Assembly (NCBI GenBank): GCA_900766135.1
Contig: CAAFUF010000001.1
Coordinates: 27,455-91,454, forward strand
DNA from: Paenibacillaceae bacterium
GTDB lineage: Bacteria; Bacillota; Bacilli; Paenibacillales; Paenibacillaceae
Direction of reading: 5' to 3'
DNA length: 64,000 nt
The position numbers and the translations under genes were made by a program. Positions within the stretch are counted from its first letter, which is position 1. Each line of letters begins with the position of its first letter. Positions 1 to 64,000 of this stretch are shown in pieces. Under the pieces are notes generated by a model. That model worked only from the letters and a program-made list of their open reading frames with translations, was not told the DNA's origin and ran no database searches.

Positions 1-969
1 CAACGCAGCGACATCGATCTGGTGTCGGTGTGCACTCCGCCTTACACCCATGCGGAGACGGCCATCGCCTTTTTGAACGCGGGCAAGCACGTGATCGTCG
101 AGAAGCCGATGGCCTCTTCGCTGGAGGAATGCGACCGGATGAACGAAGCGGCGGAGCAAAGCGGGAAAACGTTATCCGTCGTGGCGCAAAACCGGTTCAC
201 GACCCCCATGATGAAGCTGAAGCGGGTATTGGACACGAAGCTAATGGGGCCGATCGTGCATGCCCAAGTCGACTCTTATTGGTGGAGAGGCCATAGTTAC
301 TATGATTTGTGGTGGAGAGGAACCTGGGAGAAGGAAGGCGGCGGCTGCACGCTGAACCATGCGGTGCACCATATCGATATTTTTCAGTGGATGAACGGCA
401 TGCCTGCCGAGATCACCGCGGTGATGAGCAACACCTCCCATGACAATGCCGAGGTGGAGGACATCTCTATCGCTGTCGCCCGCTATGATAACGGGGCACT
501 GGCTCAGCTCACCAGCTCCGTCGTGCATCACGGTCAGGAGCAGCAGTTGATTTTTCAGGGGAAGCACGCGCGCGTGTCCGCACCTTGGAAGGTGGCGGCT
601 TCCGTCTCGAAGCCAAACGGCTTCCCCGATCAGGACGAGGGGCTGGAGGCCAGGATTCAACAGGCTTACGACGAGCAACCCGAGCTTCCGTATGAAGGTC
701 ATCGCGGCCAGATCCTGGACGTCCTGCATGCGATCGAACAGGGCTCGCCCGTGCTGGTGGACGGCATTCAAGGCCGAAGAACCGTGGAGCTGATTACGGC
801 GATTTATCAGTCGGCCAGCACCCGGCAAACGGTGAAGCTGCCGCTGGGTCCGGATAGTCCCTTTTATACGCGGCAGGGGATTTTGCAGAACGCGACTTAT
901 TTTTATGAGAAGAAGACTAGCGTGGAGAACTTTAGCGACAACATCATCACCTCGGGAGGCAATAGCTGA
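1..969 (+). CDS. Gfo/Idh/MocA family NAD(P)-dependent oxidoreductase (5' truncated by window edge)
   Basis: Frame is open from base 1 (QRSDIDLVSVCTPP..H); EKPMA motif; GGGCTLNHAVHHID catalytic region. Confidence 0.9.
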   Translation, partial: QRSDIDLVSVCTPPYTHAETAIAFLNAGKHVIVEKPMASSLEECDRMNEAAEQSGKTLSVVAQNRFTTPMMKLKRVLDTKLMGPIVHAQVDSYWWRGHSYYDLWWRGTWEKEGGGCTLNHAVHHIDIFQWMNGMPAEITAVMSNTSHDNAEVEDISIAVARYDNGALAQLTSSVVHHGQEQQLIFQGKHARVSAPWKVAASVSKPNGFPDQDEGLEARIQQAYDEQPELPYEGHRGQILDVLHAIEQGSPVLVDGIQGRRTVELITAIYQSASTRQTVKLPLGPDSPFYTRQGILQNATYFYEKKTSVENFSDNIITSGGNS

Positions 970-989
970 GGGGAAAAGGGGCAAACGCC

Positions 990-2072
990 ATGACGAAGAA
1001 GCAGGATGGCATGAACTACGCGCCAAAAGGTAAACCGAACCCGGTAGTCGGGGAGGGGGAATTCCGGTTCGCAGCGATCGGATTGGATCATGGGCATATC
1101 TACGGGATGTGCAACGGATTGATCGAGGCCGGGGCGGAGCTCGCAGCGGTTTATGATCCGGATCCGGAGAAGGTGAAGCGATTCACCGAGATTTTTCCTC
1201 AAGCGAAGGCGGCTGCGTCCGAGGAGGAGATTTGGGAGGATTCGCAGATCCGGCTGATCGCTGCGGCTTGCATTCCTTCCGAGCGATGCGCGTTGGGGCT
1301 CCGGGCGATGGAACACGGCAAGCATTATTTTGCGGATAAACCGGCCTTTACCACGCTGGAGCAGGTCGATCGGGCGCGCCGGAAAACGGAAGAGACCGGG
1401 CTCAAATGGGGAATCTACTACGGTGAACGCCTGCACGTGGAGAGCGCCGTGTTTGCCGGCCAGCTGATCGAGGAAGGCGCGATCGGCCGGGTCGTACAGG
1501 TGATCGGCACAGGCCCGCATCGCGCCAACCCCAAGGCTCGGCCGGATTGGTTCTTTGATCCGGACGGTTACGGCGGGATCTTATGCGATATCGGGTCTCA
1601 TCAGATCGAGCAATTTCTGCATTACGCAGGCGCTAAGGATGCGAAGGTACTGCACAGCAAGGTCGCCAATTACAAGTTCAAGGCCTATCCCAGATTCGAG
1701 GATTTCGGCGACGCGACGCTGGTAGCGGATAACGGGGCGACCTTCTACTTCCGGGTGGATTGGCTGACACCCGACGGCTTGGGGACGTGGGGCGATGGCA
1801 GAACCCTCATCTTGGGGACGGAAGGCTATATCGAAATTCGCAAATACATCGACATCGCCCGGGAGCCGTCCGGCAATCATCTTTATTTAGTCAATCAGGA
1901 GGGAGAATTCCATTACGATTGTTCCGGCAAAGTGGGTTACCCTTATTTCGGCGCATTCGTATTGGATATCTTGAACGGAACGGAAAACGCGATGACGCAG
2001 GAGCATGCCTTTAAAGCGGCGGCTTTGTGCATCGAGGCGCAGGCGCAAGCGATTCGGATCGAAACGGATTGA
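990..2072 (+). CDS. Gfo/Idh/MocA family oxidoreductase
   Basis: AAIGLDHGH N-terminal Rossmann region, ADKP motif, GGILCDIGSHQ; purine-rich RBS upstream; same operon as previous gene. Confidence 0.9.
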   Translation: MTKKQDGMNYAPKGKPNPVVGEGEFRFAAIGLDHGHIYGMCNGLIEAGAELAAVYDPDPEKVKRFTEIFPQAKAAASEEEIWEDSQIRLIAAACIPSERCALGLRAMEHGKHYFADKPAFTTLEQVDRARRKTEETGLKWGIYYGERLHVESAVFAGQLIEEGAIGRVVQVIGTGPHRANPKARPDWFFDPDGYGGILCDIGSHQIEQFLHYAGAKDAKVLHSKVANYKFKAYPRFEDFGDATLVADNGATFYFRVDWLTPDGLGTWGDGRTLILGTEGYIEIRKYIDIAREPSGNHLYLVNQEGEFHYDCSGKVGYPYFGAFVLDILNGTENAMTQEHAFKAAALCIEAQAQAIRIETD

Positions 2073-2099
2073 TACGACACTGCTGAAGAAAAGATGAGC

Positions 2100-2130
2100 A
2101 AAGCCCGCAAACGATTCGTTTGCGGGCTTT
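2100..2130. terminator. Intrinsic terminator hairpin, probably bidirectional
   Basis: aaagcccgcaaacg-att-cgtttgcgggcttt perfect inverted repeat between convergent genes. Confidence 0.8.
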
Positions 2131-2152
2131 CTGACGGATTTAACGCGATGAT

Positions 2153-2731
2153 TCATTTATCGAGCATGGCCATCGAGACATCCGCAATCCGATGGAGTTT
2201 GGTTTTAGCGGCGGATGCACGTCTTAGGACCCGGATTCCAATCATGGTCGTATGCAAGCTTGACGCAAGCAGTCCGGGTTCTTGATGGGCCGAAATCTCG
2301 CCCAATTGCTGCCCTCGTTGGATGAGCTCTTTCAGTAATTGCTCCTCCTTGTTAAATCCCTCGTTCGTCAATTCGCTTACGGCGGGATCCCTGTAGGCCA
2401 ACTCGGTTGCCGAGTTCACAAAGAAGCATCCGATCGGTTGCTCGCCTTTGGTTTCAATCAGATAGTCGAAGATCAGGCGGATGGATTCCTTTGCCGTGCG
2501 ACCGCGCTGGGCTTCGGCTTTCAGGGTAGCGTCCGTAAGCTTCGCATACCGCTCCATCGTTTTGATAAAAAGCGTGTGCTTGTCCCCGAACGTATCGTAC
2601 AAGCTGCGGCGATGAATCCCCATATGCTCAACCAGATCTTGAAGGGAAGTCTTCTCATACCCCTGTTCCCAGAATAAATGCATTGCCTTCAGGAGGACTT
2701 CATTTTCCTCGAACTCCTTGCTGCGTGCCAT
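2153..2731 (-). CDS. TetR/AcrR family transcriptional regulator
   Basis: MARSKEF..LFWEQGYEKTSLQDLVEHMGIHRRSLYDTFGDKHTLF HTH; GCFFVN in the C-terminal domain (NemR/ComR-like). Confidence 0.92.
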   Translation of the reverse strand: MARSKEFEENEVLLKAMHLFWEQGYEKTSLQDLVEHMGIHRRSLYDTFGDKHTLFIKTMERYAKLTDATLKAEAQRGRTAKESIRLIFDYLIETKGEQPIGCFFVNSATELAYRDPAVSELTNEGFNKEEQLLKELIQRGQQLGEISAHQEPGLLASSLHTTMIGIRVLRRASAAKTKLHRIADVSMAMLDK

Positions 2732-2804
2732 AACGTGTCACCCCTTCCCCCCTATCTTAGCATATGAGAACGAACGGTAAAAGTAGCTTAGGGAATGGAA
2801 CCCA

Positions 2805-4943
2805 TCAATGAATCAGCTTGGTTTTCTTCGCCTGCTTCGCTAAGCGTTGAGTCAGACCGCCGAGCGGTTTTTTCAGTACAGGCGCCAGCACGCAGCAAAT
2901 GGCAACAAACAGGCACAACACCGAAATATCTTTGAGGACGATATCCGCCACCATGCCCCCTACCGATTCCCTTAAAACGCTGACGCCATAGGTAAACGGC
3001 ATAAAAGGATTCAGGGCCTGGAAGAACGGACCCGAGGTGCTGACCGGAAAGGTTCCGCCCGAGCTGGAGAACTGAAGCACGAGGAAAATGATCGCTAATC
3101 CCTTACCGACATCGCCGAATAGGGAAACCATCGTATACGTCAGCGTGACGAACACGATGCTGATCAGAACGGCGAACAGCGGAAATGCGGCCTTGTTTAC
3201 GACGTAGGTCCCCAGGATATACATGTCCCCAAAGGTGACGATCAACGCTTGAAACATCCCGATGGTCAAGAAAGTCATCATTCGGCCGAAATAGACGTGA
3301 TAATTTCTGTACTGGCCCCCTGGATCATCCACTTCTGTCTTCAGTAAAGAGACCAACAGCATCGCCCCAACCCATAAAGCCAACGTCGTATAAAAGGGGG
3401 ACATGGCCGATCCATAATTAGGGATCGGGAACTTTTTATCCTCCTTGATCGTCACGGGGTTCGCCAGAAACTCGCTTTCCTCCTTCAAATCGCTGTGCAT
3501 CAGCTTAACCAGTTCATTGATGCGCTCGTTCCCCTGAGCTTGTCTAATCTCGTTCGCCGCTTTGCGAACGGCCTGCTCGAATTGCGGCAAATCATGGCGG
3601 GCGAAATCCGCTGCCCGGTGAACCGCATCTTCGGCCATCCCAAACTTGGCTTGATACAGGTTGGTCAATCTGTGAATATCCTCCTCCACGGCAGGAAGCT
3701 CATCCCGTACAAAATCAGCGGCTATCGTTAGCTTATCCCCGATCGCCTTCAAATCGCTGCGGAGGATTGCCGGTAACCGGTTCTCGAGATCCGCAAGGGC
3801 TTCCGCATCCCCCTGGATGTGTGACGCTGCCCCGTGAAGCTGCAAACGATATTGCGACAGCTCATCTCTTAAGGTGTTGAGTTGGGCCTCAGCGAGCTGG
3901 ATTCCGGCCTGGGCCTGTTGAACATCCTGAGACAAGCGGGATCGTTGTGTCGATACCGTTCCGTAGTTATTGGCGAGCGACTCGGCTCTGTTCAGATCTT
4001 CGAGTAGGGATGCCGTCCATTCTCTCGCCCGATCGGCCGTATCAATCGCTTGGATCAAAGCCCCCTCGGCTTCAGCGAACCGGGCGTCAAGTCTTTGAAT
4101 CCCGTCCGCGGCCTGGCTGATATCCGGCAGTGGCTCCAGAACGGCAATCGCCGCTTGCGCCGCTTGAGTCACTTGGGGCCAGCGTTCCTCTAGGGCCAGA
4201 ACGGTGTTCCCGACCCGGGTCATCTCAGGGACGAGCTGCTCCAGCTCCATGATTTTCTCGGACTTAGCCTGGATTTCGGGCAGCTTGCGTTCCAATTCGA
4301 TCGTTTTGACGCCGACCTCCTCGATGACCGGCAATCGAGATTCCAGCTCGAACACAAAGCTCTCCATTCTGCGGATGGTCGGCAGCTGACGCGTGATTTC
4401 CATGCCCAGCCGCTTTAGTTCTGCAAATACGGCTTCGCTTACGGCTTCGATAAAATTACGGTTGATTTGGGCAGAAATGTTCGATGCGCCTTTTTCCGTT
4501 ATTTTCGGGGCAATGGCATTCACCTTTTCGTTCACCGAGTAATAGATTGCCGGTTTTTGGACGACGCCGCTCACGAAGCTGGCGATCTTGGCGGAGAAGT
4601 CAGCAGGGATCAGCAGGCTGGCATAATAATCGCCATGCAGGACTCCTCGTGCGGCTTCATTTTCGTCAACGAACGTCCAACCTAACTGTTGATTGCTTCT
4701 CAAACTCTTTAGTATTTCGTCGCCGATACGGATCGTCCGATTCTGTACGGTCGCTCCTTCATCCTTGCTGGTGACGGCAACCTTGATGCCTCCCGTGTGG
4801 GTATAAGGGTCCCACATGGCTTTCAAATTGACCCAAGCATAAACGGATGGCAAAACGGCTAGCGCGACCATGAGTAGTAAGCCTGTCGGCACTTTGATGA
4901 TGTTTGTCAAATCCGTTTTGTAGATGTGCCATATCTTTTTCAT
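2805..4943 (-). CDS. YhgE/Pip family membrane protein (phage infection protein-like)
   Basis: N-terminal LPSVYAWVNLKAMWDPY, YYSVNEKVNAIAPKIT; long coiled-coil centre; C-terminal PIPNYGSAMSPFYTTLALWVG followed by several TM helices. Confidence 0.92.
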   Translation of the reverse strand: MKKIWHIYKTDLTNIIKVPTGLLLMVALAVLPSVYAWVNLKAMWDPYTHTGGIKVAVTSKDEGATVQNRTIRIGDEILKSLRSNQQLGWTFVDENEAARGVLHGDYYASLLIPADFSAKIASFVSGVVQKPAIYYSVNEKVNAIAPKITEKGASNISAQINRNFIEAVSEAVFAELKRLGMEITRQLPTIRRMESFVFELESRLPVIEEVGVKTIELERKLPEIQAKSEKIMELEQLVPEMTRVGNTVLALEERWPQVTQAAQAAIAVLEPLPDISQAADGIQRLDARFAEAEGALIQAIDTADRAREWTASLLEDLNRAESLANNYGTVSTQRSRLSQDVQQAQAGIQLAEAQLNTLRDELSQYRLQLHGAASHIQGDAEALADLENRLPAILRSDLKAIGDKLTIAADFVRDELPAVEEDIHRLTNLYQAKFGMAEDAVHRAADFARHDLPQFEQAVRKAANEIRQAQGNERINELVKLMHSDLKEESEFLANPVTIKEDKKFPIPNYGSAMSPFYTTLALWVGAMLLVSLLKTEVDDPGGQYRNYHVYFGRMMTFLTIGMFQALIVTFGDMYILGTYVVNKAAFPLFAVLISIVFVTLTYTMVSLFGDVGKGLAIIFLVLQFSSSGGTFPVSTSGPFFQALNPFMPFTYGVSVLRESVGGMVADIVLKDISVLCLFVAICCVLAPVLKKPLGGLTQRLAKQAKKTKLIH

Positions 4944-5011
4944 CGAGGTTCTCCTGTATCGTCAAAGACGGATATCGTGTGAGGTAAGCCGCCTGAAACA
5001 TCGGCCTGTCG

Positions 5012-6439
5012 TCAACAGTTTCGACAAGCGTTAACCACTATAAACTCTCGCAACCGTGCGATCCCCGCTTCAATATTCTCTTCGGGAAGGTTGCCATAGC
5101 CGAGCAGGATATGCCGCGTGTAGTTCCCTTTGATCAGGCAGTAGTCCTCGACGCCGTAAACGCGAACGCCGTATGCCTGGGCCTTGGACCAATCGACTCC
5201 GGCGGGAACCATGGTCATCTCGACTTGCAGGTGCATCCCGGCCTCGTCGCCTTGGATGAGCGCGCGGTCGCCGAAATGGCGTTTCAAAGCCCCGATCAGC
5301 AATTGCCGCCGCTGGCGATAGGTGTTTTTCATTTTGTGGATATGCCGGTCCAATCGGCCATCCTGCATGAACCTCGCCAAAGCGGCTTGGGACCAAGAGG
5401 GGGTGCGCAAATTTTGGGCTTCCCGCAGATCGGCTACTGGCCGGACGAGATGACGCGGGAGGACGAGAAAGCCCAGGCGCAAGCCTGGGGCCAGCGTTTT
5501 GCTGAACGTTCCCACGTAGATCACGCGATCGGGGTTTAAGGTTTGGAGTGGCGGGATGGGGACTCCCTTCAGACGAAAATCCCCGTCGTAGTCATCCTCG
5601 ATGAGATAGGAGCCGGCCTCCTCTGCGAGCCGGACCGCCTGCTGCCGCCGCTGAATCGGCAAAATACCTCCGCCCGGGAACTGGTGGGAGGGCGTCAACA
5701 GCATGAGATGCCCCGGTTCCCACGCGGGAAGCTCGAACAGCTTCATGCCCGCGTTGTCTACGGCGACCGGCGAAATCCGATAACCGGCCCCACGAAAAAT
5801 ATGTTGCGTGAACTCGATTGTCGGATCCTCCAGGTACACGCCGTCAAATCGCTCCCGCAGCGTCTGGGCGATCAAGGCAAAGCCTTCGGAGGAGCCGGAT
5901 ACGATCATGATTTGGCCCGGATGGCAGCGCATGCCTCTCGTTCGGTGCAAGTAAGCGGAAATTTCCCTGCGCACGGATTCCTCACCGCGGATATCACCGT
6001 AATCGAAGGAACCGTTCGGCATCGCTTCCGCCGCTTCCTTCAAATATTTCGCCCAAAGCTGCCGAGGAAATTGACGCAAATCCGGCGTTCCGATCTCGAA
6101 ATCGATGAGGTCCCCGGGACTCGGGGGAACCGGCTCGTCCGTCCGCCGTTCGACCTCGTGCCCTACGTCTTCGTCAGCGCTGGGAAGGCCCGCCCGTATT
6201 CCCCCGGCCACATAAGTCCCGGAGCCCGATTGGCCGATGAGATAACCCTCCGCGATTAATTGCTCATAAGCGTCGATGACTACATTTCGGGCAATGCCGA
6301 ATTCCGCGGCCAGCTTTCGGGTGGGGGGGAGCCGCAATCCTTCGCCGAATTCGCCCTTTTCGATTTTTTGCCGGATTTGCCGGCAGAGCTGGGCCTTAAT
6401 CGACATGTCCAAGGCAGGGTCAAGCTGGATTCCGAACAT
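5012..6439 (-). CDS. MocR/GabR family regulator (GntR wHTH + PLP-dependent aminotransferase-like domain)
   Basis: RLPPTRKLAAEFGIARNVVIDAYEQLIAEGYL wHTH; TPSHQFP, IEDDYD and TFSKTLAPGLRLG (PLP lysine) motifs. Confidence 0.95.
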   Translation of the reverse strand: MFGIQLDPALDMSIKAQLCRQIRQKIEKGEFGEGLRLPPTRKLAAEFGIARNVVIDAYEQLIAEGYLIGQSGSGTYVAGGIRAGLPSADEDVGHEVERRTDEPVPPSPGDLIDFEIGTPDLRQFPRQLWAKYLKEAAEAMPNGSFDYGDIRGEESVRREISAYLHRTRGMRCHPGQIMIVSGSSEGFALIAQTLRERFDGVYLEDPTIEFTQHIFRGAGYRISPVAVDNAGMKLFELPAWEPGHLMLLTPSHQFPGGGILPIQRRQQAVRLAEEAGSYLIEDDYDGDFRLKGVPIPPLQTLNPDRVIYVGTFSKTLAPGLRLGFLVLPRHLVRPVADLREAQNLRTPSWSQAALARFMQDGRLDRHIHKMKNTYRQRRQLLIGALKRHFGDRALIQGDEAGMHLQVEMTMVPAGVDWSKAQAYGVRVYGVEDYCLIKGNYTRHILLGYGNLPEENIEAGIARLREFIVVNACRNC

Positions 6440-6460
6440 GGCAAGGTCCTTCTTTCCTCG

Positions 6461-6510
6461 AAATTGGTTCCTGAAAATAGATTGAAATTGGCTCTAAAAA
6501 GAACCGATTT
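6461..6510. promoter_or_regulatory. Putative MocR operator: two direct repeats plus one inverted repeat
   Basis: AAATTGGTTC (6461-70), AAATTGGCTC (6485-94) and inverted GAACCGATTT (6501-10), just upstream of a TATACT -10 box (6518-23). Confidence 0.7.
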
Positions 6511-6560
6511 CTTTTATTATACTGAGGGTGCATTCCAAAGGAATAGGGAGGAATTGGGAA

Positions 6561-7544
6561 ATGGAAAAGAAATCGATAGGCTCTTCGCTTCGGGTCAGTC
6601 CGCTCGGGTTCGGGGGATGGGCGATCGGGGGACCGTTTTGGCTGGACGGCCTGCCGGACGGTTGGGGCGATATCCATGACGCGGAGTCGATTCGGGCAAT
6701 CGAAACCGCGCTGGAACGGGGGATCAATTTCATCGATACGGCGGATGCTTACGGCACCGGCCACAGCGAGGAGATCATCGGGCAGGCGCTGCGAGGCCGG
6801 CGGCAAGACGCCGTCGTCGCCACGAAATTCGGCTTTACGTATGATGCTGCAAGTCGCAACGTGTTTACGAAAATCGATGTGTCCCCCGGCTACATCCGCT
6901 CCGCCTGCCAGGCCTCCTTACGGCGCCTCGCCACGGATTACATCGATTTGTACCAGATTCACCCGGGCGAGTTCTCGGTCGAGCAGCTTGACGCGGCCAT
7001 CGATGCGCTGGAACGGTTAAAGCAGGAGGGCCTCATCCGCGAATACGGCTGGAGCACCGCAAACACGGCCTGCGCTGAGCAGTTTGCTCGGCGGTCCTCC
7101 GGCGCCGCCATCCAGCATCCTTTTAATGTGCTCTCCAACGATAGCGCCATGGTGGAATTGTGCGAGCGGCACGGTCTGAGCAGCATCAACAATTCTCCGC
7201 TGGCGATGGGACTGTTAAGCGGCAAGTTTACGGCTTCGTCGAACCTGCCGGCCGAGGATGTGCGCGGGAGCAGCCACGAGTGGGTGCTGTACTTTAAGGA
7301 CGGCAAACCCAAAGCCGAATATTTGGCGAAGTTGGACGCGGTCCGCGAAATTCTGACGTCCGGCGGCCGGAGCCTGGTACAGGGGGCGCTGGCCTGGATT
7401 TGGGGGAAAAGCGCATGCACGATCCCGATCCCGGGGTTGAAGAACGTCAAGCAGGTGGAGGAAGCGGCGGAGGCCATCTCCTATGGTCCGCTGACCCCGG
7501 AGCAAATGAACGAAATCGAGTTGATTTTACGGGGACGGGCATAA
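6561..7544 (+). CDS. Aldo/keto reductase
   Basis: LGFGGWAIGG, IDTADAYGTGHSE, VATKFG, SLRRLATDYIDLYQIH, PIPG motifs; start moved to ATG 6561 after the GGGAGG RBS. Confidence 0.93.
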   Translation: MEKKSIGSSLRVSPLGFGGWAIGGPFWLDGLPDGWGDIHDAESIRAIETALERGINFIDTADAYGTGHSEEIIGQALRGRRQDAVVATKFGFTYDAASRNVFTKIDVSPGYIRSACQASLRRLATDYIDLYQIHPGEFSVEQLDAAIDALERLKQEGLIREYGWSTANTACAEQFARRSSGAAIQHPFNVLSNDSAMVELCERHGLSSINNSPLAMGLLSGKFTASSNLPAEDVRGSSHEWVLYFKDGKPKAEYLAKLDAVREILTSGGRSLVQGALAWIWGKSACTIPIPGLKNVKQVEEAAEAISYGPLTPEQMNEIELILRGRA

Positions 7545-7562
7545 GCAGAGACCCTGCAAACC

Positions 7563-7600
7563 AAAAGACCTTTTCGGGCAAAGAGCCGAAAAGGTCTTTT
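7563..7600. terminator. Bidirectional intrinsic terminator
   Basis: aaaagaccttttcgg ... ccgaaaaggtctttt inverted repeat with A and T tracts, between convergent genes. Confidence 0.85.
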
Positions 7601-7627
7601 ATAGTTAAAAGGATAAACTCCGGAGAA

Positions 7628-8740
7628 TCAGCTTAGCGTGGCGAGGGATTCCTTCGTGAACGGCTGCAGTTCATCCACGAGGCCGTCGCGGATCTTGGCC
7701 GCCCAGGCCGGGTCGGTCAGCAGCGCGCGGCCGACGGCAACGAGATCGAACTCGCCGCGTTCAAGACGCTCGACCAGTTGCTCAATCCCGGTTGTTTCCC
7801 CGCCTTGGCCCGACTCGAACAAGCTGGTGAACTCGGAGTTCAAGCCGACGGAACCGACGGTGATCGTAGGTTTGCCGGTCAGCTTGCGCGTCCAGCCGGC
7901 CAAGTTCAGCTCCGAGCCCGCGAACTCCGGCTCCCAGAAGCGGCGAGTGGAGGCGTGGAAAATATCGACGCCGGCAGCACTTAATGGAGCCAAGAACCGC
8001 TCCAATTCCTCAGGAGTAGCAGCCAGCTTGGCGCTGTAGTCGACAGGCTTCCATTGCGAGAAGCGGAAAATGATCGGGAATTCCGGCCCAACTGCGGCCC
8101 GGACCGCTTCAATGACCTCAACGGCAAAGCGGGTACGCCCGACAAGGTCGCCGCCGTACTCGTCGGTACGCTTATTGGTGACCTCCCAGAAAAACTGGTC
8201 GATCAAATAGCCGTGTGCCCCGTGGATTTCGACGGCATCAAAGCCGAGGCGTTTCGCATCCGCGGCAGACTGGGCATAAGCCTGAACCAGCTCCTGAATC
8301 TCCTGCTTCGTCAGCGGTTCGGAAACCGGCTGGCCGGTTAAGCTGAGACCGGATGGGCCGATGGGATCGACATTCGACTCAGGGAACGTCTCCCGTTGGC
8401 GGGCCGTGCCGGTATGCCAGATTTGGGGAGCGATTTTACCGCCGGCTTCATGCACTTCATGGACGACCTTCTGCCACCCTGCCAATGCTTCTTCACCGTA
8501 AAAATGGGGCACATCCCGATCCGCAGGTGCTGCCGGGTGGTTAATGACCGTACCTTCCGTAATAATCAGTCCAACGCCGTTCTCCGCTCTGCGGCGGTAA
8601 TAACCGGCCACGTTGGAACCGGGAACGCCGCCCGGCGAGAAAGACCGGGTCATGGGGGCCATGACGACCCGGTTTGCAAGCTTAAGACCGCCGCCTTCAA
8701 AAGGTTGGAACAGGGCGGTTGCCGTTTTGGAAATGGACAT
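7628..8740 (-). CDS. NADH:flavin oxidoreductase / old yellow enzyme family
   Basis: NRVVMAPMTR, GFDAVEIHGAHGYLIDQF, NKRTDEYGG, DLVAVGRALL motifs. Confidence 0.95.
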   Translation of the reverse strand: MSISKTATALFQPFEGGGLKLANRVVMAPMTRSFSPGGVPGSNVAGYYRRRAENGVGLIITEGTVINHPAAPADRDVPHFYGEEALAGWQKVVHEVHEAGGKIAPQIWHTGTARQRETFPESNVDPIGPSGLSLTGQPVSEPLTKQEIQELVQAYAQSAADAKRLGFDAVEIHGAHGYLIDQFFWEVTNKRTDEYGGDLVGRTRFAVEVIEAVRAAVGPEFPIIFRFSQWKPVDYSAKLAATPEELERFLAPLSAAGVDIFHASTRRFWEPEFAGSELNLAGWTRKLTGKPTITVGSVGLNSEFTSLFESGQGGETTGIEQLVERLERGEFDLVAVGRALLTDPAWAAKIRDGLVDELQPFTKESLATLS

Positions 8741-8841
8741 GGTGATCTCTCCTCTTTATGTCTTATTTTATACATATATCTAAATATATAGATTAACTTA
8801 TGAATAAGCAAGAGAATCTTTTGTAAAATTTTCCTAAATGA

Positions 8842-9168
8842 TTATTTGGTTTTCAGCTTGGCGGCAAATTGCTCCAGGAAGGCGTCGATCCCTTCATCAT
8901 TTAGCCGATAGTAGGTATATTGCCCATGACGGCGCGATTCTAACAGTCCGCTTTTTTGCATGCTGGCTAAGTAAGAAGAAATCACGGATTGCGCCAATCC
9001 GAATTTTTCTTGAATGGAGCCGACGCATACGCTTCCCGGAAATTCCTCTTTGATGACATCCGGCAGTTCGTATTTCAATTTCTCCGGTTCCCGCAGCCAA
9101 CATAGGATGTTAAGCCGAGTCTCATTCGAGAGGGCCTTCAGCACGGCCAGCATGTCTTGGTCTTTCAT
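8842..9168 (-). CDS. ArsR/SmtB family regulator (CyeR/RexT-like, Cys-containing)
   Basis: LKALSNETRLNIL..VCVGSIQEKFGLAQSVISSYL..GLLESRRHGQYTYY wHTH; co-oriented upstream of the OYE gene. Confidence 0.88.
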   Translation of the reverse strand: MKDQDMLAVLKALSNETRLNILCWLREPEKLKYELPDVIKEEFPGSVCVGSIQEKFGLAQSVISSYLASMQKSGLLESRRHGQYTYYRLNDEGIDAFLEQFAAKLKTK

Positions 9169-9253
9169 CTCCAGACCCCCCGTTCTTGGTTGGTTTGTTC
9201 CCAGTATAACAAAACTTTCGCCGATTCATAAAGAGAGGAGATGGCAAAGTTCT

Positions 9254-9281
9254 TTGTTTTTGTTTGAGGTTTCGTTATAAT
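9254..9281 (+). promoter_or_regulatory. Putative sigmaA promoter for the leader-rlmA transcript
   Basis: Perfect TATAAT at 9276-9281 with a weak TTGTTT -35 about 16 bp upstream. Confidence 0.55.
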
Positions 9282-9322
9282 CAAAAGGCATGATCAAACG
9301 AAGATAGGGAGGGTTAGGGAAA

Positions 9323-9367
9323 ATGGTGCATTACATCAGACTGCGTCATTCCGCTTTGAACAAGTAA
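9323..9367 (+). CDS. 14-aa regulatory leader peptide MVHYIRLRHSALNK (ErmDL-like, RLR macrolide-arrest motif)
   Basis: ATG GTG CAT TAC ATC AGA CTG CGT CAT TCC GCT TTG AAC AAG TAA with GGAGGG RBS at 9308-13; 7/14 identities to ErmDL (MTHSMRLRFPTLNQ, recalled) with the same length and RLR position. Confidence 0.8.
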   Translation: MVHYIRLRHSALNK

Positions 9368-9464
9368 TTTCATATGTTCAAAGGCTCTGTTCGCCTGAAC
9401 AGGGTAAACGGGATCAGTCTGCCCATTTTCATAACTCTTCATCGGATATATTCAATAGGTGAAT

Positions 9465-9497
9465 GAAGGAAGGCGGCCGTGCTGTCTTTCTTTTTTT
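9465..9497 (+). terminator. Attenuator terminator in the rlmA leader
   Basis: GAAGGAAGGCGGC-cgt-GCTGTCTTTCTTT stem (with G-U pairs) ending in a T tract, about 100 nt before the rlmA start. Confidence 0.7.
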
Positions 9498-9597
9498 GCG
9501 CCCATTAGGCCTTATTTAGGCATGCTTGTCCGGGCTTCTATGTTCATGGGCTTTCTCCCCCCTTTACTCTGTAAGGCAAAGGAAAGGAAGGGAAAGC

Positions 9598-10479
9598 ATG
9601 AATCAACCCATCAACGGCGCAGGACGCGCGAGAAACGATATATCCATCTTAAAATGCCCGGTATGCGGAGGGCGATTTGACGCGAACGGCCCGCAAAGCT
9701 TGACCTGCCCCCAAGGGCATGCGTTTGATATGGCGAAGCAAGGTTACTTCAACCTGACGATTCGTCCGGCTCATAGCCATTACGACAAGGAGCTCTTCGC
9801 CGCTAGGCGGAGTATCATTACGGAAAGCCGCTTATACGCCCCTCTGCACGAAACGATCGCAAGGATGATCGCGAACCGAGCCGGCAACCCTGCTTCTGGC
9901 GGACTGGTCGTCGATATGGGCTGCGGGGAAGGCTCGCATTTGCAGAAAATTTTGCATGGGCTGGGTCCGTCGGGCTGGATTGGCCTGGGAGTCGATTTGT
10001 CCAAAGAAGGCATCCGTTTGGCTGCCCGACAGTATGCGGATGGACTTTGGGTCGTTTCGGATTTGGCCCATGCGCCGCTGCAGGACCAATCGGCTCAGGT
10101 GGTACTCAACCTGCTGTCCCCGGCCAATTATCGGGAGTTTAAGCGAATCCTTGCTCCGGAGGGCGTTCTCGTCAAAGTCGTTCCGGGTGCGGACTACTTG
10201 CGGGAGCTGCGGGAGACGTTGCACGGCGACAGCAACAAAAGGGATTACTCCAACGCCAACATCGTGACGTTGTTCCGCCAACATTTTTCTAAGATGGAAG
10301 TGGTGCATTTGAAGTACCGGCAGTGGTTAGATACCGAGGCCTTGCGTGATTTAGTGCGCATGAGCCCGCTCGCCTGGTCCGCGGAGCAGGCGAAAATCGC
10401 GGCGTTTACGGATCGGGATGGCGCGGAAATCACCGTGGACGTGGATCTGTTGTTGGGTCGGAAGGACTCGCTTAGCTAG
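9598..10479 (+). CDS. rlmA: 23S rRNA (guanine-N1)-methyltransferase RlmA family; probably RlmA(II)/TlrB-like (G748)
   Basis: N-terminal Zn-binding CPVC..C..GHAFDMAKQGYFNL; SAM motif VVDMGCGEG, GVDLSK; SPANYREFKRIL. Start moved to ATG 9598 behind an AGGAAGGGAAAG RBS. Confidence 0.88.
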   Translation: MNQPINGAGRARNDISILKCPVCGGRFDANGPQSLTCPQGHAFDMAKQGYFNLTIRPAHSHYDKELFAARRSIITESRLYAPLHETIARMIANRAGNPASGGLVVDMGCGEGSHLQKILHGLGPSGWIGLGVDLSKEGIRLAARQYADGLWVVSDLAHAPLQDQSAQVVLNLLSPANYREFKRILAPEGVLVKVVPGADYLRELRETLHGDSNKRDYSNANIVTLFRQHFSKMEVVHLKYRQWLDTEALRDLVRMSPLAWSAEQAKIAAFTDRDGAEITVDVDLLLGRKDSLS

Positions 10480-10544
10480 ACGGCAAATCCGCATTGCGCT
10501 ATCATTTACTAGACTAAAGATCTTGTACGGATGGGAGCAGGCAT

Positions 10545-11228
10545 ATGATCGGGACATTGGTGAACACTGCGGCGATTTTGGCGGGCAGCGTGCTGGGAAG
10601 CATTTTCAAGAAAGGGCTGAAGGAAAAGTATCAGACCGCGCTGTTTACCGCGATCGGCTTGGCCGCTACGCTGCTGGGGATTAACGCCGCGGTGGCGCAT
10701 ATGAAGGACAGCTCGTTTCCCGTGCTGTTCATTATCAGCTTGGCGGCGGGGAGTCTGATCGGGACGGCGCTGGATATCGACGGTAGTTTCCAGAGGCTGG
10801 TCGGGCGTTTCTCCACCTCGAATCTAGGTCAGGGGTTGTCCACGGGAATTCTGCTGTTTTGCATCGGGACCCTGTCGATCCTGGGACCGATCGAAAGCGC
10901 AATTCACGGAAATCACACCTATCTGTACATGAACGCAACCCTGGATCTTGTGACCTCCATGGTGTTGGCCTCCTCGTATGGCATCGGGATTGCACTAACT
11001 GCCGTCGTGCTCTTTCTTTGGCAGGGAGCGATTTATATGAGCGCCGACTATCTGGCGCCTTTTCTGACGGCCCCGTTGCTGACCGAAATCTCCATCGTCG
11101 GCGGCGTGCTGATTGCAAGCTCGGGGTTATCGATTTTGAAAATCATCGAGGCGAAAACCTTGAACATGCTGCCGGCGTTGTTAGTGCCGGTGATCTGGTT
11201 TTTGTTGAAGGGGTTATTGGGTTATTGA
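10545..11228 (+). CDS. DUF554 family membrane protein (YdfK/YqgA-like)
   Basis: MIGTLVNTAAILAGS, LLFCIGTLSILGPIES, NMLPALL motifs; multiple TM segments. Confidence 0.88.
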   Translation: MIGTLVNTAAILAGSVLGSIFKKGLKEKYQTALFTAIGLAATLLGINAAVAHMKDSSFPVLFIISLAAGSLIGTALDIDGSFQRLVGRFSTSNLGQGLSTGILLFCIGTLSILGPIESAIHGNHTYLYMNATLDLVTSMVLASSYGIGIALTAVVLFLWQGAIYMSADYLAPFLTAPLLTEISIVGGVLIASSGLSILKIIEAKTLNMLPALLVPVIWFLLKGLLGY

Positions 11229-11231
11229 AAG

Positions 11232-11272
11232 AACGCTCCTTTCGGGTATATCTGCCCGAAAGGAGCGTTTTC
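11232..11272 (+). terminator. Intrinsic terminator
   Basis: aacgctcctttcggg ... cccgaaaggagcgtttt. Confidence 0.85.
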
Positions 11273-11368
11273 ATATTGATCCATCGATCAAGCTACCTTC
11301 CGATTTTCATGAACCCTGCCAACTTCGATCTGTGATAAAGTAATAGCAAACCGGGAAAGGGATGGGTT

Positions 11369-13096
11369 ATGAGACGCTTAATAAGACTTCAAGGCTCGGT
11401 GTTTACGCGGTTCGTGGCTGCTTTTTTACTAGCGATCATGCCGATTTGCGCGATCGGGGTGACGCTCTACAATTGGCAAATCCGCTTGTTGGACAACACG
11501 ACGGTAGAAGCCTTTGGAACAGCCGCCAAACACGGCTTCGATAAAATGGAAAACGAATTGGATAAAGTGAAGACGCTTTCATATGCGGTTTTGGCGGACG
11601 AGGATTTGCTGGCGCTGGCGAATTCCGGGATGATTATGGACAACTATCAGAAGACCGTATCGATGAACCGTTATATCCGCCGCATGGAAAATTTGCAGGA
11701 TAGCAGCAGTTATATCCAAAGAGTCGTGACCTATATCCCGGGCCTGAATCGCGTTTTGGATGCATCCGGCGATCTGTCCTCGGACGCGGGAAACCCGTTG
11801 CAAATTTACGCGGCGTCGCAGCGGCAAAACGGGTGGCATTTTACCGTATGGGAGGACCGCTTGTTCTATGTCTTGACGAGTCCCGGCGCCGCGGCGGGGA
11901 AATCCAATTTCACCTATCTGCTGATCGTTGAACTATCCGCAAGCCGGATCCGAAACGAACTGGCCGGGATTGCGGGCGCCGAGCAGGCGATCGTATATGA
12001 CGCCCATCATACATATGCGGCATACGCAAGGGATTCCGATCCAGCGGATCGTCCTATCGATTTGAAAAGCTTGGTGCTGCAAAAGGCGAACGCCGATCCG
12101 CTCAAAGTAAACGCCGGCGGACGGACCGCCTGGATCGTGAACCAGGATTCGGAATACCAGGGCTTAAGCCTGGCGGCTTATCTGCCCGAGGGAGAAATCA
12201 ACCCTCAACTGAGGGAACTGCGACGGTATTTTATTATCTTTAGCTTGGCGGTGATTTTGACCGTGTTTATTCTAACCTACCTAACCGCCAATCTGATCAA
12301 GCGACCGTTGGGCAAGCTGGTGTCGGCCTTCAACGAGGTGGAGCGGGGTAATTTGAACTTGCGGCTGGAGCACCGGAATAACGATGAGTTCCGCTACATC
12401 TACCGTTCCTTCAACGCGATGGTCGCTAAAATCAAAGGGCTGCTGGAGCAAGTTTACGAGCAGAAGATACTGGCGCAAAGCGCGGAACTGAAGCAGCTGC
12501 AGTCGCAAATCAATCCGCATTTCCTGTACAACAGCTTTTTCGTGATCCGCAATATGGCGAGATTAAACGATACCGAAAGCGTCAAACGCTTTACGGAGTA
12601 TTTGGCCAAATATTATCAATTCATGACCCGGCGGGAGTCCGGCGATGTCCGCTTGGCCGAAGAGGTGGAGCATTCCCGCGTCTACGCCGATATCCAAAAA
12701 ATGCGGTTCGGCGAGAGGATCCAGATCCGCTTTGGCGAAGTTCCGCCGTCCGCCGCGAATCGGCTTGTGCCGCGCCTGATCTTGCAGCCGCTGGTCGAGA
12801 ACGTGTTTGAGCACGGAATCAGCAGCCTGGCGGAGGAAGGGATTATTCAGGTTGACTTTGCCGACGAGGACGGAAAGTTGACCGTATGCGTAGAGGACAA
12901 CGGGGGGATTTCCGAAGCGGAGATCGAAGCGATCCGGCAAAGCTTGAAACAGCCTTTCGGCGAGGTGAGCGGCATCGTCAACATCCACAAACGGCTGCGG
13001 CTTCTCTTCGGCGAAACCAGCGGCATCGGCGTGGACCGGAGCGGGCTGGGCGGCTTGAAAATCACGTTAACGATAGGTGGGACAGAACATGTATAA
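11369..13096 (+). CDS. Sensor histidine kinase, YesM/LytS-like (2 TM, HAMP, His_kinase)
   Basis: LQSQINPHFLYN H-box, LQPLVENVFEHG N-box, VEDNGG. Confidence 0.93.
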   Translation: MRRLIRLQGSVFTRFVAAFLLAIMPICAIGVTLYNWQIRLLDNTTVEAFGTAAKHGFDKMENELDKVKTLSYAVLADEDLLALANSGMIMDNYQKTVSMNRYIRRMENLQDSSSYIQRVVTYIPGLNRVLDASGDLSSDAGNPLQIYAASQRQNGWHFTVWEDRLFYVLTSPGAAAGKSNFTYLLIVELSASRIRNELAGIAGAEQAIVYDAHHTYAAYARDSDPADRPIDLKSLVLQKANADPLKVNAGGRTAWIVNQDSEYQGLSLAAYLPEGEINPQLRELRRYFIIFSLAVILTVFILTYLTANLIKRPLGKLVSAFNEVERGNLNLRLEHRNNDEFRYIYRSFNAMVAKIKGLLEQVYEQKILAQSAELKQLQSQINPHFLYNSFFVIRNMARLNDTESVKRFTEYLAKYYQFMTRRESGDVRLAEEVEHSRVYADIQKMRFGERIQIRFGEVPPSAANRLVPRLILQPLVENVFEHGISSLAEEGIIQVDFADEDGKLTVCVEDNGGISEAEIEAIRQSLKQPFGEVSGIVNIHKRLRLLFGETSGIGVDRSGLGGLKITLTIGGTEHV

Positions 13097-14708
13097 ACTG
13101 CTGGTCGTCGACGACGAACCGTTTATTTTGGACGGCTTGGTCGATCTTTTTCAGGAAAATGAAGAGCTTGATGTCTACAGCGCCGCTTCGGGAGACAAGG
13201 CCCTTGAGCTTCTAAGCCGAACCCGCATGGACATCGTGCTGAGCGATATACGCATGCCGGGCACAAGCGGCCTGGAGCTGCAAAAGGAAATCCAGCGGCA
13301 GTGGCCTTACTGCAAGCTGGTTTTTCTTACGGCGCACAGCGAATTTGCGTATACCTACCAGGCGATCCAAAACAACGCGGTAGGTTACGTGCTCAAAAGC
13401 GAAGGCGAGGAGGCGATCGTCGAAGCCGTGAACCGTTGCCTTCGGGAGATCCGACGGGAGCGGCAGACCCAGGAATTTATCAAGGAGAACGAGGACTACA
13501 TCGCCTCGGCGCTTCCCATGCTGCAAAGCGCGTGTCTGCTGAAGCTGCTGGAAGGCGAGCCGGCGGAAGAGTATCTGCGCGATTTCGGCAAATACCGGAT
13601 CCGCCTTAACCCGGAGGAGCCGGCCATCCTGGTCGCGTTGCGCCTCGACAGAAAATCGCTGCGCGGTACGTCGCACAGCCAGCTTCATCTTTTTCTGCAA
13701 ATTAAGGCAGTGTTTCAAAAGTATCTTGCGGACGTATTTACCGGCTACGAGGCGACCTTCGAAGGCAAGCACATGATCTGGGTGCTTCAACCGAACGGGG
13801 AGGAGCAAAACCTGTTGTATTTGAAGGAAACCTTGGAAATCGTGCAGGCGCATTGTCTTGAGGCGTTGGGCGCTTCCGTCTCCGTCATCTACGACGATTA
13901 TGCCGAATGGCGAGACCTCCCCGGGCGCTTCGGCGCCGTCAAACTGATCCTGAATCAAATCACGATCAACGATGACGAGCTGGTTCTGGCCAATTCCCGC
14001 TTCTATCTGGAGCGCAAAGGCGAGGAGTCCGGGCGGCCGGAGAGGGAGGCGGGGCGGATGAAACGGTTGTCCTTGCTGCGAAGCTGCCTTGAAGAAGAGG
14101 AGGACACGTTGTTTTATCGAACCTTGAGCGAGCTGCTGAACGAGGACGAAGGCCCGAGGGATGCGCTGCTGGATAACCTGGAGCTGTACCATGCTCTCAC
14201 TGACATGCTAATGTCCTATATCAGCACCCGCAAGCTGTCCAAAGAGCTGCTGTCCGACCAGGACCTGTTCGAGCTGTTTACCCGTTTCCGCGACAAAAGC
14301 TCCATGGAGAACAGCATCGTCAAGCTGGCGGGGCGGATCTTCGCACTCCGCCAAAAGAAGCAGGCGACGCATAGCAACAATTTCGTCGCCAAGGTCAAGC
14401 ATTATATCTCCGGGCATTTGTCCGAGGACCTTTCGTTAGCAACGCTCGCCGAACGGTTTTATATCAACCCCGTATACATGTCGCGTTTATACAAGCAGAC
14501 GACCGGCAGCAATTTGGCCGACGATATCACCCGCCTAAGGATCGAATACGCCGAACGCCTGTTGCGGGATACTGAAATCAAGATCCACCAGATTGCCAAA
14601 GAATCGGGATACGATTCGGCGGCTTATTTTACCCGGGTGTTCAAAAAGCAAAAAGGGGTAACGCCCAATGAATACCGCGCTCGATTTGCTCCGAATCTTC
14701 CGGACTAG
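13089..14708 (+). CDS. Response regulator, YesN-like (receiver + AraC HTH)
   Basis: LVVDDE..DIRMPG receiver; C-terminal GYDSAAYFTRVFKKQKGVTPNEYR; ATG overlaps the kinase stop (ATGTATAA). Confidence 0.93.
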   Translation: MYKLLVVDDEPFILDGLVDLFQENEELDVYSAASGDKALELLSRTRMDIVLSDIRMPGTSGLELQKEIQRQWPYCKLVFLTAHSEFAYTYQAIQNNAVGYVLKSEGEEAIVEAVNRCLREIRRERQTQEFIKENEDYIASALPMLQSACLLKLLEGEPAEEYLRDFGKYRIRLNPEEPAILVALRLDRKSLRGTSHSQLHLFLQIKAVFQKYLADVFTGYEATFEGKHMIWVLQPNGEEQNLLYLKETLEIVQAHCLEALGASVSVIYDDYAEWRDLPGRFGAVKLILNQITINDDELVLANSRFYLERKGEESGRPEREAGRMKRLSLLRSCLEEEEDTLFYRTLSELLNEDEGPRDALLDNLELYHALTDMLMSYISTRKLSKELLSDQDLFELFTRFRDKSSMENSIVKLAGRIFALRQKKQATHSNNFVAKVKHYISGHLSEDLSLATLAERFYINPVYMSRLYKQTTGSNLADDITRLRIEYAERLLRDTEIKIHQIAKESGYDSAAYFTRVFKKQKGVTPNEYRARFAPNLPD

Positions 14709-14845
14709 TTCCATGGTTGCAAGCGGATTCATTTTGGTTGAGAGAAGACAAGAAAGGTAGAGATCTTATTATATTCAGCGTGCCGCAGGCTGAACTACAC
14801 TTAAAGCGAAGGTTAGGCACAACAAAAAAAGGGTGGTGTAGGGCA

Positions 14846-16477
14846 ATGAAAAAGATGAAATCTCTTCTTTCGCTGTTCGCGGCGGCGGCGGTGCTTCTCT
14901 CTTTGCTTGCCGGTTGCGCAAAAAGCGAGACGAACAACTCGCCGCAAACGTCGGAAGGAACAGGACAAGATTCCAATGAAATGATAACGGTTACAGCAGT
15001 GAGGCCGGTCCCGGACGATTTGAAGTTCGAGGGATCTGATACCCTGGACAACAACGTGTGGACCCGGTTGTACGAATCGGAGCTCGGCATCAAACTGAAT
15101 TACGAGTGGATGGTTCCGATCGCCCAATACGAGCAAAAGCTGAACATTTCGATCGCCTCCAATGATTTACCGGATATTTTTCAGGTGAACGCCTCGCAGC
15201 TTAAACAGCTTGCGTCCGATGGCCAATTGGCCGATCTCACGGCCATCTTCGACGAGCAGGCGAGCGACTACACGAAAGACGTCCTTAGCCAGGATGGCGG
15301 GAACGCGCTGGCGTCGGCGAAGTTTGACGGCAAGCTGCTGGCGATTCCGAAGATGGCTTCCGGACTTGGGCAGGCCAACGTGCTGTGGATCCGTACCGAT
15401 TGGCTTAAGAAGCTGAACCTGGAAGCCCCCAAAACGATCGAGGACGTCAACAAAATCGCCGAGGCGTTTACTAAAAACGATCCTGACGGCAATCAAGCCA
15501 ACGATACGTTCGGGCTTGGCCTGAACAAGGATTTGTGGGGGATGTTCGCTTCCCTGGAGGGATATTTCAACGGATATGGCGCATACCCGAACATCTGGGT
15601 CAAAAATGAAGCCGGCCAGTTGGAATCGGGCAATATTCAACCCGAAGTCAAAGAAGGGTTGGTAAATTTACAGAAATTGTTTGCCAGCGGATACATCGAT
15701 CCTGAATTCGGCGTGAAGGACTCCTTCAAGGTGAGCGCGGATGCCAGCGCCAATAAAATCGGCATGTTTTATGGCCTGTTCTGGAACATGGGCTGGCTGT
15801 CCGAAGCCAAAACGGCCCATCCGGAGATGGAATGGACGCCGTACGCTTTGGTCGGCAAAGAAGACGGCGGCACCTTGGTTCAGGTACCGTTTCCGATCAA
15901 CACGTATTACGTGGTAAACAAAAACGCCAAAAATCCAGAAGCGATCATTCAAATGCTTAACCTGCAATTGGAAAAATGCTTCGGCGCGACGGCAGAACCG
16001 GAGATTTACAACGTAGACGCCGCCGGAAATCCGATTTTTGAATACCCGCTGGTTTATTCCGAACCGCCGATGAAAAATCCGGACGCCCAAGTGAAGGTGA
16101 CGGCCGCGCTGGAGCAAGACGACACCGGCGCATTGAACCCGGAAGAACTCAGCTATTACAACAGCATCAAGGCGTTCCGCGGAGGCGACCTGGCCGGTTG
16201 GGGAACGGAGATGATGTACGGTCCCGAGGGATCGCTGGCCGTGATTAACCAGTATGCCGAAAACGGCAGAGTGTTGGACGACGCCTACTTCGGGCCGCCG
16301 ACGGAGGCAATGACGCAGAAGGGAGCCATCTTGTCCCAAACCCAATTGCAGACGTTCACCGAAATCATAATGGGCGGGGACATCGGCAAATTCGACAAAT
16401 ACGTTTCCGATTGGAAGACGCTGGGCGGCGACCAAATTACGCAAGAGGTTAACGCCTGGTACGCCGATCGCCAATAG
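14846..16477 (+). CDS. Carbohydrate ABC transporter substrate-binding lipoprotein (LplA-like)
   Basis: MKKMK signal peptide with LAGC lipobox; LWIRTDWLKKL, DPDGN motifs; start moved to ATG 14846. Confidence 0.92.
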   Translation: MKKMKSLLSLFAAAAVLLSLLAGCAKSETNNSPQTSEGTGQDSNEMITVTAVRPVPDDLKFEGSDTLDNNVWTRLYESELGIKLNYEWMVPIAQYEQKLNISIASNDLPDIFQVNASQLKQLASDGQLADLTAIFDEQASDYTKDVLSQDGGNALASAKFDGKLLAIPKMASGLGQANVLWIRTDWLKKLNLEAPKTIEDVNKIAEAFTKNDPDGNQANDTFGLGLNKDLWGMFASLEGYFNGYGAYPNIWVKNEAGQLESGNIQPEVKEGLVNLQKLFASGYIDPEFGVKDSFKVSADASANKIGMFYGLFWNMGWLSEAKTAHPEMEWTPYALVGKEDGGTLVQVPFPINTYYVVNKNAKNPEAIIQMLNLQLEKCFGATAEPEIYNVDAAGNPIFEYPLVYSEPPMKNPDAQVKVTAALEQDDTGALNPEELSYYNSIKAFRGGDLAGWGTEMMYGPEGSLAVINQYAENGRVLDDAYFGPPTEAMTQKGAILSQTQLQTFTEIIMGGDIGKFDKYVSDWKTLGGDQITQEVNAWYADRQ

Positions 16478-16588
16478 ACATGCTAACGGTCCGGGCATTC
16501 GAGGGAGGGCCCGCGCAGGGAGCGGCTCGAAAGAGCCGTTTCCGGCAAGCGGTCCTTCCCGGATCGCCTGAGGAGAGGAGGATTCATC

Positions 16589-17491
16589 GTGGCGCGCTTC
16601 AAAAGGAACATCCCGCTGCATCTCATGATGCTGCCGGGCGTCATTCTCGTGCTGGTGTATGCTTACGGTCCCATGTTCGGGCTCGTGATGGCGTTTCAAA
16701 ATTTTTCTCCGAGCAAAGGTTTTCTCCATTCCGATTGGGTGGGGCTCGACAATTTCCGCTACATCTTAAGCATCCCGACCATATCCGAAGTCATCCGTAA
16801 TACGCTGATGATCTCGATCTTGAAAATCGTGCTTGGGATCGTGGTGCCGGTTGTCGTCACGCTGATGCTGAACGAACTGCGGTTGCGCCGGCTGAAGAGG
16901 GGCATCCAAACGATCATTTATTTCCCGCACTTTCTTTCGTGGATCATTCTCGCGGGCATCTTCATCGACATCCTGTCCCCATCGGAGGGAGTTGTCAACA
17001 AAATCATTACGGTCTTCGGGTTTAAACCCGTTTATTTTCTCGGGGATCAAACCTGGTTTCCGATCAGCATGATTCTGACCGATACGTGGAAGGAATTCGG
17101 CTACGGCACCATCGTTTATCTGGCCGCTTTGTCGGGCATCAATCCGACGCTTTACGAGGCTGCCCAAATGGACGGCGCGGGGCGCTGGAAGCAAATGTGG
17201 CACATTACCCTTCCCGGACTGATGCCGATGATCATGCTGATGTCCGTGCTGGCTCTCGGAAACATTCTTAACGCCGGCACAAACGGATTTGAACAAATCT
17301 TCAACCTGTACAGCTCGCAAGTTTACAAGACGGGCGATATTCTCGATACGCTGGTGTTCCGGGTCGGCATGCAAAACGCCCAGTTCAGCGTGGCGACCGC
17401 GATCGGCCTCTTTAAAGCCGTGATTTCCTTTATCTTTATTACCACGGGATACTTTGTCGCGAACAAGGCGCTGGGCTATAAAATACTGTAG
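16589..17491 (+). CDS. Carbohydrate ABC transporter permease (LplB-like)
   Basis: PHFLSW, LYEAAQMDGAGRWKQMWHITLP EAA loop; GTG start behind GGAGG. Confidence 0.93.
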   Translation: MARFKRNIPLHLMMLPGVILVLVYAYGPMFGLVMAFQNFSPSKGFLHSDWVGLDNFRYILSIPTISEVIRNTLMISILKIVLGIVVPVVVTLMLNELRLRRLKRGIQTIIYFPHFLSWIILAGIFIDILSPSEGVVNKIITVFGFKPVYFLGDQTWFPISMILTDTWKEFGYGTIVYLAALSGINPTLYEAAQMDGAGRWKQMWHITLPGLMPMIMLMSVLALGNILNAGTNGFEQIFNLYSSQVYKTGDILDTLVFRVGMQNAQFSVATAIGLFKAVISFIFITTGYFVANKALGYKIL

Positions 17492-17504
17492 AAGAAGGGA
17501 TAAC

Positions 17505-18371
17505 GTGGGGAGAAAAATTTTCAATGCGGTCAACGTGCTGATCTTGGCCCTGTTGGCGCTGTCCTGCCTGTTACCGTTCATCAACGTGCTGGCCGTGTCG
17601 CTCAGCTCCAGCGCGGCGGTGTCCACGGGCAAGGTGTTTCTGCTGCCGGTCGATTTTACGCTCGAGTCTTACAAATTCGTAATCGAGAAGCCGGAGTTCT
17701 TCCAGGCATTTACGATCTCGGTCCTTAAGGTTCTCATTGGGGTGCCGGTCAACATGATCCTGACGATCATGCTGGCTTACCCGCTTTCCAAGACGAAAAA
17801 CGAATTCAAATCCCGCAACCTGTATATGTGGTTTTTCGTGGTAACGATGGTGTTCAGCGGCGGGCTCGTCCCTTGGTACATGATTATCAACGCCACCGGT
17901 TTGATCAACAGCTTCTGGGCGCTGATCATTCCTTCCGCGGTCCAGGTGTTCAACCTGGTCATTCTGACCAATTTCTTTCAAGCGCTGCCCAAAGGGATCG
18001 AAGAGGCGGCCTACATCGACGGAGCCTCCCACTGGAAAATCCTGTGGAAGGTATTCGTCCCGCTCTCGCTGCCGGCGATGGCTACGCTCATCTTGTTTTG
18101 CGTGGTGACGCACTGGAATTCCTGGTTCGAGGGGTTGATTCTGATGAATACCCCGGGAAAATATCCGCTGCAAAGCTATTTGCAGACGGTCATCGTCAAC
18201 CGCGACGTGAAGCTGATGACGATGCAGGACGTGCGCCTGCTGAGCATGGTGTCCGAGCGGACTTCGCGCGCCGCCCAGGTATTCGTGGCCACGCTGCCAG
18301 TATTGTGCGTCTATCCGTTTTTGCAGAAGTATTTTACGTCCGGCATCGTGCTTGGCGGAGTCAAAGAGTAG
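17505..18371 (+). CDS. Carbohydrate ABC transporter permease (LplC-like)
   Basis: FSGGLVPWY, IEEAAYIDGA, YPFLQKYF..GGVKE; GTG start at 17505 after AAGGGA. Confidence 0.92.
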   Translation: MGRKIFNAVNVLILALLALSCLLPFINVLAVSLSSSAAVSTGKVFLLPVDFTLESYKFVIEKPEFFQAFTISVLKVLIGVPVNMILTIMLAYPLSKTKNEFKSRNLYMWFFVVTMVFSGGLVPWYMIINATGLINSFWALIIPSAVQVFNLVILTNFFQALPKGIEEAAYIDGASHWKILWKVFVPLSLPAMATLILFCVVTHWNSWFEGLILMNTPGKYPLQSYLQTVIVNRDVKLMTMQDVRLLSMVSERTSRAAQVFVATLPVLCVYPFLQKYFTSGIVLGGVKE

Positions 18372-18407
18372 ATAAACTATCATCTCAATTGGAATGGAGC
18401 ATGCCAG

Positions 18408-20996
18408 ATGTGGAAACTAGCCTCACCTAATAACACACTTAAACTATCTATTTACCAGGATAATAAACAAGGCCTTTTTTATGCTTTGGCGGCGGGCGAG
18501 CAACCGATTATTGCCGAATCCAGATTAGGGATTGCCACCGATTTGGGGGATTGGCTCGAAGGCTTTCAATTCGTAAAAGCGGAAGAAACCGCGATTTCCG
18601 AGAGCTACTCGCTGCCCGTCGGCAAAAAGGCCGTTTATGATAACCGGGCTCAAGAGCTGAAACTGCATTTTACCATTGACGGCCTGGCGTTGTCCGTCAC
18701 ATTCCGGTTGTTTGACGATGGGCTGGCGTTCCGGTACGGGCTCGACTTTGCTCGGGAGCAGCCGCTTCGCGTCTTTCGGGAATATACCGATTTTGCGTTT
18801 GCCGAAGGCTTTGACGATCTGTGGCTGCAGGATTGGGTGAACACGTATGAAGGCCCCTATAACCGCTGCGATTGGCATGCGGCCGGGGAGCGGGATTACG
18901 GTATGCCCGCGCTGCTTCACAGCGCAAGCGGTCATTGGGTTATGCTGACCGAAGCGGGCATTTTGAACACGGGCGGCGCCTATTGCTCCAGCCACCTGCA
19001 AGGCGCCGCCGGCCGGCGGATGAAACTGGCGTTTGCTCCCGAGCAGATGGGGCCGCTGGAGCTTGCGCTTCCCGCCGCAACCCCGTGGCGGGTCGTGATG
19101 GTTTGCGATACGCTGGACGCTTTGGTGCACAGCAATCTGAACTATAATCTCAACCCGGCCTGCGATTGGGAGGATCTTTCCTGGATCAAGCCGGGCCGCA
19201 GCGTCTGGTCGTGGTGGTCGTTCGAAAACGGCGCCCAATTGTACAGCGAGCAGAAAAAGTACGTGGATTTTGCCGCAGCGATGGGGTTCGAAGCCGTTAC
19301 GGTGGATGCCGGCTGGGATGACAGCTGGGTGAAGGACTTATGCGATTATGCCCGCGAAAGAGGCGTGGATGTCTGGCTGTGGTCGGACATGCAGGCCGTG
19401 GATACGCTCGAGAAAGCGAAGGAGAAAATCCCCCGTTGGGCCGAGTGGGGCGTCGTCGGCCTCAAGGTCGATTTCTTCATGAACGATTCCCAGCACACGA
19501 TGTGGCAATACCAAATGATCGCCGATATCATGACCGAACACAAGCTGATGATCAATTTCCACGGCAGCACCAAGCCGGCCGGCGAAGCCCGGACGTATCC
19601 GAACCTTATGACGGCGGAGGGCATCATGGGCCTGGAGCATTACAAATGGAGCGGCCTGCCGCATGCCGTCCATAATTGCACCGTTCCGTTTACCCGCAAT
19701 GTGGTAGGGCCGATGGATTATACCGTCACCGGCTTCTCCAACCCGAATCGGAACACGACGCAAGCCCACCAACTGGCGCTAGCGGTAGTGTTCGAATCCG
19801 GCGTCCAGCATATCGCCGAGTCGATTTACAACCTGGAGCCGTGGATTGGCCTGGAGTTTCTGCGGAGGCTGCCGGCCCGATTCGACGGACTGAAGCTGCT
19901 CTCCGGATTTCCTGGCGACCACGCGGTAATGATGCGTCATGCGGATGGGCAATGGTTCGTCGGCGGGATCGCGACGTCATCCCGGGCGATGACGATTCCG
20001 CTCGACTTCCTGCCGGAAGGACGCTATGCCGTAGACCTATACAAGGACGGCGCCAACGGCGATATCGTGAATAAAGAAACGCGGATCCTGACCAACAAGG
20101 ACAACGTTCTTGTACCGCTGCTTGAAAACGGCGGGTTCGCGATGTACATCAGCGACGGCAAGGCCCCGCTAAAAACGGGCGTACGCGGCAGCTATATGGA
20201 CGACCGTTACCGGGTTTACTCTTCCCGCGAGGGAACGCTGCGCGGCAGCGCGGACCGGGTCGCCTGCGAGAATGCGGCGGACGGCAGCATTGTAAGTCTG
20301 GGCAGTTCGGGGGAACTGTGCTTTGAGCGGGTCACCGCCGAACGGGAAGGGCGGCATACGTTGCGCTTATTCTACTTGTCGGAGCTGTCGAGTCGATTGC
20401 AGGTTTCCGTTAACGGGGAAGAGTCGCAGCGCCTTGCGCTCGAATCTTCCGGCGGCCATCGGGTGGTGCGGACGGCGGATCTCGCGATAACGCTGAAGCA
20501 GGGCGAAAACACGATCGTTTTGCGCAAAGCCGGCGCGCAAGAGGTTGCGCCTGCGATCGATCGCATTAAAGTGATCGATTACGCGCCCAATGAAGATGTA
20601 TACTATCCGGCCGAGGCGAGCGTATTGTCCGGCGGGGCGGCGTTGTGCCGCGCGGATTTGCCGGACGGCCCTCTGAAAGCGGTAGGCATCGGCAATGGCG
20701 GCGCGATCGCGTTTGAGCGCGTACTGGCAGAAACGGACGGCGAATATATTCTGAGCGTCGATTACTATTCGGGCGAGAACCGCGCCCTGCTCATTGCGGT
20801 GAACGGGGCGGCACCGCTGCGGTCGGTGTTATTCAACAGCGGCGGCTGGGGGCCTTCCCGTTGGGACATCGTCGGCACCAAAGAGGTGAAAATCCGGCTC
20901 CGGCAGGGCGAAAATACGATCAAGCTGTATCATGACGAAGAGTCAGCTCCTGAGATCGGCCGAATCGGCATCCGTCTGGAAAAGGCCGGTGCGTAA
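18408..20996 (+). CDS. GH97 family glycoside hydrolase (retaining type, alpha-galactosidase-like) with two C-terminal CBM35/CBM6-like modules
   Basis: FRLFDDGLAFRY, TPWRVV, WIKPGRSVWSWW, VDAGW, GLKVDFF, FHG..KPAG..RTYPN, PFTRNVVGPMDYT; two repeats ending L(K/R)QGENTI.L....AP.I.RI. Confidence 0.88.
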   Translation: MWKLASPNNTLKLSIYQDNKQGLFYALAAGEQPIIAESRLGIATDLGDWLEGFQFVKAEETAISESYSLPVGKKAVYDNRAQELKLHFTIDGLALSVTFRLFDDGLAFRYGLDFAREQPLRVFREYTDFAFAEGFDDLWLQDWVNTYEGPYNRCDWHAAGERDYGMPALLHSASGHWVMLTEAGILNTGGAYCSSHLQGAAGRRMKLAFAPEQMGPLELALPAATPWRVVMVCDTLDALVHSNLNYNLNPACDWEDLSWIKPGRSVWSWWSFENGAQLYSEQKKYVDFAAAMGFEAVTVDAGWDDSWVKDLCDYARERGVDVWLWSDMQAVDTLEKAKEKIPRWAEWGVVGLKVDFFMNDSQHTMWQYQMIADIMTEHKLMINFHGSTKPAGEARTYPNLMTAEGIMGLEHYKWSGLPHAVHNCTVPFTRNVVGPMDYTVTGFSNPNRNTTQAHQLALAVVFESGVQHIAESIYNLEPWIGLEFLRRLPARFDGLKLLSGFPGDHAVMMRHADGQWFVGGIATSSRAMTIPLDFLPEGRYAVDLYKDGANGDIVNKETRILTNKDNVLVPLLENGGFAMYISDGKAPLKTGVRGSYMDDRYRVYSSREGTLRGSADRVACENAADGSIVSLGSSGELCFERVTAEREGRHTLRLFYLSELSSRLQVSVNGEESQRLALESSGGHRVVRTADLAITLKQGENTIVLRKAGAQEVAPAIDRIKVIDYAPNEDVYYPAEASVLSGGAALCRADLPDGPLKAVGIGNGGAIAFERVLAETDGEYILSVDYYSGENRALLIAVNGAAPLRSVLFNSGGWGPSRWDIVGTKEVKIRLRQGENTIKLYHDEESAPEIGRIGIRLEKAGA

Positions 20997-20997
20997 C

Positions 20998-23091
20998 ATG
21001 ATCTCCTACGATCCGGCGACGCGGCTGTTTCATATTCCTACCGCCAGCATGTCTTACGTCTTCCGTGCGGGGGATTACCTGCAAAACCTGTATTGGGGCA
21101 AAGCCCTCGCCGCCGAGGATTTGGCCGACCTTCCGGCGGCTTCGTTCCACAGCTCCTTCGATTACGATACGCTGCTGGAACGCGAAGAGTACGGCTGTTG
21201 GACCGGTCGAAGCTACAGCGAGCCTTGTTTAGCCATCGCCTCGCAGCGCGGCCGCCATCTGACGATGAGATTCACCGGTCACGACCTATCCCCGGAACGG
21301 GAGGGCGTTCAGACGCTTCGCGTTTTCCTATCCGGAAATGACGGAGCGCTATCGGTCACATTGGAATATGAGGTTCATGCATCATACGACATAGTGTCGC
21401 GCTCCGCAACGATTACGAATCACGGTGAACCGGTGATGCTTGAAAACGCAATGTCCGCTGCGCTCCATGTGCCCCAACTGCCGCATTACTCGCTGCGCTA
21501 CCTGACCGGAAAGTGGGCGGGGGAGTTTCAGATGACGGATCTGCCCGTCGAAACCGGCGCGTTCACAATGCAATCCAAGCGGGGGATTACGGGGCCGCAT
21601 TTCAATCCCTGTTTCGCGCTGTCGGAAGCGGCGACCGAAAGGGAAGGAGAGGTTTGGTTCGGCCTGCTTGCTTACAGCGGCAATTGGAAAATCACCGTGG
21701 AGAAGACGATTTTCAACAACGTGAAAATCGTTGGAGGCGTGAACGACTTCGACTTTGCTTACCCGCTGGGGCGAGGCGAGAGCTTTACGACGCCCGCCTT
21801 CCTTTTCGGGTATGCGGAGGCGGGATTCGGCGGCATGAGCCGCAAGCTTCATCGCTTTGAACGCGATCACGTCTTGTCCGCTTCCGAGAAGCCGCGGCGG
21901 GTGCTGTATAACTCCTGGGAAGCGACCGCCTTTGCCGTGGACGTACGGGAGCAAAAGAAGCTAGCCGACAAGGCGGCGCAAATGGGCGTCGAGCTGTTCG
22001 TGGTCGATGACGGCTGGTTTGGCGAACGGCATAGCGACAAGGCGGGGCTTGGCGATTGGCACGCGAACGGGGAGAAATTTCCGAACGGGCTCGGGGAGCT
22101 CATCGCACACGTTAACGGGCTGGGGATGGACTTTGGCATTTGGGTCGAGCCCGAAGCGGTGAACCCGGACAGCGAGCTGTACCGCAAGCATCCGGATTGG
22201 ATATACCGTTTCGACGGCAGCGAACCGCTGCAATTGAGGAACCAGTATGTACTTAATATCACGAAACCGCCCGTGCGCCGCTACATCCAAGAGATGCTGC
22301 ACGGCCTGCTCCGCTCCGGCAACATCCGCTTCCTGAAGTGGGACATGAACCGCTCGATCAGCGATCTGGGGGAAGGCGGCGGTGCGAAGGACCGCCGGCT
22401 GTGGGTAGAGCACGTCCACGCCTTGTACGAAATTTGGAGCGAACTGCGGCGGGATCACCCGGACGTCGAGCTGGAAACGTGCGCCGGAGGGGGCGGGCGC
22501 ATCGATCTGGGCATTCTCCGCTATGCGGCGCAATGTTGGCCCAGCGATAACACGGATCCTTTCGACCGTTTGTTCATCCAGCACGGTTTCACGCAGTTTT
22601 ACGCTCCGCAGATCATGATGTGCTGGGTGACGGACACGCCGTCCGGCGCGGGCAAGGCGAGTCGAAGCATCGCCTACAAGTTTCACAGCGCCATGTGCGG
22701 AGGGCTGGGCATCGGCGCCGACATCAACCGTCTCTCTTCGGAGGAGGCGGCAGAGTATAAGCGGCATATCCTTCAGTACAAGGAAATCCGTGAAACGATT
22801 TTACGCGGGGATCTCTTCCGTCTTCGGCCACCGGGCGAGTCCGGTTTGACGGCGGTAGAGTACGTCGGCCCGTCCGGGGACGAGATCGTCGTGTTGGCCT
22901 TCCTTCACACGCAGCAGTACGGGGATTCCTGTCCAAGGCTCAAGCTGCAAGGCCTTTTGGAGAACGCCCGGTATGAGCTGGCGGGGGACGGCAAGCAGTA
23001 TCACGGCAGTACGCTGATGAATTACGGATTGCCGGTCGATCTAAAGGGCGATTTCGACAGCGTCATGTTTATATTGCGAAAGAAGGAGTAA
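20998..23091 (+). CDS. Alpha-galactosidase, GH36 family
   Basis: YNSWEAT, ELFVVDDGWFG, FGIWVEPE, KWDMNR, CAGGGGRIDLG, WPSDNTD; start moved to ATG 20998. Confidence 0.95.
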   Translation: MISYDPATRLFHIPTASMSYVFRAGDYLQNLYWGKALAAEDLADLPAASFHSSFDYDTLLEREEYGCWTGRSYSEPCLAIASQRGRHLTMRFTGHDLSPEREGVQTLRVFLSGNDGALSVTLEYEVHASYDIVSRSATITNHGEPVMLENAMSAALHVPQLPHYSLRYLTGKWAGEFQMTDLPVETGAFTMQSKRGITGPHFNPCFALSEAATEREGEVWFGLLAYSGNWKITVEKTIFNNVKIVGGVNDFDFAYPLGRGESFTTPAFLFGYAEAGFGGMSRKLHRFERDHVLSASEKPRRVLYNSWEATAFAVDVREQKKLADKAAQMGVELFVVDDGWFGERHSDKAGLGDWHANGEKFPNGLGELIAHVNGLGMDFGIWVEPEAVNPDSELYRKHPDWIYRFDGSEPLQLRNQYVLNITKPPVRRYIQEMLHGLLRSGNIRFLKWDMNRSISDLGEGGGAKDRRLWVEHVHALYEIWSELRRDHPDVELETCAGGGGRIDLGILRYAAQCWPSDNTDPFDRLFIQHGFTQFYAPQIMMCWVTDTPSGAGKASRSIAYKFHSAMCGGLGIGADINRLSSEEAAEYKRHILQYKEIRETILRGDLFRLRPPGESGLTAVEYVGPSGDEIVVLAFLHTQQYGDSCPRLKLQGLLENARYELAGDGKQYHGSTLMNYGLPVDLKGDFDSVMFILRKKE

Positions 23092-23093
23092 TT

Positions 23094-23144
23094 AAAAACT
23101 CTCCCTTTGGGCGGTTCCATTCGCCCGAAGGGAGAGTTTTTTTT
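23094..23144. terminator. Intrinsic terminator, probably bidirectional
   Basis: aaaaactctccctttgggcg ... cgcccgaagggagagtttttttt. Confidence 0.85.
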
Positions 23145-23216
23145 CGAGAATTTGCGCGCCCCCGCAATCCGGTTGATTTACGGGATACGGCCTCTAGGAC
23201 AGCCCAGATGATAGAT

Positions 23217-24227
23217 CTAAGCCTTGCAGGCGCCCGTAGATTCGCGTTCGATCAAGTAAGTCGGCAGCAGAATTTCCTGGTACGCTTCGTCGGGGTTTTT
23301 GATTCGCCACAGCAGTTGCTCGAAAGCTTTGTGCGCGAACAAGGGCAGGTCGATCTCCATCGTGGTGATTTTTGGCGAGGCCATTTGCGAATAATGGCTG
23401 TTGTCGAACCCGCAGATGGAGATTTCGTCAGGGATGCGGTGCCCCAGCCCACGCAGTGCCGAACTCACGTAAAACGCAAATCCGTCATTCAGGCAAAACC
23501 AGGCGCTGGGCTGTTCGGTTACGCGGTGCATCGCTTGGGCGATGATCTCCTCTTCTTCCACCGTATGCACGAGCATACGCGCTTCCGACGGTTCGAGGCC
23601 ATGCTCACGCATGGCCAACATATAGCCTTCCCAACGCTCTTGGTAACTGGGAGAAACCGCGACATTACCCAGAATGCCGATATCCCGATGACCGAAATCC
23701 AGCAGATGCTTGACGGCGATGTAAGCGCTAAATCGGTTATTGGTCAGAACCGCATCGGCTTGAAGCAGCGGGTGATGATGGTCGATCAGCACGGTCGGGA
23801 TGCCCTGTTCAATCACGTTTCCGATATAGGCCGTACTGATATGCGACAGGATTAGGATGCCGTCCACCTGGTTATCTTCAATAAAAGAAGGCAGCAGGAG
23901 ATTGCCTTGCATCTCGGGAGTAATCGACTGAATGAGCAGATTGATGCCGTGGTTCTTGGCCTCCCGCTCGACGGCGAGATAGATCTCCCCGAAAAACTTC
24001 ATCGAAAAGGCAAAGTCCGAGGCAATCAGCCCGACGGTTTTCGCTTGGTTCTGACTGCTTGCGGATGGCTTCTTGGCGTAACGGTAGCCCATGGCTTCCG
24101 CCGTTTCGATTATTTTGCGCCGCGTTTCTTCGCTTACTCCGTCTTTGCCGGATAACGCCTGGGAGACGGAGTTCTTCGACAGATTCAAGCGGTCGGCGAT
24201 ATCCTGCATGACGACTTTTTTACTCAT
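23217..24227 (-). CDS. LacI family transcriptional regulator
   Basis: VVMQDIADRLNLSKNSVSQALSGKDGVSEETR HTH; IPDEISICGFDN, PKITT periplasmic-binding-like domain. Confidence 0.95.
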   Translation of the reverse strand: MSKKVVMQDIADRLNLSKNSVSQALSGKDGVSEETRRKIIETAEAMGYRYAKKPSASSQNQAKTVGLIASDFAFSMKFFGEIYLAVEREAKNHGINLLIQSITPEMQGNLLLPSFIEDNQVDGILILSHISTAYIGNVIEQGIPTVLIDHHHPLLQADAVLTNNRFSAYIAVKHLLDFGHRDIGILGNVAVSPSYQERWEGYMLAMREHGLEPSEARMLVHTVEEEEIIAQAMHRVTEQPSAWFCLNDGFAFYVSSALRGLGHRIPDEISICGFDNSHYSQMASPKITTMEIDLPLFAHKAFEQLLWRIKNPDEAYQEILLPTYLIERESTGACKA

Positions 24228-24260
24228 CTTAAGATCTCCTCTATGTGTACCGCTTTATCA

Positions 24261-24276
24261 TTTGTAACGTTACAAA
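24261..24276. promoter_or_regulatory. LacI operator O1 (TTTGTAACGTTACAAA)
   Basis: Perfect 16-bp palindrome with central CG just upstream of the lacI-type gene. Confidence 0.8.
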
Positions 24277-24362
24277 AATAAATATACACGATTTTTGTTG
24301 TAATGTAAATATTTAGCGGTGTAAGGCCCGAATATTACTTATATTCCAATCGAAACGACCTC

Positions 24363-24421
24363 TTGACAGCGCTAACAAATGGATGGATAATTAGAAATGT
24401 AATCTCAAATGTAACGTTACA
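24363..24421 (+). promoter_or_regulatory. sigmaA promoter with cre box overlapping -35 and LacI operator O2
   Basis: TTGACA (24363-68), 17 bp, GATAAT (24386-91); TGACAGCGCTAACA (24364-77) fits cre consensus TGWNANCGNTNWCA; TGTAACGTTACA at 24410-21. Confidence 0.8.
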
Positions 24422-24477
24422 AAAGTGGGTTAGTCATGAAGTTGGTAATTCCATTAATCAGGTAGGGGGTCATTCAT

Positions 24478-25809
24478 TTGAAGAAGCATTTTTCCATGCC
24501 CATCATCTTGGTTCTTGCGGTTTCCCTGCTGTTGTCGGCCTGTTCCGGCAATAACGGCGGAGGCGCCAACCAAGGCGGACAGAGCGACAAAAACGAGGGG
24601 CAAGGCGCCACGCCGGCCAAGAAGGTCGAGCTCAAGCTGACGACCTGGGCAGGAGCGGATGAAGCCAAAGAACTGCAGAAGCTTTTGGACGAGTTGAACG
24701 AGAAATCAACGACGTATACCCTCGTGCAGGATTCGAATCCGGCCGAATACGATACGCGACTCATCACGCAGTTGACCGGGGATTCCGGACCGGATCTCTT
24801 CTGGATCAGCGCGCAGCGGGCAGCGCAGTTCTCGGCGGAAGGCGCAATGCTGGATATTACGGATCGCCTGAAATCTTCTGACAAGCCGGCTGCCAATCTT
24901 GAGGATTATTACGAGGCGTCGCTTCAGCCGTTCACTCATGACGGCAAGGTATACGGCTTGCCGTGGTTACAGCAGCCGGTCATGTTATACGCGAATAAGG
25001 CATTGTTTGATGAAGCCGGCGTAGCCTATCCGGATGAAACCTGGACTTGGAAGCAGTTCACCGATGCGATGACGAAACTGACCAAGGACAAGAACGGCAA
25101 GCATCCCGGCGAAGAAGGGTTTGACGAGAAATCGGTGGTTCAGTGGGGCTTTACGCTGAACGGCTGGCCGCCGTCCCAAATGTTCGTTTGGCAAAACGGT
25201 GGGGACGTATTAACCGAAGACGGCCAATCGCCGATCGATTCCCCGGAAGCGACGGAGGCCTTGAACTTCTACGCCGACCTAGTGAAGGGTCCATTGACGC
25301 CATCGCAGCAAATCGTGCGGGACCGCGGGTTCGACAAGATGTTCCGCGACGGTCAAGTAGCCATGTTCATGGGCGGAGCGGCCGACGATTTGGATTCTAC
25401 GATCGAAAACGTGCAAGCCTTTATGGTCCCGGCAGGGCCGACCGGCATCCACGCCACGTTCGGAGACATCCTTGGCATGGGCATCAACGCGAAGTCGAAG
25501 AACGCCGATGCCGCCTTCGAAGCGTTGGTTGACCTAAGCGACGCAATCCATCACTGGAAAATCATGCCGCCGCGCCAATCGCTGGCCGACCTGGCCACGC
25601 TGCAGGAGCTCCATCCGAAGAAATCGCAGTCTCTGGAGGCGATCATCGCGTCGATGGAATATGCCAGACCGTACCGCTATTCCGAGAAATATCCGGAATG
25701 GGACAACATCTACTGGACGCAGCTGATGGATCCGATCATCAATGCCGGCACCGATCCGGAGAAGCTGATTCCGGAAGTCAAGCCGCTGCTGGAAGACGCA
25801 ATCAAATAA
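24478..25809 (+). CDS. Sugar ABC transporter substrate-binding lipoprotein
   Basis: TTG start, LSAC lipobox, DGKVYGLPW, MLYANKALFDEAGVAYP..WTW motifs. Confidence 0.92.
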   Translation: MKKHFSMPIILVLAVSLLLSACSGNNGGGANQGGQSDKNEGQGATPAKKVELKLTTWAGADEAKELQKLLDELNEKSTTYTLVQDSNPAEYDTRLITQLTGDSGPDLFWISAQRAAQFSAEGAMLDITDRLKSSDKPAANLEDYYEASLQPFTHDGKVYGLPWLQQPVMLYANKALFDEAGVAYPDETWTWKQFTDAMTKLTKDKNGKHPGEEGFDEKSVVQWGFTLNGWPPSQMFVWQNGGDVLTEDGQSPIDSPEATEALNFYADLVKGPLTPSQQIVRDRGFDKMFRDGQVAMFMGGAADDLDSTIENVQAFMVPAGPTGIHATFGDILGMGINAKSKNADAAFEALVDLSDAIHHWKIMPPRQSLADLATLQELHPKKSQSLEAIIASMEYARPYRYSEKYPEWDNIYWTQLMDPIINAGTDPEKLIPEVKPLLEDAIK

Positions 25810-25903
25810 TGAAGGCCTGGAATGGAAAGGACGGGGAGGCGCCAGCCTCCTTCCTTTCTTCATCAAGCGAATCGGCCAACCTGTGCAGAAAGGAGGAAAC
25901 CGC

Positions 25904-26896
25904 ATGGAAAACCATCTTGCGACCTTTGTCCGATGGTTGATGGTGCCTGTCGTCCTAATCGTCATTGCGAGCTTGCTCTACTTCGTTGTCACCAAGCTCG
26001 GCTGGAAGAAGAAACAGGCCATCGGTTTGGCGCTTGTTTCCCCGTGGATTGTAGGTTTCCTGATCTTTACCGTCTATCCTCTGCTGGATTCCTTATACCT
26101 CAGCTTTACCGAGTCGTCGATGTTCGGCAAAACGGAGTGGGTGGGATTCGGCAACTATATCAAGCTGTTTACGAACGATATCGAGTTCTGGCCGTCCATC
26201 CGGATCACGCTGCTTTACGCGGCCTTATCACTGCCGATCGGCGTAATTGGGGCGCTGCTGGTCGCAATGCTCCTAAACAATAAAATCAAGGGGATCGGGA
26301 CGTACCGTACGATCTATTTCCTTCCGGCGGTCATGCCAGAGGTGGCTGTGGCGCTGCTGTGGAGATGGATGTTCAACAGCGAATCGGGGATCATCAACTA
26401 CGTTTTGTCCCCCGCGCTATCGCTGTTCGGCATCGATAAGCCCAATTGGTTCGGAGATCCGCATTACGTCATCGGGGCTTTTGTCATCATGAGCTTATGG
26501 GGCATTTTCGGAACGAATACCGTCGTGTTCCTGGCCGGCTTGCAGGGAGTGCCCAGCTCCTTGTATGAAGCGGCCGAAATCGACGGGGCCGGACGGTTCG
26601 CCAAGTTCAAGCACATTACGATCCCGCAAATTTCGCCGGTGATCCTGCTGCAGGTCATCATGGGGATGATCGGAGCGCTGCAAATCTTCACGATTGCGAT
26701 GTTCGTCCGTCCAACCTCGGCTGCCGGCAAATTCATGAACCAGCTCGTCTACGAACGCGGATTCACGCAGTTGCATATGGGCGAGGCGTCGGCGATCGCT
26801 TGGGTGCTGTTTATCATCATCCTGGTGTTGACGCTGCTCGTGTTCCGTTCCAGCCCGGCATGGGTTCACTACGAAACGGAAGCGAACAAGAGGTAG
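25904..26896 (+). CDS. Sugar ABC transporter permease
   Basis: YRTIYFLPAV, LYEAAEIDGA..HITIPQISP; ATG 25904 after AGGAGG; extra N-terminal TM segment. Confidence 0.92.
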   Translation: MENHLATFVRWLMVPVVLIVIASLLYFVVTKLGWKKKQAIGLALVSPWIVGFLIFTVYPLLDSLYLSFTESSMFGKTEWVGFGNYIKLFTNDIEFWPSIRITLLYAALSLPIGVIGALLVAMLLNNKIKGIGTYRTIYFLPAVMPEVAVALLWRWMFNSESGIINYVLSPALSLFGIDKPNWFGDPHYVIGAFVIMSLWGIFGTNTVVFLAGLQGVPSSLYEAAEIDGAGRFAKFKHITIPQISPVILLQVIMGMIGALQIFTIAMFVRPTSAAGKFMNQLVYERGFTQLHMGEASAIAWVLFIIILVLTLLVFRSSPAWVHYETEANKR

Positions 26897-26926
26897 TGAA
26901 TTTTGGCTAATTAGGAGGTGTCATAC

Positions 26927-27805
26927 ATGGAAAATGCTTCATCGGCCAGTCCCCGGGCTCTTGCCGGCAGATCACTGAAACGGTTGAACAAAGCCTTGAT
27001 ATACGTGATCGTCACATTTCTGGCCGCCGTCATCCTGGTGCCGTTCTTCTGGATGGTGTCGACCGCGCTGCAGGCGGACGGGGATATCTTCGCCTGGCCG
27101 CCGCAATGGATTCCGAGTCCGCCGCAATGGCATAACTTCGCCGAAGCGTGGACGGCCATGCCGTTTAACCGCTATCTGTTTAACACGATCTTTATCGTAG
27201 TATTGGGAATTATTGCGGAGCTGGCCAGCGCCACGGTTGTCGCTTATGGATTTGCGCGCTTTCGTTTTCCCGGGAGCGGTTTGATCTTCCTGGTCCTGCT
27301 GGCCACAATGATGCTGCCGTTTCACGTTACGCTCATTCCGACGTTCCTGATCTGGCAAAAATTCGGGCTGGTCGGCCAGTTCGATCCGCTCGTGCTGCGG
27401 GCTTGGACGGCATGGGGCCCCTTTTATATTTTTCTGCTGCGCCAGTTTTTCATGACCTTGCCGCGGGAGCTGGACGATGCGGCCGAGATGGACGGGGCGA
27501 ACTTCTTTCAGACGTTCGTGTACATCATGTTGCCGCAGGTGAAGCCGGCACTGCTGGCCGTGGCGATCTTCGCGTTCCGGGGGTATTGGAACGACTTCCT
27601 CGGTCCGCTCATTTACCTGTCGGATATGAAGCTGTATACGTTGAACGTCGGCATGTATTTCTTTATGGGCGGCGTGAACGAGGCCCCGCAGTGGAATTAC
27701 CTGATGGCGATGTCCACGCTGGTGGCGCTCCCGGTCATCCTGCTGTTCTTTATGGCCCAGCGCTATTTTATCGAAGGCATTACGTTTACGGGCATCAAAG
27801 ACTAA
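26927..27805 (+). CDS. Sugar ABC transporter permease
   Basis: FLLRQFFMTLPRELDDAAEMDGA, WNDFLGPLIYL; ATG 26927 after AGGAGG. Confidence 0.92.
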   Translation: MENASSASPRALAGRSLKRLNKALIYVIVTFLAAVILVPFFWMVSTALQADGDIFAWPPQWIPSPPQWHNFAEAWTAMPFNRYLFNTIFIVVLGIIAELASATVVAYGFARFRFPGSGLIFLVLLATMMLPFHVTLIPTFLIWQKFGLVGQFDPLVLRAWTAWGPFYIFLLRQFFMTLPRELDDAAEMDGANFFQTFVYIMLPQVKPALLAVAIFAFRGYWNDFLGPLIYLSDMKLYTLNVGMYFFMGGVNEAPQWNYLMAMSTLVALPVILLFFMAQRYFIEGITFTGIKD

Positions 27806-27838
27806 TCAGTCCGAGCTTCGGATAGGAGGAACTACCAT

Positions 27839-28933
27839 ATGACGATGTTGCAGAATATAGAGATTGAACGCTCCGTGAACAATCCGCTGATTACGCCGAA
27901 GGACGTCAAGCCATCCTTCCCGGATTGGGAGGTGCTCGGCGTATTTAACGCCGGCGTGGCCGAATATGAGGGAGAAGTGATCCTGCTGCTGCGGGTGGCG
28001 GAATGCCCTCGACAGAATAATCCTCGCCATGTGCTTGTTCCGGTGCTGGACGTGAACGGACGAGCTTCCGTTTCCGAGCCGGCTGTGGAAATCGTGAAGG
28101 TCGACAAAGACGACCCGAATCTCGACTTCTCCGATCCCCGGGTCATTCGCGATCGCGAAGGAGGGACCGTCTACTTAACCTCGATTTCCCATTTTCGCGT
28201 GGCGCGCAGCCGAGACGGCTTGACGTTTACGATCGATGAGACGCCAAGCATCTGGCCTGCCGACCCGCTGGAACGCTGGGGTATCGAAGATCCGCGGATT
28301 ACCCGCTTGGGGGATCGTTATCATATCGCATACAGCGCCGTATCCGAAAGAGGCGTGGCCGTCGGCAGGCTGACGACCTCCGACTTCGTCTCGTTCCGCC
28401 GGGAAGGATTGATCCTGGCTCCGACGAATAAGGATGTGGCGGTGTTCCCCGCTGCAATTAACGGGAAGTATTATATGCTGCACCGCCCGGTGCCGGAGAG
28501 CATTGGACAGCCGGAAATGTGGCTGGCCGAATCGCCCGATCTGGAGCACTGGGGGAACCATCGCTTTCTGATGGGCTTGCGTGAAGGGAAATGGGATAGC
28601 GCGCGTATCGGAGCGGGCTGCGTGCCGATTCAGACCGAGGCAGGCTGGCTCATCCTGTATCATGGTGCGGACCGGACCCATCGTTATTGTATGGGTGCGG
28701 CCCTGCTGGACCTTCAGGATCCGGGCCGGGTGATCGCCCGGATGGAGGAGCCGCTGATCGTGCCGGAAAGCGAATATGAGACGAGCGGATTTTTCCATAG
28801 CGTCATCTTTGCCTGCGGGGCGATCCGAAGAGGAGAGCAAGTAATGATGTATTACGGGGCATCGGACGATTCGATGGCCTGCGCGAGCTTTCATCTCCCG
28901 CAGCTGTTGGAAGCCTTGAAACCACTAACCTAA
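27839..28933 (+). CDS. GH130 family glycoside phosphorylase (beta-mannoside; similar to beta-1,2-mannobiose phosphorylases)
   Basis: NPLITPKDVKPS..GVFNAGV, YLTSISH, WGIEDPRIT, NKDVAVFP, LHRP, WDSARIGAG, GWLILYHGAD, Y.MGAALLD. Confidence 0.9.
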   Translation: MTMLQNIEIERSVNNPLITPKDVKPSFPDWEVLGVFNAGVAEYEGEVILLLRVAECPRQNNPRHVLVPVLDVNGRASVSEPAVEIVKVDKDDPNLDFSDPRVIRDREGGTVYLTSISHFRVARSRDGLTFTIDETPSIWPADPLERWGIEDPRITRLGDRYHIAYSAVSERGVAVGRLTTSDFVSFRREGLILAPTNKDVAVFPAAINGKYYMLHRPVPESIGQPEMWLAESPDLEHWGNHRFLMGLREGKWDSARIGAGCVPIQTEAGWLILYHGADRTHRYCMGAALLDLQDPGRVIARMEEPLIVPESEYETSGFFHSVIFACGAIRRGEQVMMYYGASDDSMACASFHLPQLLEALKPLT

Positions 28934-28949
28934 CGGAAGGGATACCACG

Positions 28950-29900
28950 ATGGCAGAATTTCAGAACAGCGGCGCATTGTCGTGCGAGAAATTAGTTGAA
29001 GCCTATCGCAGCAAATCAAAAGCAAAGAAGGCCGGAGAAGCCGTCAAACTGCTGTTTGAAGGCGTGGACGGCCGGGATGTCTATAATATTTCGGCTCCCT
29101 TCGAGGACGAAGGCGAGCTGGTGATTGCCGGGCGCGTCGAACGACGGGACAGCGAGGAATCGGAGATCTGGTTTTTCGTCCGCCGCGGTGAGCGCTGGTT
29201 GCCCCGGGAAGGGGCTCCGGTCTTTGCGCTGCAGGATCCGTTTTACACCCGGATTGGCGGAGAATTGGTCTTTGGCGGGGTTCAGACGTTCCCCCATCCG
29301 GAACGGGAAGGGGAGCTTAGCTGGCGAACGGTATTTTACAAGGGGGCGAACCTCGGCGGGTTATCGCCGTTTTTTCAAGGCCCGGACCAAATGAAGGATT
29401 TGCGGCTCGTGGAGTTGTTCGACGGAAGCATCGGGATCTTTACCCGTCCCCAGGGGGCGAAAGGCGGCAGAGGGAAGATCGGCTTCGCCAAAGTCGAACG
29501 GCTGGAAGACCTCTCGATCGAAGTAGTGAATGAAGCTCCGCTGCTGGACCAATTCCTCGACGAGGAATGGGGCGGCTGCAACGAGATCCACATGTTGGCC
29601 AACGGCAAGCTGGGAGTGCTGGGGCATATCGCCCGCTTCGACGAACGGGGCGACCGCCATTATTATCCGATGGCCTTCGGTTACGACCCGGTTACCGGCC
29701 GCTATTCCAACATGGAAATCATCGCCGAACGTTCCGATTTCCTGCAAGGCCCGTCCAAACGGCAGGATCTAACGGATGTCGTGTTCAGCGGAGGGCTTGT
29801 CCGCCAAGGCGGAGGGAAAGCCAAGCTCTACGCGGGGATCAGCGATGCCGAGGCGCAGAAGCTGGAGATCGACGATCCGTTTGCGGAGTTCGAGAAATAA
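28950..29900 (+). CDS. DUF1861 / GT108 (MTP) family mannosyltransferase-phosphorylase homologue
   Basis: GVDGRDVYNISAPF, IAGRVE.RDSE, LQDPF, GP..MKDLRLV, IGIFTRPQG..GGRGKIGF, EWGG.NE, GVLGHIA, DVVFSGGL, LYAGISDAE motifs. Confidence 0.85.
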   Translation: MAEFQNSGALSCEKLVEAYRSKSKAKKAGEAVKLLFEGVDGRDVYNISAPFEDEGELVIAGRVERRDSEESEIWFFVRRGERWLPREGAPVFALQDPFYTRIGGELVFGGVQTFPHPEREGELSWRTVFYKGANLGGLSPFFQGPDQMKDLRLVELFDGSIGIFTRPQGAKGGRGKIGFAKVERLEDLSIEVVNEAPLLDQFLDEEWGGCNEIHMLANGKLGVLGHIARFDERGDRHYYPMAFGYDPVTGRYSNMEIIAERSDFLQGPSKRQDLTDVVFSGGLVRQGGGKAKLYAGISDAEAQKLEIDDPFAEFEK

Positions 29901-29906
29901 TAACCC

Positions 29907-29939
29907 GAAAACCCCTTTCCATCCGAAAGGGGCTTTTGC
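29907..29939. terminator. Intrinsic terminator between convergent genes
   Basis: aaaacccctttc ... gaaaggggctttt. Confidence 0.7.
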
Positions 29940-29943
29940 TCGC

Positions 29944-30429
29944 TTAATGGGACATCCCGGCCATGCCGCCGACGATTTCTGGATTGACCATCCCGAAGAT
30001 CATGGCGATGTGGGCGACGATGAGGAATCCGCTGACGAGGACAAAGTGCAGCTTCAGCTTCTCGTCCTCGGAACGTTTGCGGCCAATGACGCCAAGTTCT
30101 AGCAGCGCCAGCGGCAGCAGGAAGAAAGCCCCGCTCAGGTAGAACCCGACAGCCACGACGTCCACCCAGGTGTGCCATTCGCCGTTAACGGTCAAAGGAA
30201 TGAACGCCGTAGGGAACAAATAGAGGAAAATGCCGGTAAAATAAAGCCCTGCCAAGATACTGCAGATTTTATTGAAGGTGTTGAGGCCGCCCTGCCGCCC
30301 CCGGTTAAACAAGATGATAAATTCGGTGACGGTGATCGTCTCTGCAAAGATAACGGGGATCGCCATGAATAAAATCAAGTTCCACGGCTGGTTATCCGCC
30401 AGCAAAGACATGTAGTGCGTCATGCTCAT
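29944..30429 (-). CDS. Conserved 4-TM membrane protein (resembles DUF6803 family)
   Basis: MTHYMSLLADNQPWNLILFMAIPV..AET..TE, LHFVLV..FLIVAHIAMIFGM; GGAGG RBS upstream; family name recalled, not verified. Confidence 0.75.
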   Translation of the reverse strand: MSMTHYMSLLADNQPWNLILFMAIPVIFAETITVTEFIILFNRGRQGGLNTFNKICSILAGLYFTGIFLYLFPTAFIPLTVNGEWHTWVDVVAVGFYLSGAFFLLPLALLELGVIGRKRSEDEKLKLHFVLVSGFLIVAHIAMIFGMVNPEIVGGMAGMSH

Positions 30430-30666
30430 GTTTCATTTCCTCCAAGTAGGTTATTTATTTCACAACCCATTCTACAGAGCAATTGTGTGGAAAGTATGGA
30501 GAACCCGTGTGGATTTTATTGCCCGGATTCGTTGAAAAATCTGGGAATGTCGACTACACTATCGATAGTCTCTCATACTTTTTCGGACATCAACGCTATT
30601 ACGGACATAGAATACTCATATACGTGATTTCACTTTATTTCCGGCAAGCGGAGAGGTGGGGCAGCG

Positions 30667-31761
30667 ATGGGATTTTGGATCGTATTGGCAATCGGATGGA
30701 TTGCGGGAGTTATTCTGTTTCGAAAAATCGTGCTTCGCGAACGGGAGGAATCGTATCGCGGCACGGAAAAGGTATCGGTCATCATCCCGGCGCGGAACGA
30801 AGCGGGGAATTTGCCGCAGCTGCTGGGTTCGCTGCAAAAGCAAACCTATCCGCCATATGAAATCATCGTGGTGGACGATTTTTCCGAAGATGGAACTTAT
30901 GACATTGCCGCGGATTACGGGGCAAAGGTGTTCCGCAACGAGGCATTGCCCCCCGGCTGGACGGGGAAAACTTGGGCGGTATGGAACGGATACCGGCAAT
31001 CGACCGGCGAGGTGATCGCCTTCCTCGATGCCGACATCCGCTTGGCCCCCCGGGCGCTCGAATCGCTGCTGCAGGCGCGGGCCGAAGCCGGAGGCGTCAT
31101 TTCCGCAGTGCCGTTTCATGTCACGGAGAAGTTTTACGAACGCCTGGCGTTGATTACCAACGTCCTGGGCGTATTTGCCTTTACGTCGCCGTTTGAGCAA
31201 AACAGCCCGCATAAAGGGCTATACGGCTCCTGCATCGTGACGACGCGCCGCGATTACGAGGCGATCCAGGGGCATGACAGCATCCGTTCGGAACTGCTGG
31301 ACGATTTGAACCTCGGCGCCAAATTCCGGGCGGCGGGGCTCCGCGTAACCAATTTTCTCGGCGGCGGCCTCGTCTCCTTCCGCATGTATCCGAACGGGAT
31401 TCGCAGCGAGCTGGAGGGGTTCGGCAAAGGCGCGGTGCTGAGCACCGCCAAGCTTCGGCCAGCCACCACGCTGCTGGTGGCCGCGTGGCTGATCGGGCTG
31501 ATCGCTTCCGAAGGCGCGTTGTTCCTTTGGAATACGTCATGGGCCTATCCGCTGCTGTTCGGGTATTTGCTGTATGCGGCGCAGCTTTATTTTCTGGTGC
31601 GTTATGTAGGGAAGTTCGGCGTGTTCATGCCTCTGCTTCACGTGTTGTCTACGCTCTTCTTTCTGGTGGTGCTGCTCTACTCGGCCTATCAGGTGGCGTT
31701 TCGCGGATCGGTCACCTGGAAAGGCCGGGACGTGCAGGTAGGAAGCAGGGGAGACCGATGA
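30667..31761 (+). CDS. GT2 glycosyltransferase, CrtQ (carotenoid glycosyltransferase)-like
   Basis: VSVIIPARNEA.NL..LL.SL, VVDD.S.DGT, LPPGWTGK.WA, FLDAD, SFRMYP.G; N- and C-terminal TM helices. Confidence 0.85.
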   Translation: MGFWIVLAIGWIAGVILFRKIVLREREESYRGTEKVSVIIPARNEAGNLPQLLGSLQKQTYPPYEIIVVDDFSEDGTYDIAADYGAKVFRNEALPPGWTGKTWAVWNGYRQSTGEVIAFLDADIRLAPRALESLLQARAEAGGVISAVPFHVTEKFYERLALITNVLGVFAFTSPFEQNSPHKGLYGSCIVTTRRDYEAIQGHDSIRSELLDDLNLGAKFRAAGLRVTNFLGGGLVSFRMYPNGIRSELEGFGKGAVLSTAKLRPATTLLVAAWLIGLIASEGALFLWNTSWAYPLLFGYLLYAAQLYFLVRYVGKFGVFMPLLHVLSTLFFLVVLLYSAYQVAFRGSVTWKGRDVQVGSRGDR

Positions 31762-32399
31762 TTCTATGGCTGGCTGTCGCTGAGTTCCTATGCGGGGCGT
31801 TGATGTTCTCTTATTGGCTGGGCAAGTTGGTTCGGAAGGATTTGAAGCGGGTCGGGGACGGCAACCCGGGGGCATTCAACTTGTGGCGGGCCGCCGGTTA
31901 CCGCTGGGGGCTGGCGGGCATTGCGTTGGATTTCCTGAAAGGATATGTGCCGCTGGTATTTCTAATCGAATCGGGAACGCTGGGAAGGGATTACGGAATG
32001 ACGCTCGTCGCCGCCGCGCCGATTCTAGGCCACGCCTTTTCGCCTTTTCTGAAATTCAAGGGAGGCAAGGCGATTGCCGTAACCTTCGGCGTTTGGAGCG
32101 CCTTAACCCGATTTGAGGCGGCTTTAGCCTATGCGGTGATACTGGCCGTGCTGCTCGCAGCATTTTCATTCTATAAAAAGGGGAAATATGCGTCACGGGA
32201 AGCCGACGGCTTCCAGGTCGTGGCCGGCATGGCGTTATTATCGGTTTATCTCCTGGCTTCCGGTGCTCCTCCTGCTATATGGGGCGTATGGCTGATGAAC
32301 CTGATGGTATTGGCGTATGCCAATCGCCAGGCGATTCGGGTCTTCCTGACCGGCAAGGGTGGCAAGCTCCCCCGTTCGGGCGATGGCGTTACGCTGTGA
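31758..32399 (+). CDS. PlsY-like (glycerol-3-phosphate acyltransferase family) membrane acyltransferase
   Basis: GDGNPGAFN, LDFLKG, ILGHAFSPFLKFKGGKAIAVTFG motifs; ATGA overlap with the GT2 stop. Confidence 0.85.
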   Translation: MILWLAVAEFLCGALMFSYWLGKLVRKDLKRVGDGNPGAFNLWRAAGYRWGLAGIALDFLKGYVPLVFLIESGTLGRDYGMTLVAAAPILGHAFSPFLKFKGGKAIAVTFGVWSALTRFEAALAYAVILAVLLAAFSFYKKGKYASREADGFQVVAGMALLSVYLLASGAPPAIWGVWLMNLMVLAYANRQAIRVFLTGKGGKLPRSGDGVTL

Positions 32400-32518
32400 C
32401 TTTCGGCATTGATTGAAGCGGGGATAGAGCAAGCAAGGAGAAAATCTAGCAACCAAGGTATATCTTGGAGAAGATATAGAAAGCCTAGTAGCAACTTATA
32501 CGGAAGGAGCAAAGCTGT

Positions 32519-32692
32519 ATGGATGCTACTCTTGGAGCGGATGAAGTTGTCCGTCGAATCAAACGGTTGCAGAGCGAAGGCGTTTCGCTGAGCAAGAAGC
32601 AGGTCAAGCAAAACGATCCGGAGTTGATGCGCAACGCTTTGTTTTATTTTCCCAGTTGGGAACATGCCGTAAAGAACGCGGAAGTTTTGTAA
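32519..32692 (+). CDS. Small hypothetical protein, 57 aa (MDATLGADEVVRRIKRLQSEGVSLSKKQVKQNDPELMRNALFYFPSWEHAVKNAEVL)
   Basis: Not in the ORF track (shorter than its smallest ORFs); GGAAGGAG RBS upstream, its own terminator downstream, protein-like composition. Confidence 0.75.
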   Translation: MDATLGADEVVRRIKRLQSEGVSLSKKQVKQNDPELMRNALFYFPSWEHAVKNAEVL

Positions 32693-32705
32693 GGAACACC
32701 CCATC

Positions 32706-32756
32706 AACCAATTCGGGTTGGCATTGAGGATGCCATGACCGGATTGGTTTTTTTTT
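32706..32756 (+). terminator. Intrinsic terminator after the small ORF
   Basis: aaccaattcgg..tggcat-tgagg-atgcca..ccggattggtt followed by a T tract. Confidence 0.75.
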
Positions 32757-32840
32757 GGTTGTTTCTTTTCCGGACAAGGGCCGATATGATGGAGATGAAG
32801 ATTCGTGTAAGCGATTAAATGAATGAGGAAGCCTGGGCCG

Positions 32841-34556
32841 ATGAAAAAATACATTCCCTTCACCTACAAAATGCTGATTCCCTACCTGCTGCTCGTCTTA
32901 TTGACGGACGCGATCATCGGTTACGCATCCTATACGATGCTGATCCAATCCCGAACGGAGATGGCCGAGACGAACATCCGCACCGGCATGGAACAAGCCC
33001 GGAACAACATCCGCTATCAGATGGACGAGATCCAGCGGATGTCGGACACCCTGTTCGGCAACCTGGCGTTTCAGCGGGCGCTGCAGGCCAAAGGCGAGCC
33101 CTATGACATCTATTTGGTGATGCTCGATGAAATCGTTCCGGAAATCACCGCACCGCTTAAACTGTTCGGCAACGATATCCGGCTGATGCTGTATACGCTG
33201 AACAGCGAGCTGAACATCGTTTCGGGCGATAATTTGGAAGAGCCGATCCAGGACAGCGATTATTATATCCTGCCGTTCGAGGATATCCAGGACAGCGCCT
33301 GGTATCAGGAATTCAAGGATTCCGAACGGGACAACATCTGGCTGCAGATCGACACCGATCAGCGGCTCGGGAATATCTCCCATATCCGCCGCCTGGTTTC
33401 GTACAGCGGGAACATGACCGTGATCGGGTATGTTCGCATCACGGCTTCCCTGGACGATTTGTTCGGCGACTTCTCCACGTTTCCCGTCGAACAGGGGATC
33501 ACGGTGCGCCTGATTAACGCGGCGTCGGACGGCGCCTTGCTCTACCAACGGGGCAATGCCGAAATGGGAGCCCGGCATGACGACTATCTAAGCCTGCACG
33601 AACCGATCCCAGGCTCCGATTTCGTGATTGAAGCGCTGGTTCCGAAGGTGTATCTCACCAAGGATGCCGGCAGACTGCAGCGCGTGATTTTTACCGTATG
33701 CGGGATCAGCTTCCTCGGCATGGCGTTCATCGGCTACATCGTGGCCAGGTTGTCCGGCCGGAAGATGAAACGGATCGTTTGGCTCGTCCGCTCGTTCCAG
33801 GAAGGAAACTTCCAGAAGCGGATCCGCTTCTCGGGGAACGACGAATTCGTGCATATCGCCGATGCGTTTAACGTCATGGCCGCCAATATCCAAGGGCTGA
33901 TCAACAGCGTGTACGTGCAGGGGATCCAGAAGAAACAAGCCGAGCTGGAGGCGCTTCAGGCGCAGATTAATCCGCATTTCCTCTATAATACGTTATCAAC
34001 GATCAGCAGCCTGGCCAATCTGGGCGAGACGGCCAAGGTGACCGATATGGTTCAGGGCTTGTCGCGATTTTACCGTCTGACCCTGAATCAGGGAAATGTA
34101 TTTACTCCGCTGGGGAACGAATTGATGCAGGTGGAGACCTATCTGGACATCCAGCGGGTGAAATATGCCGGCGCCTTTTCCGTTCATATGGACGTGGAGC
34201 CGGAGATCCTGCAGGTGCAGGTGATGAAGCTGATCCTGCAGCCGTTTGTGGAGAATACGTTTAAGCATGCCTGGTTCGGCGAATCGATTGCGATCGTGAT
34301 TACGGGGAAACGGCAGGGCGATAACCTTGAACTGAAAGTGATCGACAACGGCATCGGCATGAAGCCGGAGACGGTACAGCGGCTGCTCGTCGGTCCCACC
34401 CCATCCGGCGGTTACGGGGTGAAGAACGTCAACGAGCGGATTAAGCTCCGCTACGGCGATAAGTACGGGATTCGCATCGCCAGCGTTTACGGCGGCGGAA
34501 CGACGGTCCAAATCATCCTTCCGGCGAACCCGGGGGAGCTTCCATCCTTGGAATAA
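32841..34556 (+). CDS. Sensor histidine kinase, YesM-like
   Basis: LQAQINPHFLYNTL, LQPFVEN..KH, VIDNGIGM, GGYGVKNV; start could also be ATG 32823. Confidence 0.93.
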   Translation: MKKYIPFTYKMLIPYLLLVLLTDAIIGYASYTMLIQSRTEMAETNIRTGMEQARNNIRYQMDEIQRMSDTLFGNLAFQRALQAKGEPYDIYLVMLDEIVPEITAPLKLFGNDIRLMLYTLNSELNIVSGDNLEEPIQDSDYYILPFEDIQDSAWYQEFKDSERDNIWLQIDTDQRLGNISHIRRLVSYSGNMTVIGYVRITASLDDLFGDFSTFPVEQGITVRLINAASDGALLYQRGNAEMGARHDDYLSLHEPIPGSDFVIEALVPKVYLTKDAGRLQRVIFTVCGISFLGMAFIGYIVARLSGRKMKRIVWLVRSFQEGNFQKRIRFSGNDEFVHIADAFNVMAANIQGLINSVYVQGIQKKQAELEALQAQINPHFLYNTLSTISSLANLGETAKVTDMVQGLSRFYRLTLNQGNVFTPLGNELMQVETYLDIQRVKYAGAFSVHMDVEPEILQVQVMKLILQPFVENTFKHAWFGESIAIVITGKRQGDNLELKVIDNGIGMKPETVQRLLVGPTPSGGYGVKNVNERIKLRYGDKYGIRIASVYGGGTTVQIILPANPGELPSLE

Positions 34557-34592
34557 CCTCGGTATTCGGCGCATTCGAGTCAAGAAATCGGT

Positions 34593-34653
34593 GAATTTGT
34601 ATAGGTTTTCATTGCAAACCGCTATGTTCAGGGCAAAGAACGACAAGTATGCT
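34593..34653 (+). promoter_or_regulatory. Putative activator-dependent promoter upstream of the response regulator
   Basis: GAATTTGTATAGGTTTTCATTG box starting 55 bp before TATGCT; a near-identical box lies at the same offset before 36520. Confidence 0.6.
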
Positions 34654-34691
34654 CGAGGTAAGGAGCAAAAATACCAGAAGGAATGACGGCC

Positions 34692-36266
34692 ATGAATATC
34701 AACGTATTGCTTGTCGACGACGAGGCGGTCGATCTCGAATGGCTGCGGCGCAGAGTGCTGGGCAGCGGGTTGAACCTGCAGGTAGCGGCGACGGCTAATA
34801 ACGGCTTTAATGCGCTCAAAGCGATGGAGCAGGAGCGGATCGACCTGATTCTCTCCGATATCCGCATGCCGATCATGTCGGGAATCGAATTCGCCCGCAA
34901 AGCCAAAGAGATTCATCCCGGCGTCAAAATCGTGTTCATCAGCGGGCACGAAGACTTTGAATACGCCAAAGAGGCAATCAAAATCAGCGCCTCGGGTTAT
35001 TTGCTGAAGCCCGTGGAAGATCAGGAGCTTTACAAAATGCTGGGCGAGCTGTGCGCCTCGATCGAACGGGAACGGGATCAAGACCGCACGTTTACGGAGG
35101 CGCTTACGCTCGTGAACGAGGAATTGCTGCTGCGCTGGCTGAACGAGATTTCCCCGGAGCAAGTGGAAGGGCATATCCGCGGATTTCTGCAGACGCTCTT
35201 CAAAACGGGAACGGCGGCAGCCCTCGTCGAAATCGACGACCTGGAGTGGAAGACCGGCGATATGCCGGAGGAGGAACGGCGCAAGCAAATTCAGAAGGTC
35301 ATGGCGTTCATCCGGCATTTTGCCATGGAAATGAAACTGGGCACGTTTATCGTCAGCCAACCGACGCGGTTTATCCTGCTGGCATCGGTACCGGAAACGG
35401 CATTCCTGGAGCTTCTGGAGGAACTGATCCGGGCGGTACGGGGAATATCCCCGTTCTCCGTGACGGTTGGGGTCGGAGGCTGCGCGCTGGATGAAGAGGG
35501 ACTGCGGGCGTCCTACCGTCAAGCTCAGGCCGCGCTCAGCGCCAAGTGGCTGGTCGGCAAGGACCGGCTGATCCGCGAAAGCCGGGAGCACCCGGGCGAA
35601 AGCCGGTTTGCCGGTACCCGGATGGACGAGATCCTTGAACGGATGCTGAAGGCGATACTGCACTACGATCTCGTGATGATCGACGACTGCTTGCTGGAGT
35701 TGTTTTACCAAGGTTCCCCGCTGGCCCAGAAGAACGACGTTTACGATTTGATCATCCGCATCACCACCCAGCTGCATGCCGATCTGCGCGAAATCAACGA
35801 GAATTTGTACGAGCTGTTGAAATGGGATACGCACCAGCCGGTGCTGCTGTTTCAATTCGAGACGATCCACGATATCACGTCCTGGCTGCGGAAGCGGTTT
35901 TTTGAGTTGTCCGAGCTGTTGTACGTCAAGAAGCAAAAGCAAAAACGCAAGCTGATCCAGGAAATCATGTCGTATGTCGAATCGAATCTCGAGCAAAAAA
36001 TGACGCTGAAGGACGTCGCGGCCCACTTTGATTTTACGCCGAACTACCTTGGCTACTTGTTCAAGGAAGAAACGGGCCGGCATTTCAGCGATTACCTGAG
36101 CGAGCTCAAAACCAAACGCATCTGCGAGCTGTTAACCGACCCGACGCTGAAAATCTACGAAATCGCCGAACGGATGGGTTACAAGAACATCATCTACTTC
36201 AACCGGCAATTCAAGCAGTCGACCGGGATGACGCCCGGGGAATACCGGAAAGCGAACAAAATTTGA
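34692..36266 (+). CDS. Response regulator, YesN-like (receiver + AraC HTH)
   Basis: LLVDDE, DIRMP, ISGHEDFEYAKEAI; GYKNIIYFNRQFKQSTGMTPGEYR; start 34683 or 34692. Confidence 0.93.
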   Translation: MNINVLLVDDEAVDLEWLRRRVLGSGLNLQVAATANNGFNALKAMEQERIDLILSDIRMPIMSGIEFARKAKEIHPGVKIVFISGHEDFEYAKEAIKISASGYLLKPVEDQELYKMLGELCASIERERDQDRTFTEALTLVNEELLLRWLNEISPEQVEGHIRGFLQTLFKTGTAAALVEIDDLEWKTGDMPEEERRKQIQKVMAFIRHFAMEMKLGTFIVSQPTRFILLASVPETAFLELLEELIRAVRGISPFSVTVGVGGCALDEEGLRASYRQAQAALSAKWLVGKDRLIRESREHPGESRFAGTRMDEILERMLKAILHYDLVMIDDCLLELFYQGSPLAQKNDVYDLIIRITTQLHADLREINENLYELLKWDTHQPVLLFQFETIHDITSWLRKRFFELSELLYVKKQKQKRKLIQEIMSYVESNLEQKMTLKDVAAHFDFTPNYLGYLFKEETGRHFSDYLSELKTKRICELLTDPTLKIYEIAERMGYKNIIYFNRQFKQSTGMTPGEYRKANKI

Positions 36267-36421
36267 CGGTCGGTTCATTACAGTTCGCGTCATCGCAACA
36301 TCTCCGCCGGGCCTATCCATATCTAAATCTAAATCGCGTGAAGGACACATCCCGACCTCGTCTCGCCGGTATCTTTGCGGAAGGCGGGGTCCTTTCTATT
36401 TCGGCGTTTTTCGTCATCGTG

Positions 36422-36482
36422 GAATTTGTATTAGTTTTTGTTGTTTCGCTGAATTTCGCAAGAAAGCGCTCTCCCCTATACT
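36422..36482 (+). promoter_or_regulatory. Putative activator-dependent promoter of the ABC/GH42 operon
   Basis: GAATTTGTATTAGTTTTTGTTG box starting 55 bp before TATACT (36477-82); cre-like AAGAAAGCGCTCT in between. Confidence 0.6.
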
Positions 36483-36519
36483 GAGGAATATAGAGACAAC
36501 CAAGAGGGGAGTTCGAAAC

Positions 36520-37440
36520 ATGAAGCGAAGCGGATTTTGGAACGACGTGAAGAAGTATAAAGTTCTGCTGCTCATGCTGACGCCGGCCGTCCTGTTCTTC
36601 CTGCTGTTCGCCTACGTGCCGATGGCGGGGATCGTCCTGGCTTTCAAACAATACAACTACACGGGCGGGGTGTTCGGGAGCCCCTGGAACGGGCTGGATA
36701 ACTTCCGGTTTTTCTTCGACTCCGGGGACGCCTGGCGGGTCACCCGCAATACGGCTTTGTATAACATCGCGTTTATCGTGGTGAACAACGTGGTTCAAAT
36801 TTTTGCGGCGATCCTGCTGTTCGAGGTGGCCGGCAAATGGTTACGCAAAATCACGCAAACGGTGATGTTCCTGCCGTACTTCATTTCGTGGGTTGTCGTC
36901 GGCGCGATCGCCTATAACCTGTTCAATTATGATTACGGTACGATCAACGTGCTCTTGAACGCGATCGGGCTGGAATCGCTCGATATCTACAACACGGCCG
37001 CCTATTGGCCGGTGATCCTCATCGTGGTGTCGGCCTGGAAAACGCTCGGCTACGGGACGATCATGTACCTGGCCGCCATCACGAGCATCGATACGGAGAT
37101 GTATGAAGCGGCCGAGATCGACGGCGCTAACGTCTTTCAACGGATTCGCAAAATCACGATTCCGAACCTTTATCCGACGGTCATCATTCTGGTGCTGTTG
37201 GCGATCGGGAATATTTTCCGCGGGGATTTCGGAATGTTCTATAACATGGTTGGCAACAACGGTTTATTGTTCTCCTCGACCGATGTCATCGACACCTTCG
37301 TGTTCCGGATGCTCACGACCTCGAACGAGATCGGGATGTCCGCCGCGGCGGGATTCTACCAGTCCATTCTGGGATTCGCGACCATTATGCTGGCGAACTA
37401 TGCCGTACGCAAATACGACAAGGACCGCGCTTTGTTCTAA
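36520..37440 (+). CDS. Carbohydrate ABC transporter permease (LplB-like)
   Basis: FLPYFISWVV, MYEAAEIDGA, TDVIDTFVFR. Confidence 0.93.
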   Translation: MKRSGFWNDVKKYKVLLLMLTPAVLFFLLFAYVPMAGIVLAFKQYNYTGGVFGSPWNGLDNFRFFFDSGDAWRVTRNTALYNIAFIVVNNVVQIFAAILLFEVAGKWLRKITQTVMFLPYFISWVVVGAIAYNLFNYDYGTINVLLNAIGLESLDIYNTAAYWPVILIVVSAWKTLGYGTIMYLAAITSIDTEMYEAAEIDGANVFQRIRKITIPNLYPTVIILVLLAIGNIFRGDFGMFYNMVGNNGLLFSSTDVIDTFVFRMLTTSNEIGMSAAAGFYQSILGFATIMLANYAVRKYDKDRALF

Positions 37441-37500
37441 GCGATGTGCAACGGCAACCGGATAAATCAACACGATTGAAACGAGTGGAGGTTAACGCTT

Positions 37501-38436
37501 ATGAGTACGATGGCACCAAATTTGAAGCCGGCCGCTAAGCCGGAGGCCCAAAAACGCAAATCGGTCGACCGTCTGCTGCTGCAGATGATTGGAACCATTG
37601 CTTTGACATTGCTGGCGGTCTTTTGTCTCTTTCCTTTCATCTTGGTGATTTCCTCCTCCTTTACGGAGGAGAGCAAAATCATCGAGGACGGGTTCCAGCT
37701 CATCCCGACCGCTTTCTCGCTGGAAGCCTACAGCATCCTGTTCAAATATCCGCAGGAAATGCTGAAGGCGTATGGCGTGACGATTTCCGTCACCCTGCTG
37801 GGTACGCTGTTCGGGTTGTTCCTGACCTCGATGACGGCTTACGTGCTGGCGCGCAAGGACTTCAAATGGCGCAGCCACTTCTCGTTCTTTTTCTTCTTCA
37901 CCACGCTGTTCAGCGGCGGGCTTGTGCCTTGGTACCTGCTGATCGTGAACTATCTCGATCTGAAGGATACGCTGATCGTGCTGATTCTGCCGATGCTGAT
38001 GAACGTCTTCTACATCATCGTAATGAAATCGTTTATGAGCAGCATTCCGGAGGCGATCATCGAGTCGGCCAAAATCGACGGAGCGGGCGATTTCCAGATT
38101 TTCCTGCGGTTTGTGATCCCGCTGTCGAAGCCGGCTCTGGCCACTATCGGCCTGTTTATCGCCCTGGGCTACTGGAACGACTGGTATAACGCGCTCTTGT
38201 TCATCTCCAATTCCGACCTGATGCCGCTGCAGTATTACCTGTACCGCCTGCTCGGCAACATGGATGGCATGCGGAAGGCGATGATGGCGGCGGGAGCCGT
38301 CGCCTCCTCGGATATCCCGACGGAGAGCCTGAAGATGGCCATGACGATCGTGGCCACCGGCCCGATCATGATCGCGTATCCGTTCATCCAACGTTACTTT
38401 GTGCAAGGCTTAACGATTGGCGCTGTGAAAGGATGA
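37501..38436 (+). CDS. Carbohydrate ABC transporter permease
   Basis: FSGGLVPWY, IIESAKIDGAG, YPFIQRYFVQGLTIGAVKG. Confidence 0.93.
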   Translation: MSTMAPNLKPAAKPEAQKRKSVDRLLLQMIGTIALTLLAVFCLFPFILVISSSFTEESKIIEDGFQLIPTAFSLEAYSILFKYPQEMLKAYGVTISVTLLGTLFGLFLTSMTAYVLARKDFKWRSHFSFFFFFTTLFSGGLVPWYLLIVNYLDLKDTLIVLILPMLMNVFYIIVMKSFMSSIPEAIIESAKIDGAGDFQIFLRFVIPLSKPALATIGLFIALGYWNDWYNALLFISNSDLMPLQYYLYRLLGNMDGMRKAMMAAGAVASSDIPTESLKMAMTIVATGPIMIAYPFIQRYFVQGLTIGAVKG

Positions 38437-38511
38437 CCTCGGGGCAACCCGGTTATCAGATAGAGGCAACTCAAACTTTTTCCTATCATAATTTTAGGGG
38501 GAACATCGGTC

Positions 38512-40104
38512 ATGAAACTGAAAAAGAAAGCAACGTTTCTTGTGGCTATGGTACTGGCGTTGACGACCTTGCTGTCCGCTTGCGGCGGCGGCGGGAACAA
38601 CAAGGCGGGTCACGGCAACACCCCGGACGCGGCGGCTCCGAACAACGCGGCTACCAATTCCGCGACAAGCGAAGTCGCAGTGGATACGTCCGAGGAAGTA
38701 ACACTCAAGATGTTGATGCTCGGCAGCAAGCCGACGGATTATGACGAGGTATACGGCGAGCTTAACAAGCTGCTGAAAGAGAAAATCAATGCGACCGTCG
38801 AAACTGAGTTTCTCGATTGGGCCGACTGGACCCAGAAATATCCGTTGAAATTCGCAGCCAATGAGGATTTTGACATCGCTTACACGGCGAACTGGGCTTT
38901 CTATAACGATCAAGTGCTGAAAGGCGGCTTCCTGGAACTGACCGACGAAATGCTGCAGAAATACGCTCCGATGACTTGGGAAGCCATGCCGCAAGCCTCC
39001 TGGGATCAATCCAAGGTGAACGGCAAGCAGTACATGGTGCCGAACAACAACCAGGAAGTGACCGACAAGGTCGTCTTGGTTCGCGAAGACCTGCGCAAGA
39101 AGTACAATCTCGAACCGGTCAATAGCCCGGAAACCTACGCCGCTTATTTGAAAGCGATCGGCGCGAACGAAAAGGGCATCAACCCGTTTGGAGCCAAACC
39201 GGCCGACGGCTGGAAATGGCATGAGCTGGATCAAATTTTGCTGGAGCAGCAAAATGAATGGAACCTGGTCGACTACAACTTCCCGCTTGCCTATAAACTG
39301 GACGATACGGCGGGGAAAGTGTTTAACGTCTATGATACACCGGAGTTTACCGAATTGCTGAAGTACTACAAAGACTTGGCCGACAACAACGGCTGGTCCA
39401 AAAACATCGTGAGCAACAAAAACGACGTTTTCCAAGACATCAAAGCCGGGAAAACTTCGTCTTACTCGCATAACCTGGGTACGGTTTCCAGTAACATCGG
39501 CGAAATCCGCCGCGACAAGCCGGAAATGGAAGTAACCGTAGCAGACTTGACGCCGGACAAGAAAAAAATCGGGGCGATCTCCACGCAAAACGGGATGGCG
39601 ATCCATTCGACTTCCAAAAACGCGGAACGTTCGCTGATGCTGATCGACTTGCTGCAAAACGATAAGGAAATCCATGACCTGACGATGTACGGCATCACCG
39701 GTAAGCACTACGAGCCGATTGGCGACGACAAGTACAGCCCGGGACCTAGCTTCAACAACTACAACCTGTCGGTATATTCCGTTTGGGGTTGGAACTCGCT
39801 GCTGAACCGCACCGATTCTTCCTATCCGGAAGAAGGGAATCAAATGTTGGCGGACTGGCAGTCCAAAGTGTACCACTTCCCGATGGAAACCTTCGTCTTC
39901 GACGATACCAAAGTGAAAAACGAAGTCGCGAACGTGGGTAATGTGATGCTGCGTTACGCGATCCCGTTGGAATACGGTCTGATCAAGGACCTGGCGAAAG
40001 GCCAAGCCGATCTGAACAAACAGCTGAAAGCGGCCGGTCTGGACAAAATTCAACAAGAGCTGCAAAGCCAAATCGACGTTTTCCTTGCCGCTCAAACCAA
40101 ATAA
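38512..40104 (+). CDS. Carbohydrate ABC transporter substrate-binding lipoprotein (DUF3502-type C terminus)
   Basis: LSAC lipobox; C-terminal LKAAGLDKIQQELQSQID. Confidence 0.92.
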   Translation: MKLKKKATFLVAMVLALTTLLSACGGGGNNKAGHGNTPDAAAPNNAATNSATSEVAVDTSEEVTLKMLMLGSKPTDYDEVYGELNKLLKEKINATVETEFLDWADWTQKYPLKFAANEDFDIAYTANWAFYNDQVLKGGFLELTDEMLQKYAPMTWEAMPQASWDQSKVNGKQYMVPNNNQEVTDKVVLVREDLRKKYNLEPVNSPETYAAYLKAIGANEKGINPFGAKPADGWKWHELDQILLEQQNEWNLVDYNFPLAYKLDDTAGKVFNVYDTPEFTELLKYYKDLADNNGWSKNIVSNKNDVFQDIKAGKTSSYSHNLGTVSSNIGEIRRDKPEMEVTVADLTPDKKKIGAISTQNGMAIHSTSKNAERSLMLIDLLQNDKEIHDLTMYGITGKHYEPIGDDKYSPGPSFNNYNLSVYSVWGWNSLLNRTDSSYPEEGNQMLADWQSKVYHFPMETFVFDDTKVKNEVANVGNVMLRYAIPLEYGLIKDLAKGQADLNKQLKAAGLDKIQQELQSQIDVFLAAQTK

Positions 40105-40117
40105 GCAGGCCTGGGTG

Positions 40118-40147
40118 GAAGGAGGGGACGCCCGTCCCCTCCTTTTC
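40118..40147 (+). terminator. Stem-loop / terminator after the SBP gene
   Basis: gaaggaggggacg-cc-cgtcccctcctttt. Confidence 0.75.
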
Positions 40148-40192
40148 GTTCACGGTTACGTTGAAGGGGATCCCGAACGTTTCGGAGAGACG

Positions 40193-40377
40193 AACTGTAA
40201 AAGTACATTAGATTTCCGGTGAAATCCCCTTTTTAAGCAAGCGAAATGCAATCATACATCCGATTGGAGACGTTTGAGGTGAAAAGGGGCCGGTATCCTG
40301 AAAATAAGATGCACTTTTGCATTTGGAAGGCTGTTATTGGGGCGTTTTGGTGGAAATCGACTGCATTTTTGCATTTC
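40193..40377. repeat. Nested inverted-repeat element made of four degenerate ~22-25 bp units
   Basis: aactgtaaaagtacattagatttc and aaatgcaatcatacatccgatt (forward); revcomp aaatgcaaaagtgcatcttatt and aaatgcaaaaatgcagtcgatttc; units about 51-53 bp apart. Confidence 0.6.
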
Positions 40378-40459
40378 ACGGAATAGGAGACGTGGTTTGA
40401 GGAACATGGAACTACACCTAACCTCGATACAGACTAGAAGGAACGGAGAGGATTTATTC

Positions 40460-42538
40460 ATGAGTAGAAGCACAAAACCGATGAAATTTCCGCCGATCAG
40501 CGGCAAATTGCCGGTCTTCATGCACGGTGCCGACTATAACCCCGACCAATGGCTGCACGATCCGCAGGTGCTGGCCGAAGATATCCGGCTGATGAAGCTG
40601 GCCCATTGCAACGTGATGGCGATCGGCATTTTCTCCTGGGCTTCGCTGGAGCCGGAGGAGGGCGTTTACCGGTTCGACTGGCTGGACCGCGTGCTCGATA
40701 CCTTCGCCGAGAACGGCATTTACGCCTGGTTAGCCACGCCTAGCGGTGCTCGTCCGGCCTGGATGTCGGAGAAATATCCGGAGGTGCTGCGCGTCGAGAA
40801 GAACCGCGTTCGCAACCTCCACGGCATGCGTCATAACCACTGCTTTACGTCCCCTGTTTACCGGGAAAAAGTGACGCAGATGAATACCCAACTGGCGGAA
40901 CGCTACGCCAGTCACCCGGCGGTGGTCGGCTGGCACGTGTCCAACGAATACGGCGGGGAATGCCACTGCGACTATTGCCAGGATGCTTTCCGCACCTGGC
41001 TTAAGAAGAAATACGGTTCGCTGGACGCCTTGAACCGCGCCTGGTGGACGAAGTTCTGGAGCCATACGTATACGTCCTGGTCGCAAGTGGAGTCCCCGGC
41101 CCCGCACGGCGAAATGATGGTGCACGGGCAAAACCTTGACTGGCGCCGGTTCGTATCCGACCAAACGATCGACTTTTACCAGCATGAAATAAAACCGCTG
41201 AAGCGGATCAGCCCCGACCTGCCTTGCACGGTGAATATGATGGACCTGTTCTACGGGCTGGATTACCGCGAGTTTGCGAAAGTCGTGGACGTCATTTCCT
41301 GGGACGCCTACCCGATGTGGCATGAGGCCGATTCTGACGCCGGCGTGGGTTCCTGGTTTGCATTTAACCATGACTTGTTCCGATCCTTGAAGCACAAGCC
41401 GTTTATGCTGATGGAGAGCACGCCGTCCCTGACCAACTGGCAGCCGGTCAGCAAGCTGAAGCGCCCGGGGATGCACAAGCTCTCCTCGCTGCAAGCGGTG
41501 GCCCACGGTTCCGACACGGTGCAATATTTCCAATGGCGGAAAAGCCGCGGCTCCAGCGAGAAATTCCACGGCGCGGTCATCGACCATGTCGGGCATGAGC
41601 ATACGCGCGTGTTTGAGGACGTCGCATCGCTGGGCCAAACGCTTGCCGGACTAACGGAGGTGCTGGGTACCACCGTTCCGGCGGAAGCGGCCATCCTGTT
41701 CGATTGGGATAACCGCTGGGCGGTCAACGATGCACAGGGGCCGCGCAACAAAGGCATCCATTATGAGGAGACCGTCATGCAGCAGTATCGCGCCTTGTGG
41801 GAGTTGGGCGTGCCAAACGACATCATCGGCTCGTTTGACGATTTCAGCAGCTACAAGCTGCTCGTTGTACCTATGGCTTACTTGTTGCGGGAAGAAACCG
41901 GAGCCAAGATGGAGCAGTTCGTGAAGGACGGCGGCACCCTGTTCGTGACGTATTGGTCGGGCATCGTCGATGAGAACGACCTGTGCCATCTGACCGGCTT
42001 CCCGGGACCGCTGCGCAAGACAATGGGCGTGTGGGCGGAGGAAATCGACGGCCTGCATGATCACGACCGTAACGCGCTGGTGCTGGTAGACGGGAATCCG
42101 TTGGGCCTGAACGGGACGTTCGAAATTCATGAGCTGTGCGAGCATATCCATGCGGAAGGCTCTAAGGTGTTGGGCGTCTACCGTGACGATTTCTACGCCG
42201 GGATGCCGGCCTTGACGGTAAACGAGCTAGGCCAAGGCAAAGCGTATTATTTGGCCGCCCGCGTCAGCGATCCGGCCTTCTACGAAGCGCTTTACGGCAG
42301 GCTTGTCCAGGATGCCGGCGTTCGCCGGGCGCTGGATGTCGACCTGCCGGCGGGCGTGACCGCACAGCTGCGGACGGACGGTACGCACGAGTACGTCTTC
42401 GTGCAGAACTTCTCCGGCCGCGCCGCCCGCGTCGAGCTGGATGGACGAAGCTATACCGATGCCGAAACCGGCGTGACGGCAGGCGGTGCGATCGAGCTGC
42501 CGGTCAATGGAATCGCGATTTTGAAGCGTGAGGTTTAA
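40460..42538 (+). CDS. Beta-galactosidase, GH42 family
   Basis: HGADYNPDQW, GIFSWASLEP, LATPSGARPAW, WHVSNEYGG (acid/base), CHCDYC, PFMLMESTPS (nucleophile), YFQWRKSRGSSEKFHGA; ATG 40460 after GGAGAGG. Confidence 0.96.
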   Translation: MSRSTKPMKFPPISGKLPVFMHGADYNPDQWLHDPQVLAEDIRLMKLAHCNVMAIGIFSWASLEPEEGVYRFDWLDRVLDTFAENGIYAWLATPSGARPAWMSEKYPEVLRVEKNRVRNLHGMRHNHCFTSPVYREKVTQMNTQLAERYASHPAVVGWHVSNEYGGECHCDYCQDAFRTWLKKKYGSLDALNRAWWTKFWSHTYTSWSQVESPAPHGEMMVHGQNLDWRRFVSDQTIDFYQHEIKPLKRISPDLPCTVNMMDLFYGLDYREFAKVVDVISWDAYPMWHEADSDAGVGSWFAFNHDLFRSLKHKPFMLMESTPSLTNWQPVSKLKRPGMHKLSSLQAVAHGSDTVQYFQWRKSRGSSEKFHGAVIDHVGHEHTRVFEDVASLGQTLAGLTEVLGTTVPAEAAILFDWDNRWAVNDAQGPRNKGIHYEETVMQQYRALWELGVPNDIIGSFDDFSSYKLLVVPMAYLLREETGAKMEQFVKDGGTLFVTYWSGIVDENDLCHLTGFPGPLRKTMGVWAEEIDGLHDHDRNALVLVDGNPLGLNGTFEIHELCEHIHAEGSKVLGVYRDDFYAGMPALTVNELGQGKAYYLAARVSDPAFYEALYGRLVQDAGVRRALDVDLPAGVTAQLRTDGTHEYVFVQNFSGRAARVELDGRSYTDAETGVTAGGAIELPVNGIAILKREV

Positions 42539-42558
42539 GGTGGTTTAGTAGGTGAAAG

Positions 42559-42604
42559 AAATAAAACCCTGATTTCTGCATGTGAAGAAATCAGGGTTTT
42601 ATTT
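42559..42604. terminator. Bidirectional intrinsic terminator
   Basis: aaataaaaccctgatttct ... agaaatcagggttttattt. Confidence 0.85.
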
Positions 42605-43691
42605 ATTGTTGCTCTTGCATAAGGACCGCTGATATCTTCTTCCTGTCCTTCAAATAGAGCTTTACGGGTTCAAGATGGTGTTGTGGAGAATCCTGGCCGT
42701 TCAGTTGGTTTTTCAACAATTCTACGGTTTTGCGGCTGATCTCCTCGGTGTTCTGGGCAACATAGGACACACCGGGAAATTCCGGGTTGTCGAAGGTCAC
42801 AAGCTCGATTTGATCCAGTAAATGCCGATCGCTTAAGTACTCGTAAACATTATTGGCCAGCTGGACATTTACGGTGAAAATGGCGGTTATGTGCTCCTTG
42901 TCTCTTAAAAAATCAGCAATTTTCCGTTTAGCCTGGTTTTGTTGTAGGACATGCAAATCAAGCGTGCACCACAAGGTTTTGTCGATCGGGAAGTGGTGCT
43001 TAAGAAAAGCCTTTTCATAGCCTGCGGCCCGATCTTCCGTGACCGAGTTCGTAATTTCCGGCGAAATGTAGGCAATATGCCGGTGTCCTATGGACAATAA
43101 ATAGTCGATCGCGTCAAAAGTCCCCTGCACGTTATCTGAAGTAACACTGGCCATGCGGATATTTTTGAAAAATCTATCCACCAGGACAACTGGAAATTTA
43201 TCGAATGCCAGTTGAATGATGGTCTCGTTATAGTTCTCCGCTTCGGTTGGAAAAATGATCAGTCCCTTTACGCCAAAATCCAGCAATTGGCGGATGGCCT
43301 CGGTTTCCCGCTCGACAGACTCCCGCGTAATCCGCAGCAAAATTTGAAATCCTTCCTCGTAGGCATATTTTTCAATATAGTTCAGCAGTTGTTGATCAAT
43401 TCGAGTTTTCATGCTCGGGAAGATCACACCGATAATCATCGGATGAGCCGGGGGAAGGCGAACATGGTCCCATTGAAGGGAAACGAAGGTCCCCTTACCC
43501 TGAATCCGTTCAACCCACCCCTCCTCAGCAAGGCCAATCAGCGCGTTTTTAGTCGTAATCTGACTGACACGATAAAGTTTGGAAAGTTCTTTCTCCGATC
43601 CGACTCGATCCCCGGGGCGCAATACGCCCAGCCGAATTTGTTCCTTGATCTTCTCCTGGATTTGTTTATACAATGGTTGCTCTTTGGTCAA
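42603..43691 (-). CDS. GntR-HTH / LacI-effector hybrid regulator (AraR-like)
   Basis: PLYKQI..SEKEL...VSQIT...L..L.EEG.VERIQGKGTFV GntR HTH followed by a periplasmic-binding-like domain (PVVLVDR, LLSIGHRHIAYI). Confidence 0.9.
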   Translation of the reverse strand: MTKEQPLYKQIQEKIKEQIRLGVLRPGDRVGSEKELSKLYRVSQITTKNALIGLAEEGWVERIQGKGTFVSLQWDHVRLPPAHPMIIGVIFPSMKTRIDQQLLNYIEKYAYEEGFQILLRITRESVERETEAIRQLLDFGVKGLIIFPTEAENYNETIIQLAFDKFPVVLVDRFFKNIRMASVTSDNVQGTFDAIDYLLSIGHRHIAYISPEITNSVTEDRAAGYEKAFLKHHFPIDKTLWCTLDLHVLQQNQAKRKIADFLRDKEHITAIFTVNVQLANNVYEYLSDRHLLDQIELVTFDNPEFPGVSYVAQNTEEISRKTVELLKNQLNGQDSPQHHLEPVKLYLKDRKKISAVLMQEQQ

Positions 43692-43714
43692 TTCTCGCTC
43701 ACATCCAACTAAAA

Positions 43715-43726
43715 TTAGTATACTAA
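43715..43726. promoter_or_regulatory. Putative operator TTAGTATACTAA of the GntR-hybrid regulator
   Basis: Perfect 12-bp palindrome in the divergent promoter region; partial copies at about 43841-43864 and 43874-43885. Confidence 0.55.
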
Positions 43727-44036
43727 GTTAATTATATAATTAATGCAAAGAAGTGTCCACAAAAACTGGAAGTCACATATTTATATTAACTTTCTGAATA
43801 GAAATGATGATAAATAAGGAATTTTTTTGATTATAAAAACCTTATACTATATTTAGTATATGATAATTTATTTATATATACTAATATGTATTCTACAGAG
43901 GATTTGAATGATCATACCTCGAACCTTGCATGTTTTTAACTAGGAGGTGGCACAGTACGTTAAGCAGTACAAACCTAACCTGTGGGTAAGAAATTCAACT
44001 ATTGAAAGCGCAACAGAAAGGGGTGAGGGGATTTAT

Positions 44037-44939
44037 ATGAAAGCGGATACAGGGCGCGCGAAAAAACTTTCAGAGAGAATGCTGCCCTATATTTTCATTA
44101 GCCCCGCCGTATTACTAATCACTTTATTGGCTATAGTGCCTTTGCTTTACTCCGTATACATCAGCATGCTGAACTATAACCTTTCATTACCAAACAGCAT
44201 GATCAAGTTTGGGGGATTGGAAAACTACCGATATATGTTCAGCAATGGCCCGTTTATGAAGTCGATCGGGTGGACGCTGGTTTTTACATTCTTCACGGTG
44301 GCTATAAACGTAACGTTAGGCATGGTGCTGGCACTCATTTTGAATAATGAGAAAGTTAGCAGGCAGACAAGGATTTTCAAAAGCCTATTTATTCTACCGA
44401 TGATGTTGGCTCCCGTCGTATCGACAACGATGTGGAAGATCTTGTTTGGTGCCATTTACGGCCCAATCAATTATATAATCCAGTCACTCGGGTTGGAAGC
44501 GGTCGCCTGGACAGGAGAAACGCTACCGGCAAAGATCGCCATTATTATCATCGATGTTTGGGGTTCTACACCATTTTGTATGCTCATCTTGATCGCAGCT
44601 TTGCAAACGGTGCCAAAGGATATTTATGAAAGTGCATATATCGACGGGGCTACCCGCTTCAAAACGTTCTTTAAGATTACACTGCCTCTGATTCGGAATT
44701 TTATAGCGCTGGTCGTTTCGTTGCGCGTGATGGACGCTTTGAAGATATTTGATTCGATTATGATCTTGACGGACGGTGGGCCAGGGGACTCCACAGAAAC
44801 GATGGGAACGATGATTTACAAGACAGCGTTTCGTTATATGAACGTTGGGGCAGGCTCTGCCGGAGCGTTGATATTCTTTGCGATCATCGTCGTCGTCACG
44901 CTGTTATTTCTGAAAGTGCTTCGTAACGAACGACAATAG
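44037..44939 (+). CDS. Sugar ABC transporter permease
   Basis: ILPMMLAPVV, IYESAYIDGA..ITLP, LTDGGPG; ATG 44037 after GAGGGG. Confidence 0.92.
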   Translation: MKADTGRAKKLSERMLPYIFISPAVLLITLLAIVPLLYSVYISMLNYNLSLPNSMIKFGGLENYRYMFSNGPFMKSIGWTLVFTFFTVAINVTLGMVLALILNNEKVSRQTRIFKSLFILPMMLAPVVSTTMWKILFGAIYGPINYIIQSLGLEAVAWTGETLPAKIAIIIIDVWGSTPFCMLILIAALQTVPKDIYESAYIDGATRFKTFFKITLPLIRNFIALVVSLRVMDALKIFDSIMILTDGGPGDSTETMGTMIYKTAFRYMNVGAGSAGALIFFAIIVVVTLLFLKVLRNERQ

Positions 44940-44955
44940 AAAGGGGGGGAGAACT

Positions 44956-45789
44956 ATGAAAAAGCATTATGCCGAAAAAAGCGCGCTCTACCTGTTGTTA
45001 CTGCTATTCGTCGTCCTGTTTTTGTTTCCCATCTATTGGGCTGTGACGACGTCGTTCAAGTCGGTAGGCCAAATCATGAAAGTACCTCCTGAATTTTTTC
45101 CCTCCCAGTGGGTTTTGGGAAACTATGTCGAGGTCTTTACGGAGCATCAGATCGGAACTTATTTTCTGAACAGCTTAATCGTCGCCGTAACGACAACGGT
45201 ATGCACTTGTTTCGTTGCCACATTTGCCGGCTACGGATTTTCGCGGTTCAGGTTCAAAGGCAAAGCCTTTTGGCAATATGCCATTATCGTCATGCGGATG
45301 GTTCCCGGACTCGTGTTTATCATCCCTTACTATATTATCTTTCAAAAACTGGGGATTCTCGACACGCTGTTTGGGCTCATTATCGTTTACATTACCGCCT
45401 CGCTGCCATTGGCCATCTGGCTGTTTATGGGCTTCTTTGATGAGTTGCCGACCGAGATGTTTGAAGCGTCCCGCATTGACGGCTGCAGCGAATTCGGCAC
45501 CTATTGGAGGATCGCCTTGCCTTTGATCGTGCCAGGGATCGTCGTAGCTTCCATTTTGGTATTCCTGGCGGCCTATAATGAGTTCAGCTTGTCGCTGGTT
45601 CTCGTATTCACGGATCAAAACAAGACGCTTCCGCTTGGGATCAGCGGCATGATTCAACTGCAGAAGGACACGCCGTTTGGCACCTTGGCTGCTGCGGGCA
45701 CCATCGCTTTCATACCGGCACTCATTCTTGCGTTAACGACGCAAAAATACGTCCAAGCCGGGATTACCGCCGGAGCGGTCAAAGGTTAA
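44956..45789 (+). CDS. Sugar ABC transporter permease
   Basis: FFDELPTEMFEASRIDGCS, GITAGAVKG. Confidence 0.92.
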   Translation: MKKHYAEKSALYLLLLLFVVLFLFPIYWAVTTSFKSVGQIMKVPPEFFPSQWVLGNYVEVFTEHQIGTYFLNSLIVAVTTTVCTCFVATFAGYGFSRFRFKGKAFWQYAIIVMRMVPGLVFIIPYYIIFQKLGILDTLFGLIIVYITASLPLAIWLFMGFFDELPTEMFEASRIDGCSEFGTYWRIALPLIVPGIVVASILVFLAAYNEFSLSLVLVFTDQNKTLPLGISGMIQLQKDTPFGTLAAAGTIAFIPALILALTTQKYVQAGITAGAVKG

Positions 45790-45820
45790 AAAAGAATATA
45801 CTTTCTAGGGGGAACTGAAG

Positions 45821-47251
45821 ATGAGAAGAAAGTGGAAACTAACGATGGCGTGCTTATTGGCATCCACACTGGTTCTTGGAGCATGCGGCGCGAAAAAGGA
45901 TGAGGCTGCGGCGCCGGAAGGCGAAGGGGATATCAAAGAAATCACGGTGCAGGCCCCTGACGTGCTTGGGATCAAGTTGGAGGATCTGAACGGTGGAGGA
46001 ACACTGGGAGGGCAATACGAAGGACAAAAGATTATCGTTGCCACAAGAGCGGGTGATTTTGCGGACGCTTTGAAAAATGCCGCCCAATATTTCGAACAAG
46101 CTTCGGGCGCGAAGGTGGAAATTCAAAGTTTTCCGGCAGGAACTGATGTGGAGAAAATCCAGCTCGACCTGAATACAGGAAATCACTTTGATGCCGTTTT
46201 GATGCCGGTGGCTAACGTGCACGGTTATGCGGAAGGTGGACTGATCCAGGATTTGCAGCCTTATGTTGATTCCATCGGAAGCCCCAATTTAGATTTGGAG
46301 GATTTTATCCCAAGCTTGTTGGAGAGCTATGGCAAATATAAAGGGAAGTTGGTTGCTTTCCCGTACAAGCCGGATTCGCAGCTTTTCTTCTATCGTAAAG
46401 ACCTGTTCGAAGACCCGGAGATCCAGAAGCAGTATAAGGAGAAAACAGGGAAAGAGCTGGTGGTGCCGACTACAGTTGAGGATTTCCTTGCGACGGCCGA
46501 GTTCTTCACGCAGAAATATAATCCCGATTCTCCGACCAAATACGGGTATAGTTCAATGGCATCCAAGACCAACAGCCGTTTGATCTGGCAAAATCGGTTG
46601 GCGGCATTCGGCGGGAAAGACGTTGATGAAAATTTCAAACCGGCATTCAATAACGAAGCGGGCCTAAAAGCCATGGAAACGATGCTTGAGTTGCGCAAAT
46701 ATGCTCCGTCGGAATGGCTTCAATTAGGATGGGATGAAGCTAACGCGTTGTTCGCCAGCGGCGAGGTGGCCATGATGGAACAATGGCCTGGGCTGTTCAG
46801 CACAATCGAAGGCGAACAATCGAAGGTCAAAGGGAAGGTTGGTTTTGGTGTTACGCCAGGAGGGTCGCCGACGATGGGCGGTTGGGCGATCGCGATGACG
46901 AATACGACCAAGTATCCCGAAGCGACCTATAAATTCTTGGAATACGTCACCTCGAAAGACGGGGAATTGTTGAAAATCGGATACACCATGGATCCGACCC
47001 GGACATCCAATTTTGAACGTCCGGAAGTGATGGCCTCCAATCCGATGTATCCGGCCCTTCTGGATTCCTTATCGGCTGCTAAAATTTTGGTCGATCCGGA
47101 TGTGCCGTTCGTTTCATCGAAGTTGAACGATATTATGGAGAATGCGATTCAGGCGGTCTTAAGGGATTTCCTGGCACCGCAAGAAGCACTGGATCAAATG
47201 GAGAAGGAATTTGAAAGAGAAATTGAATATGTTGGCTTGGGGCAATCATGA
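45821..47251 (+). CDS. Sugar ABC transporter substrate-binding lipoprotein
   Basis: LGAC lipobox; LFFYRKDLFEDP, GGWAIAM. Confidence 0.92.
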   Translation: MRRKWKLTMACLLASTLVLGACGAKKDEAAAPEGEGDIKEITVQAPDVLGIKLEDLNGGGTLGGQYEGQKIIVATRAGDFADALKNAAQYFEQASGAKVEIQSFPAGTDVEKIQLDLNTGNHFDAVLMPVANVHGYAEGGLIQDLQPYVDSIGSPNLDLEDFIPSLLESYGKYKGKLVAFPYKPDSQLFFYRKDLFEDPEIQKQYKEKTGKELVVPTTVEDFLATAEFFTQKYNPDSPTKYGYSSMASKTNSRLIWQNRLAAFGGKDVDENFKPAFNNEAGLKAMETMLELRKYAPSEWLQLGWDEANALFASGEVAMMEQWPGLFSTIEGEQSKVKGKVGFGVTPGGSPTMGGWAIAMTNTTKYPEATYKFLEYVTSKDGELLKIGYTMDPTRTSNFERPEVMASNPMYPALLDSLSAAKILVDPDVPFVSSKLNDIMENAIQAVLRDFLAPQEALDQMEKEFEREIEYVGLGQS

Positions 47252-47268
47252 GGGGAGTTGCAAACAAC

Positions 47269-49053
47269 ATGAATGGCATAAATACGCGCGGGGAATACCC
47301 GCGCCCTCAGTTTGAGCGAGAATTGTGGCTAAGTTTAAACGGGGAATGGCAATTTCAGTTTGACGATCAGCAGGTTGGGATAACTGAAGGGTGGTTTAAG
47401 GATAAAGAGTTGGAAGAAACGATCCGTGTGCCTTTCTGTTATCAAAGCGAGTTAAGCGGAATCGGCGTTACAGAATTCCACGATACCGTATGGTATAAGA
47501 GAACGATCGATATTCCCGAGGAGATGAAGGGAAAGCGGATCATTTTACACTTCGGAGCGGTGGATTATGCTTCTACGGTTTGGGTGAATGGCCAGATGGT
47601 GGTAACCCACGAAGGGGGGCATACCCCGTTTAGTGCAGACATTACCCATGCGTTGAAGGAATCCGGTTCAAATACAATAACGTTGCGTGCCCAAGATTTC
47701 AGCAAGGACGTCACCTTGCCGCGCGGTAAGCAGTACTGGAAGGAACAGTCCGAACTGATCTTTTATACTTCGACGACAGGAATTTGGCAGCCTGTATGGA
47801 TTGAGGCGGTAGCGCCGATTCATTTGCGCCAGGTGTATTATTATCCGGATATCGACCGGAATGAAATCGGGATCCATTACGCTCTGGAGGGCTGGACGGA
47901 AAAGGCGGAAATCGCGCTGCAGACCGTCATTTCCTTTGAGGGAGAAACGCTGGTTTCCGACGAATGCAAGATGACGGCCCCGGAGCAGAAGCGACGGATC
48001 GAACTGCATGACTTCAACGACCATGGCATGGGACGATGGTGGAGCCCGGAACATCCGAATCTGTATGAGGTGGAATACCGGGTGTTCGTTAACGGCGAAT
48101 TGCTCGATTCAGTCCGTAGTTACTTCGGGATGCGCAAGGTATCCGTGGACAGCGGCAAGCTGTGTCTAAATAACCGTCCGTTTTATATGAAGGCCGTTCT
48201 GGATCAAGGTTACTTTCCGGGAGGGATCTTAACGGCCCCGTCCGATGAGGACCTGCGACGCGATGTGGAGCTGACCAAGCGCATGGGGTTCAACAGCGTC
48301 CGGAAACATCAGAAGATCGAAGATCCACGCTTTCTGTATTGGTGTGACAAATTGGGACTCGTCGTTTGGGGAGAGGCTGCCAATGCCTATGCTTTCAGCG
48401 AGAATTACGCGAAAAGGTTTACAGCCGAATGGGCCGAAGCCATTCATCGCGATTTCAACAGCCCTTCGATCATCACTTGGGTGCCGCTGAATGAAAGCTG
48501 GGGGATCCCGAACGTGAAGGTGGACGAGCAGCAACGTCAGCATGCCATCGCGATGTACCACTTCACCAGATCGCTGGATCCGACGCGGCTGGTTATTTCC
48601 AACGACGGTTGGGAGCATGCGCAATCGGACTTGTGCACAATCCATGACTATCGGTGGGATTACGAGGATTTAATCCAAAAATACAGCCGGATTGAAACGG
48701 CGCTCGACGCTCCGCAAAATCGGGATATGTATGTGAAGGGCTACCGTTACGAGGGACAACCCGTTTTGATGACGGAATTTGGAGGAATTTCATTTCAGAC
48801 TGGAGTTCAGAGCGGTTGGGGGTACTCGGGAGCCAGCGATCTTAAGGATTTCGAACAGCGGGTGAAGGCCGTCATTCAGGCCATGCACGATTCGCCGTTA
48901 ATCCAAGGCTACTGCTATACGCAATTAACCGACGTGGAGCAAGAAATCAACGGGTTGCTAACCTTTGATCGCGAACCGAAACTTCCTTTGGATACGATCC
49001 GGCGATTTAACGAAGGGAAGTTTGGACCAGAGGAGGAGTTAGAACTACCATGA
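47269..49053 (+). CDS. GH2 family glycoside hydrolase (paralogue A)
   Basis: EYPRPQF, LHFGAVDY, PRGKQYW, TGIWQ.VW.E, LDQGYFP, RKHQKIEDP, WVPLNESWG (acid/base), TEFGG (nucleophile); start 47248 or 47269. Confidence 0.93.
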   Translation: MNGINTRGEYPRPQFERELWLSLNGEWQFQFDDQQVGITEGWFKDKELEETIRVPFCYQSELSGIGVTEFHDTVWYKRTIDIPEEMKGKRIILHFGAVDYASTVWVNGQMVVTHEGGHTPFSADITHALKESGSNTITLRAQDFSKDVTLPRGKQYWKEQSELIFYTSTTGIWQPVWIEAVAPIHLRQVYYYPDIDRNEIGIHYALEGWTEKAEIALQTVISFEGETLVSDECKMTAPEQKRRIELHDFNDHGMGRWWSPEHPNLYEVEYRVFVNGELLDSVRSYFGMRKVSVDSGKLCLNNRPFYMKAVLDQGYFPGGILTAPSDEDLRRDVELTKRMGFNSVRKHQKIEDPRFLYWCDKLGLVVWGEAANAYAFSENYAKRFTAEWAEAIHRDFNSPSIITWVPLNESWGIPNVKVDEQQRQHAIAMYHFTRSLDPTRLVISNDGWEHAQSDLCTIHDYRWDYEDLIQKYSRIETALDAPQNRDMYVKGYRYEGQPVLMTEFGGISFQTGVQSGWGYSGASDLKDFEQRVKAVIQAMHDSPLIQGYCYTQLTDVEQEINGLLTFDREPKLPLDTIRRFNEGKFGPEEELELP

Positions 49054-50822
49054 CAGAAGAACCTAGATCGGAATATCCGCGTCCGCAATTTGTCAGATCA
49101 TCGTGGCGCAGCCTGAACGGATCGTGGTCGTTTGCGTTTGATGATCGAAATCTCGGGGTGAAGGAGAAGTGGCATCAAGGGTCAGCGGAATTTCCAATGG
49201 AAATCCGCGTGCCCTTTTGTTACCAAAGCGAGCTTAGCGGCATCGAGGACAAAGGGGTGCACGAGCGCGTCTGGTACGAGAAAACCTTTACGATCCCTGA
49301 TGAATATGCGGGGAAACGAGTGATTTTGCATTTCGGTGCAGTGGATTACGAGTGCCGGGTTTGGGTGAACGGCATGCCGGCAGGCAACCACCGAGGCGGT
49401 TTCTCTTCCTTTTCATTCGAGATCAGCGATCTGATTGCCGGGAAGGATAACCGGATCACCGTGATGGCTCGGGATGTTCTTCAGGATTTGACGATTCCTC
49501 GGGGCAAGCAGTACTGGAAGGCCAAAGGAGAGGTGATGTGGTTTACGAACATGACCGGGATTTGGCAGTCCGTCTGGCTTGAGTTTGTGGATGACGTTTA
49601 TTTGGAAAAGGTTCGATTCACGCCGCATCTGGATACGAATGAAATCGAAATTCAAGCCTTTATGGACGGCTGGGATGAACGATACCGGATCGAATTGGAT
49701 ACGCGTATCGAATTTGCCGGAGAAGTGATCGCTGAAGAACGCAGACGCCTCCTTGCCGGAACCGAAAGCTGGCGCGTCAACCTGCGGGATTTTAACGATC
49801 ACGGCCTGGGTCGGTGGTGGTCGCCGGAGAAACCCAACCTGTACGACGTTCATTTTGAGCTGAAAGTGGACGGGCAGACAGTGGATTCAGTTGACAGTTA
49901 TTTCGGAATGCGCAAGATCTCGGTCGATGGCGGGAAGCTATGCCTGAATAACCGGCCTTATAAGATGAAGCTCGTGCTGGATCAAGGCTATTTTCCCCAA
50001 AGCCTGTTGACGGCCCCGACAGAAGAAGCGCTGCGCCGTGATGTCGAATTGTGTAAGGAAATGGGATTCAACGGAATGCGTAAGCATATGATGGTGGCGG
50101 ACCCTCGATACCTGTATTGGTGTGACAAGCTAGGCGTGTTGGTTTGGGGAGAAATGGCGGCTGCCTATGTCTACAATGAGCAGTATGCTTATCGAATGAT
50201 CGAGGAATGGAAAGAAGTCCTCGAGCGCGATTACAATCATCCCTCCATCGTCGTTTGGGTTCCCCTGAATGAAAGCTGGGGAGTTGCGGATATCTATTAC
50301 AACGAGAAACAGCAGCACCATGCGCAATCTCTGTACCATATTACGAAATCGGTTGATTCTACGAGACTGGTGATTTCCAACGACGGGTGGGAGCATTGCA
50401 AATCAGACTTATGTACGGTGCATGATTATTGCAAAGACCCTGAAATCTTGGAGCGCCGCTACTCGAATATTGACAATATCCTTACCGATATGCCAGGACT
50501 TGAGGGACGTAAGTTCATATATAACCCAGGTTTCTCCTATCAAGGCGAGCCGGTGCTGTGCACTGAATTCGGGGGAGTCAATTACCATGTCGAGCCAAGC
50601 TCACCTGTGGTGGAGCCAAGAGCTGAGAACGACGAGCAATATATTTCACAATTGGTTGACGTGATTCATCCTTACGTGTCTTCCAAACTGGTTCAAGGGT
50701 ATTGTTACACGCAATTAACGGATACCGAAACCGAAATTTGCGGCTTGTTGACCTGGAATAGGGAGCCCAAGGTCCCGTTAGAGGTTATTCGGAAAATTAA
50801 CGAAGGATATCGTGAATTTTAA
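49050..50822 (+). CDS. GH2 family glycoside hydrolase (paralogue B, divergent pocket residues)
   Basis: Same scaffold as paralogue A, including NESWG and TEFGG, but RKHMMVADP and DTETEICG; ATGA overlap with paralogue A. Confidence 0.93.
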   Translation: MTEEPRSEYPRPQFVRSSWRSLNGSWSFAFDDRNLGVKEKWHQGSAEFPMEIRVPFCYQSELSGIEDKGVHERVWYEKTFTIPDEYAGKRVILHFGAVDYECRVWVNGMPAGNHRGGFSSFSFEISDLIAGKDNRITVMARDVLQDLTIPRGKQYWKAKGEVMWFTNMTGIWQSVWLEFVDDVYLEKVRFTPHLDTNEIEIQAFMDGWDERYRIELDTRIEFAGEVIAEERRRLLAGTESWRVNLRDFNDHGLGRWWSPEKPNLYDVHFELKVDGQTVDSVDSYFGMRKISVDGGKLCLNNRPYKMKLVLDQGYFPQSLLTAPTEEALRRDVELCKEMGFNGMRKHMMVADPRYLYWCDKLGVLVWGEMAAAYVYNEQYAYRMIEEWKEVLERDYNHPSIVVWVPLNESWGVADIYYNEKQQHHAQSLYHITKSVDSTRLVISNDGWEHCKSDLCTVHDYCKDPEILERRYSNIDNILTDMPGLEGRKFIYNPGFSYQGEPVLCTEFGGVNYHVEPSSPVVEPRAENDEQYISQLVDVIHPYVSSKLVQGYCYTQLTDTETEICGLLTWNREPKVPLEVIRKINEGYREF

Positions 50823-50846
50823 TAGCTGAGAGGACTGAAGTACCGT

Positions 50847-50895
50847 CACAAAAAGCTTATGTCACGCAAGGGTGCGCTGGCATAAGCTTTTTGTG
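50847..50895 (+). terminator. Intrinsic terminator
   Basis: cacaaaaagcttatg ... cataagctttttgtg. Confidence 0.8.
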
Positions 50896-50907
50896 CTAGT
50901 TCACAAA

Positions 50908-50986
50908 TGAAAACGTTGACAATCACCGGAGAAGGGATTATGTTGATGAAAACCAAATAAAATGTTTGTAATAAAACAAATATTTT
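50908..50986 (+). promoter_or_regulatory. sigmaA promoter with cre and shared operator (copy 1)
   Basis: cre TGAAAACGTTGACA contains the TTGACA -35; TATGTT -10 after 17 bp; downstream AAAATGTTTGTAATAAAACAAA. Confidence 0.75.
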
Positions 50987-51026
50987 ATTAGTCTTTCAGA
51001 CGCAGGTCGAATTTAGGAGGAAAAAC

Positions 51027-52001
51027 ATGGAGCAAAGTACATTTTCAAACCCGATTTTGTCAAACGGTGCCGATCCTTGGGTTATTCGGCATCCCGATGG
51101 AAGCTACTATATGTCGGTCACTTTAGGAGATCGCATCGCTCTTTGGCATAGCCAAACACTGACCGGACTCGGTCAGGTTCAACCGAAGACGGTCTGGGTT
51201 CCTGAGCCGAACGGACCTTTTTCCCGCAACCTATGGGCGCCGGAGCTGCACCGCATCGATGGGCACTGGTACATCTATTATACCGCCAACGACGGCGGCG
51301 GGGACGACACAAGACGCATCTGCGTACTTGAACTTACGGGTGATGATCCGATGAACGGCGAGTGGTGTTTTAAAAGCGCGGTGAACACGGAAGTTCCGGG
51401 CCTCGACGGAACCGTGATCCAGCATCAGGGGGAGCTGTATTTCTTTTATTCCGGTTACGGCCACTTTCCCGATTACGGTTCGGCGATTTATGCTGCCCGC
51501 ATGACCAATCCGTGGACGCTGACAGGTCCGAATGTGCTGATTTCGGCCCCGACGGAACCTTGGGAGAAGCAAGGCGGGATGGCGATTAACGAAGGACCGG
51601 TCTTCTTGCGTCGTAACGGGTGGATTAACCTGGTCTTCTCGGCGAGTGCGACGTGGTCGGATGATTACTGCCTTGGGATGACGAGGATTCCGGAATCCGC
51701 GGACCTGCTTGACGCGAAGTCCTGGATCAAGCAGGATGGGCCCGTTTTTGCCAAGCATCCGTCATCCGGGGTCTACGCGCCGGGCCACAACAGCTTTACC
51801 GTTTCCCCGGACGGCTCCGAGGATTGGATCGTCTACCACGCTTACGATTATTCCGAGGCGCACCAACAACGCTCGGCGGGTTCTCCCCGCAGTACCAGAA
51901 TCCAAAGCTTCGGCTGGAAAGCGAACGGGATGCCGGATTTCGGGATACCCACCGGCGTTGGCGTACCGATTCCGCGGCCTTCCGGAGAACGAAACGCGTG
52001 A
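51027..52001 (+). CDS. GH43 glycoside hydrolase (alpha-L-arabinofuranosidase-like), cytoplasmic
   Basis: GADPWV, WAPELH..DG.WYIYY, LDGT, INEGP, FSASATW, PGHNSF..SPDG.EDWIVYHA; no signal peptide. Confidence 0.92.
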   Translation: MEQSTFSNPILSNGADPWVIRHPDGSYYMSVTLGDRIALWHSQTLTGLGQVQPKTVWVPEPNGPFSRNLWAPELHRIDGHWYIYYTANDGGGDDTRRICVLELTGDDPMNGEWCFKSAVNTEVPGLDGTVIQHQGELYFFYSGYGHFPDYGSAIYAARMTNPWTLTGPNVLISAPTEPWEKQGGMAINEGPVFLRRNGWINLVFSASATWSDDYCLGMTRIPESADLLDAKSWIKQDGPVFAKHPSSGVYAPGHNSFTVSPDGSEDWIVYHAYDYSEAHQQRSAGSPRSTRIQSFGWKANGMPDFGIPTGVGVPIPRPSGERNA

Positions 52002-52083
52002 ATTTAATTACAACTTTTTTGAAACTAAAGGTTTGATTTGAAACATCATGTGATTTCTTTAAAAAAATCGATAAACACTCGAA

Positions 52084-52156
52084 TGAAAGCGTTGACATCG
52101 GGACGAACGGGGATTATAATCAACGCAAAGATACAAAATATTTGTAATAAAACAAT
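52084..52156 (+). promoter_or_regulatory. sigmaA promoter with cre and shared operator (copy 2)
   Basis: TGAAAGCGTTGACA, 17 bp, TATAAT (52115-20); GATACAAAATATTTGTAATAAAACAA at 52130-55. Confidence 0.82.
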
Positions 52157-52279
52157 AATATCACTTCGTGGTAACTGTCTTGATGGTGGAGGGGGTTGGG
52201 CCGATCCGAAAGGGGCGATGAGGTCAAGCGGTAATATCGGGGGTTGCTGAGTTTTGAGATTAATCTACGGGAGGATCAT

Positions 52280-54028
52280 ATGAACAACAAATCGAAACGT
52301 ATTTTTGGATTTCTTTTCGTTTTTATTCTTGCGGTCTCGATGATTACGGCATGTAGCGGGGGTGGTTCGAACAATGCTGCCCAGAACAATGCCAATAAGC
52401 AGGAGAATGTTTCCGAAGAGCAACCGAACAACGAAACCTCGTTTACGGACATCAGTAAGGACATTCGCGGCAATACGGCGCCGACCCCGGAGCAAATCAG
52501 CGAAGTGAATGCGACATTAAACGATACCTATCTGGGCGATATTTTTGATGAGAAAATTCCGAACGACTACTCCGCCTATCCTTTCAAAGGGGATGTGACG
52601 CTGGATGTCTGGATGCCTGCGAACCGCAACATCCCGGATATGAACAACCACGCGATCCAGAAGCAAGTGGAGAAGCTGACGGGGATTAAAGTCAACTTCA
52701 TCACTCCGCCCGTGGGGCAAGAGGCGGATGCGTTTACCTTGATGATCTCTTCCGGCGATTTGCCGGACATCATCATCGAGCCCGGCCGGTATCCCGGGGG
52801 CTTCGAGGCGGGCGTCAACGATGGAGCGTATTTGGATCTGACCGACTTGATGGAGAAAAACGCCCCGAACTATACCGCTTGGCGGAACTCCGATGAGACG
52901 AGACGAAAAACGACGGTCACCGATAGCGGCAAACTGCTTGGTTTCTATGGCATAGCTCCATATTCGGAATGGATGTGGTTCGGCATGCTGATCAAGCAGG
53001 AGGCGCTGGATAAAACGGGGCTTCCGGTACCTGAAACGATTGACGAGTGGCATACCTTCCTGACCAAAGCCAAAGAGGTTGGTTACAGCGAGCCGCTTAA
53101 CTACGGGTCAAACTATGGTCAGATCTTTACCGGGATCCTGAACGGCGCTTACGGCGTGTGGGATTGGACCTTCTTGGACAGCAACGGCAAGGTTGCCTGG
53201 GGTCCGGCTCAACCTAAGGCGAAAGAATATTTGACGATGATGCAGCAATGGAATAAAGAAGGGCTGCTGAACAAAGATTGGGCGACGGCCGACTTCAACC
53301 AAAGAATGTCCAGCGCCATTTCGGGCAAGACCGCCGTCATGATGGATTCGCCCGATACGATGTGGAGCTATTGGAAGGAACAGAACAATATCGACTTCGT
53401 CGGAGCGCTGAACCCGGTGCTGAACAAAGGGGATAAAGCGGCGACGACGTACAAGAACTTCAAGCGAACGGGGACCGAAGCGGCGATTACGACCCAGGCC
53501 GAGAATGTTGAAGCGGCGATGGCTTGGCTGGACTTTGCCTACACCAAGAAGGGTTGGGAAATCTACAACTACGGCGAATACGGCACGGTACATCTGATCG
53601 ATGAGAACGGCAAACCTTATTATCCGGAAAATAGCTACATGTACAACGATCCCGACGGCCAACCGGTGGCCGTTGCGCTGGATAAATACCGCAGACACAG
53701 CTGGCCGGACATTCGCGACGAGCATAATTCCAACCCGCTGATCGTAGCTAAAGGGAGCTACTCCGGGGAGATCCGGAAAAATTGGACCGAGAACATGGAT
53801 ACGAGCGCGGCCATACCTCCGATTTCGTTTACGAAAGAGGAAGCCTCCCGGGAAGCGGAGCTGGGCAACCAGTTGTCCACCCTTCGAGGCGAATATTTCG
53901 CCAAAATCATCAAAGGCGAGCTGCCGGTGGACGCGTACGACAAGTTCCTGGAGGAAGCCAAAAAGATGGGGCTGGACGAATTCCTGAGCATTCATCAGGC
54001 GGCATTGGATCGTTATAACGGCAGATAA
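52280..54028 (+). CDS. Carbohydrate ABC transporter substrate-binding lipoprotein
   Basis: ITAC lipobox; LMISSGDLPDI, PETIDEW; ATG 52280 after GGGAGG. Confidence 0.92.
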   Translation: MNNKSKRIFGFLFVFILAVSMITACSGGGSNNAAQNNANKQENVSEEQPNNETSFTDISKDIRGNTAPTPEQISEVNATLNDTYLGDIFDEKIPNDYSAYPFKGDVTLDVWMPANRNIPDMNNHAIQKQVEKLTGIKVNFITPPVGQEADAFTLMISSGDLPDIIIEPGRYPGGFEAGVNDGAYLDLTDLMEKNAPNYTAWRNSDETRRKTTVTDSGKLLGFYGIAPYSEWMWFGMLIKQEALDKTGLPVPETIDEWHTFLTKAKEVGYSEPLNYGSNYGQIFTGILNGAYGVWDWTFLDSNGKVAWGPAQPKAKEYLTMMQQWNKEGLLNKDWATADFNQRMSSAISGKTAVMMDSPDTMWSYWKEQNNIDFVGALNPVLNKGDKAATTYKNFKRTGTEAAITTQAENVEAAMAWLDFAYTKKGWEIYNYGEYGTVHLIDENGKPYYPENSYMYNDPDGQPVAVALDKYRRHSWPDIRDEHNSNPLIVAKGSYSGEIRKNWTENMDTSAAIPPISFTKEEASREAELGNQLSTLRGEYFAKIIKGELPVDAYDKFLEEAKKMGLDEFLSIHQAALDRYNGR

Positions 54029-54059
54029 TCGCAGTAAGGCCTGAGAGAGAGCATGAAAT

Positions 54060-54105
54060 ATAACGAGGGTGACCGGGCTGGGTAAAAGCTTGGGCCCCTC
54101 GTTAT
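54060..54105 (+). other. Intercistronic stem-loop after the SBP gene (mRNA stabiliser or partial terminator)
   Basis: ataacgaggg ... ccctcgttat with an inner stem. Confidence 0.55.
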
Positions 54106-54144
54106 TGTTTCAGAGAATTCGGAAGAAGAGTAGGTGATTCGTTC

Positions 54145-55116
54145 ATGGAGATCGTCCGGAAATCAAGACAAATCGATCCAGCCGCGGAAGTCCCGAAACT
54201 TAAAAATACGAGAAAGACGATCAAAAAAGATCTGAAGAAAAACTGGTTTGTCTACTTGCTGGCCATTCCGGTGGTCGCGTGGTTTCTCGTTTTTTGCTAC
54301 GGTCCGATGTGGGGGGTCCTCATCGCCTTTAAGGATTATAAGCCTCTGCTCGGATTTGCCGAAAGCGACTGGGTCGGGTTTAAGCACTTTATTGATTTCT
54401 TTCAAGGGCCGTACTTTTGGAGGGTGATCAAAAATACGCTTCTCCTTAATGTATGGGGCATCGTATTCGGGTTTACCGCGCCGATTATTTTGGCGTTGAT
54501 GCTGAATGAAATTCGCGACGGAAAATTTAAGAAATCCGTACAAACGATCACCTATATGCCCCACTTTATTTCCTTGGTGGTCGTCTGCGGGATTATTCAT
54601 ATTTTCACGGCGGATGAAGGGGTCGTGACGCAGGTCGCGGAGTGGGTCACAGGCAAGGACTACACCTCGCTTCTCGGGTACTCTTCCTTTTTCAGGCCGA
54701 TTTATACGTTCTCCGGCATCTGGCAGAACATCGGCTGGGACAGCATTATCTATCTGGCCGCGATGAGTTCGATCGATCCCGCGTTATATGAGGCGGCAGA
54801 GATGGACGGCATCGGCAGAATCAAAAAAATGTGGTATATTACGCTGCCGCAAATCACCCCCATCATCGTCATCCTGTTTATTTTTGCGATTGGCGGACTG
54901 ATGGCGTCCGGATACGAGAAAATTATTTTGCTCTACAACCCGCTCACGTACGATACGGCAGACGTTATCGCTTCCTACGTCTACCGCAGAGGGTTGAGGG
55001 AAGCCAGTCTCAGCTTCTCTACCGCGGTCGGTTTGTTTAGCGCTGTGATCAACTTTGCGCTGCTGTGGGCGACGAACCGAATTGCCCGGCGCACTTCGGA
55101 AGTGAGCTTATGGTAG
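54145..55116 (+). CDS. Carbohydrate ABC transporter permease (LplB-like)
   Basis: YMPHFISLVV, LYEAAEMDG, ADVIASYVYR. Confidence 0.93.
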   Translation: MEIVRKSRQIDPAAEVPKLKNTRKTIKKDLKKNWFVYLLAIPVVAWFLVFCYGPMWGVLIAFKDYKPLLGFAESDWVGFKHFIDFFQGPYFWRVIKNTLLLNVWGIVFGFTAPIILALMLNEIRDGKFKKSVQTITYMPHFISLVVVCGIIHIFTADEGVVTQVAEWVTGKDYTSLLGYSSFFRPIYTFSGIWQNIGWDSIIYLAAMSSIDPALYEAAEMDGIGRIKKMWYITLPQITPIIVILFIFAIGGLMASGYEKIILLYNPLTYDTADVIASYVYRRGLREASLSFSTAVGLFSAVINFALLWATNRIARRTSEVSLW

Positions 55117-55130
55117 AAAGGGGGATGGCC

Positions 55131-56063
55131 ATGTCCAGTCGCAAAAAACTGAAGCACCGACACTGGAAGCCGAAGACGACCGGGGATCGCGTGTTTGACG
55201 CTATGAACTACATTTTGCTGACCGTCATCACGCTGATTTGCTTCTATCCGTTGCTGCATATATTGCTAGCCTCGGTCAGTAACCCGACGGCTCTTATGGC
55301 GCATAGCGGAATCTTGCTGAAACCGCTCGGATTCACGCTGGACGGGTATAAGCTGGTCTTTAAAGACAACAGCCTGCTGGTCGGTTACAAAAATACGATC
55401 CTCTACGTGGGACTAGGCACGCTGGTTAATATGGTCATGACGATCATGGGCGCCTTCGTTTTATCGAGAAAAGATCTCTATTTCAAGAATTTCATTATGA
55501 TTCTGATTACGATTACGATGTTCTTTGGCGGCGGGTTGATTCCGTGGTTTTTACTGATGAAGGATATTCATTTATACAACAACCTGTGGGCGATGATCTT
55601 GCCTACGGCTCTGAGCACTTGGAACATTATCATTTTAAGAACGAGCTTCCAGTCGCTCCCGGCCGAGCTGGAGGAAGCGGCGACCATCGATGGCGCAAGC
55701 CAGGCCAGTATTTTGATCCGCGTGATCCTGCCGCTTTCCAAAGCGACGTTGGCCGTTATCTTCCTGTATTACTTGGTGGGGAACTGGAACTCCTGGTTTA
55801 ACGCGATGGTGCTGCTGAAGGATCGGGAGTTGTTCCCGCTGCAACTGTTAATGAAGGAAATTTTGGTCGCCAACGACTCCACGGCAACAACGATCGGCAG
55901 CGCGGGGGGCGTCGTCATCGACAGCGCCCAGAGCTCGACCGCGTTCCGGGAACTGGTGAAATATTGCGCGATCGTCGTATCCACGGTGCCGATCTTGGTC
56001 GTGTATCCGTTCCTGCAGAAGTATTTCGTCAAAGGCGTCTACGTCGGGTCGATAAAAGGATGA
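55131..56063 (+). CDS. Carbohydrate ABC transporter permease (LplC-like)
   Basis: FGGGLIPWF, LEEAATIDGA, YPFLQKYFVKGVYVGSIKG. Confidence 0.93.
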   Translation: MSSRKKLKHRHWKPKTTGDRVFDAMNYILLTVITLICFYPLLHILLASVSNPTALMAHSGILLKPLGFTLDGYKLVFKDNSLLVGYKNTILYVGLGTLVNMVMTIMGAFVLSRKDLYFKNFIMILITITMFFGGGLIPWFLLMKDIHLYNNLWAMILPTALSTWNIIILRTSFQSLPAELEEAATIDGASQASILIRVILPLSKATLAVIFLYYLVGNWNSWFNAMVLLKDRELFPLQLLMKEILVANDSTATTIGSAGGVVIDSAQSSTAFRELVKYCAIVVSTVPILVVYPFLQKYFVKGVYVGSIKG

Positions 56064-56071
56064 GCATAAGG

Positions 56072-57487
56072 ATGGAAAAGAAAAGAATCGGAAAGGCGCT
56101 GCTGCCCGCCATCTGTCTGCTTCTCGTTTCCCAGGTCGGGTGTGCCGGTTCCGGTGCCGGGGGCGCGGAGCGGGAGGATTTCTATAATGTCTTGATGCAG
56201 GATGGGGCTGATCCGTGGGCATACAGACATACGGATGGGTATTACTACTTCACGAAGACGACCGGTGGCGACGTCACGGTCTGGAGGTCCGCCAGCCTGA
56301 CCGGCGTGGATGCGGCTCCGCGGAGGGTCATCCAGACGGGCGGCCACGGCATCTGGGCTCCGGAGCTTCATTATATTGATGGAGCCTGGTATATCTACTA
56401 CGCGATGGATGACGGGGACAACGTAAATCATCGCATGTACGTGATGGAGAATACCTCGGCCGATCCAACCCAAGGCGTGTGGAAGCAAAAAGGGCAAATC
56501 ACCGACTCGACCAACCGCTGGGCGATAGACGGCACGGTGCTGCAGTTGGATGGACAGTTGTATTTGATTTGGTCCGGTTGGGAAGGGGACGTCAATGTCA
56601 GTCAAAATCTATACATCGCCCATATGAGCAACCCCTGGACGATCGATTCGGAACGCGTGGAAATCGCCCGGCCAACCTTTGCATGGGAAACCAACCATTC
56701 GCCGCATGTGAATGAAGGTCCGCAAGTGGCGGTTCGAAACGGGACCATCAATCTTGTTTATTCGGCGAGCGGAAGCTGGACGAATGATTATTGCCTGGGA
56801 TTGATCACGGCCAAGGTTGGCGCTGATTTGTTGAATCCTGACTCATGGCACAAGAGGGAAGAGCCGATTTTCGTCTCCGGCAACGGGCTGTACGGCCCAG
56901 GTCACCATTCCTTTACCACGTCTCCCGACGGTACGGAGGATTGGATCGTTTATCACGTGGCGAAATATAAGGACGCCGGCTGGAACCGGGAAGTGCGGGC
57001 GCAGCCTTTTACCTGGAACGAGGATAACACCCCGAATCTCGGCGTTCCTGCGGACCCGAACATCCCGTTGGCTTTGCCTTCCGGAGAGGCAGCGCGTACC
57101 CGTTATGAAGCAGAGAAGGGCACGCTTGGATCCGGCGTGTCCATACGGACGAGCGCCACGGGCTCCGGAGGGAAAACCGTGGGGCGGTTCGAATCGGAGG
57201 ATAGCTATGCCGAGTACTCCGTTCAAGCCACGGCGGGAGAATATATCCTGTTGGCAAGAACGGCGAACGGGAGCGCTGACGGAGAAGTGGCTTATGTTGA
57301 ATTAAGCGTCAATTCGGAATCGCCCGTGACGCTCGCCGTCCTGCCGAAGGGGTGGGAAAATTGGGGGGCGTCCACCGCGAGAATCCGGCTGAAGGACGGG
57401 GTGAACAAGCTGCGGTTCGCCAAGGATCGCGGGGAGTTTGAACTGGATGTCTTCGACATCCTGCCGTTAGGTAACCTGGAAAAATGA
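56072..57487 (+). CDS. GH43 glycoside hydrolase lipoprotein with a C-terminal CBM35/CBM6-like module
   Basis: Signal peptide ending QVGC; GADPW, WAPELH, WAIDGT, VNEGPQ, GPGHHSF; RYEAE ... LKDGVNKLRF tail; start 56060 or 56072. Confidence 0.9.
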   Translation: MEKKRIGKALLPAICLLLVSQVGCAGSGAGGAEREDFYNVLMQDGADPWAYRHTDGYYYFTKTTGGDVTVWRSASLTGVDAAPRRVIQTGGHGIWAPELHYIDGAWYIYYAMDDGDNVNHRMYVMENTSADPTQGVWKQKGQITDSTNRWAIDGTVLQLDGQLYLIWSGWEGDVNVSQNLYIAHMSNPWTIDSERVEIARPTFAWETNHSPHVNEGPQVAVRNGTINLVYSASGSWTNDYCLGLITAKVGADLLNPDSWHKREEPIFVSGNGLYGPGHHSFTTSPDGTEDWIVYHVAKYKDAGWNREVRAQPFTWNEDNTPNLGVPADPNIPLALPSGEAARTRYEAEKGTLGSGVSIRTSATGSGGKTVGRFESEDSYAEYSVQATAGEYILLARTANGSADGEVAYVELSVNSESPVTLAVLPKGWENWGASTARIRLKDGVNKLRFAKDRGEFELDVFDILPLGNLEK

Positions 57488-57578
57488 TAAAATTTATGAA
57501 TATTGATTTATTACAGCTTTTTGTAGTAAAGTCAAGAAAGTAAGATCATTTTTTGGGAATACGGATACGGAGGTTCCT

Positions 57579-58517
57579 ATGCTGGAAGTCGGTATACACG
57601 AACCGGATAAGCTGGTTCAGGTGGCTCACGCTCTCTCCACGCGCTCCCGCGTGGATATTCTTCGCCTGCTTAACACGCGGAGCATGAATATCATTGAACT
57701 TGCCGAAACCCTGGAGCTGCCGGTGTCGACGGTAGCGAACAACGTCAAGGTGTTGGAAGCGGCCAAGCTGATCAATACGGAATTGCTTCCGGCCGTCCGC
57801 GGGGCGATGAAGGTGTGCAGCCGCAATTACGATGATATACTCATCTCGCTGAACACGAGCATTCGGACGTCGAAGGACGGGATGAAGTTCTACGAGGTTG
57901 AGATGCCGATCGGGCATTACAGCGATTGCGAGGTTCATCCTACGTGCGGCATGGCATCCAGCGAAGGCATGCTGGTTCGGGAAGACGAACCGGCCAGTTT
58001 CTACCATCCTAAGCACGTAGCGGCGCAGATTCTGTGGTTTCGTAAAGGGTACGTGGAGTACCAGTTCCCGTTGGAAGTTCCGCAGAATGCGAAAATCCAG
58101 TCGCTGGAGCTGTCGATGGAAATGTGCTCGGAAGCGCCGAATTACGACAATGATTGGCCCTCGGACATCTCCGTTTGGGTCAATGGCGTCGAGATCGGCA
58201 TGTGGACGAGTCCCGGTGATTTTGGGGATCGGCTCGGTGCCTTAAATCCGACCTGGTGGGAAGACTGGATGACGCAATACGGTTTATTGAAAACGTGGCG
58301 GATCGACCACGAGCGAACGACACTGGACATGCAGAAGGTCTCCGACGTCACCATAAACGATTTGCAGCTCGATCAACGGCCGAGCTTGCGAGTGCGGATC
58401 GGCGTCAAACCGGATGCGGTCCACAAAGGCGGCGTAAACCTGTTTGGGAAGCAGTTTGGCGATTACGACCAGGATCTGGTCCTCCAAGTCGCCTACACGC
58501 TTGATGACGAAACGTAA
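57579..58517 (+). CDS. ArsR-family HTH regulator with an extended C-terminal sensor domain (type found beside arabinosidase genes)
   Basis: HALSTRSRVDILRLL..MNIIELAETL.LP.STVANNVKVLE.A.LI; PTCG.A, EMCSEAP, WPSDI, WTSPGDFG, TQYGLLK, GGVNLFGKQFGDY. Confidence 0.88.
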   Translation: MLEVGIHEPDKLVQVAHALSTRSRVDILRLLNTRSMNIIELAETLELPVSTVANNVKVLEAAKLINTELLPAVRGAMKVCSRNYDDILISLNTSIRTSKDGMKFYEVEMPIGHYSDCEVHPTCGMASSEGMLVREDEPASFYHPKHVAAQILWFRKGYVEYQFPLEVPQNAKIQSLELSMEMCSEAPNYDNDWPSDISVWVNGVEIGMWTSPGDFGDRLGALNPTWWEDWMTQYGLLKTWRIDHERTTLDMQKVSDVTINDLQLDQRPSLRVRIGVKPDAVHKGGVNLFGKQFGDYDQDLVLQVAYTLDDET

Positions 58518-58538
58518 TCAACCTCATAAGCCTTCTCT

Positions 58539-58574
58539 AAAACCATCGGTTCTCTACGAAACGGTGGTTTTTTT
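58539..58574 (+). terminator. Intrinsic terminator
   Basis: aaaaccatcg ... cggtggttttttt. Confidence 0.75.
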
Positions 58575-58643
58575 GTTTTGCGGCTATTTAATTACAAAAA
58601 GTTCGTAAAATAAAAATCCCTCAATACAACTGATATAATCAGC

Positions 58644-58717
58644 TGAAAGCGTTGACAAAACGGAGGATCGCAGATATATTTAGCTTAAATGATACAAAAA
58701 TTATGTATTAAAACAAA
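58644..58717 (+). promoter_or_regulatory. sigmaA promoter with cre and shared operator (copy 3)
   Basis: TGAAAGCGTTGACA, 17 bp, TATATT; GATACAAAAATTATGTATTAAAACAA at 58691-716. Confidence 0.82.
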
Positions 58718-58749
58718 AGTATCTAACGCAGACTAAAAGGAGCGGAAAA

Positions 58750-60504
58750 ATGACAAACCCACATTTGCGCAACGAATACCCCCGTCCGCAGTTTGTCCGC
58801 GACGCGTGGATGAGCCTGAACGGACAATGGGAGTTTGAGTTTGATGATCAAGGAATCGGCGAAAGAGAAGCTTGGTACGAAAGGCATGATTTCAGCCGGA
58901 AAATCAACGTTCCGTTCTGTTATCAGAGCCAGCTCAGCGGCATCGGCGATCCGGCCGTGCATGACCAGGTCTGGTATCGCAGAACGTTTGCCGTCTCGGA
59001 GGCCTACAAGGCCGGACGCCTGCTACTGCATTTCGGCGCCGTCGATTACGAGGCCAAAGTTTGGGTGAACGGCCAACTGGTGGCGCTGCATGAAGGCGGG
59101 AATACGCCGTTTACGGCCGACATCACGGATGTGCTTGCCGAAGGCGAGAATACTCTTGTCGTGAAGGCCACGGACTACAGCCGCGACGTCTCCCTGCCGC
59201 GGGGCAAGCAATACTGGGAAGATCAATCGGCAGGAATTTTTTACACGCGAACGACCGGGATCTGGCAAAGCGTTTGGCTTGAGCCGGTGCCAAAGACGCG
59301 GATCGATCGGATTCGGCTCATTCCGGACATCGACAAAAACGATATCGGTCTCGAGGTGTTCTTGTCGGGGCATAACGCTTCAGTTAAAGCCAGTATGAAA
59401 GCCGTCATCACTTTTAACGGCGAATTCGTCGCCGAGGATTGCTTCTCCTTGAGTCATGAATCGGGACGCCGGGTCATTCACTTGGACGATTTTAACGATC
59501 ATGGCCTGGGGCGCTGGTGGACGCCGGAGAGACCCAACTTGTACGACCTGGAGCTCACGCTGTTGGTCGGCGGTACGGCCGTGGATACGGTCCAGAGTTA
59601 TTTCGGAATGCGCAAGATTTCGGTGGAAGCCGGCAAACTGCACTTAAATAATCGTTCCTATTATATGAAGCTGGTACTCGATCAAGGTTATTTTCCGGAC
59701 GGCCTGCTGACCGCGCCTAGCGACGACGATTTACGCCGAGATGTGGAACTGGTGAAAGAAATGGGGCTGAACGGAGTACGGAAGCATCAAAAAATCGAAG
59801 ATCCCCGCTATTTGTACTGGGCAGATAAGCTGGGGCTGCTCGTATGGGGAGAGATGGCCAATGCCTACCGGTTCACCGAGCCTTACGTCGCCCGGATGAC
59901 GCGCGAGTGGATGCAGGCCGTAGAGCGGGACTTCAACCATCCCTGCATCGTGGCTTGGGTTCCGCTGAACGAAAGCTGGGGCGTGACCAACATTATGATC
60001 GACAAGCAGCAGCAACACCATGCGTTATCGCTGTACCACCTGACCAAATCGCTGGATCCGACGCGGCCGGTCATTTCCAATGACGGATGGGAGCTGGTCG
60101 CTACCGATCTCGTTACCATCCATGATTACGAGTGGCGCAAAGAGGTGCTTGCCGAGCGGTACGCCGATGTCGAAACGGCCTTGACCGCGCAGCCCGGCAA
60201 CCGGATGATCTTGGTTCCCGGCTTTCCTTACGAGGGGCAGCCGATTCTGGTCACGGAGTTCGGCGGGATTTCCTATAAGGTAAATGAATGGGAAGGCTGG
60301 GGGTACTCGGGAGCGGCAAATGAGGAGGATTTTGCGCTGCGCCTGCAGAATGTTATCGTACCGATGCTGCAATCCCCGGTGGTTCAAGGCTTTTGCTATA
60401 CCCAGTTTACGGACGTGGAGCAGGAGATCAACGGCCTGCTGACCTATGACCGCAAGCCGAAGCTGCCTCTGGAAACCATACGTTCGATTGTAGCGGGATC
60501 CTAA
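58750..60504 (+). CDS. GH2 family glycoside hydrolase (paralogue C)
   Basis: EYPRPQFVR, LHFGAVDY, RKHQKIEDP, NESWG, TEFGG, YTQFTDVEQEINGL. Confidence 0.93.
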   Translation: MTNPHLRNEYPRPQFVRDAWMSLNGQWEFEFDDQGIGEREAWYERHDFSRKINVPFCYQSQLSGIGDPAVHDQVWYRRTFAVSEAYKAGRLLLHFGAVDYEAKVWVNGQLVALHEGGNTPFTADITDVLAEGENTLVVKATDYSRDVSLPRGKQYWEDQSAGIFYTRTTGIWQSVWLEPVPKTRIDRIRLIPDIDKNDIGLEVFLSGHNASVKASMKAVITFNGEFVAEDCFSLSHESGRRVIHLDDFNDHGLGRWWTPERPNLYDLELTLLVGGTAVDTVQSYFGMRKISVEAGKLHLNNRSYYMKLVLDQGYFPDGLLTAPSDDDLRRDVELVKEMGLNGVRKHQKIEDPRYLYWADKLGLLVWGEMANAYRFTEPYVARMTREWMQAVERDFNHPCIVAWVPLNESWGVTNIMIDKQQQHHALSLYHLTKSLDPTRPVISNDGWELVATDLVTIHDYEWRKEVLAERYADVETALTAQPGNRMILVPGFPYEGQPILVTEFGGISYKVNEWEGWGYSGAANEEDFALRLQNVIVPMLQSPVVQGFCYTQFTDVEQEINGLLTYDRKPKLPLETIRSIVAGS

Positions 60505-60527
60505 AGATCAAGGAGTATTCCAACCAA

Positions 60528-61388
60528 ATGACAGAACACCAACGAAAAGGCGCCGCATTGATCCATGAGATTGCCCGGACGGAAGCCCCATACGGAACCT
60601 TGGCCATCTGGTATCTCGGCCAGGAAAGCGTGATTGTAAAAGGGGACGGGATCACCATTTACGTGGACCCTTATGTATCGGGCGATCTGGACGGCGGCGA
60701 TTGGCGGCGCACATTTCCTGCGCCCATAACGCCGGAAGAGATTCAAGGCGTCCATCTCTGTCTTATAACGCATGAACACGATGACCACATGGACGCGAGG
60801 ACGCTGCCTTGGCTGCATCGCAACAACCCGAAGGCGCCGATCGTAGCGCCGGCAAGCTGCAAGCCGGCATTGCTAGAGATGGGCATACCGGCCTCCGGGC
60901 TGATAACCGCTGATGATCGCCAGGCGCTGGAGCTATTCTCCAAGCTGCGATTGACGCCGATCGCGGCGGCCCATGAACAGCTGGAACGGGATGCGGAAGG
61001 CTGCCCCCGGTTTGTCGGCTACGTCTTGGAGTTAAACGGCGTGACGCTCTACCACGCCGGAGATACGATTGTTTTTCCGGAATTAATCGAGCGGGTCGGC
61101 GCCCTGAAGCCGGACATCGCCCTGTTGCCGATCAACGGGCGGGACTATTTCCGGCAGCAGCGCGGGATCGTCGGCAACATGGATTACCGCGAGGCAGCGC
61201 ATTTCGCCCGGGAAATCGCGGTGGACACGGTGATCCCGTTGCATTATGACCTGTTTGCGGTAAATGCGGAGAAACCGGGTTACTTCGTGGATTACGTGTA
61301 TGAGCATTTTCCCGAGCAAAAAGTCCATGTGATGGCCAGAAGCGAGCGATTCCTCTACGTATCGCCGCGCGCTTTCCTGCAGGATTAA
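60528..61388 (+). CDS. MBL-fold metallo-hydrolase, UlaG (L-ascorbate-6-phosphate lactonase)-like
   Basis: IWYLGQ, IYVDPY, THEHDDH, AAH, YHAGDT, PING, IPLHYD motifs. Confidence 0.88.
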   Translation: MTEHQRKGAALIHEIARTEAPYGTLAIWYLGQESVIVKGDGITIYVDPYVSGDLDGGDWRRTFPAPITPEEIQGVHLCLITHEHDDHMDARTLPWLHRNNPKAPIVAPASCKPALLEMGIPASGLITADDRQALELFSKLRLTPIAAAHEQLERDAEGCPRFVGYVLELNGVTLYHAGDTIVFPELIERVGALKPDIALLPINGRDYFRQQRGIVGNMDYREAAHFAREIAVDTVIPLHYDLFAVNAEKPGYFVDYVYEHFPEQKVHVMARSERFLYVSPRAFLQD

Positions 61389-61391
61389 CCG

Positions 61392-61436
61392 AAAAAATAG
61401 CCGGCCAGGAATTTTCATTCCGGCCGGCTATTTTTT
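61392..61436 (+). terminator. Intrinsic terminator
   Basis: aaaaaatagccggcc ... ggccggctatttttt. Confidence 0.85.
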
Positions 61437-61548
61437 ATTAGCGGGTTGATGGGGCGGGGGCCTCCTCAGGGCTTCTTTGCACCATTATCCCTTTTGTTAA
61501 GGGAGAGGGCGCGCGACTCATGATTTTGAATCGATGATGCAACGCCTC

Positions 61549-61645
61549 TGAACCAACCGTAAACCAACCGTGAACCAACCGTAAACCAACCGTGAACCAA
61601 CCGTAAACTAACCGTGAACCAACCGTAAACTAACCGTGAACCAAC
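61549..61645. repeat. Tandem repeat, 11-bp unit T(G/A)AAC(C/T)AACCG x ~8.8, alternating to a 22-bp higher-order unit
   Basis: tgaaccaaccg taaaccaaccg tgaaccaaccg taaaccaaccg tgaaccaaccg taaactaaccg tgaaccaaccg taaactaaccg tgaaccaac. Confidence 0.95.
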
Positions 61646-61823
61646 GCGTAACGCTCCCGCATCGTCCTTTAAACGTGCCTGAACCGTCCGTGATTGACAC
61701 TGGACCGATCCGATGCATTCCCCCTACATTCTCTCCCCGGCTTTTTTCTCCCGTGAGGCCTGTTTCCTTGCAATCTGACCAAAAGGGATAATCATGAAAA
61801 AAGTCCGTATAGCGAGTGTTTAC

Positions 61824-62783
61824 CTAACAGTCATACATGGCGACAATCGCCCGAGCCTCGGCCATCACCCGTTCCCGCAGCTCCGGCGGGTTTAGCACCT
61901 CGATGTCCCGGCCGCCCGCCAGGACCACGCCGCAAGCCCAGTCCAGCGTTTGGAGGTCGACATCTGCTAGAACCTGACCTTGTTTGTCCGGCCCTTCCGC
62001 ATGAAGAACCTTGATGAAACGTTCCTTATGCAACCGGTTAAGCCCGGCTTCGGTCGTCCGTACCCGGGCGAGATAGCGGGGCAGCTCGGATTTGAAGCGG
62101 GCGGTCGATTGCTCCCAATAGGCCGCCAGGTCAAAGCCGTTCGGCCTCACGAATGTCTCATCCAACAGGCGGGCTTCCTCCAGCCGGGAGATGCGGAACG
62201 TGCGAAGCTCGCCCCCCGGTTCCTGTTCGGCCGCCAAGTACCATACGTTGCGTTTGGCGATGAGTCCCAAGGGGCGCACGATGCGCTGAGCGACGACCTC
62301 CTCCTTGCGGTAGCGGATGTGCAGCTTCCGCTGGGTCCAGACGGCCTCCTGCACGGCGGATAGCCACGGGAAAACCTCTTTCGAGGCATGCCAACCGGCC
62401 CCGTCGATATGGATGCGCTCGCGGATCAGCTCGGCGTCCTGCCGGACCGGCGCGGGGGCGGCCGCCAGCAGCTTTTGGTAGGCGGCCTGAAAATCCCCCT
62501 GAATCCCGAGGTCCCTCAGCAGCTCGTTATGGTTCGTCAACAGCAGCGAGACGATCTCCTCCGGCCGCATGCCGGTCAGATTCGTCCGGTAGCTGTCCGC
62601 CAGCACCCAGCCGCCGCGGGAGCCGCGCTCCGCGTATACGGGGATACCCGCAGCACTCAATGCCTCAATGTCCCGGACGATCGTTCGTTCCGACACCTCC
62701 AGCAGCTCCGCCAGCTGGCGTGAGCTCATTTTTCCCCGGTTCTGCAGCAACAACAGCAGATTTAGCAAACGGTCCGCGCGCAC
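61824..62783 (-). CDS. YafY-like WYL-domain transcriptional regulator (HTH_11 + WYL)
   Basis: RADRLL..LAELLEVSERTIVRDIEALSAAGIPVYAERG..GG; RIVRPLGL....VWYLAA....RTFRISR; GTG start at 62783 after GAGGGAG. Confidence 0.92.
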   Translation of the reverse strand: MRADRLLNLLLLLQNRGKMSSRQLAELLEVSERTIVRDIEALSAAGIPVYAERGSRGGWVLADSYRTNLTGMRPEEIVSLLLTNHNELLRDLGIQGDFQAAYQKLLAAAPAPVRQDAELIRERIHIDGAGWHASKEVFPWLSAVQEAVWTQRKLHIRYRKEEVVAQRIVRPLGLIAKRNVWYLAAEQEPGGELRTFRISRLEEARLLDETFVRPNGFDLAAYWEQSTARFKSELPRYLARVRTTEAGLNRLHKERFIKVLHAEGPDKQGQVLADVDLQTLDWACGVVLAGGRDIEVLNPPELRERVMAEARAIVAMYDC

Positions 62784-62832
62784 AGAAGTCCTCCCTCTGC
62801 CTCTTTCACTTCGTGGAATGATTATATCACGA

Positions 62833-62857
62833 ATATAAGACAATAGATGTCATATAT
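62833..62857. promoter_or_regulatory. Putative WYL-regulator binding site
   Basis: ATATAAGACA-ATAGA-TGTCATATAT inverted repeat (1 mismatch) between the divergent genes. Confidence 0.65.
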
Positions 62858-62917
62858 AGTTTGTTATTCTACAGGGGCACGTGCGAAATTCGAGCAGGAA
62901 AGGAAGCGTATGAAACC

Positions 62918-63802
62918 ATGGACAAGAAACCATTAGAGGGAAAAGTGGCCGTCGTTGCCGGGGCAACGCGAGGAGCAGGCCGGGGAATCGCCGTTATGCT
63001 GGGGGCAGCGGGAGCGACGGTCTATTGCACCGGACGAAGCGTTCGGGGAGAGGCGTCGGACATCGGCCGGACGGAGACGATTGATGAGACGGCCGAGATG
63101 GTGACCGCCCGCGGCGGAATCGGGATCGCCGTTCGCACGGACCATACCTCGCCGGAGCAGGTCAAGGCTTTGTTCGAGCGAGTGGAGAAGGAACAGGACG
63201 GGCGTTTGGACATTCTGGTGAACGATATTTGGGGCGGGGAGAACCTTACCCATTGGAACACGCCATTCTGGGAGCAACCGTTGGCCGATGGACTCCTGAT
63301 GCAGGAGCGGGCCGTTCGAACCCACCTCATTACAAGCTACTACGGAGTGCCGATGATGATCAAAAGGAAGGAAGGCCTCATCATCGAAATTACCGACGGC
63401 TCGACCTACAATTATCGGGGCAATGTCTATTACAGTTTGGCCAAAATCTCGCCGATCCACCTGGCCGCCGCCATGGCCGAGGAATTGAAGGCGCACAACG
63501 TGACGGCATTGGCGGTGACGCCGGGATTTTTGCGATCCGAGCAGATGTTGGATTACTTTGGCGTCCAGGAAGCCAATTGGCAGGACGCCATCGAGAAGGA
63601 ACCGTTATATGCCGAATCCGAAACGCCGTATTTCGTCGGGCAAGCGGTGGCCGCCCTGGCCGCAGACCCTAACGTTCGTGAAAAAGCCGGCCAATCCCTA
63701 ACCAGTGGGGACCTCTCCGACGAATACGGGTTCATCGACATCGACGGACGTAAGCCGCATTGGGGGAATTTTGCGCGCGAGCGGGGACTTCCGGTGAACT
63801 GA
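62918..63802 (+). CDS. SDR family oxidoreductase
   Basis: VAVVAGATRGAGRGIA, LDILVNDIWGG, YSLAK (YxxxK), TPGFLRSE; ATG 62918. Confidence 0.92.
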   Translation: MDKKPLEGKVAVVAGATRGAGRGIAVMLGAAGATVYCTGRSVRGEASDIGRTETIDETAEMVTARGGIGIAVRTDHTSPEQVKALFERVEKEQDGRLDILVNDIWGGENLTHWNTPFWEQPLADGLLMQERAVRTHLITSYYGVPMMIKRKEGLIIEITDGSTYNYRGNVYYSLAKISPIHLAAAMAEELKAHNVTALAVTPGFLRSEQMLDYFGVQEANWQDAIEKEPLYAESETPYFVGQAVAALAADPNVREKAGQSLTSGDLSDEYGFIDIDGRKPHWGNFARERGLPVN

Positions 63803-63839
63803 GCAAGGGACCGAAAGGCGAGGCAATAGACCTGTGAAC

Positions 63840-63897
63840 GCCAAAAAGCGCGAGTGCAAGAGGTTTTTCTCCTGCACCCGCGCTTTTGGTGTTTTTT
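63840..63897 (+). terminator. Intrinsic terminator
   Basis: gccaaaaagcgcg.gtgca ... tgcac.cgcgcttttggtg followed by a T tract. Confidence 0.75.
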
Positions 63898-64000
63898 CGT
63901 TACTCGACCTGCGGCCACAAACGTGCGGAATAATGGGGAATGGCCCGGATGTCGTGGATTTTGGCAATCTCTACCCCTTCAAATCGTTCCACGTAGGCTT

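Follow-up and report, generated by a model that had tools for sequence, protein, structure and literature searches.

The window, a 64,000-nucleotide stretch of a Paenibacillaceae genome, carries at positions 9598-10479 an intact gene, rlmA, for an RlmA-family 23S rRNA guanine-N1 methyltransferase of 293 amino acids, preceded by a leader of about 310 nt; all features described here lie on the plus strand. The preliminary description of this DNA had called the enzyme RlmA(II)/TlrB-type. Its membership of the RlmA family is confirmed by its domains, PF21302 (Zn_ribbon_RlmA) above cut-off together with methyltransferase PF13649/PF08241, and the protein matched E. coli RlmA(I) (PDB 1P91) at E = 4e-25. 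The NCBIfam models do not decide the class, as those for G748 scored 122-132 bits and that for G745 scored 131, all far below cut-off. RlmA of Gram-positive bacteria is G748-type according to PMC6851288, and from the Gram-positive host we infer that the product is probably RlmA(II)/TlrB-like and G748-type. A search of the genome assembly with short motifs did not find 23S helix 35. The closest relatives that bear a species name are Paenibacillus mellifer, P. phocaensis, P. barengoltzii and P. macerans.

At the upstream end, TATAAT at 9276-9281 is a putative -10 box, accompanied by a weak -35, and would place the transcription start at about 9288. TATAAT occurs at a similar position in the homologous loci L003-L007, L013 and L016, and the box at 9276-9281 is absent from the promoter scan output. 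A 14-codon ORF with its own ribosome-binding site (RBS) had been claimed, and inspection of the sequence found both: GGGAGGG at 9307-9313 (SD1) and an ORF at 9323-9367 that starts with the ATG at 9323 and encodes MVHYIRLRHSALNK*, with Tyr at residue 4 and the predicted arrest motif R6-L7-R8 encoded at 9338-9346. Among 3239 short SD-led ORFs of the genome, an early R/K-x-R/K occurs in 328 and RLR in 15, and the only one with RLRxxxLN is this uORF. Across 122 homologous leaders all six Leu codons are used for Leu7, a count to be read with the RLR motif being a requirement of our uORF parser, as are the synonymous changes counted at Arg8. The Leu of the 'LN' tail that the peptide has in common with ErmDL is TTG in 117 of 117, thus the tail reflects the RNA hairpin P2 described below and not peptide function.

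The region 9285-9610 folds at -112.7 kcal/mol (z = -3.85) and none of 100 shuffles was equally stable. In the predicted unblocked (OFF) fold, a long stem P1 (9308-9440) is formed by 9308-9316 with 9432-9440, 9319-9326 with 9423-9430, 9339-9343 with 9415-9419 and 9348-9353 with 9409-9414, and it masks the leader RBS and start codon, the partner strand of the RLR codons and an ACGGG toehold. SD1 pairs with 9432-9440 at a probability of 0.99 in this fold, and 91% of its cells are paired across 46 homologues. Hairpin P2 (9354-9383; CTTTGAACA/TGTTCAAAG, pairing 9354-9362 with 9375-9383) surrounds the stop codon and appears in the fold, the RNAalifold consensus and the family pair counts. It is followed by hairpin P3 (9384-9405), found in the fold and by RNAalifold, whose 3' arm together with ACGGG makes up a long-range ON strand and whose pair 9390:9399 has undergone a two-sided change in 13 of 46 rows. 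Further downstream are an intrinsic terminator, T1 (9465-9497), with a 13-bp stem containing G-U pairs (9465-9477 with 9481-9493) and a run of seven U ending at 9497, and a hairpin over the rlmA RBS in which 9550-9555 pairs with 9592-9597 and 9561-9564 with 9584-9587. The RNAalifold consensus recovers P2, P3 and T1 without P1, which is present in the minimum-energy fold and in the family pair counts. For the OFF structure as a whole, 88.5% of cells are paired in the 46 homologues and 16 of 51 pairs show two-sided changes, a level reached by none of 500 shuffles, with the alignment columns inside the search pattern invariant by construction. Every pairing named in the preliminary description was found, including 9319-9326 with 9423-9430 and 9337-9343 with 9415-9421; it had missed the concealment of the leader RBS by the OFF stem, hairpin P3 and the long-range ON helix. 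No Rfam family matched the region (one irrelevant match, E = 0.08) or any of 12 loci of the leader family, and a simple terminator scan did not have 9465-9497 among its output.

The leader aligns from its RBS to the start codon with the leader of Bacillus licheniformis ermD, with 183 of 288 positions identical (uORF 31/45, core 82/108, T1 27/35, anti-SD 16/24). The 25 records of a search of plasmids with the leader led to a B. licheniformis ermD locus, whose uORF is the published ErmDL (MTHSMRLRFPTLNQ). The suggestion that an erm-type leader drives rlmA is thus borne out by homology of the RNA over its full length. The two leaders have in common the 14-codon ORF, R6-L7-R8, P2, P3, T1 and the anti-SD element, and ErmDL arrests at R6-L7-R8 (PMC8298421). 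They differ in the peptide N-terminus, which is V-H-Y-I here and T-H-S-M in ErmDL, and in cargo, which is the A2058 methyltransferase erm there and rlmA here. In addition, ermK carries two terminators (PMC4335068), while the second ermD terminator, T2, a hairpin followed by a U run, has been deleted from the interior of the window's RBS hairpin (a 24-column gap). Judged by sequence, the window locus is a homologous leader on another gene and not an ermD locus.

By sequence and conservation, an ermD/ermK-type T1 with an alternative antiterminator pairing is present in the window. The antiterminator strand (9415-9443) can pair through CTGCC 9419-9423 with GGCGG 9472-9476 (one G-U) and through 9426-9432 with 9463-9469, or alternatively through CTTCAT 9437-9442 with ATGAAG 9463-9468. 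Folding of a transcript ending at 9478 gave the antiterminator a probability of 0.000 unblocked and 0.008 with a ribosome at the stop codon, rising to 0.71 when 9318-9356 was blocked and to 0.99 when 9305-9356 was blocked. When 9329-9356 alone was blocked, the RBS region re-paired with 9423-9440 and both the antiterminator and the long-range helix fell to 0.000-0.001. Completed T1 dominated equilibrium folding (at least 0.99) whatever block was applied. As a benchmark, the ermD leader, whose inducibility is established, was folded, and there too the T1 antiterminator formed only with the leader RBS blocked and completed T1 won. Since the antiterminator forms only co-transcriptionally and with the RBS blocked, in the ermD leader alike, we read the switch as kinetic rather than as an equilibrium. 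The earlier proposal that a stalled ribosome frees the antiterminator holds in this model if the RBS region is also blocked and transcription is still under way, but it fails for the 9329-9356 footprint alone; this narrow-footprint result is a weakness of the predicted mechanism and is unexplained. The dominance of T1 under every block may be a limit of the folding model, yet it is likewise unexplained. In the 46 homologues the outer antiterminator pairs are 96-99% paired with zero two-sided changes, several of these columns being fixed by the search pattern, and 5 of the 6 pairs of the inner helix have changed on both sides.

The rlmA RBS hairpin (9550-9597), with the anti-SD at 9550-9572 and SD2 at about 9585-9593, had been noticed before, but nothing to open it had been named. 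A conserved long-range helix supplies a candidate, in which an anti-anti-SD strand (9399-9412) pairs in the ON state with 9559-9572 (duplex -18.6 kcal/mol). Its predicted probability is 0.997 in a transcript to 9575 with 9305-9356 blocked, 0.000 unblocked and 0.04 once the RBS hairpin is complete. Across 37 rows the helix is 87.1% paired and two-sided changes occur at 6 of its 19 pairs, 3 of 500 shuffles being as high; slid controls reached at most 55% paired, and in 68 of 86 loci the duplex outdid each of five crude shuffles. When both ON helices were forced on the full leader, the RBS became no more open (0.37-0.39 unpaired vs 0.34). In the ermD fold the long-range helix was seen only with the ribosome footprint blocked. 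Helices of this kind may already have been described for ermK and ermD (Kwak 1991; Hue and Bechhofer 1992; Choi 1997). The family's long-range helix reaches into the 5' arm of T2, so it would also serve as an antiterminator for T2.

These results bear on the possibility that the same sensor acts mainly on translation, with T1 leaky and largely unregulated and the drug-dependent step being the opening of the rlmA RBS by the long-range helix. T1 does win every equilibrium fold, the narrow footprint in the ermD benchmark yields the long-range helix but not the T1 antiterminator, and the homologous loci L014 and L050 are without T1 or its 5' arm and keep the anti-SD/T2 element. We nevertheless consider mainly translational control unlikely, given the 96-99% pairing of the antiterminator strand with the T1 5' arm, the two-sided changes in its inner helix, and the description of ermK as transcriptionally attenuated in PMC4335068 and PMC5418344.

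Between T1 and the RBS hairpin, TTATTT at 9512-9517 matches TTNTTT, given as the NusG pause motif in PMC11602163 and, in B. subtilis tlrB-type leaders, placed after a hairpin; it is a putative pause site. The motif follows the core in 19 of 37 rows and, under a strict count, follows T1 in 12 of the 27 aligned rows with sequence there. The window retains only this motif after T1 and lacks the hairpin that many homologues have ahead of it. A metatranscriptome contig ends at 9574, with rlmA pieces at lower depth; assembled contigs of this sort cannot rank expression or show transcript ends, and a DNA origin is possible.

A pattern scan of a genome collection listed at least 120 matches to the leader, 80 of them with flanks. 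Among these 80, 73 precede genes of six macrolide-resistance classes, namely msr ABC-F (27), hflXr (16), rlmA (14), mph (7), erm (6) and mef-like MFS (3), and 26 representatives were named by NCBIfam; the other seven comprise one broken copy, one chance match before clpP and five without a callable ORF. A covariance model built from 46 leader copies matched 34 of 151 genomes of the class, 46 of 53 of the genus and 9 of 151 of the phylum, and 29 of the best 30 class-level loci lie before the same six cargo classes. In metagenomes, 56 of 80 flanked loci passed the leader test, 46 of which precede the six classes, nine have no callable gene and one precedes something else. On plasmids the leader stands before mef(F)-msr(G) (Macrococcoides canis, B. 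cereus), mph (Priestia), mphN (Exiguobacterium) and ermD; on Priestia plasmids it also adjoins rlmA. The window's own genome holds a second, diverged copy upstream of hflXr. No seventh cargo class was encountered in genomes, metagenomes, viral contigs or the phylum-wide model search, where the exceptions were L093 and L383 (chance matches without a leader), L065 = L163 (broken), L198 (a partial module) and loci with no callable gene. The classic ermD attenuator thus belongs to a widespread family of RNAs that Rfam does not include.

Several known systems resemble this locus in part. B. subtilis tlrB (yxjB), as described in PMC6851288, has a 9-aa peptide, MIIQFIRYR, with the motif at its C-terminus, and a leader of 177 nt in which no antiterminator has been identified and the base of the terminator is blocked by the ribosome itself. 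On that account it shares with the window an RlmA cargo, an R-x-R peptide, a terminator plus an RBS-sequestering hairpin and an aromatic residue two positions before the motif, and differs in that the window has 14 amino acids, an internal motif, a leader of about 310 nt and an antiterminator pairing. Identity with a B. subtilis tlrB-type leader was rejected on peptide length, motif position and leader length, and short-type leaders gave no match to the core profile at E < 1e-4. The survey of 180 leaders in PMC6851288 demanded a C-terminal motif. Listeria monocytogenes rli80-hflXr (PMC6310831) has a 14-aa RLR leader with anti-anti-terminator/antiterminator/terminator logic; it has the same peptide length, RLR motif and attenuation logic and another cargo, a likeness at the level of peptide and described logic. 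Its cargo hflXr is also frequent behind the ermD-type module. Mef(E)L, Msr(A)L and Msr(C)L are RLR-type peptides before other macrolide-resistance genes (PMC4335068, Table 3), and in that source the RNAs of the mef(E) and erm(K) leaders show no homology that could be discerned. In those cases a peptide class is shared across genes, whereas here the RNA architecture is shared too, across six gene classes. A literature search that covered few subscription journals, with a comparison that also took in passages of PMC11264731, PMC8116656 and bioRxiv 2021.11.29.470318, met neither an rlmA gene described as having an ermD-type leader nor an account of the RNA module in six gene classes.

The leader ORF had been predicted to be conserved upstream of rlmA orthologues. 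When 301 genomes of the family were searched with the RlmA protein and the best 30 loci examined, 16 (the window's included) had the long leader, as predicted, 12 had a short R-x-R/K-stop leader, one of which is identical to B. subtilis TlrBL, and two had none. All 28 long-leader RlmA proteins fall into one clade together with three to four leaderless members, the short-leader proteins lying outside it, at SH-aLRT 93 in a quick tree (29 of 61 rows), 98 in an 87-row tree (31 rows) and 93 in an 86-row tree (32 rows); the trees exclude duplicates and proteins shorter than 200 aa (L160, L226, L259), and the 86-row tree also excludes the long-branch L234. L234, L241 and L243 have TlrB-like peptides and lie outside the clade. 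Long and short leaders are one change apart on the RlmA tree; a single clade of short-leader rows is not rejected by an AU test (p = 0.47), and trees rooted with E. coli leave their base open. Of 13 long-leader loci checked, 8 have msr directly downstream of rlmA; a close msr is absent from the window's genome, where the best identity is 32-42%. From this arrangement we infer that rlmA gained its leader within a leader-rlmA-msr cassette, and most likely this lineage later lost msr and T2.

Alternatively, the leader might now be a vestige of an msr or erm cassette that no longer switches, with rlmA silent or constitutively low. The deletion of T2 and of the hairpin before TTATTT would fit, as would the three to four genes within this rlmA clade for which no leader was detected. 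However, in six relatives whose RlmA proteins are only 67-95% identical the uORF and core are nearly unchanged, and in the fold the partner strand still complements the altered RBS region of this lineage, so we regard a dead leader as very improbable.

As to the inducing drug, Beckert et al. (PMC8298421) showed that erythromycin arrest on ErmDL requires Ser, Ala or Gly at residue 4 and telithromycin arrest requires RLR; according to PMC6851288, TlrBL, with Phe at the equivalent residue, is stalled by tylosin and not by erythromycin. The window's leader has Tyr4 in place of the small residue, therefore, by this analogy, tylosin-type or ketolide inducers appear more likely than erythromycin. Among 123 distinct leaders (the rlmA row L004 being assigned by hand), an aromatic residue 4 occurs in 27 of 29 before rlmA, 11 of 26 before hflX, 5 of 18 before erm, 4 of 13 before mph, 1 of 34 before msr and 0 of 3 before mef, and a small one in 30 of 34 msr, 13 of 18 erm, 9 of 13 mph and 3 of 3 mef leaders; the two rlmA leaders without an aromatic residue belong to rlmA-msr operons. 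This association between residue 4 and cargo is a lead, not a result, as a comparison free of kinship offers one independent pair.

Taking these data together, we think it likely that a ribosome-dependent attenuator of the ermD/ermK family controls an RlmA(II)-like 23S methyltransferase here, the mechanism being predicted from the folding and comparative data as follows. Without drug, the ribosome would complete the 14 codons and depart, and P1 would close over the leader RBS, the antiterminator strand and the ACGGG toehold; T1 would then fold and transcription end at about 9497, and read-through RNA would presumably be silenced again in the cell by the hairpin 9550-9597. If a macrolide occupies the exit tunnel, the ribosome is expected, from ErmDL, to arrest with Leu7 in the P site and so prevent P1. 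As polymerase advances, 9419-9432 would take the T1 5' arm and allow read-through, and 9399-9412 would take the anti-SD 9559-9572 before the RBS hairpin closes, so that rlmA could be translated. RlmA would methylate helix 35, probably at G748, and protection against tylosin-type drugs would end induction, by analogy with B. subtilis tlrB.

The element could instead be a broad sensor of ribosome stress, induced whenever a drug, for example a lincosamide, detains ribosomes at the earliest codons, with RLR not decisive. Folding requires the RBS and start to be blocked, which fits an early stall better than one at codon 7, and Listeria rli80 is induced by lincomycin as well as erythromycin (PMC6310831). 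Nevertheless, every assignable cargo gene belongs to the six macrolide-resistance classes, and Leu7 and Arg8 vary synonymously in the family (within the motif that the parser required); a general stress sensor thus seems quite unlikely to us, and the macrolide-specific attenuator remains our preferred reading.

RLR-type peptides before several resistance genes and this class of mechanism are already known. The locus would add a second, independent route to inducible RlmA, unlike that of B. subtilis, and the leader family, in marking six macrolide-resistance classes, may aid the annotation of inducible resistance in Bacilli. Tentatively, and with rather more doubt than confidence, we further propose that the ermD leader is a portable macrolide-sensing cassette of about 300 nt that recombination has placed before at least six unrelated resistance genes across Bacilli, on plasmids included, with its peptide retuned to the cargo. 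If this is true, the rlmA-borne copies, with an aromatic residue in place of Ser4, would ignore erythromycin and answer the tylosin-type drugs against which RlmA(II) protects, and the natural series S4, A4, F4 and Y4 on near-identical RNA would let the choice of macrolide by the N-terminal residues be probed.

In the window, rlmA lies in the order OYE oxidoreductase, divergent arsR-type regulator, leader-rlmA and DUF554, and this order is largely preserved at L004-L007, four of the compared loci. Over 10477-11228, rlmA is followed by the DUF554 membrane-protein gene, and a weak promoter-like site is located at 10477-10505. RlmA-like methyltransferase genes with 36% identity are also carried on many Staphylococcus and Mammaliicoccus plasmids of 2.5-3 kb (plasmid matches H41-H55), where their only annotation is 'putative RNA methyltransferase'. 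Within the genus, the RlmA orthologue match in genomes G072, G250, G195, G244 and G155 is split into two separated pieces within a single open frame, which suggests an insertion 3' of the Zn ribbon.

The window's own genome (G000) holds a second, diverged copy of the ermD-type leader module outside the window, upstream of an hflXr-like gene (L390; G000:C1:99197-99349). Its leader peptide is MLYIKFRFTTLRG, with the motif K-F-R, and among 29 loci inspected within the genus, 15 have a copy resembling it in front of hflX. A weak module match (E = 0.006), covering the ACGGGA..GTCTG part, was observed on the minus strand of another contig (G000:C34:82119-82028). It is accompanied by a terminator, and both lie upstream of an ABC-F gene whose product is ~32% identical to Msr; this element is possibly another antibiotic-responsive leader.

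The leader peptides on rlmA are of two types. MIHYIRLR*, the short TlrB-type leader of L019, L026, L028 and L030, is identical to residues 1-8 of the long-type peptide MIHYIRLRSLTLNK (L016), and GGTTTATTTG is common to both types; the short leaders were unmatched by the core profile of the module.

Parts of the module are lost or altered at several loci. At L031 and L086 the uORF lacks the R-x-R motif while the RNA module is still intact, and inducibility of their respective cargo genes, mph and erm, is possibly changed or gone. Orphaned module pieces occur at two loci: L198 has an incomplete module, lacking a uORF, upstream of a lipoprotein-like gene, and at L065 (the same locus as L163) the leader is intact, but the short ORF behind it is unrelated and the first terminator (T1) is absent. 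At three rlmA loci with long leaders (L014, L050 and L017), T1 or its 5' arm is apparently missing and the anti-SD/T2 element is retained, so that either terminator can be lost, depending on the lineage.
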